IMG/VR virus record: IMGVR_UViG_3300020577_006051
Coordinates: 1 to 26,244 of that record
Reading direction: 5' to 3' (one strand)
From: a virus
Taxonomy: Duplodnaviria > Heunggongvirae > Uroviricota > Caudoviricetes
Length of the DNA stretch: 26,244 bases
Under the pieces are notes generated by a model that worked only from the letters and a program-made list of their open reading frames with translations, did no database searches and had not been told where the DNA came from. Position 1 is the stretch's first letter, and each line of letters begins with the position of its first letter. Positions 1 to 26,244 of the stretch are shown here, one piece after another. Position numbers and translations under genes: made by a program.

Positions 1-1
1 T

Positions 2-3000
2 AGGGAAGATGTCGATTGCGGCTTGGTTAGTGATAAGTTCAGCAGTGCTCAATGAACCATTGACGTCGCTTACACTAAAGCCAGAAGTTCCAGCTATAGT
101 TGCACCGACGTTTCCATCAAATGCACGAGTAATTGTAACTACGTTACTTAAGCTAGATGCGATGAATTTTGTATCTGGGTTAACCTGCGCAACTACTGCA
201 GATGCAATAGTAGCGGCACTGTCACCAGGGTTTGCACTGAATACACGAATAGAACGATCAGCACCATGGAAAGGTTCAGGAGTTCCAACGTTGCCGATGT
301 CGAACCAAACAGCTACAGATCCTACGTCATCGTAGATGATAAAGTATTTGCCAGTTAAGCTAACATTGTTAGTGCCAGCTGTTGTGCTTACTGCAAAACC
401 AGACGTTCCAGCAGATCCAGCACTTAGGTTACCATTTTGATTGTTTGTTAATGTAATTTGATTACCGATTACACCAGTGGTGAAAGCAGCATCAAATTGG
501 ACGACTGCACCTGTTTTGGTAGCAACATCAACTGCACTGTCACCAGTTACAACAGAAGCAATTTTAATTGCACGATCAGCACCATGTGGGGGTGGAGCAG
601 AACCTGTATTGTTTACGTCATACCAGATCGCAACGGATCCAGCAGTATCATAAACGATAAAGTATGTTTGATGTAAAGAGCCACCAACATCAGCAACAGT
701 ATCTATTTCATATTCAGTAGGAGTTCCTAAAACATCTGCAATCGTGGTTACTGTTGTTACTTCTGGTGCACCAGGTGATGTAGCTGAAGCATCAGCATTA
801 AACACACGAACTGTGTTACCTGTCTTAGCTGCAACACGAAATTGTCCGCGGTTAAAAGAACTGATACCAGAACCATCATTGATAGAAAGAACGTCGCCAA
901 CTGTTACAGTAGCAAAGTTACCACCAGAGAATGTGTAGTCGTAGTAATTACCAGTCGATGGGGTGCCGTTAGGAAAGTTAGTGCTGTCGTCTGGATATGG
1001 GCCTGCAACTGCAATCGTGTCGCCGCTTGTAATGGCAATTGGACGAGCTGGACCAGAACCGAACACATATGAGTAAGTAGTGAACGAAGGTGTGTTCACA
1101 AAGAATGTTGTTGGATCTTGATCTGGAATAGATGGATGTGTAAAGTTGAAACGAAGCTTCTCACCGTTTGGACCGTATTGAGCCGAACGAATAAGAAGTT
1201 TGCCGTCGCTAGAACCAAGTCCGCCAGAAGCATACCAGTTACGAGCACGCATCCATACAGCATAGTCACTAAAATCTGTTTTGTTGATCGCTGTTCCCCA
1301 AACTGTTACGTTTGAGAAATCAATTCCTGGTTCGTTGTCGCTGTCGTCAGCAGAGAACTCAGTATTAGTTGGAATGAATGTTCCGCCGCCAGAACCAGAG
1401 TTGATGCGACCAGTACGAGACATAGGGATGTCGATCGTCTTAGTCACATTATCTTTATCCATAACAAACACGATGCTATCTTCAGAAGAAATCTGAGCAG
1501 GGCGAATTAGTTGATATTCGTCGTTCGTGATGTGGTGAAGAACCGTACGGTTGGTGCCTTGTTGAGTACCAACAGAGTCAGTTACGATTTTAGCTTTGAT
1601 TGTTCTGAATTGGTTGTCGTTGTTGCCACGAGTAAACGAGATGTAGTCGTCAAAGCCAACATTAGCTGCAGTTAAGTTACCAGTTGATTGAACAACTTCG
1701 CTGTATGTTCCAGAATATGGTGGCTGATCAGGAACTGCATCTGCAGAAAGTTTACCTTTCATGTCAGAATAAACATGACGATCTAACCAGATGTTTGCAC
1801 TTGTTGGAACAGTGCGCTTGAACAAACCAACAAGAGTCTTGTCAGAGGTTCTGTTTGCGATGTGAGGTGCGTTACCATTTTGTTGAACAGCTGTCTCAGT
1901 AAAAATGGTTGCTAAGTTACCATTCACAACTGGAAGAGCAATACTTCCATTAGTTTCTGTTGCAGATGTGATTTTGATGGAGTTAGATTTAAAGACCTGA
2001 GCCTTAACACCTAAGATCTCAGCGTTGACAGAATCAACGATTCCTGTGATTGGTTCAGCAGGAGGATTATTTGTGTAGGAGCCTCTCCAGATCTGTGGAT
2101 AACCATCTGTTGCAAATGCTTTAACGTCGGCAGTATCTAAGATCGTGATAGGGCCTTCAGGAACTACGTTAACGTTATACATGTCGATGTAGCTGTCAGA
2201 ACCAGCAGTTAGGTGATTACCTTTACTAAAGATCTTGAAGATACCAGTATTGTCGTTACTCAACCAAGCACTTGTTCTTTGTGAAATATATACATAGTCA
2301 CCAGGTAGCAAACCAGCAAATGTGTCTAGAGAACTAGAAGTAATGCGCATAACAGATGTTGCTGGAGAAGATACTGTAAGTGTTCCACCAATCAATAGTG
2401 GAAGACTACGTTGAACACAGCTCTTAGAATCGATCACAATGATCATCTCAGACGGACGACCAGCAGAGTCATTGCTTACATTGTAGTTGCCAGATGTTGT
2501 GGTTGAAGAAACCACAAATCCTTTAGCATCTTCAACACCAGCTGTAATACTGTCGCCGATAGCAATCTCAGTGAGAACACGTAAATGACCAGTTTGTCTA
2601 TTTAATTCGAATTGAGCGGTTTGACCAACAGAGATTAACTCTTGATCAGTAAACCATTTATTTAAGTATGAACCACCAACGATCTCTACTTTAGAGAGAG
2701 CACCACTCTTGTTGGAGCTGATGATCATTGTTTGGCTAGGTGTAGCCGTTGCAGTAAGACCAGCAAATTTAGCATTGAATGCTGCGATCCAATCGTCTAA
2801 TGTTAACGATGCAAAAGACGAAGCTCCTGCAAAGTCACTGATCTGGAATGTACGATCTTGGCTTGGTGTACCGTCAACTGCAATGATAATGTTACCTGGA
2901 GTTGTGATGTTCCAAGAAGCGTAAGAGATTGTTTCGATCTCAGCGCCTTTTTCTTTCTCGCGAAGACGAGTACTGTTTTGATATAGAGCAATATAGCTTG

Positions 3001-4414
3001 CTTCATTAGTTGGAAACTTTAAGATTGTGTTTAAATACAGTTGCGAATTGTCTGTTTCGCGCATCGAAGATACGCGAATAGTTTCAGCATCGTGAGCAAC
3101 AGGATAGATCAGGATATTCTTAGACGTGTTTGTGAAACGAGCTTTAAAGCTAACAGATTGAGCATTGATAGCGATGATGATCTCTGCAACCGTAGCAGCA
3201 GATGGGTTTAAGAAGTTGGCATTTGTGAAGAAGATAGTTTCCTCAGCGCCATCGACTTCAACACGCAAGAAAGATCCTTCTTTAACTAAGAAAGGCCCTT
3301 CTGCTACGTTCACTACTTGCGGACGTGGAAGTGGATAGTTTGCGAGTTGTAAGAATTCTTCTGTGCCGTTAGCATCCGACAACAGTTTGTCAACGGACTG
3401 ACCAGTATACGAAGGTTCAAATCCTGAACCATCGTCGATGTAAAGAATGGAAGGATCACCAACCTTAACTGGTTCAGTCAAGATTGCAGATGCAACTTGT
3501 TTGCTATCATCAGGGTCAGAAACGCCGATAACAGCCTCAACGATAGAAGGAGCTGTACCACGAGCTAGAGTGATCGCATACGATTTGATGCGGTTACGAA
3601 GCTCTGTATCTGTTTCGATATCTTGACCGTTAGAGAACGAAGATGTGTTAGTAACTGCGGCACCAACAAAGGGTGGACTATCAAATTGAGTGATTGTGTT
3701 AATTGGAGCATTACCAATTGAACCTGGAACTTGCGCAAGAACTTCAATACCATCAATGAAGTCTTCGCCAGAAGGAATTACAGCGTCACGTAACGTTGTG
3801 TAAATAATTTCAGGGTTTTGATTATTGGCAGGAATCTTAACGGTTGTTCCAGCTGCAATAACATAGTCAGGTTGTCCCTGTGAGTCAATAACTGCATCAG
3901 ATATTAAATGATCTTTTTGAAGAGCAGAAGCCAGTGTGATTGCCGAATATGTAGGAAACACAGTGATGGCTGTATAGCTAATTGGACCTTCAAATGATTC
4001 TGTTCCACGACCTATGTATAGATTTCCAGTTGGAGACCAACCATCAGTATTATTAACATACAAAGTAGTCTGTCCTGCGATTGGAGCAGGTTTAATAACA
4101 TAAAGACCAGTTGAACGTTTTGTGATAGATGTATTTTTAAAAGTTACAAGACCAGAAGCACGAATTGCTGGACGACGAGATAAACCATAGTCTCCTGCAC
4201 GAGCATCAAGATCATTGTTCTTAACTGCATCAATGTTAAGCAATTCAAGAACATTAAGGATAGCAACGTTATTCTCATAGTCATTAGATGCTGCAGCTTC
4301 AAGTAAGCTTAATAAGGTCGAACCTGCGTTAATGTCGTTAAGCGAGGTCTCAGCCTTAACTTTGCGGATCATATCGCCAAGTAGCTGGTTAAAACTTTTA
4401 ATTTCAATGGCCAT
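2..4414 (-). CDS. Giant baseplate J/gp6-like wedge protein with long repeat-containing extension (3'-partial, >=1471 aa)
   Basis: Not in the ORF track because no stop lies inside the window. ATG at 4414 (MAIEIKSFNQLLGDMIRKVKAETSLNDINAGSTLLSLLEAAA...), and the same frame is still open at base 2 (...ELITNQAAIDIFP). Carries the baseplate-J motif GQDIETDTELRNRIKSYAITLARGT (~3550-3630) and follows the gp25-like gene. Confidence 0.9.
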   Translation of the reverse strand, partial: MAIEIKSFNQLLGDMIRKVKAETSLNDINAGSTLLSLLEAAASNDYENNVAILNVLELLNIDAVKNNDLDARAGDYGLSRRPAIRASGLVTFKNTSITKRSTGLYVIKPAPIAGQTTLYVNNTDGWSPTGNLYIGRGTESFEGPISYTAITVFPTYSAITLASALQKDHLISDAVIDSQGQPDYVIAAGTTVKIPANNQNPEIIYTTLRDAVIPSGEDFIDGIEVLAQVPGSIGNAPINTITQFDSPPFVGAAVTNTSSFSNGQDIETDTELRNRIKSYAITLARGTAPSIVEAVIGVSDPDDSKQVASAILTEPVKVGDPSILYIDDGSGFEPSYTGQSVDKLLSDANGTEEFLQLANYPLPRPQVVNVAEGPFLVKEGSFLRVEVDGAEETIFFTNANFLNPSAATVAEIIIAINAQSVSFKARFTNTSKNILIYPVAHDAETIRVSSMRETDNSQLYLNTILKFPTNEASYIALYQNSTRLREKEKGAEIETISYASWNITTPGNIIIAVDGTPSQDRTFQISDFAGASSFASLTLDDWIAAFNAKFAGLTATATPSQTMIISSNKSGALSKVEIVGGSYLNKWFTDQELISVGQTAQFELNRQTGHLRVLTEIAIGDSITAGVEDAKGFVVSSTTTSGNYNVSNDSAGRPSEMIIVIDSKSCVQRSLPLLIGGTLTVSSPATSVMRITSSSLDTFAGLLPGDYVYISQRTSAWLSNDNTGIFKIFSKGNHLTAGSDSYIDMYNVNVVPEGPITILDTADVKAFATDGYPQIWRGSYTNNPPAEPITGIVDSVNAEILGVKAQVFKSNSIKITSATETNGSIALPVVNGNLATIFTETAVQQNGNAPHIANRTSDKTLVGLFKRTVPTSANIWLDRHVYSDMKGKLSADAVPDQPPYSGTYSEVVQSTGNLTAANVGFDDYISFTRGNNDNQFRTIKAKIVTDSVGTQQGTNRTVLHHITNDEYQLIRPAQISSEDSIVFVMDKDNVTKTIDIPMSRTGRINSGSGGGTFIPTNTEFSADDSDNEPGIDFSNVTVWGTAINKTDFSDYAVWMRARNWYASGGLGSSDGKLLIRSAQYGPNGEKLRFNFTHPSIPDQDPTTFFVNTPSFTTYSYVFGSGPARPIAITSGDTIAVAGPYPDDSTNFPNGTPSTGNYYDYTFSGGNFATVTVGDVLSINDGSGISSFNRGQFRVAAKTGNTVRVFNADASATSPGAPEVTTVTTIADVLGTPTEYEIDTVADVGGSLHQTYFIVYDTAGSVAIWYDVNNTGSAPPPHGADRAIKIASVVTGDSAVDVATKTGAVVQFDAAFTTGVIGNQITLTNNQNGNLSAGSAGTSGFAVSTTAGTNNVSLTGKYFIIYDDVGSVAVWFDIGNVGTPEPFHGADRSIRVFSANPGDSAATIASAVVAQVNPDTKFIASSLSNVVTITRAFDGNVGATIAGTSGFSVSDVNGSLSTAELITNQAAIDIFP
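44..679 (-). repeat. Two 106-aa (318-nt period) repeat domains inside the baseplate protein
   Basis: cgatcagcaccatg occurs at 255 and 573 (318 nt apart). Units SLHQTYFIVYDTAGSVAIWYD...HGADR...GDSA...AGTSGFAVS and SLTGKYFIIYDDVGSVAVWFD...HGADR...GDSA...AGTSGFSVS align without gaps at 47/106 identical residues (hand count). Confidence 0.92.
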
Positions 4415-4462
4415 GTGTTAAGTTCCCTTTGTTACTTATATTTTACTATAAGAATTGCAATT

Positions 4463-6061
4463 TTACACATTTATTGTGAAGCTTATAGGAATAACTTTGT
4501 CGCCACCACCGGCTAGTCTGACGGCCATGTTGATCATAATTATGTTAGCACCACCAGGCAAATCATTTCTATATCTTACGTCCAGGCTCTCGATGCGCTC
4601 GAAGCGTTCATCTGCTTCAATTTGGCTATTGAGAGAGTCTGTTATCTTCGTGATGATGTTATTTATGTCGTTGTTTTTGTTGCCTAATACGTTAACTAAT
4701 CCATATGTTGGGTGATAACGTAAAGAACCAAATTCTGTTGATAGCTTGAATTTGATGGCTTGAATTGCATTATCGAGACCGAAGCTAATTTTAAGATCGC
4801 CATTGGGTGCCAAGATAAGATCGCCACTATCATCTACAGCTAGATCAATCTTAGCTTGTTTCTCATCTTCTGCTGCATTAGCTAAGAACCAAGGAACTTC
4901 TTCCTTACGAGAGTTAGTAAGTGGATCATTTGTGGGAATAAGTACATAGAACGAACTATTTATCGTGTTTGGCTTGTAGACTCGAATACTAGCATTATCG
5001 GAAATCTGGAATTTTGACAGATCAGGATCACCGTCAACTTCGATTATGATTTCATCAGAAACTGGAATCTGTCTGATGTTGATAATCTTGCGTTGACTAG
5101 GAATAACTTCTGTGTCAGACTTTAAGAAGATGATCTGATTGATGTAAACTTTATCAATATTTAAGTTACCGTTTACATCTGTTCCATTTAAATTAATTAG
5201 TGTTCCGCTAGCATTTGACTTCAGTGGGATCTGTTCTCCAACCTCATCGATGTAAGGTGGCTTCAAGCCGTTAGCAATGGCAATATCAATCCAGCGATTG
5301 GCGTCACCAAGATACTTAACTGCCAATTTTTCAAGATCTTCGCCATAGTTCATTTTAACCAATCGACCAGAACTGTACTGACCAATATTTACGTCAGGAT
5401 TATTTGCGTTGGCACGAGCTAAAGCAAATGGGTCAATAGCTACATCAGTTGCGAAGTAGTTGGCCAAAATAAAATCACATGTCCTGATACCTTGTTGCAG
5501 GGTCAGGATATAGTTTGTATCGACGATCGTAGCGTTAACTTGGGCAGGTATAGATGAACGATTAAAGGTTTGATTATAATCGGTATCCTGCAGTGCAATC
5601 GTGTCCGTATAACGATCCCTATAATCTCTGATCGTGTTCTTAATTCTAATGAAGTCGTTCTTAGAGAAGAGGTTAACGCGTGTAATTGCATTGCCGACAA
5701 TCTTCTCTTCTTCGTTGTTTAATCGAATGCTTGCGATCTCGATTACGTCAAAAACAGAATAGAAGCGATTGACAACAAAACTGTCACTCAAAGGGTTTAC
5801 TTTACTGCCTGAGTTTCTTTGAGACTCAATAAAGGAAGTGAAATCGTTGATCTGTTCGTTTAAAAAATCTGGATTTTGATAACTTGGTACTTTAGCTAAT
5901 ATATCTGGCTTAATGTATTCCCAGCTTAACTTGAAGTAGTTCCAACGAAGTGGAAGAATAGACGGTACATCAGAAAGCAGCAACGTATCACCACTCTGAA
6001 CTTTTAACCATAAGTTAAGATCAGATAATGCTTTGTAGGAGTCTGCTAAAGTAGACGTCAT
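4463..6061 (-). CDS. Baseplate wedge protein: helical N-terminus + LysM (P2 gpX/T4 gp53-like) + C-terminal gp25/gpW-like domain
   Basis: LysM-like segment RLVKMNYGEDLEKLAVKYLGDANRWIDIAIANGLKPPY; gp25-like end DNAIQAIKFKLSTEFGSLRYHPTYG...QIEADERFERIESLDVRY; lies directly before baseplate J. Confidence 0.8.
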   Translation of the reverse strand: MTSTLADSYKALSDLNLWLKVQSGDTLLLSDVPSILPLRWNYFKLSWEYIKPDILAKVPSYQNPDFLNEQINDFTSFIESQRNSGSKVNPLSDSFVVNRFYSVFDVIEIASIRLNNEEEKIVGNAITRVNLFSKNDFIRIKNTIRDYRDRYTDTIALQDTDYNQTFNRSSIPAQVNATIVDTNYILTLQQGIRTCDFILANYFATDVAIDPFALARANANNPDVNIGQYSSGRLVKMNYGEDLEKLAVKYLGDANRWIDIAIANGLKPPYIDEVGEQIPLKSNASGTLINLNGTDVNGNLNIDKVYINQIIFLKSDTEVIPSQRKIINIRQIPVSDEIIIEVDGDPDLSKFQISDNASIRVYKPNTINSSFYVLIPTNDPLTNSRKEEVPWFLANAAEDEKQAKIDLAVDDSGDLILAPNGDLKISFGLDNAIQAIKFKLSTEFGSLRYHPTYGLVNVLGNKNNDINNIITKITDSLNSQIEADERFERIESLDVRYRNDLPGGANIIMINMAVRLAGGGDKVIPISFTINV

Positions 6062-6062
6062 A

Positions 6063-7025
6063 TTACCTTCCTAGTACGTTTATTCCGCCGGTTGCAGCAG
6101 CAATAACACTCTTAGCACGATTTGTTTCTTTTTTAATATTACCTAAAATAGACGAACCATCTACACCATTTAGACCAAGATCTGCTAAACGTTTCTTTTG
6201 ATCATCTGCAATATCATTTTTTAAACCAGTTAAAGCGTATCCACGCATGCTGATTGAATAGTAATAAAGCATCGGATTGTCAGCAGAACGTTTCATATTG
6301 AAATTACGAATCACAACGTTGTACTGGTTACCATCTTTATAATTAAAGAATATAAGAGGATGCTTGGTGCGTTCTTTCTTGTCTTTGTTATTAGCTACAT
6401 CATTCTTATATTTCAATAGAGTTTTATATAAAGTATGAAAAGCTGCATAACCAGAATTTTTATTTTCAAAACCAGGAGTTTCCTTTATTGAACCGTTAAC
6501 TAGTTCATTAACAGAATTTTTTAGTTGATTAAGTGCACCTAAAGTCTTAGAAAAGAATCCGCCAGCACTGATTGTACTTTGTAGAGTAACAGAACTTCTT
6601 CCAGAGTTTTTACCTTCTAATGCTTTTTTGGCTTCTGTTAGTTGCTGTTCTGCATCATTAGCGCCAGTCGTTACAAACGCTTCTCCATATTGAGAGGCTA
6701 TACCTGTATTACCTTCAATGTTGATATCAAAGTAACGAACATCGGAGTGTTGCTCAACTGTACCATAGAGAGTAGGAATTATATTCGTTGCAAAATGAGT
6801 AGTAATATTAAGATTACTTGGTGAGATAGGTAAAAATATACTAAATGTTGTGCCGTTTGCCATATTAATACGAAAACCGTATGGTTTTGCAGTAAACCAA
6901 TTACCAGCAAAAGTGTCATAAAAGGTAGCATCGTCTTTCTTTTTTTCAATGGCTGTAGGACTAGTTTTACTTGCAAATAAATCTGTTATACTACTGCTTA
7001 AACCTAAATCCGGTGGAAACCCCAT
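6063..7025 (-). CDS. Putative tail-tube initiator / baseplate-tube junction protein (P2 gpU, T4 gp48/gp54-like)
   Basis: FSIFLPISPSNLNITTHFATNIIPTLYGTVEQH...FDINIEGNTG and NQYNVVIRNFNMKRSADNPMLYYYSISMRG resemble tube-fold initiator patterns; lies between spike and wedge; TAA-t-ATG junctions on both sides. Confidence 0.6.
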   Translation of the reverse strand: MGFPPDLGLSSSITDLFASKTSPTAIEKKKDDATFYDTFAGNWFTAKPYGFRINMANGTTFSIFLPISPSNLNITTHFATNIIPTLYGTVEQHSDVRYFDINIEGNTGIASQYGEAFVTTGANDAEQQLTEAKKALEGKNSGRSSVTLQSTISAGGFFSKTLGALNQLKNSVNELVNGSIKETPGFENKNSGYAAFHTLYKTLLKYKNDVANNKDKKERTKHPLIFFNYKDGNQYNVVIRNFNMKRSADNPMLYYYSISMRGYALTGLKNDIADDQKKRLADLGLNGVDGSSILGNIKKETNRAKSVIAAATGGINVLGR

Positions 7026-7026
7026 A

Positions 7027-8025
7027 TTATAAATCTCCCTTAATAGATTCTAACTTAGATTTGATTGACATTACCTGCCCCCACTGTGGAGTGGCTGACA
7101 AAGGTGCACAATTACCGACTGGTGAAATAGTTGTAATCATACCTAATGCATCAATCAGTTTACCAAGTTGATCTAGAAGTTCTGTACCGTCAGTGCCAAT
7201 GGCAACTTTCTTGGCTTTCATCTTGGCATTGCCAGTTGCTTCTATTGAAAATTCTTTAGTTTTTATTTTGATTTCAGTCTTAGAGTCGATGTCGATCTTT
7301 TCACATTTAAGAGAATAACTTTTTTTGTTTTTGTCCATTATTAAACTGATTTCACCAATTTTGATAGTAAAAATACCAGCTTTTTTGTCTAATTTAATTG
7401 ACTGAGGATCAGAACTTGCTTTATCATTTAGTTCCCAGCTACCGGTCTTATCAAACTTAACAAATGTACCGCCAACCTCTTCGTCGTACTCAGGGGCAAC
7501 GATGGATGATGTAGCTTGCCTCTTAAGCTCTGCAATATTGGTTGGTATACCTTTAAAGGTTAAGGTATATTCACCATCTTTATTAATTGCTGTTTCAACA
7601 CCATTGAAACAGCTTTTATAAGCAATTCCATCTTCTTTTTTAAGTGTATTTTTTCTAGCTGGATGTTTAGCAAAAGCAACAATAATACCAGACATATATC
7701 TGCCATTTTGCAACATAACATAAACTCGATCACCATATCTTGTGTCTTGCGCTGCTGGTGTATCTTTGTTTGGAGAGTATGTATCTAATGAATATTCTTC
7801 ATAATTTGTAATGCCACCAAATTTTACAGCTAATTTACACCAAACTAAGGATACATCTGTGTCGTTAAAGACTTCTACTAAATATCTATTTTCATTAAAT
7901 TGTTTATTAAATTCACTGCGAATCACTGTGCCAATTCTTATAAATGGATCTTTTTTAGATACGCTACTAAATGAGCTTTCATTAAGCCAAATTGAGCTGT
8001 CTTTTATTACATCAAATTCATTCAT
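7027..8025 (-). CDS. Baseplate central spike (gp5/gpV/VgrG-C-like)
   Basis: N-terminal OB-fold pattern (IRIGTV...RYLVEV...GDRVYVMLQNGRYMSGIIVAF), then short beta-strand repeats (QSIKLDKKAGIFTIKI...IDIDSKTEIKIKTKEFSIEATG); follows the hub with an ATGA overlap. Confidence 0.8.
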   Translation of the reverse strand: MNEFDVIKDSSIWLNESSFSSVSKKDPFIRIGTVIRSEFNKQFNENRYLVEVFNDTDVSLVWCKLAVKFGGITNYEEYSLDTYSPNKDTPAAQDTRYGDRVYVMLQNGRYMSGIIVAFAKHPARKNTLKKEDGIAYKSCFNGVETAINKDGEYTLTFKGIPTNIAELKRQATSSIVAPEYDEEVGGTFVKFDKTGSWELNDKASSDPQSIKLDKKAGIFTIKIGEISLIMDKNKKSYSLKCEKIDIDSKTEIKIKTKEFSIEATGNAKMKAKKVAIGTDGTELLDQLGKLIDALGMITTISPVGNCAPLSATPQWGQVMSIKSKLESIKGDL

Positions 8026-9650
8026 GTTATTTTACTCTTTATAAAAACGACATCACTGTGTGGACTATTTGGATTATTTGCTTGTTGATCGATTGCACCA
8101 TTGTCAGAATTTTCTGTAATTAAGTTGCCATTCTTGTCAGTAAATATTCCTCTAACAAAGTTAATTGTCGTAGTATAAGCCTTAGCTCCTTCATTATTTA
8201 TGCTCATATTATGACTTACATTTTCGATATGGCACAAACAATAACCCTGCAACTCTTCTAAAAAAACAGAAGAATCAATCTCCAAGTTTGTTCCTACAGG
8301 TATATAAGAATCAACACCAACCAATGTAATTGTTCCATTAAGCATTTTATGTGTGTCAAAATACCAAGAGCGCATAAGGGCTGTCCACCCTTTAAAGTCA
8401 ACCCAAGTTGAATTATTTTTTTGCGATGCTGAAAAAACACTTGCCGGATAAGCATCTGTATTAACTATTAATGGTCTAAAACCTTCTCTTTTAAAAGAAG
8501 CAATATCAAACGTCGACAATGTGTCCTTAATTATTGTCTCTATATTTGGATCTTCAATAAAATTTGGTTTTATTTCTATATAGTTATATTTATCTAACCA
8601 ATTTGTTCCGGCGTTTATGTTTATTATGTTTCTTTTTTCTATATATGTTTTTGGTAAAAAAGTAAAAGGCGATACTAATTTTTCAAAACCACTAATATTT
8701 TTACTTTCTTCATAAGCAGATGATTTTGGCACTGCAAATGGTTTAATTCTATTGAATAGTGTAAACTTCATTCTGTCGTTGTAAAAAGTGAGTTCATTAA
8801 AACATTCATTCAATATTGGATTAGAAACACTAACTATTGCTTGTAAGAATGTATTAGTCCCTTGCAGCGTAAAAGGATTTATCAGTGTGTAGGATTCGTT
8901 AATTTCTTTGTATGCTTCTTTAAGCGATAGTTTTCCGGTTTTTAAATCGATAGAATTATTTAAAGATGTTGTCGACAGATCTAGAAAACTTCTCATTTCA
9001 GGTGGGATATCTATTTCGTACGTTGCTTTTGCTAAAACGTTGATATCGTTTTGTATATTTTCATAATTAATAGATCTACCCATAATTTTTAAGTATTTTG
9101 CTATATTACTAGCAGTTGTAGATAGTGTGCTTCCACCGTGATTATCAAATAGAGTTTGAAAAATAGCTTCTGCTGCGTCATTTTTTAAATCTTTTCTATC
9201 TCGTTGTCCAGCTAAATTTGTATTTACAAATAGTATGTTATTAAAAATGTGTCCCCAATCTACTCCAGAAACCAAATAATTAACATTTTTTTCACCGGTG
9301 TCAGAAATAGAAGAACTAACTCTAACAGAATTTATTTTTCCTATCATTTTTAATGTTCTTGAATTTGCGGTTTGTATTTCTTTTTGCGATATTGGGTCAT
9401 TGGATATCAATATCGCACACCAGCTCCCCGCAATAAGATCTTTAATCCAGTCTCTATTTGGAGCTAAAACAAATTGAAATTGCCCCTCTGGATCAGATTT
9501 TGATTTTTGAGTCTGTATGGATATAATTTCATCTTTTAAAACTAAGGCGCGTGATGTGCCTTCTACATATTTATTATTGGCTGCGCCTAACCTATCTACG
9601 TAGTTCCAAACAATTATGGCGCTATGTGGTGTTTTAATTTGAAAACTCAA
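8022..9650 (-). CDS. Baseplate hub protein (gp27/gpD-like)
   Basis: Directly after the tape measure; IISIQTQKSKSDPEGQFQFVL N-terminus and LNGTITLVG...IPVGTNL...CHIENVSHNMS...YTTTINFVRG C-terminus are typical of hubs. TTG start overlapping the TMP stop (TTGA). Confidence 0.75.
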   Translation of the reverse strand: MSFQIKTPHSAIIVWNYVDRLGAANNKYVEGTSRALVLKDEIISIQTQKSKSDPEGQFQFVLAPNRDWIKDLIAGSWCAILISNDPISQKEIQTANSRTLKMIGKINSVRVSSSISDTGEKNVNYLVSGVDWGHIFNNILFVNTNLAGQRDRKDLKNDAAEAIFQTLFDNHGGSTLSTTASNIAKYLKIMGRSINYENIQNDINVLAKATYEIDIPPEMRSFLDLSTTSLNNSIDLKTGKLSLKEAYKEINESYTLINPFTLQGTNTFLQAIVSVSNPILNECFNELTFYNDRMKFTLFNRIKPFAVPKSSAYEESKNISGFEKLVSPFTFLPKTYIEKRNIININAGTNWLDKYNYIEIKPNFIEDPNIETIIKDTLSTFDIASFKREGFRPLIVNTDAYPASVFSASQKNNSTWVDFKGWTALMRSWYFDTHKMLNGTITLVGVDSYIPVGTNLEIDSSVFLEELQGYCLCHIENVSHNMSINNEGAKAYTTTINFVRGIFTDKNGNLITENSDNGAIDQQANNPNSPHSDVVFIKSKIT

Positions 9651-12600
9651 TATTTGGGACCTCCACCTGGCCCTAATTTAATTTTATTGTTAGAATTATT
9701 TAAACTGTTGCTTTTTGGTGCTGCAGCAGTTATATCTTTTAAGCTTTTTACTAAAGCATCAGTAAAGTTTGTTGGCATTTTTTTAAACTCTTCAACTGCG
9801 TCTTTAAAATCTTTTGCTCCACTAAACATTGTTTTGGCACTGTTTTCAAAATCTAAAGCAGATTTTGATGCAGCACTTTCAAAACTATTAACTGTATTTT
9901 TGTTTAAGTTTTTTACTAAAGCATCTATACTTTGACTTAATTTTTCAACTTGATTAGATGCGCTTTGACCATCTCTAAGATTCAATAGTGCTTTTTGTGA
10001 GGAATCTGCGCCAGATGCTGTGGCTATCCTATCTAAAGAAGATAAATCAGATAAACTTTTTCCACTTAAGGCGCCAATTGCGGCACTTTTCCCCGCTGCA
10101 CTTGCAGAAAAATTACCAGTAATTCTTGCAAGATATTGCGATGTTGTAACTCCAGCGGAACCGGCTGCATTTCCAATTTGTTGAAGTATGCCACCGTATT
10201 TTCCAATATTAGACTCCATATCATCTATAGAAATTTTACCGGACTTTATGTCGCCTAACTCTTGATCACTTATGTTTGCTTCTTTTGCATTAATATAATT
10301 TACTGCACCGCGATTAAATTCTTTGTCTTGTCTGACCTTATGAGCTTTATTAAAAGCACCTACGTTAATAGAGCCGTCATTGTTTATAAACCCTGATATA
10401 TTTAAATTAGACAACTGACGAACTATTTTCTTTCGTTGCGATTCTGTTTGGTTACCACTGTTAATTTGTTCACTTAATGCAGATAAGTCATCACTACTTA
10501 TTCCAGCAAAATTTTTAGCTTGTATACGACTAATTCCAGCTTCAGATGATATTTTTGATATTGTAAACATGTCCATAAAACTTACATCTGTACTCGTATC
10601 TCTTGATTCAAATATGTCCGCTGCAGATCTAGCGCTTCTTATAGAAGCTTCTTTGTTTGTGGCAGTAGTGTCTACATAATTAACTAAACGACTAGCTGCA
10701 CTTTTTGTAACATCTAAGCCAATAGATCCACCAACAGATTTCCTACTCATTTCTCCTGTATTTTCGACTACCATAGAAAGCGCTTTAGAATTATCTAGTG
10801 CTTTAGAAAAAGACAGTTCTAAAACTGAACCAAATGCAGCTTGCGGGTTATTACTACCAGCTTGACTTAATGTAGAAAGATTTCTCATATTTTGTTCAAT
10901 GGAGCCAAATCCAGATTTTTCTAAATTTCTGGCTGCAAAAATTTGATTAGTGTCAAAGACTGATCCCTGTTCTGCGGCCCCTTGACTTGCCATTTGCATA
11001 AAAATACTAGGATCAATGCGCGATTCGTTTATTCTGCTTAAAAGACCTCCCTTTTGTCCTGTATCAGAAGAAAATTGTCTGAGTAAGTTCTTGCCTACTG
11101 AACCACCGCCGCTTAATGCTGCAGTGCGCGCACCCATAGAATAATTATAAAAATGTTGCATTATGTCGCCGCGAACATAATTAAAAGATTCACCAAGAGC
11201 TTGAGAACCTTGAATTCCGGCTAATTTAGCGCTAGATGTAGCACTTTCATTAATTAAGTTACCTGTTGTTCCAGCTAATTGTGCCGCAGCAAGTGTTGCA
11301 CCACTTATTCCAGACTTTAAATCACTAACACCGTTAGTTCCAGCTACTGTAGCGATAGGATTTGCTTGTTGTGCTCCAGCTTTTACAGCCTGAACCGTGT
11401 TCATTGTGAGATCGACTGTTGCAGCGCCAGCATTCGCTATTAAAACATTTCTTTGATTTGAGGCAAAATTATTACCAACTTCCTGAAACTGTTGCCACAT
11501 CTCTGGGCTAGCATTAAGAAGTGATGTCATGTCACCTTTTATTGCTGAATTTCTAGTGTTGTAAAGTTGATTACTTAATTGAGCGAAAGATGCTCTATTG
11601 CTAATAGTTTGTAATGGTTGAGATATGCCAACTTCTTGTATAACGCTACCAATAGACGTTAACATGTTTTTCATCATGTTCGCAATATCGTTGCCGCTTA
11701 AACTTTTGTTAGTACCGCCGGGTCCACCTTGTCTAATTGCTTCTTTAGTTTTTTCTAAATTGTCGGCTGCATCTCTTGCTTCTTCTTTTAATTTAACTAT
11801 AGATTCAGCACTTTCACCTGATGCATTCTTTAATTTTTCTAATGCTTCTGTTACTGCGCGAGCTTGCTCAACTTCTTTTTGCTTGAGCTGGTCCAGATTC
11901 ATTGCACCAAGACCTTGACCAGATCTTAATTCCTGAGCAACTTGATTACTGAATAATGTTTTCTTTGCGTTTTGTCCTACTTCAAGCAAACGTTTATCTT
12001 GAGACTCTTCGTCTAAACCTTCAGCACGTTGTGTCTTTAAAGCATAGTCAATGCCAGCGATCTTACCAGCTATTGAACGTTTCTGACGATATTGAGCTTT
12101 GATTTCATCTAAGGTGTTAGGATCTTGACGACCTTCTTTGTCGTATAGTTGATTTTGAACTAGACCAGCTGTCTTTTGTCCAATCTTATTGATCTGACCA
12201 AGATATGCAGAACGCTCTTCTTCTAATTCTTTTTGTGAGCGACCTGCCATAGCAATACCAGTACTTTGCGTATTGTATCGTGCACCCATCTCTCTAACTT
12301 GACTAGAAACACCGCCATCAGAAAACTCACGTTCTACGGTGTTCATCGTATCGCGAATAGCACGTTCTCTAGTTAGATCACGACGAAGTTGAATGCGAGG
12401 GGCAGCGGTATTCATGAATTTACGAGAGTCAGCAATACCTTTTTTGATAATAGCAGAATTAGCGAAATCTGGATTCTCTTCTAGGAAATCACTAAGGCCT
12501 TTTTCGTTTGCAATGGCTTGCTTTAACTTAAGACGTTCTTGTGCATCAATAGCACCTTGCTGACCGTATCGACGGCCGATATTCTTGATCTTGTTTAAAC

Positions 12601-12655
12601 CTTCATCTTCTGGGATGAAGGGTCGATTTGGTCGGTTGTCTTTATCGTCAGCCAT
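9647..12655 (-). CDS. Tail tape measure protein (1002 aa)
   Basis: Long, low-aromatic, A/S/G/Q/N-rich, predicted helical; lies between chaperones and hub; TAATG overlap with the chaperone stop. No lysozyme or peptidase motif recognised. Confidence 0.8.
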   Translation of the reverse strand: MADDKDNRPNRPFIPEDEGLNKIKNIGRRYGQQGAIDAQERLKLKQAIANEKGLSDFLEENPDFANSAIIKKGIADSRKFMNTAAPRIQLRRDLTRERAIRDTMNTVEREFSDGGVSSQVREMGARYNTQSTGIAMAGRSQKELEEERSAYLGQINKIGQKTAGLVQNQLYDKEGRQDPNTLDEIKAQYRQKRSIAGKIAGIDYALKTQRAEGLDEESQDKRLLEVGQNAKKTLFSNQVAQELRSGQGLGAMNLDQLKQKEVEQARAVTEALEKLKNASGESAESIVKLKEEARDAADNLEKTKEAIRQGGPGGTNKSLSGNDIANMMKNMLTSIGSVIQEVGISQPLQTISNRASFAQLSNQLYNTRNSAIKGDMTSLLNASPEMWQQFQEVGNNFASNQRNVLIANAGAATVDLTMNTVQAVKAGAQQANPIATVAGTNGVSDLKSGISGATLAAAQLAGTTGNLINESATSSAKLAGIQGSQALGESFNYVRGDIMQHFYNYSMGARTAALSGGGSVGKNLLRQFSSDTGQKGGLLSRINESRIDPSIFMQMASQGAAEQGSVFDTNQIFAARNLEKSGFGSIEQNMRNLSTLSQAGSNNPQAAFGSVLELSFSKALDNSKALSMVVENTGEMSRKSVGGSIGLDVTKSAASRLVNYVDTTATNKEASIRSARSAADIFESRDTSTDVSFMDMFTISKISSEAGISRIQAKNFAGISSDDLSALSEQINSGNQTESQRKKIVRQLSNLNISGFINNDGSINVGAFNKAHKVRQDKEFNRGAVNYINAKEANISDQELGDIKSGKISIDDMESNIGKYGGILQQIGNAAGSAGVTTSQYLARITGNFSASAAGKSAAIGALSGKSLSDLSSLDRIATASGADSSQKALLNLRDGQSASNQVEKLSQSIDALVKNLNKNTVNSFESAASKSALDFENSAKTMFSGAKDFKDAVEEFKKMPTNFTDALVKSLKDITAAAPKSNSLNNSNNKIKLGPGGGPKY

Positions 12656-13146
12656 TACTCGTCAAATTCCATATTAAAGTCTTCACCAAAATCATCGCCG
12701 AGAAGTTCTTTTTCTTTCTTGAGCTGCTCTTCCATCCACTTAATATTCTCTTCGTCAGTTGGCTTAGAAACCTTTTCTTGTTTCTTAGCTTCTTCCTCGA
12801 GCTCTCGCTTTTCTTCGCGCTCAATCCAGCTTTCGATCTCTTTCTCTTTGTTTTCTTCTATTTTAACACTTTCTTGCTTAAGTGACTCTTCTGCAGCTTT
12901 CTGGCGCTCAATTCTGTCATAAAATTCATAGAGTAACTCCTCAAAGGAGTAACTTAATAGAACAGGGTCTTTCAGTGGTCTATTAAAAGTTTTAGACCAC
13001 CAAGACTGTAGGAATAGTGTTATTTGTTTTTCTGAATTTAGGGGAGCTCTAGCATTTTGAGCGACTATCTTTTGAATGGCGTCAATAGTTTCGCTTATTG
13101 AGCCGGTTGAGGGTTCTGAGCTTTTTTCGCTAATTCTGTTCGCCAT
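12655..13146 (-). CDS. Tail assembly chaperone, downstream (gpT-like) ORF
   Basis: Immediately upstream of the TMP; SWWSKTFNRPLKDPVLLSYSFEELLYEFY then an acidic coiled coil; overlaps the upstream chaperone by 52 nt in the -1 frame. Confidence 0.65.
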   Translation of the reverse strand: MANRISEKSSEPSTGSISETIDAIQKIVAQNARAPLNSEKQITLFLQSWWSKTFNRPLKDPVLLSYSFEELLYEFYDRIERQKAAEESLKQESVKIEENKEKEIESWIEREEKRELEEEAKKQEKVSKPTDEENIKWMEEQLKKEKELLGDDFGEDFNMEFDE

Positions 13147-13466
13147 TCGCTCTCCGCGGTTTGCACCTTAGCATAAAGTTCAGCAATAACATCTTCTTCT
13201 TTGATGTCTGCACCACCCTTACTTTGGATCCACCAGTTTGGCGCATCAGTAAGTTTTGCTCTAAGAGTAGATAATATCACGGCAATTCCCATGAGTTCAT
13301 CAGTAGGATTAACAGAGTTGCCTAATAGGCGAGATTTCTCGAGTTCGAGAGCGTGTTTTTCACCAATAGTTAATAGACACTTGACAGTAAACTGACCTTC
13401 GTAACGATTTCCGAATACGCTTCTATAGTCAAAATAGAACTGTTTTTCAATGCTTGGAAAATCCAT
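13095..13466 (-). CDS. Tail assembly chaperone, upstream (gpG-like) ORF
   Basis: 123 aa between the tube genes and the TMP; YEGQFTVKCLLT...LSTLRAKLTDAPNWW...VIAELYAKV pattern; SD-like AGGGG and a GTATAAT element upstream. Confidence 0.7.
   Translation of the reverse strand: MDFPSIEKQFYFDYRSVFGNRYEGQFTVKCLLTIGEKHALELEKSRLLGNSVNPTDELMGIAVILSTLRAKLTDAPNWWIQSKGGADIKEEDVIAELYAKVQTAESEWRTELAKKAQNPQPAQ
13122..13128 (-). other. Candidate programmed -1 ribosomal frameshift site (G AAA AAA)
   Basis: Minus strand reads TTA GCG AAA AAA GCT in the upstream ORF; a -1 slip on the A6 run enters the 12655-13146 frame (...ELAKK-SSEPSTG...). Not a perfect X XXY YYZ heptamer. Confidence 0.5.
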
Positions 13467-13492
13467 AGTTTATCCCCTAATCTATGACCTTA

Positions 13493-13499
13493 ATTATAC
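13493..13499 (-). promoter_or_regulatory. -10-type element GTATAAT upstream of the chaperone operon
   Basis: TGGTATAAT 26 nt before the ATG; extended -10 TGn; no -35. Confidence 0.55.
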
Positions 13500-13505
13500 C
13501 ACTAT

Positions 13506-14099
13506 TTAAAAAACATTAGTAATTCTATTTTTTATAGTATCTAATATACTGGAATTATCTCCAGCGCCTTTGCTTTCTTTTGGAAAAGTAGGTGGTTCTG
13601 GAAGTCGCTCATCTCTGAAACCGATTGCTTTAAAGCTGATCTGTACGTTAGCTAGATCGTCAACACGTAGATCTTCAGACCTACTGGTGATCATAGCTTT
13701 TGCAGTAAAGAATAATAGTTGATCTGATGCTACATCGCGAACTTCGATCTGAATATATTTTTGTTGCAAAAACGAAAGAACATCTGCTTGCCAAAGTTCG
13801 GTTCCTACGCTGCGACCTGGAATATGTAGACCACCAATCGTACCTTCAACTGTTACTCTTTGTGGAATAAGTTCGTAAGGAAGATAGTCATCGATCGTGT
13901 TATTTTCTGTGACAGTTGTATTGATGCGCCATGAGATTGAGAATGCAAATGCAGAGATCTTGCTATTCACTTTAAGAATACAACGAGCTCCAGACATATA
14001 CTTAGCTTGTTGTTTTGTAGAAAAAATTCCACTGATGTTACTTGCTAAGTTATCTACTACTCGTTGTCCAACGTTTGGACGGTTATTGAAGCCACTCAT
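13506..14099 (-). CDS. Tail tube paralogue 3 (most diverged)
   Basis: YMSGARCILKVNSKISAFAFSISWRI...YELIPQRVTVEGTIG aligns with the N-terminal half of the two other tube proteins. Confidence 0.7.
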   Translation of the reverse strand: MSGFNNRPNVGQRVVDNLASNISGIFSTKQQAKYMSGARCILKVNSKISAFAFSISWRINTTVTENNTIDDYLPYELIPQRVTVEGTIGGLHIPGRSVGTELWQADVLSFLQQKYIQIEVRDVASDQLLFFTAKAMITSRSEDLRVDDLANVQISFKAIGFRDERLPEPPTFPKESKGAGDNSSILDTIKNRITNVF

Positions 14100-14108
14100 C
14101 GCCTATCC

Positions 14109-14774
14109 TTAAAATTGCTGGCCAAGACCAGAGTAATCTGCAACGAATCCGTCACCATCTAAGTAGAGAGCAACGAAGTTAAAGCGTTCCTGTGCTAAAC
14201 TCTTTTTACTAAGATCAAAGTCAGCTCTAGTGATTCTTGCATTACGAATCTTAGCAATACCAACTGAATCAACATCGCTTGCTGCACCAGAACCGCCGCC
14301 AGCAAAATCTAATGCGCGAGAGATTACGTTGTTGTTCTGCGAACCGAAAGGAATTCGTTGGTAAACTTCGATATCGAAAGTAGTGCTGTTTGCAAATTTA
14401 CTAGGATCTAAAGCTTCATTTGCACGACCGTCGTTACCAATGCCGTTGCGAGCCAAGAAGTCACCAACTCCTCCGCCCCAAACTCCACCCCAGTTACCAA
14501 CGCCGTTACCTGCATCATTTGCTGCAACACCTTTAGGTGCTTTACCTTTTACACCGGCTTTTACATCTTTAGCGTAGCGAACTAATGTGAAGCTACCGGA
14601 CACAGAGTATCCAAGCGGCTCAACAGAAGAACCCTCGTACATTCCTAGAATCTTTGGGGTTTTAGTGATAACTTCAACTGAATAAGTGAAGTTGGTGCAG
14701 AAAGCTAATGTTTTACCATTAAGCTTGATCTTAACTAAAGCACCTGTAATAAAAAATGGTCTTACGCCAGACAT
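14109..14774 (-). CDS. Tail tube paralogue 2
   Basis: FITGALVKIKLNGKTLAFCTNFTYSV...EPLGYSVSGSFTLVRY...GNGVG...FDIEVYQR...IRNARITR...ERFNFVA is collinear with the 187-aa tube. Confidence 0.8.
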   Translation of the reverse strand: MSGVRPFFITGALVKIKLNGKTLAFCTNFTYSVEVITKTPKILGMYEGSSVEPLGYSVSGSFTLVRYAKDVKAGVKGKAPKGVAANDAGNGVGNWGGVWGGGVGDFLARNGIGNDGRANEALDPSKFANSTTFDIEVYQRIPFGSQNNNVISRALDFAGGGSGAASDVDSVGIAKIRNARITRADFDLSKKSLAQERFNFVALYLDGDGFVADYSGLGQQF

Positions 14775-14793
14775 ATGTTACCCTCGTAAGACC

Positions 14794-14801
14794 ATTATAA
14801 C
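14794..14801 (-). promoter_or_regulatory. -10-type element GTTATAAT upstream of tube paralogue 2
   Basis: 19 nt before the ATG, in a 41-nt intergenic gap. Confidence 0.5.
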
Positions 14802-14815
14802 TTATGAAAAGTTAA

Positions 14816-15379
14816 TTAGGTTAGATCTGTGTCGCCAGAGAACGAAGCGTCGAACGATTCGTCATCAGCTAATATACCAACAAAGCTCAAACGGTCAACT
14901 AAGATACCGCGCTTGTTTAAACCAGCACCTTTACGGTTGAAGCGGCAATCTTTGATAGTGATGAATTCAGCACCATCAGTTGTTGCAGCAGTAGCACCAG
15001 CGGCTGTAGCAGCAGCTTGTACTTTTTGGTAAACAGAGAGGTCCCAAGTTTGCGAAAGCAACAAGTTACCTGGGTTGATATGTTCGGAAGCATTGCCGCC
15101 AGTTTGGAAGTTAACTGCGCCAAGACCGTTACCAGCAGCGTTCGTGCCAGGAATGTTGTTTGTCTTTGCGATCGCTGTGTAGCGAACTACACTCAACTCA
15201 CCGCTAACAGAATAGTTAACTGGTTCGTTCGTAACTGCTTCATAACGACCCATTGTTTCCACTGGAATCGTATCAACTACCACGTTGTAGCTAACGTCGC
15301 TTGCATAAGCGAAAGTTTTGCCGCCAACTTTAATCTTTGCTGTTGCACCTGTAATAAAACTAGGCTTTTTACCTGCCAT
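14816..15379 (-). CDS. Tail tube protein (probable major tube)
   Basis: First tube-fold gene after the sheath; FITGATAKIKVGG...METMG-like VETMGRYEAVTNEPVNYSVSGELSVVRY; strong SD (GAGGAG) and the same C-ending/CGT codon style as the sheath. Confidence 0.85.
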   Translation of the reverse strand: MAGKKPSFITGATAKIKVGGKTFAYASDVSYNVVVDTIPVETMGRYEAVTNEPVNYSVSGELSVVRYTAIAKTNNIPGTNAAGNGLGAVNFQTGGNASEHINPGNLLLSQTWDLSVYQKVQAAATAAGATAATTDGAEFITIKDCRFNRKGAGLNKRGILVDRLSFVGILADDESFDASFSGDTDLT

Positions 15380-15431
15380 AAAATCTCTCCTCGCTAGTTC
15401 GGTTCTAGCTTACCATGAATTTGAACTTAGC

Positions 15432-15668
15432 TCACTGTGAGCTTGTTTTCATTATATCAGGAACTGCGTCGAACTCTGATTCAATATCGCAGTACATCTC
15501 TAAACTAACTTTTGCCAACTTATTGGGCTTGATCTCAACTTTCAAGAAGCTAATCCCCTTGATAGGTTGTCCATCTAAGGTAATATCTGCGTTAGCTCCA
15601 GATAATAAAGTTCCAGGATTTTTATTCTTGATAACTAACTTCTGAGGCTTAAAGGTGGTCTGACTCAT
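15432..15668 (-). CDS. Small beta-rich hypothetical protein (78 aa), possible partial tube-like fold
   Basis: SD AAGGAG upstream; LLSGANADITLDGQPIKGISFLKVEI resembles the tube N-terminal strands. Confidence 0.7.
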   Translation of the reverse strand: MSQTTFKPQKLVIKNKNPGTLLSGANADITLDGQPIKGISFLKVEIKPNKLAKVSLEMYCDIESEFDAVPDIMKTSSQ

Positions 15669-15717
15669 AGGTCTCTCCTTGTGGTGTTAATTTCAATATA
15701 AAATATATCACAGGTTG

Positions 15718-15724
15718 GTATAAT
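15718..15724 (+). promoter_or_regulatory. -10-type element GTATAAT upstream of the antisense HNH
   Basis: TGGTATAAT 29 nt before the ATG. Confidence 0.5.
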
Positions 15725-15753
15725 AAAAATGTTAATTTGTTGAGGGTATCTAA

Positions 15754-16407
15754 ATGGATAAAAAATGTACTAAGTGTTTACAATTTAAAGATTTATCTTT
15801 ATTTCATAAAGAAATTAAAGGTAAATATGGTGTTAAATCGCGATGTGTTAAATGTGTTACTGAGGTTTCACAAAATTGGAAAGCAAATAATCAAGAAAAA
15901 GAAAAACAGAGTCGTAAAAAGTGGAACATGAACAATAAAGAAAAGCATAAAGAATCGACTTATTTGTGGAGAAAAAATAACAAACAATATCATTCTGAAT
16001 ATGTTGCAGAGTATCAAAAAGAAAGAAAACTAAAAGAACCACAATTTAAATTTTTATCCAATATGAGATCTTTGCTTTACAATCACTTAGTTCGTAAAAA
16101 TTTAAAGAAACATAAAAAATTAGAACTGTATTTGGGTTGCGATTTTGAAAGTTTTAAAAATAAAATTGAATTACAGTTTACAAAAGAAATGACTTGGGAT
16201 AATTATGGTAAATATTGGTCAATAGATCATATTTGTCCATGTGATCAAGCACAAAATGAAGAAGAATTAATTAAGCTTCAAAATTATATTAACTTAATGC
16301 CAGTAAAGTCTTATGGAGAAGGTGGAAATTTTCAAAAAAGCAATAAAAAAGTCCCAGAAGGTGAACAACTATGTATTCAACTTCTGGGACGAAATTGGAT
16401 CGATTAA
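15754..16407 (+). CDS. Free-standing HNH homing endonuclease with N-terminal zinc finger (antisense to tail genes)
   Basis: KKCTKC...F...K.G..SRCVKC zinc finger; LGCDFESFKNKIELQF...MTWDNYG..WSIDHICP...NLMP...N HNH region; very AT-rich; own GTATAAT and GAGG SD. Confidence 0.85.
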   Translation: MDKKCTKCLQFKDLSLFHKEIKGKYGVKSRCVKCVTEVSQNWKANNQEKEKQSRKKWNMNNKEKHKESTYLWRKNNKQYHSEYVAEYQKERKLKEPQFKFLSNMRSLLYNHLVRKNLKKHKKLELYLGCDFESFKNKIELQFTKEMTWDNYGKYWSIDHICPCDQAQNEEELIKLQNYINLMPVKSYGEGGNFQKSNKKVPEGEQLCIQLLGRNWID

Positions 16408-18614
16408 GCGCTAGTCGATGCTCTTTGCAAAGAAATATCGCTTAAAATGAAATCTATTCCTTCCACTAATTTAACAACTACACTGATATTCACAGTGTTG
16501 CCGTTGATAGTTACAGTCAATTGTTTGAAGCCATTCTTAGCATCATCAGTCGAAACAGTGATTCCTTGTGCGAGGTAAGTCGCAAGGATCGATTCGCATG
16601 TTGATTTGATCTCAGCTGCGCTAACAGTGTTCTTCAAGCCAACATAGATGTTCTCAAGTTGCGAACGGAAGTCGAATGCAACAACGTCAGCAGCATATTG
16701 AACGTGAGCGCGGTTAAGAACCCAGTTTCCGTCTTTGCCGTAAGTTGTGTTGTCCAACACTAAGCGGAATCCGCCAGTTTGAGGAGCTTCCCAGAAGGTG
16801 ATACCGTTTTGGATAGCATCATCATACATTGTGTCAGCATCGAAGTCCATAACGATGTTTTGTTCATCAGTCGACATAGCTTGACCCGTTTGACGGATAC
16901 CGCTCATGTTGAAGAACTTGAATGTCATTGGGTTACCAACAGGCGATCCACCGCGCGCACCAGCGAGCATTGCAGCTCCTGCCCAAGGTTGGAACCATTT
17001 GATATTGCCTTCGCTGTCGATGTTGCGAATATCTTGGATAACCATTTGGATACGGCTAGTAGCCATAGTTTGTGCTTTGATCTTCGAGTTAGCATACGTA
17101 TCTTTAACAGACAAGTATCCTTGACGTTCAGAACGTTTCTTAGTTGTAGCCATCAAGCTCAAGTGTGTTTTAACAGCTTGATGAATAGCATCAATAGTGT
17201 ATGTCGAAGCAGGATCTGTTAATTGGTCAGCGATGTCTGCGGTTGCATCACGCGAGAACAATGGAACAACTGCGTTAACACGGAATTTCTCGAATTTCGA
17301 GAGAGCATTAGTGATCTCAGAACTTGCTGTCGCACCTTTCAATCCACCAGAAAGATAGATCTCAGCTTGTGTGTCAGGAAGACCAACGTAGGAATCAGTT
17401 CCCAATGTTGCTTGTTCAACGAACGAAGAAACAGAGAACATGTCGCGAACTTCTTGAGCATCTTTCTTGATTTGAGCAGGACGAATTGAAGCTGTACCGT
17501 TTGCACCTAATGCAGTTACGCGGTCAAGAACGCTTACTTGTAATTGTCCAAACAATGCTGTTGAAACTTCAGCAGACCAGTTACCACCAGTCGAAGAGTT
17601 GATATAGTCAGCTAATTCGCTGATGCTACCAAAATCAGCTTTACTAAGAACGTATTCGTTCGAAGCAGCGTTGATCAATAAAACTTGAGTAGCATTAACT
17701 GTAACTTGTGGAGTAGTACCACCGTTACGACCAATCTTAAGAACGATGTTACCACCAACAGTTGCTTCTTCGTCAACCAAAGTGCGCTTGTTGCTGATCT
17801 TGATCGTAGCCATATCTTCAGAGCTGGAAACTTTTAATCCAGTTGCGATTGGGAACGAACCTAAAAGAGTTCCGGAAACAACGTGGAAGTTACGTCCTGC
17901 ACCTTCTTTGTGAGGCGAACCAGAAACTGAACGAGTGATTGTCAATGTAGCGGCAGAATCAGTTCCACCAACGAGGAAAGTTAATCCAGCAGGAACGCCA
18001 CCAGACCAGTTACCACCAGTTGTTAAAGCGGTTTGCAATTCAGCAACAGTATCAGTTCCAGCAGAACCAGGAGAAGTCCAGGTATTGTCTGCTCCGCCTT
18101 GAACACGAACAACCAAAGTTTGTGTTCCTGTGCCAGAAGCCGTAAGGTCGAATGTACCAGCATGAACTGCAGTTGCAGGTGTTGCAGCTGTCAATGTGTT
18201 TTTGTAAGTTAATTTATTTCCGCCTGTTCCCCACTCGAGCGCACGCAATGATCCCCAGTTAGTTGCAACACTGGAAAGAGTTGCACGAACAGACGCGTTT
18301 GTTTTGTAGATGTAAACTGCAGATGCGCCAGATGGAATTGCTCCGTCTGCGCCAGGTGCAAACAAGAAATTACAAGCGTCAACCAAGTTACCGCGACCGT
18401 ATTTTTGACGAATCTGTGGAAGTTGATCTGGACTGAAAACATTGTTTGCAATGTTTGCTTCAGATGCGCCAGGAGCTCCAGCATCTGATTCACCAAAGAT
18501 GGCAACAATACCAGTAGGACTTAAAGGGAATCCACCACCTAAATCGATAGTGACTCTGGAATACGAACCCGGACGGTAAATCGTCGAGCCGTTAAATGAA
18601 ACGTTAATAGCCAT
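16404..18614 (-). CDS. Tail sheath protein (736 aa)
   Basis: N-terminus MAINVSFNGSTIYRPGSYSRV...GIVAIFGESDAG and sheath C-terminal domain (RLVLDNTTY...RAHVQYAADVV...LVEGIDFIL). True start is the ATG at 18614 with a GGAG SD, not 18629. No intein seen. Confidence 0.92.
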   Translation of the reverse strand: MAINVSFNGSTIYRPGSYSRVTIDLGGGFPLSPTGIVAIFGESDAGAPGASEANIANNVFSPDQLPQIRQKYGRGNLVDACNFLFAPGADGAIPSGASAVYIYKTNASVRATLSSVATNWGSLRALEWGTGGNKLTYKNTLTAATPATAVHAGTFDLTASGTGTQTLVVRVQGGADNTWTSPGSAGTDTVAELQTALTTGGNWSGGVPAGLTFLVGGTDSAATLTITRSVSGSPHKEGAGRNFHVVSGTLLGSFPIATGLKVSSSEDMATIKISNKRTLVDEEATVGGNIVLKIGRNGGTTPQVTVNATQVLLINAASNEYVLSKADFGSISELADYINSSTGGNWSAEVSTALFGQLQVSVLDRVTALGANGTASIRPAQIKKDAQEVRDMFSVSSFVEQATLGTDSYVGLPDTQAEIYLSGGLKGATASSEITNALSKFEKFRVNAVVPLFSRDATADIADQLTDPASTYTIDAIHQAVKTHLSLMATTKKRSERQGYLSVKDTYANSKIKAQTMATSRIQMVIQDIRNIDSEGNIKWFQPWAGAAMLAGARGGSPVGNPMTFKFFNMSGIRQTGQAMSTDEQNIVMDFDADTMYDDAIQNGITFWEAPQTGGFRLVLDNTTYGKDGNWVLNRAHVQYAADVVAFDFRSQLENIYVGLKNTVSAAEIKSTCESILATYLAQGITVSTDDAKNGFKQLTVTINGNTVNISVVVKLVEGIDFILSDISLQRASTSA

Positions 18615-18648
18615 ATGTGTGTTCTCCAATGTTAGAGCTAACTAACAA

Positions 18649-18656
18649 ATTATAAC
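18649..18656 (-). promoter_or_regulatory. -10-type element GTTATAAT upstream of the sheath
   Basis: TGTTATAAT 34 nt before the ATG at 18614. Confidence 0.55.
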
Positions 18657-18715
18657 ACAGCAAGTTCCCTAAGTTCTTTTATGGTAGGAGAATTAACTTA
18701 ATAAGAACCGACAAT

Positions 18716-19000
18716 TTATAACTTAATGCCGTACTTTGCTAGAGCTTCATCGTACTGAGCTAATGTGGCCAATTTTTGCATACCACGAGCTTTCATGTCA
18801 GCTTTGATGATTTCTTTATAGTGGTGACGTGGAATTTTAGGAGAACGTAGTGCCCACCAACTGTCAAATTCAACTAAATCAGCTGCAGGTGCTGGAACTT
18901 CTTCTGGAGCAGACTCTTCTTGAGCTTCTACTACTTCTTCTTCTAAAACTTCTTCCATAGGTTCACCCTGTAGTTGTTTGTTTTTATTCTTCTTGCTCAT
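18716..19000 (-). CDS. Small virion-associated protein preceding the sheath
   Basis: AAGGAG SD and GTATAAT; acidic N-half and compact C-domain (VEFDSWW...). A small gene occupies this slot in SPO1/Twort-like phages (synteny recalled). Confidence 0.65.
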   Translation of the reverse strand: MSKKNKNKQLQGEPMEEVLEEEVVEAQEESAPEEVPAPAADLVEFDSWWALRSPKIPRHHYKEIIKADMKARGMQKLATLAQYDEALAKYGIKL

Positions 19001-19019
19001 AGTTATTCTCCTTTAGCCC

Positions 19020-19026
19020 ATTATAC
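19020..19026 (-). promoter_or_regulatory. -10-type element GTATAAT upstream of the 94-aa gene
   Basis: 19 nt before the ATG, in a 28-nt gap. Confidence 0.5.
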
Positions 19027-19028
19027 CG

Positions 19029-19772
19029 TTAAATGTTTTGATCTTCTTCACCTTCGTCGTCGCCTGCACGGCTAGCACGAAGACCAGGACTAGTGGTGGT
19101 ACTTACTTCTGTAATGTCAACATCTAACGATGCTGCGATATCGCTGTATGGCTGATCACTCTCATGCCAATCTGTATTTAAGTCATCAATTTCATTGAAA
19201 GAATCGCCGGACCAGAAGTTTTGAGTTGTGCAACGGAAGCGAACCCAGCGAGTCCAAACGTTCTCAGCCATATACTTAGCTTCTTTATTATAGTCAGATG
19301 CACTGAATGTATGAAGCTTAAGACCAAGTCTGTCGGCCATCATCTTGTTCTTGAATAGGATATATGAAAGGATGTAGTACATCCACAGAACATGGTCGCC
19401 AGCTTTGTTAGCATGAATACCGATGTCCAACATAACTGTAAATACCCCAGTTCCTGTTTCAGCCTCTCCAGTGAAATCACCGGCGTAGTCACCAATAGCT
19501 GCTTTACCTTCATCTTCTTGTTCTGTAGCAAGATGGATAGAGAAGCATGGAACCTTCTGAGCATTAAAGGACCAGGCTTTAAGAACTGGAAGCTTAGTTG
19601 TGCTGAACCAATCCCATAGATCGTCTACATACTTTGTTCCATACTCAACTTCCAACTCATCTTGAGTGTATTGACAGAACAGATCGTAGAATGCAGGCTT
19701 GTTTGCGCGAAGCTGCTTAAGACCGATAGTGATCAGGCGCTGCATTACGATTTCTGGAAGAACAAAACTCAT
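19029..19772 (-). CDS. Tail terminator / tail completion protein (T4 gp15/gp3-like position)
   Basis: Start corrected to ATG 19772 (MSFVLPE, ATGA overlap with the upstream stop); pattern KVPCFSIHLATEQED...MLDIGIHA...VWTRWVRFRC; position between neck and sheath. Confidence 0.65.
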   Translation of the reverse strand: MSFVLPEIVMQRLITIGLKQLRANKPAFYDLFCQYTQDELEVEYGTKYVDDLWDWFSTTKLPVLKAWSFNAQKVPCFSIHLATEQEDEGKAAIGDYAGDFTGEAETGTGVFTVMLDIGIHANKAGDHVLWMYYILSYILFKNKMMADRLGLKLHTFSASDYNKEAKYMAENVWTRWVRFRCTTQNFWSGDSFNEIDDLNTDWHESDQPYSDIAASLDVDITEVSTTTSPGLRASRAGDDEGEEDQNI

Positions 19773-20401
19773 ACAAAATCCTCGTATTCTTTTATAGTCC
19801 AAAGGATTATGTTATCGACTTCTTTCTGTAAGTTGTCGTTGATCTCAACTAGATCCCAAGTAAAGTCTTTCTCTTTCTCTGGCATAACCCACTGAGTATT
19901 ACTGTCTTGCTTACTAGTAGCCGTTCTAAACTTTGGTGCGCCTTGTGGTGCTATCTTATTATACTGCTTTTTAGCTGACTCCAACCGTTCGGCTGTAACA
20001 GCTTTCTGAGCGTCAAAAATATTATTAGCTATCGTGGGCTTATCACTCTTACCACCGACCGGAATAACTTTGTAAACACCAGATCCATCCTTCATGGGCT
20101 TTGCGTTATTCAACAATCTAGGAAGCATTGGGAATGGAGGTTCTGTGAAGTCTGTTTGGTTATTACTAGTTATAATCCCAGGTTCGAAAGGATTCTCAGA
20201 TAGTTGATTGATGAAGTCGATAGAACGTTTCTCAACACCAGCTGCAATAGCTTGATCCATTGCTTCTTGAACTTTTTGCTGCAACGCCTGCTCAATTACT
20301 GATGCAGCTTTTGCTACTACTTTATTAGCGGTCTCTTCGTCCATGCCGCGAGATACTAACGTTGATCTTAATCTGTTGAGTTCGTGTTCTTTATTTACCA
20401 T
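19769..20401 (-). CDS. Neck/tail completion protein (HK97 gp10-like position)
   Basis: C-terminal FRTATSKQDSNTQWVMP matches the FRT-x(7-9)-W-x-x-P signature recalled for this family; position before the terminator. Confidence 0.55.
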   Translation of the reverse strand: MVNKEHELNRLRSTLVSRGMDEETANKVVAKAASVIEQALQQKVQEAMDQAIAAGVEKRSIDFINQLSENPFEPGIITSNNQTDFTEPPFPMLPRLLNNAKPMKDGSGVYKVIPVGGKSDKPTIANNIFDAQKAVTAERLESAKKQYNKIAPQGAPKFRTATSKQDSNTQWVMPEKEKDFTWDLVEINDNLQKEVDNIILWTIKEYEDFV

Positions 20402-21002
20402 TGGAGCGATTAGACTTTCTTAAATTATCTTTAGCCCACAATGGTTGAAGATTAGTGTAATGACAAGCTTCAAGTAATTCATTTCTGTCTGTTAAATCAA
20501 AACTGCTCAATGGCTTAATATGATCAATATGCCAACCATCTTTAGACCAATTATCCCAAGTCATGCCTGGTTGGAATAATGATTCCAGATAAGTTTTAAA
20601 TTCATTAACAGAGCAACCAAGATCCTGAACAGCTGAACCTATTTTCTGATTATTTTTTAAAGCAGAAAATAGTCTATTTCTAAGTGCTAAAGATATTTTT
20701 CTGTGTAAGTTGTTGTTTTTATAATCTTTAGCTTTTTTAGCTAATGTTTGTTTATTTAATTCTTTGTATTTTTTATAATATTTAGCATGTTCTTGTGGTT
20801 TTTTAGCTTTATATTCTTGGCGATAATTTTTATTTTGTTTTAAAAAATTTAAATAATTATTGTAACGTTTTGATTTATTTTTTTTATTATGAGTAGATGT
20901 ACATTGCTTACATTTACCGGATAAGCCATCTTTATTAGATTTATGCTTATAAAAATTAAAGACTTCTAAAGTAATTTGACATTTGCTACACTTTTTAAAC
21001 AT
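20391..21002 (-). CDS. Free-standing HNH homing endonuclease with N-terminal zinc finger
   Basis: KKCSKC...F...KDGLSGKCKQC; LGCSVNEFKTYLESLF..GMTWDNW...WHIDHIKP...CHYTNLQPLWAKDN; very AT-rich; paralogous to 15754-16407. Confidence 0.88.
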   Translation of the reverse strand: MFKKCSKCQITLEVFNFYKHKSNKDGLSGKCKQCTSTHNKKNKSKRYNNYLNFLKQNKNYRQEYKAKKPQEHAKYYKKYKELNKQTLAKKAKDYKNNNLHRKISLALRNRLFSALKNNQKIGSAVQDLGCSVNEFKTYLESLFQPGMTWDNWSKDGWHIDHIKPLSSFDLTDRNELLEACHYTNLQPLWAKDNLRKSNRSNGK

Positions 21003-21007
21003 AGCAA

Positions 21008-22507
21008 TTATCTTTTCTTATTTAAAGCTTTTGCTTTTAAATCATGAAGGAAGTTTTCCTTCTCTAGAGAAGTCCACTCAGATGTAAACGAAATAGTGAT
21101 CTTGCCGTTTGGGGAAATCTCTACTTGTGGACGAGGAAGGTAAGGGTAGTTTTCGCTATGTACCGTAACTGGATTTGCTGGTTTAGCAGAGAAAGCTTCG
21201 ATGGTTTGTGGTTTCTTCTCCATCTCTTCCATCTTAGTTTGTAGTTCGCGCAAGCGTGCTTCAACCTGATCGAGTTCTTTCGAAGCTTGATCACCAAGTT
21301 GATTGTGTTTACCAGCAACGTCGTGAACCAAACCTTCAAGACGATCGAACAGCTTCATCATCCGACCTTCAACTTGTTGAAGATCAACTGCCATGCTGTT
21401 GCGCATGTTCTCGCGAATGCTTTCCATCTCACTGTAGATGTTGCCGATGTTGTGACGCTTGTAGTTATCGACCAAAGAATTGATGCCACCTTCGATTGCG
21501 TCATCACTAAGGTTACTATCCTGAAGAATTTCAAGCTGATTCTCGTCTTCTGGTAGATACCATTCAAATACACTCATTAATGCAGCGGTTAATTCTGGCA
21601 GAGATTTGTGAGTGAATTGATAAACTACTTTATGTCCGTCAGCAACGCGACCAGAGTAAACATCGTTCATGTGCTTGCGAAGACTGACTGTGTAAGTGTC
21701 GATATGAAAGTCTTTAAACGACTCATCGGTCATATCTGACACTGCTTCTTTTAATTTTCTAAATAAGCCGTTACCGACAAGCTTTAAAGCATCGCCGTGA
21801 GTAACTTCAAATACTGCATCACCTTTTTGGCGGATGATATTCTTCGAAAGATTTTCCATAGCTAACAAACCTTTTAACGATTTGCCAAGCTTTTCTTTGA
21901 TCATGTATTTAAGTGGTTCAACGCAGCAGTCACGAAGTTTATCCCAAGGAATATCTTGTGGTTCGTACCATTTCCAATCTTTAACTTCATCAGTAGATTT
22001 AGGAGTTCCCTTGACTGAGTCAACTAAATAGATAGTGACATGGTTGCCAGCGTTCTTGAACTCATAAACTTTTTGAGGATTATGACCTTCTAGTCCCGAT
22101 TCTTCTTTTAATTCGCGTAGTGCGGCTAATTCATAACTCATGTCAGATGCATCAACGTGTCCACCAGCAAAAGCTAATCCGCCGTGTTGGTGACGGCCAA
22201 GAAGAACGCGATTGTTGTTGTCCATTACTAACGTGCCAACTGCTTGACCGTTGTAGTAATCTTGAAATGCTTTACTTAATTCTTTTTTTGACTTGCCATG
22301 CTTCTCAGCGTGTTTCTTGTGATGTTCGTGAGTCCATGAACCACCACGATCTTCACCATGTTGCTCTGGAGCATCTTTACCTGGATCAGTGTATTTTGCT
22401 GCAACTGAAGCCGGTGGACGTCCGCGTGAACCACCTTTGTCGCCACCCTTGCCATGTAAAATGGCTTGCATCATGCGATATTGTTTACGCGAGACAGCTT
22501 GTGGCAT
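21008..22507 (-). CDS. Multidomain protein with Nudix hydrolase domain, probably virion/head associated
   Basis: Nudix box GGHVDASDMSYELAALRELKEESGL (~22091-22166) with the upstream strand RVLLGR; basic/His-rich N-terminus; C-terminal coiled coil. GTTATAAT and GGAG SD upstream. Confidence 0.8.
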   Translation of the reverse strand: MPQAVSRKQYRMMQAILHGKGGDKGGSRGRPPASVAAKYTDPGKDAPEQHGEDRGGSWTHEHHKKHAEKHGKSKKELSKAFQDYYNGQAVGTLVMDNNNRVLLGRHQHGGLAFAGGHVDASDMSYELAALRELKEESGLEGHNPQKVYEFKNAGNHVTIYLVDSVKGTPKSTDEVKDWKWYEPQDIPWDKLRDCCVEPLKYMIKEKLGKSLKGLLAMENLSKNIIRQKGDAVFEVTHGDALKLVGNGLFRKLKEAVSDMTDESFKDFHIDTYTVSLRKHMNDVYSGRVADGHKVVYQFTHKSLPELTAALMSVFEWYLPEDENQLEILQDSNLSDDAIEGGINSLVDNYKRHNIGNIYSEMESIRENMRNSMAVDLQQVEGRMMKLFDRLEGLVHDVAGKHNQLGDQASKELDQVEARLRELQTKMEEMEKKPQTIEAFSAKPANPVTVHSENYPYLPRPQVEISPNGKITISFTSEWTSLEKENFLHDLKAKALNKKR

Positions 22508-22533
22508 TTAAAAACTCCATACTTGATACAGCT

Positions 22534-22556
22534 ATTATAACCTAATTATTAGGTTA
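22534..22556 (-). promoter_or_regulatory. GTTATAAT element overlapped by a 9-bp perfect inverted repeat, upstream of the Nudix gene
   Basis: TAACCTAAT-T-ATTAGGTTA (22538-22556) overlaps the -10 at 22534-22541, 26 nt before the ATG. Confidence 0.5.
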
Positions 22557-22558
22557 GC

Positions 22559-23377
22559 TTATGTACCTGCTCCTGCAAATTTTTCTCCGGATCCAACCAT
22601 GAAATCGCGTTTCACGAGGATCTGCATCGGTAACCGCTTAGCTTGTTTTACCCCATTAACCATTTGTTGTGTGATTCTAAGTTCACGTAAAGATTGAACT
22701 ACTACGTAAACAGGGTGGGCAAAATAGCTAAATGTGATTGTTTCACCAACATCGCGATCAGCGTCGTAGAAAGGTTCTTTTCCTGGGATCCATTGAATGG
22801 CACCCTCAGGAGTAATGTTGAAGTCGACGCCGGTTTCGTAGAAGCGTTGAACACCGTCGCTGATTGAAGTAGCGTACTCGATACTGGTGATAGGATAACG
22901 TAGCTCCTGAAGGCCTCCTGGACGAGGTTCATACTCTTTCATCTCCCACAGACGAACTTCGAAATCTGGCATCTCTAGTCGATCATAAGTATTAAAGTCT
23001 GCTTGAGTTCCGTCTGGATATTCAGTTGGAAGGGTCATAACTGCAGAACCAACTTCCCAGATACCGTGAGCTTCGAAAGTCTTTTCAATGGAGTTGCCAG
23101 CGAACACGCCCCAGATTTCTTTCTCACCGTAGTAAAGAATTCCTGAGTCATCGCAGAATTCACAGTCAGGTTGGTGAGCATTAGTGTTCAATGATTGAAC
23201 GTTAGGGCAAGGAACAGCTTTGCGATGGATACATCTGATACCGCGCTGTTGAAGCAACTGATCAAAGCTTTCGCCTCTGATACTAGGATCAGGAATCCAA
23301 ACTGGCATAGGTGATGGACCAGAGGTAACACTCTGCGCTGGAGGTGGATATACTTGGTCTGGTTTCTTCATGCTCAT
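22559..23377 (-). CDS. Head closure / neck protein (T4 gp14-like position) with Cys motif
   Basis: Start corrected to ATG 23377 (GAGGA SD). FDQLLQQRG..C.H....CP...CEFCDDSG.LY and FNTYDRL match the head-closure pattern recalled for large myoviruses. Confidence 0.65.
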   Translation of the reverse strand: MSMKKPDQVYPPPAQSVTSGPSPMPVWIPDPSIRGESFDQLLQQRGIRCIHRKAVPCPNVQSLNTNAHQPDCEFCDDSGILYYGEKEIWGVFAGNSIEKTFEAHGIWEVGSAVMTLPTEYPDGTQADFNTYDRLEMPDFEVRLWEMKEYEPRPGGLQELRYPITSIEYATSISDGVQRFYETGVDFNITPEGAIQWIPGKEPFYDADRDVGETITFSYFAHPVYVVVQSLRELRITQQMVNGVKQAKRLPMQILVKRDFMVGSGEKFAGAGT

Positions 23378-23400
23378 ACTGTGGTCCTCACTATATTGCA

Positions 23401-23448
23401 ATTATACCAGAATGTCACCCGCGCGTTGAATCAGATATCTTGTATAAT
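23401..23448. promoter_or_regulatory. Back-to-back divergent GTATAAT elements
   Basis: Minus-strand element at 23401-23407 (23 nt before the neck gene) and plus-strand element at 23442-23448 (20 nt before the 4-Cys gene). Confidence 0.55.
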
Positions 23449-23468
23449 TTATTAGGGAAATTAAATAA

Positions 23469-23744
23469 ATGAATGATATCGAAATTTTAGAAAAACTCAT
23501 AGAACAAGAAGGCGAGTGTAGTAATTTTGCCAACGACGAGATATGTGCTAAATGTCCGATGTCTAAACTAAAGATCAGACCTGATGGATCTTTCTACGCC
23601 TGCGTTGATGCGATGGATATATCCGATATTATTATAAATGCAGGAGTAACCGAAGATATTAACGCAATCATAAATAAACGTTACTTAGAAGCAGCGAAGC
23701 GAATTCTCGCAGATAAACGTATAGAAGAGATGTTGGAGGATTGA
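23469..23744 (+). CDS. 4-Cys hypothetical protein A
   Basis: ILEKLIEQEGEC-x8-C-x2-CP-x15-C; GTATAAT 20 nt upstream; paralogue of the next gene. Confidence 0.75.
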   Translation: MNDIEILEKLIEQEGECSNFANDEICAKCPMSKLKIRPDGSFYACVDAMDISDIIINAGVTEDINAIINKRYLEAAKRILADKRIEEMLED

Positions 23745-23992
23745 TGTTGTCATCTTCGGATCGCAAGATCCTAGAGCAGATCATAGAAGTTGAAGGTCAA
23801 TGTCTGCTCTCTCAAAGATGTCATCAATGTCCCTTCCGTGCTATGTGCCTACCAGAATTTCTAAATGTAAGTCCACTCTCCCACTCACAGCGTAAGAATA
23901 TGGCGATGGATGTCATTTCGTACAATGACATATTAGAAGATGAAACTGCATTGGAATCCATCAATGAATCGCGAAACAAATCAAAGATCTAA
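23744..23992 (+). CDS. 4-Cys hypothetical protein B
   Basis: ILEQIIEVEGQC-x5-C-x2-CP-x4-C; TGATG overlap and GGAGG SD support the ATG at 23744. Confidence 0.75.
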   Translation: MLSSSDRKILEQIIEVEGQCLLSQRCHQCPFRAMCLPEFLNVSPLSHSQRKNMAMDVISYNDILEDETALESINESRNKSKI

Positions 23993-24058
23993 GTCCAACT
24001 ACAACTGAGAACATGGTACTATTAAGTTAGATAGTTAATCTACTTTTTGGAGGATGCC

Positions 24059-24220
24059 ATGCAACAAAAAGATCTATCTAGTGCTACGGAAAATAAAGAA
24101 GCCATCAAAACGATGGCCCTCATGAATCTTCACTATCTTGTAAATGTCTTACTTTACGATCACAAGTTGAATCACTTCTCCAACAAGTACTCGGCAGGAA
24201 TGCAGTCGAACTTCTTGTAA
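24059..24220 (+). CDS. Small hypothetical protein (53 aa)
   Basis: GGAGG SD then ATG; MQQKDLSSATENKEAIKTMALMNLHYLVNVLLYDHKLNHFSNKYSAGMQSNFL. Below the ORF-track cutoff; its end overlaps the convergent lipoprotein gene by 49 nt. Confidence 0.5.
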   Translation: MQQKDLSSATENKEAIKTMALMNLHYLVNVLLYDHKLNHFSNKYSAGMQSNFL

Positions 24221-24465
24221 GTTGGATCGTACTTGGTGCAATCAACAACACCGCAAACCAATCCTTGCGTTCCCATGTGCTTTGTCTCGACCAAGCCTTC
24301 TTCTGTAGGAATGATGGTATCGATGTTGTACACTTTCAAAGTGCACTGTTTCGTCTTCTCGCTTCCAACTAACTGATACTCACGATGAACGTTAACGTCG
24401 CTGACGCTACGTACACTAACACAACTGACCAAACCTAACGCAAGCAATGTAAAAGCAACCTTCAT
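24172..24465 (-). CDS. Putative lipoprotein with four extra cysteines
   Basis: MKVAFTLLALGLVSC: basic start, hydrophobic core, lipobox L-V-S-C; AAGGAG SD; GTATAAT upstream. Confidence 0.75.
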   Translation of the reverse strand: MKVAFTLLALGLVSCVSVRSVSDVNVHREYQLVGSEKTKQCTLKVYNIDTIIPTEEGLVETKHMGTQGLVCGVVDCTKYDPTYKKFDCIPAEYLLEK

Positions 24466-24496
24466 GTTTTCTCCTTGTTTTGATGGCGCGGGCTTT

Positions 24497-24503
24497 ATTA
24501 TAC
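24497..24503 (-). promoter_or_regulatory. -10-type element GTATAAT upstream of the lipoprotein
   Basis: 31 nt before the ATG. Confidence 0.5.
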
Positions 24504-24581
24504 TAAGATTTCTTTTTTGAGCTAAGAGGGGCTATTTGACATTTTAATCTAACTTAGTAACTTAGCTAACTTTTTACTAAG

Positions 24582-24728
24582 TCATTGAACTTTATCACTA
24601 TCATTCTTACTATAATCATACCAATCTGTCGTTCCAAAAGACATCAGCCAAATAGAATAAAACAAAGCCTGTGAGATGCCAAGCTGCATAAGTAGATAAC
24701 CTAATCTGTATTGTACTTGCCTGTTCAT
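24582..24728 (-). CDS. Mini-ORF array member (48 aa)
   Basis: Hand-translated MNRQVQYRLGYLLMQLGISQALFYSIWLMSFGTTDWYDYSKNDSDKVQ; ATGA overlap with the upstream gene. Confidence 0.65.
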   Translation of the reverse strand: MNRQVQYRLGYLLMQLGISQALFYSIWLMSFGTTDWYDYSKNDSDKVQ

Positions 24729-24907
24729 CTTGGCCAAGACACAATCCAGTTACCACGGTAGTGAGGTTTTTGTTTTGCATCAATTACTGCAGTTACGTTC
24801 GCTCTCCAGAAGAAAGCTGGACGACAAATTTCCAAACGTCGAAGAAACTTAGAAAGTTCGACACATGCGTTCTTGCTGTTTTCGCTGATGAACATGTACT
24901 TATTCAA
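24725..24907 (-). CDS. Mini-ORF array member (60 aa)
   Basis: Motif CVELSKFLRRLEI; 8-nt overlap with the upstream stop. Confidence 0.7.
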   Translation of the reverse strand: MNKYMFISENSKNACVELSKFLRRLEICRPAFFWRANVTAVIDAKQKPHYRGNWIVSWPR

Positions 24908-25094
24908 AGATCACCACCATGCAGTTAGCGTAAGGTTTCTCCATCTCTGGAAGTTCACCCATGAGATAAGCTTTGTTGGTGTGAACACCGTACTGCTTAT
25001 AGGCACCGAACGCAGACTTTATCTTTGCTACTTTTAATGTAGAAAGAAACTTAAGTAGCGGATAGAGATGTGAGTGTTCGTGTGGAATTATCAT
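24900..25094 (-). CDS. Mini-ORF array member (64 aa)
   Basis: Start corrected to ATG 25094 (GAGG SD); motif LYPLLKFLSTLKV; C-terminal KPYAN. Confidence 0.7.
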   Translation of the reverse strand: MIIPHEHSHLYPLLKFLSTLKVAKIKSAFGAYKQYGVHTNKAYLMGELPEMEKPYANCMVVIFE

Positions 25095-25096
25095 CG

Positions 25097-25246
25097 TTAC
25101 CTCGAGTACCATAGAATCAGATCGTACATGTCAGGGTTGTTCGCGTACGGCTTGCAGTCATAGTGCATCCTATACTTGTCATTCACCTTTAGTAAGTCGA
25201 GTACATACAGCAAGTCATACATCGCCATCGCTTGTTCAATATCCAC
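25097..25246 (-). CDS. Mini-ORF array member (49 aa)
   Basis: GTG start after GGAG/AAGGA; MDIEQAMAMYDLLYVLDLLKVNDKYRMHYDCKPYANNPDMYDLILWYSR. Confidence 0.7.
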   Translation of the reverse strand: MDIEQAMAMYDLLYVLDLLKVNDKYRMHYDCKPYANNPDMYDLILWYSR

Positions 25247-25278
25247 TTGCTTCCTTCTCCAAACCCAAAAAGGGCCTA

Positions 25279-25482
25279 TTATTCTAAATAATAATCTGCA
25301 AACTCAAAATCTATTGCTGTCGTCTCATCTATGATCTCAAACTTAACTAAAATATTAAATAGATTCGAGTAGCTGTAGGTTGCAGAGTTAACAATTTTAG
25401 TAGCACTAACATGTCGAGTTTTTTCTTTTATACATTCTGTTTCACCTAACAAACGCAACAGATAAAGTTTCCAGAGTATCAT
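25279..25482 (-). CDS. Mini-ORF array member (67 aa, two motif copies)
   Basis: Start corrected to ATG 25482 (ATGA overlap); ILWKLYLLRLLGE and YSNLFNILVKFEI. Confidence 0.65.
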   Translation of the reverse strand: MILWKLYLLRLLGETECIKEKTRHVSATKIVNSATYSYSNLFNILVKFEIIDETTAIDFEFADYYLE

Positions 25483-25694
25483 GTTCTGTTCCACGCTCTT
25501 AGAGAGTCGATCACATGCTTGATATGCTGATCCCACATATCTTTATCGATGTGACCAACAGTTAGTATGTAATCTTCCCAAGTATTGTCATTAACGTCGA
25601 AGTCGTGATCGCGAATGTTGAGAGCCCAAAGTAATTCGATCAGGTCGCAAAGCGGAGCCTGGCATTTTCTATACTGCTCACCGATGTTATACAT
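25479..25694 (-). CDS. Mini-ORF array member (71 aa)
   Basis: Motif LCDLIELLWALNI; 8-nt overlap with the upstream gene. Confidence 0.7.
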   Translation of the reverse strand: MYNIGEQYRKCQAPLCDLIELLWALNIRDHDFDVNDNTWEDYILTVGHIDKDMWDQHIKHVIDSLRAWNRT

Positions 25695-25839
25695 ACCAGA
25701 TCTCTACTTTCTCGCTGCCAACAGATATGTCAACTACCGATGTTGCTTCAAGATTAATCAGAAGCCAGAACAAATCTAACATAGCTGTTTTGTCGTCGTA
25801 ACTTAACGGCTCAAGTGTTTCAAATGTATATCTTACCAT
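25687..25839 (-). CDS. Mini-ORF array member (50 aa)
   Basis: Hand-translated MVRYTFETLEPLSYDDKTAMLDLFWLLINLEATSVVDISVGSEKVEIWYV. Confidence 0.65.
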   Translation of the reverse strand: MVRYTFETLEPLSYDDKTAMLDLFWLLINLEATSVVDISVGSEKVEIWYV

Positions 25840-25976
25840 CTGAAATGCCCAGATCTATGTATGCACATATCGTGACAGATTTCAGCATTGATACTTACAG
25901 CTCGAAGTCTGTGTAGTGTAAATAGCAAATGATGATACCTTATATAAATAACTTTTCTTTCATCATTTAAACTCAT
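25833..25976 (-). CDS. Mini-ORF array member (47 aa)
   Basis: GAGGA SD; MSLNDERKVIYIRYHHLLFTLHRLRAVSINAEICHDMCIHRSGHFRW. Confidence 0.6.
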   Translation of the reverse strand: MSLNDERKVIYIRYHHLLFTLHRLRAVSINAEICHDMCIHRSGHFRW

Positions 25977-26139
25977 AGTCTTCCTCACTGTCTGTTCGAA
26001 GACGATTCACGTACTCAGTCCAAGGGATGGAGATCAACTCGTAGTTGTGCTTGATGTTGAGCTTGTCGAAGAACCGGAAGAACAGGTCTTCCAATGCCCC
26101 ATGATATTCTAGGTAAGTTTCGAAGTGGTTGATACCCAA
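25963..26139 (-). CDS. Mini-ORF array member (58 aa), resembles the N-terminus of T7 endonuclease I
   Basis: TTG start after GAGG; MGINHFETYLEYHGALEDLFFRFFDKLNIKHNYELISIPWTEYVNRLRTDSEEDYEFK. Confidence 0.6.
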   Translation of the reverse strand: MGINHFETYLEYHGALEDLFFRFFDKLNIKHNYELISIPWTEYVNRLRTDSEEDYEFK

Positions 26140-26146
26140 GCTAACC

Positions 26147-26242
26147 TCAGAAGTTGTCGTCTAATATTTTTGCTTTATCTAATAGATGACTGAATGCTTC
26201 GACTCGACGTGGCCGGTCGAGAAGTTCGAACCTACGGATCAG
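26147..26242 (-). CDS. 5'-partial small hypothetical protein (array continues beyond the window)
   Basis: Open frame from the window edge ...LIRRFELLDRPRRVEAFSHLLDKAKILDDNF-TGA, ending 7 nt before the next start. Confidence 0.45.
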   Translation of the reverse strand: MIRRFELLDRPRRVEAFSHLLDKAKILDDNF

Positions 26243-26244
26243 AG

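Follow-up and report, generated by a model that had tools for sequence, protein, structure and literature searches.

A coupled array of small, diverse genes sharing a helix motif in an uncultured large myovirus

The minus strand of this phage DNA is filled from position 24582 onwards with very short ORFs, which raises the question of whether they are genuine genes, whether they belong to one family and what such a family could do for the phage. The window, that is the whole stretch of 26,244 nucleotides that was analysed, comprises bases 1-26244 of a 96.8-kb IMG/VR myovirus contig, and the numbering of contig and window is identical. On the contig, the minus-strand array extends over 24582-27408 and consists of 17 translationally coupled ORFs encoding 45-71 aa, 16 of which carry a common motif. 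The part inside the window is the promoter-distal end of this 17-gene coupled operon of an uncultured large myovirus.

Gene layout and coding evidence

A preliminary description, made from the sequence of the window, had reported ten minus-strand ORFs, of which nine are complete (47-71 aa) and one is truncated by the window end. All of them are present as described and are given here with the rest of the array; motif residues refer to the 13-residue motif defined in the next section.

24582-24728, minus strand: m01, 48 aa, last gene of the array; motif at residues 8-20; ATGA overlap with m02
24725-24895, minus strand: m02, 56 aa; motif at residues 13-25
24900-25094, minus strand: m03, 64 aa; motif at residues 12-24; K-P-Y-A-N close to the C-terminus
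25097-25246, minus strand: m04, 49 aa; GTG start with the ribosome-binding site GGAGAAGGAAG; motif at residues 11-23; second copy of K-P-Y-A-N
25279-25482, minus strand: m05, 67 aa; motif at residues 40-52, preceded by a degenerate copy at 3-13
25479-25694, minus strand: m06, 71 aa; motif at residues 17-29; two W-x-[DE]-x elements further downstream
25687-25839, minus strand: m07, 50 aa; motif at residues 22-34
25833-25976, minus strand: m08, 47 aa; ATG start with an AGGA ribosome-binding site; motif at residues 16-28, the weakest copy
25963-26139, minus strand: m09, 58 aa; TTG start behind GAGG; motif at residues 19-31
26147-26244, minus strand: m10, 3' part in the window; complete gene at 26147-26287 on the contig
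Beyond the window, up to 27408 on the contig, minus strand: m11-m17, rest of the array

When the best-supported starts are taken, neighbouring ORFs in the window either overlap, by ATGA or by 7-14 nt, or are separated by spacers of 2-7 nt. The sole real gap in this part of the array measures 32 nt (25247-25278), and the start of m04 comes after it. Five of the ORFs had been noted as absent from the ORF track, which is consistent with five ORFs being shorter than 60 aa. Gene callers routinely drop microproteins below this length. Since m05 carries an additional, degenerate copy ahead of the motif, it looks like two fused units.

The coding potential of the array was assessed by codon usage and by natural variation. 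Codon usage was best in the called frame for 14 of the 17 ORFs, with a total of +226 bits over the best alternative frame. Variants with 90-99 % identity were found on contigs of four other wastewater runs, and the best-supported 40 of 219 differences were tabulated. The 39 natural SNPs listed among these are distributed over codon positions 3, 1 and 2 as 29, 9 and 1 (chi-square p = 1e-7), and 25 of the 39 are synonymous compared to 27.7 % expected (p = 2e-6). Among the listed SNPs, all three in m03 and 11 of the 12 in m05 are synonymous. Codon usage and substitution pattern indicate that the array ORFs are real genes under purifying selection, and such selection on ORFs of fewer than 60 aa is visible here from natural population variation alone. 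The middle of m02 (24766-24880) could not be aligned at 85 % in other strains (joint from 1684 to 1800 in L001, loose ends in X5), where it was either replaced or removed. The one genuine metatranscriptome (X16) covered only positions 28-513 of L001, which are flanking genes outside the array, and a dataset labelled as RNA-Seq (X2) is probably DNA; neither was taken as expression evidence.

The only promoter candidate for the array is G-T-A-T-A-A-A-T-A at 27440-27448; GTATAAT itself is absent from the strand of the array, both within the window's array and upstream of it. A promoter of the T4-late type was rejected because TATAAATA is not enriched in the genome, with 8 occurrences found and 14.7 expected. 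Behind the last gene of the array, no terminator-like site was detected, and the scan total was at chance level. A 9-bp inverted repeat at 24552-24582, considered as a terminator, folds no better than shuffles (z = -0.8). A search of Rfam found nothing.

The shared helix motif and its predicted structure

In the genome of the window, the motif reads phi-x-x-L-phi-x-phi-L-x-x-[LFM]-[GEKND]-[IVA] (16 of the 17 ORFs). It starts at residue 8-40, which leaves 7-39 residues ahead of it, and about half of the members have a W-x-[DE]-[YF] element 9-16 residues past the motif block. The 13-residue segments aligned in the preliminary description were chosen again by a blind Gibbs motif finder and are placed in one column block by MAFFT; the segment of m08 (25833-25976) was recovered by the motif finder only at a width of 10. 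For all 17 ORFs, the motif score reached z = 8.7 against shuffles and, within the same genome, z = 6.6 against fragments of large proteins and z = 7.6 against real small ORFs. Taken alone, the nine ORFs described first are marginal: compared with sets of genuine small ORFs from this genome they reach only z = 2.5, and one of these sets scored higher. The distinction from controls is clear for the complete array. When the 819 ORFs of the genome were ranked by a profile built from the relatives alone, 8 of the 17 array members were among the first 16 (p = 6e-11). Since leucine in the motif is encoded by all six codons, its conservation is at the protein level and is not that of a DNA repeat.

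Pairwise protein similarity among the array members equals the background (mean z 0.36), and in a leave-one-out test with full-length profiles m04 alone of the 17 members came out on top, the median rank being about 8 of 786. For this reason, common descent rests on the short motif in combination with synteny. Taken together, the motif, the relatives' profile, codon usage and the SNP evidence bear out the initial proposal of one motif-defined family of real genes. The word K-P-Y-A-N, which had been read as a sign of old duplication, is real and is encoded by differing codons in m03 and m04, but 6.5 % (nine peptides) to 21 % (17 peptides) of shuffles also contain a shared 5-mer. Compared to large ORFs, the array proteins are enriched in W (2.1x), Y (1.8x) and H (2.0x). 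This enrichment agrees with the aromatic part of the initial observation of strand-like segments often ending in aromatics, but neither of the two AlphaFold models (m07 and m09) has a strand. Outside the array, a SET-domain protein at 57405-57866 ends in the motif-like M-L-K-K-L-G-I-K. This end was attributed to chance because the strict motif is nearly confined to the array in the complete relative described below.

In the AlphaFold model of m09 (mean pLDDT 77), helices at residues 5-26, 33-36 and 40-52 form a predicted helical hairpin, and the model of m07 has one confident helix at residues 14-29 with a low-confidence tail. In both models, the motif forms the C-terminal part of the confident helix, and this helix, 16-22 residues in length, ends immediately ahead of L-[N/E]-[I/A]. 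The two models share this helix only, which speaks against the one small alpha-beta scaffold that had been proposed. The only conserved feature of the family is a predicted amphipathic helix of about 12 residues with a capping turn, and the tails are variable.

At the DNA level, the region has no similarity to any of 50,697 phage records in megablast and blastn searches. No consistent match was obtained with Pfam and PHROGs for the nine window ORFs, with Pfam for 42 relatives or with PHROGs for 54 members, and profile and single-sequence searches of PDB sequences returned nothing. A profile search of 5.8 billion proteins yielded two matches, both on contigs of this clade, and a profile search of 1.84 billion representatives yielded three, namely m06 itself and two proteins of 80 aa. 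Single-protein searches of large protein databases returned nothing for m09 and only the query itself for m06. Foldseek of the m09 model against PDB and BFVD gave 0 matches, and the best Z of 4.6 from a wide VIA-align search with this model is generic for helical hairpins. The literature search produced no match to the array. The family makes up about 3 % of a 167-kb phage genome, yet Pfam, PHROGs and sequence searches at the billion scale do not reveal it.

Arrays in related phages and their turnover

Arrays were found at the syntenic locus in at least eight related uncultured large phages, with L002, L003, L005, L008, L009 and L015 named as having them at the same place, and show a sharper motif, L-L-x-K-L-G-[VI]. 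The array lies upstream of a gp6.4-like virion gene, and it has the same orientation as the neck/tail operon that directly follows it. Its neighbours encode a lipoprotein, two conserved small Cys-rich proteins at 23469-23992 and an HNH nuclease, and the order of the locus is array, lipoprotein (in the window and L002), Cys-rich ORFs on the opposite strand and virion gene. The structural genes of this phage are distantly SPO1/Mx1-like. In Myxococcus phage Mx1, the nearest cultured phage with a sheath 34 % identical, the corresponding locus lacks an array, and no relatives closer than 72 % virion-protein identity were found in IMG/VR or the JGI metagenomes.

The copy number ranges from a few to about 36 among the related phages, with 7 to about 36 copies in the arrays at the syntenic position, in line with the variation in array length anticipated in the preliminary description. 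In a complete relative of 167.5 kb, a single 6-kb array accounts for 29 of the 32 strict-motif ORFs. Probable extra copies of the motif are scattered among plus-strand non-structural genes. The form of the motif depends on the genome: it is K-L-G-V in L009, K-L-G-I in L002, x-L-x-L in L015 and L-[EKN]-[IV] in the genome of the window, with m01 as the sole window member retaining the relatives' L-G-I form. Across members, the helix can be located at either end of the protein, and in 17 members of L009 the protein ends 1-3 residues past the motif, which is therefore C-terminal. In L009, GTATAAT precedes both sub-arrays, as it precedes the virion gene, but it is uninformative on timing because it is also found ahead of the HNH nuclease and other non-structural genes. 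In class A of L009, the motif doubles as the Shine-Dalgarno sequence of the next gene, and the final helix codons of the sister genome, C-T-N G-G-A G-T-N, also act as the Shine-Dalgarno sequence of the gene that follows. For the window, such a reading of the motif was rejected, as no start codon follows it.

No homologue of any array member was found across genomes at E < 0.05. The genes flanking the arrays are 56-72 % identical between genomes, and the neighbouring Cys-rich proteins (83-91 aa) match across genomes at 1e-8 to 1e-25. Among near-identical strains, the cassettes m02, m15 and m16-m17 are unalignable, having been replaced or deleted. The proposed diversification of cassettes is thereby confirmed in the sense that whole cassettes differ among such strains. 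The idea of a recent gene accordion had to be abandoned, as the array is without DNA repeats and its pairwise protein similarity is at background. Birth and death combined with cassette replacement, which is shown in part by these strains, would be too fast for orthologues to survive between genomes. Judged by sequence comparison, the array is an old, diversified multigene family that is clade-specific, fast-evolving and so far undescribed.

Possible functions and alternative explanations

The reading that we consider probable is a birth-and-death microprotein family built on one common helix, whose members may act as small effectors. The helix would be the common module, whether it docks on a partner common to all members, mediates oligomerisation or forms the structural core, and the variable remainder would supply specificity. 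The array would then represent a library of such effectors for host takeover or counter-defence. It would work like the T-even internal-protein loci, with a short conserved address and diverse bodies, without being related to them. A more specific version is tentative and somewhat doubtful: in each phage, 17 to about 36 microproteins would dock on one common hub by a genome-specific 'address' helix, and their hypervariable tails would form a combinatorial anti-defence arsenal. One possible hub is the capsid interior or scaffold, in which case the effectors would be injected as a cocktail; another is a single protein of host or phage. Helix and partner would co-evolve, and this would explain why the motif is uniform within a genome and different between genomes, with no other similarity. 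In the sister genome, one repeat unit would hold both the peptide address and the coupling signal.

The capsid option leads to an alternative in which the array encodes head-packaged, injected internal proteins, with the helix as a capsid or scaffold tag and the bodies as anti-restriction effectors. The array is located upstream of the neck/tail operon and co-oriented with it, the sub-arrays of L009 and the virion gene are preceded by the same GTATAAT, a helix at either protein end suits a tag, and the T-even internal proteins are a diverse defence set in which only the targeting sequence is conserved (PMC3012670). However, the motif is not at the extreme N-terminus but follows 7-39 residues, no (L/I)-x-E cleavage consensus comes after it, with Gly in the relatives where the window has Glu, and probable extra copies occur among plus-strand non-structural genes. 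Furthermore, GTATAAT is not specific to virion genes and says nothing on timing, and about 36 cargo species per virion would be unprecedented. Such internal proteins are therefore unlikely. It is quite unlikely that the array consists of unrelated ORFan microgenes with a convergent helix, on the grounds that any 50-aa protein needs an amphipathic helix. Pairwise similarity at background, the weak leave-one-out test and the z of 2.5 for nine ORFs alone would fit this explanation, but small ORFs and large-protein fragments of the same genome give no such motif (z 6.6-7.6), and the profile from the relatives alone enriches the array (p = 6e-11). Likewise, the concentration of 29 of 32 strict-motif ORFs in the array of the complete relative and the presence of the same helix cap in every genome, in a genome-specific form, argue against convergence.

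Three further explanations concern the biochemical role of the proteins. The relatives' L-x-K-L-G-I-[KR]-S-A resembles the helix-Gly-[IV]-Ser turn of HTH proteins, and members of L002 and L003 as well as m01 resemble HTH turns, which could point to a set of regulators composed of minimal nucleic-acid-binding modules (helix-turn-helix or HeH/SAP/Rho_N-like). We consider this unlikely. No HTH, SAP, HeH or Rho_N match was found for the nine window ORFs (E <= 1) or, in Pfam, for 42 relatives (E <= 5), and PDB sequences searched with the A1 and A2 alignment profiles gave no such match either. In addition, the modelled motif helix of 16-22 residues is much longer than an HTH helix, and the 17 members of L009 that end 1-3 residues past the motif have no recognition helix. 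A short conserved helix with a hypervariable remainder in dozens of tandem copies is also reminiscent of RiPP-like precursors, in which the helix would be the leader or follower for one maturase and the variable part the core; the conserved neighbouring Cys-rich protein at 23469-23744 is SPASM-like, with a sub-threshold 14.8 bits at a cut-off of 21.5. A search for radical-SAM-type enzymes found no Radical_SAM/SPASM gene in the contig (G000) or the complete 167.5-kb relative (G001); a host enzyme could still act as maturase. As there is also no cleavage site of the Gly-Gly type and no adjacent transporter or protease gene, and the tails are rich in W, Y and H rather than Cys, Ser and Thr, this origin is highly improbable. 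The suggestion that the proteins act as decoys or inhibitors of nucleases and stem from the helix-strand element of LAGLIDADG or PD-(D/E)xK enzymes is hardly credible. One of the 42 relatives matches LAGLIDADG_3 at a sub-threshold E = 0.0076, and K-L-G-V-I-D loosely resembles L-A-G-L-I-D, but none of the nine window ORFs (Pfam and PHROGs; Pfam E <= 1) matches a nuclease family, and none of the 54 aligned members matches one in PHROGs. The position after the cap, corresponding to the catalytic one, has no conserved D or E, and the models lack strands. PDB sequence searches at E <= 10 were without T7 endonuclease I or any other nuclease, and phmmer of m09 (58 aa) against all PDB sequences at E <= 10 found no endonuclease. 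The proteins are also far too small for both nuclease folds: the LAGLIDADG fold is alpha-beta-beta-alpha-beta-beta-alpha with about 100 or more residues, whereas the array proteins have 45-71 aa and, in the models, helices only.

Several known systems resemble the array in part. The T-even internal proteins are highly diverse defence proteins sharing only a conserved targeting sequence (PMC3012670). IPI, IPII, IPIII and the polymorphic IP loci of T-even phages (Repoila et al. 1994, as cited in PMC3012670) are like the array in comprising small, highly diverse phage proteins with one short shared peptide; they are thought to be arms-race effectors, and their loci are polymorphic between close relatives. 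The capsid targeting sequence (CTS) of T4 occupies the first 10 or so residues and is followed by a protease site, whereas the array proteins have an internal or C-terminal capped helix of 12 residues without a cleavage consensus. T4 has few internal-protein genes compared to 17 to about 36 copies in one coupled operon, and the array has no sequence relation to these proteins. Another comparison is with gene accordions, which serve as counter-defence in the case of poxvirus K3L. In T4, amplification of this kind under toxIN selection is presented as counter-defence in a preprint (bioRxiv 10.1101/2022.04.14.488369). In both cases, as for the array, a change in the tandem copy number of small viral genes is proposed to act against host defence, but accordions are recent, near-identical DNA repeats, unlike the repeat-free array with its background protein similarity. 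The host-takeover module of SPO1 (genes 37-60) consists of about two dozen very small genes. Likewise, these tiny genes form a block in the genome of a large myovirus and have a presumed role in redirecting its host, but they are mutually unrelated and lie in the terminal redundancy under early promoters, whereas the array has a shared motif and lies beside the neck/tail operon. Prochlorosin RiPP precursors are encoded by many tandem or dispersed small genes with a conserved recognition segment and a hypervariable remainder. The array shares with them one conserved segment and a hypervariable rest across many small genes, but no maturase of the radical-SAM type was found in the phage, a cleavage motif is absent, the composition of the tails is different and the helix can be N- or C-terminal.

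Arms-race effectors that share a docking module would be expected to show this pattern, in which a short helix stays conserved and the bodies are fully turned over. If docking is its function, the helix would provide a handle for the pull-down of the partner, and the tails would amount to a naturally occurring collection of small binders or inhibitors. If the helix is only a folding core, the array would be a clear case of microprotein divergence in which one element was kept.

The array genes and their surroundings

The window makes up bases 1-26244 of a 96,785-bp IMG/VR viral contig with an estimated completeness of 57 %. On the minus strand, its large genes code for the sheath, baseplate and virion proteins of a contractile-tail module. 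In the sheath, identity reaches 34 % with Myxococcus phage Mx1 and about 25 % with SPO1-like phages, and the virion protein adjoining the array (22559-23401) is similar to SPO1 gp6.4. Near-identical DNA occurs in metagenomes of wastewater, activated sludge and other aquatic sites from several studies.

All nine complete minus-strand ORFs and the partial tenth reported in the preliminary description were found. With starts picked by ribosome-binding site and coupling, the nine encode 48, 56, 64, 49, 67, 71, 50, 47 and 58 AA. Chaining by ATGA or 7-14-nt overlaps was seen as described, but 2-7-nt spacers and one 32-nt gap (25247-25278) also occur. The array runs past the window end to contig position 27408 and totals 17 ORFs (m01-m17), with a divergently transcribed HNH gene about 100 bp beyond.

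Features around the array (contig coordinates)
23469-23744, plus strand: Cys-rich small protein, 91 AA, sub-threshold SPASM-like match (14.8 bits vs. a cut-off of 21.5)
23741-23992, plus strand: Cys-rich small protein, 83 AA, C-x2-C-x5-C
24172-24465, minus strand: predicted lipoprotein, 97 AA, signal peptide with L-V-S-C lipobox, immediately downstream of the array
27440-27448, minus strand: G-T-A-T-A-A-A-T-A, facing the array, in the 100-bp divergent region before the HNH gene
27508-27514, plus strand: GTATAAT, facing the HNH gene, in the same divergent region

The last two elements are candidate back-to-back promoters. A separate GTATAAT element (24497-24503) belongs to the lipoprotein gene, which is weakly homologous to 8205-8534 of L002, a locus of a related phage (E 7.5e-4). 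The Cys-rich genes are tandem, overlapping and paralogous, on the strand opposite to the array.

A codon-usage model trained on 73 ORFs of at least 150 AA preferred the called frame in 14 of the 17 array ORFs and, summed over the array, rated it 226 bits better than any other. Contigs of four other runs, placed on the region at an identity of at least 85 %, included variants 90-99 % identical. Among the best-supported 40 of 219 differences, on which all SNP counts rest, 39 each lay inside a single array ORF, distributed over codon positions 3, 1 and 2 as 29, 9 and 1 (chi-square p = 1e-7); 25 of these 39 were synonymous, whereas 27.7 % would be expected in the absence of selection (p = 2e-6). 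They cover m03, m05, m06, m07, m09 and m10, some shorter than 60 AA. Four of the best-supported 40 fell within motif segments, three synonymous and one Phe-to-Leu. The array ORFs are coupled, and codon usage and variation show them to be real genes under selection.

The common helix motif

Given only the 17 peptides, a Gibbs sampler recovered the segments aligned in the preliminary description. The motif reads phi-x-x-L-phi-x-phi-L-x-x-[LFM]-[GEKND]-[IVA] and occurs in 16 of 17 ORFs. At width 13, the log-likelihood score was 314 bits, compared to 278 +/- 4 bits for per-sequence shuffles (z 8.7), 276 +/- 6 bits for length-matched pieces of large proteins from the genome (z 6.6) and 273 +/- 5.5 bits for 17-member sets of real small ORFs from the plus-strand region (z 7.6). 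Against these control small ORFs, the motif stands out for the full array, but the nine ORFs originally described reach only z 2.5, so that the signal inside the window is marginal. Since all six Leu codons occur at the Leu positions and DNA repeats are absent from the array, the conservation is at the protein level. Besides the motif, MAFFT aligned a weaker element, W-x-[DE]-[YF]; by pattern scan, about half of the members have it 9-16 residues past the motif block. The common K-P-Y-A-N word is real, but chance gives such a word in 6.5-21 % of shuffles. m05 (25279-25482), m06 and m10 each carry two motif-like helices and look like fusions of two units.

The AlphaFold2 model of m09, run with a 54-sequence family alignment, has helices at 5-26, 33-36 and 40-52 (mean pLDDT 77), and that of m07 has a single confident helix at 14-29 (pLDDT 88-90), its tail being of low confidence. 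Each model has the motif as the C-terminal portion of a helix that stops right before L-[N/E]-[I/A]; Gly is the commonest residue at this stop among relatives. From this, we infer that the motif end resembles a helix C-cap with a hydrophobic staple after it. The models show the motif as a helix, and neither contains a strand. As fold searches also returned nothing specific, the common element is a helix rather than the single alpha/beta fold proposed earlier.

Beyond the motif, similarity is at background level. Smith-Waterman comparisons within the array gave a mean z of 0.36, with 5 of 136 pairs above 3, and leave-one-out full-length profiles ranked the left-out member first just once (median rank about 8 of 786). 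Profiles run against 5.8 and 1.84 billion proteins returned two clade members, the query m06 and two untraced 80-AA proteins, and the family was not found in Pfam, PHROGs or PDB sequences. No counterpart of any array member was detectable in any relative. The family is held together by helix, synteny and operon architecture.

Related loci and turnover

Relatives were sought with the neighbouring virion protein, yielding 8 loci in IMG/VR and 13 in JGI metagenomes at 52-72 % identity. They carry small-ORF arrays with a much sharper motif upstream of the virion gene, on the same strand.

Motif consensus and approximate array copy number by locus
Window contig: 17 copies
L002: about 10-13 copies, x-x-L-L-x-L-L-x-K-L-G-I, [KR]-S-A often next
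L005: 7 copies, K-L-L-x-F-L-x-K-L-G-V
L008: at least 9 copies, x-x-L-x-x-L-L-x-K-L-G-V
L009: about 36 copies, two forms, x-I-x-L-L-x-K-L-G-V-I-D and L-x-M-x-x-L-L-x-K-L-G-V
L015: about 21 copies, x-F-x-x-x-L-x-x-L-x-L

Gene order follows the window: array, lipoprotein (window and L002), opposite-strand Cys-rich small ORFs, virion gene. The lipoprotein (window, L002) and Cys-rich proteins are recognisably homologous across loci, the latter being kept in virtually every relative (E 1e-8 to 1e-25), unlike array members. The genome containing L009 (G001) is complete, 167.5 kb long with terminal repeats, and 29 of its 32 strict-motif ORFs are confined to one 6-kb block. At the corresponding place in Myxococcus phage Mx1, an array of this kind is absent.

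A profile built from 42 relatives only and run on the 819 ORFs of the window's genome placed 8 of the 17 array ORFs among the top 16 (hypergeometric p = 6e-11). The remaining top matches are small plus-strand ORFs in mini-clusters at 60125-60568, 52271-52838, 34308-34615 and 68395-68733. Such ORFs, also at 44681-44866, lie outside the window amid non-structural genes, carry the motif and often a downstream Trp, and are probably dispersed family members. A SET-domain methyltransferase at 57405-57866 on the plus strand (Pfam SET, E 1e-12) ends in a motif-like M-L-K-K-L-G-I-K, probably by coincidence. Within the relatives' arrays, L002 encodes a cytochrome c-like protein of 113 AA bearing the haem-binding signature C-x-x-C-H (7867-8208), and L002 (7207-7695) and L003 (3397-3882) encode secreted proteins of 161-162 AA with a signal peptide, which look like small outer-membrane beta-barrels.

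Between near-identical strains, 11 of the 12 listed differences in m05 are synonymous, and some cassettes stop aligning.

Segments not aligning with other wastewater strains (flanks 95-99 % identical)
24765-24881 (1684-1800 of L001, the array region of the window's contig): middle of m02
26926-27011 (L001 3845-3930): part of m15
27060-27413 (L001 3979-4332): m16-m17

At these segments the strain contigs either carry on with dissimilar sequence or join across them. Cassettes are thus exchanged or lost within a short time, and their replacement or deletion is polymorphic in nature. Between genomes only the helix survives, in a form that is uniform within each genome and different from genome to genome. 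Recent duplication alone cannot explain this uniformity because the rest of the proteins lack similarity; it would need gene conversion limited to the motif, or selection by a factor that all members in one phage have in common. In L009 class A (17 genes; 3541-6500, G001 144489-147448), the helix is C-terminal and proteins end 1-3 residues past it. L-G-V is encoded by C-T-N G-G-A G-T-N and followed by A-T-A-T-G-A, forming the next gene's Shine-Dalgarno and overlapping start. Peptide motif and coupling signal are there combined in one repeat unit. This role of the motif codons does not hold in the window array.

Possible functions

The array ORFs make up a family that spans the clade, is defined by its motif and turns over extremely fast. 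Its helix may be a common module that serves for docking or oligomerisation or as a minimal folding core, and the variable tails may provide the working surfaces of small effectors directed at the host. In function, the T-even internal-protein loci are the closest analogy; their products are described as highly diverse defence proteins with only a conserved targeting sequence in common (PMC3012670).

Less probably than small host-directed effectors, the array members could be packaged internal proteins, convergent ORFans, HTH/HeH-like binders, RiPP precursors or nuclease decoys. Packaging would fit the T-even analogy, but the defining features of the T-even capsid targeting sequence are lacking in array members. 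In L009, GTATAAT elements lie before both sub-arrays and the virion gene; as they also precede non-structural genes in the window's genome, they have no bearing on expression timing. The idea of nuclease decoys or inhibitors, raised in the preliminary description, found no support in family searches of the window ORFs. In a separate search of PDB sequences, m09 as a mimic of the T7 endonuclease I arm was also without support.

The original observation is thus confirmed and enlarged, and its interpretation was right in part. A new multigene family of microproteins, from an uncultured phage clade, is well supported. Its behaviour recalls known hypervariable effector loci, and its architecture is its own.
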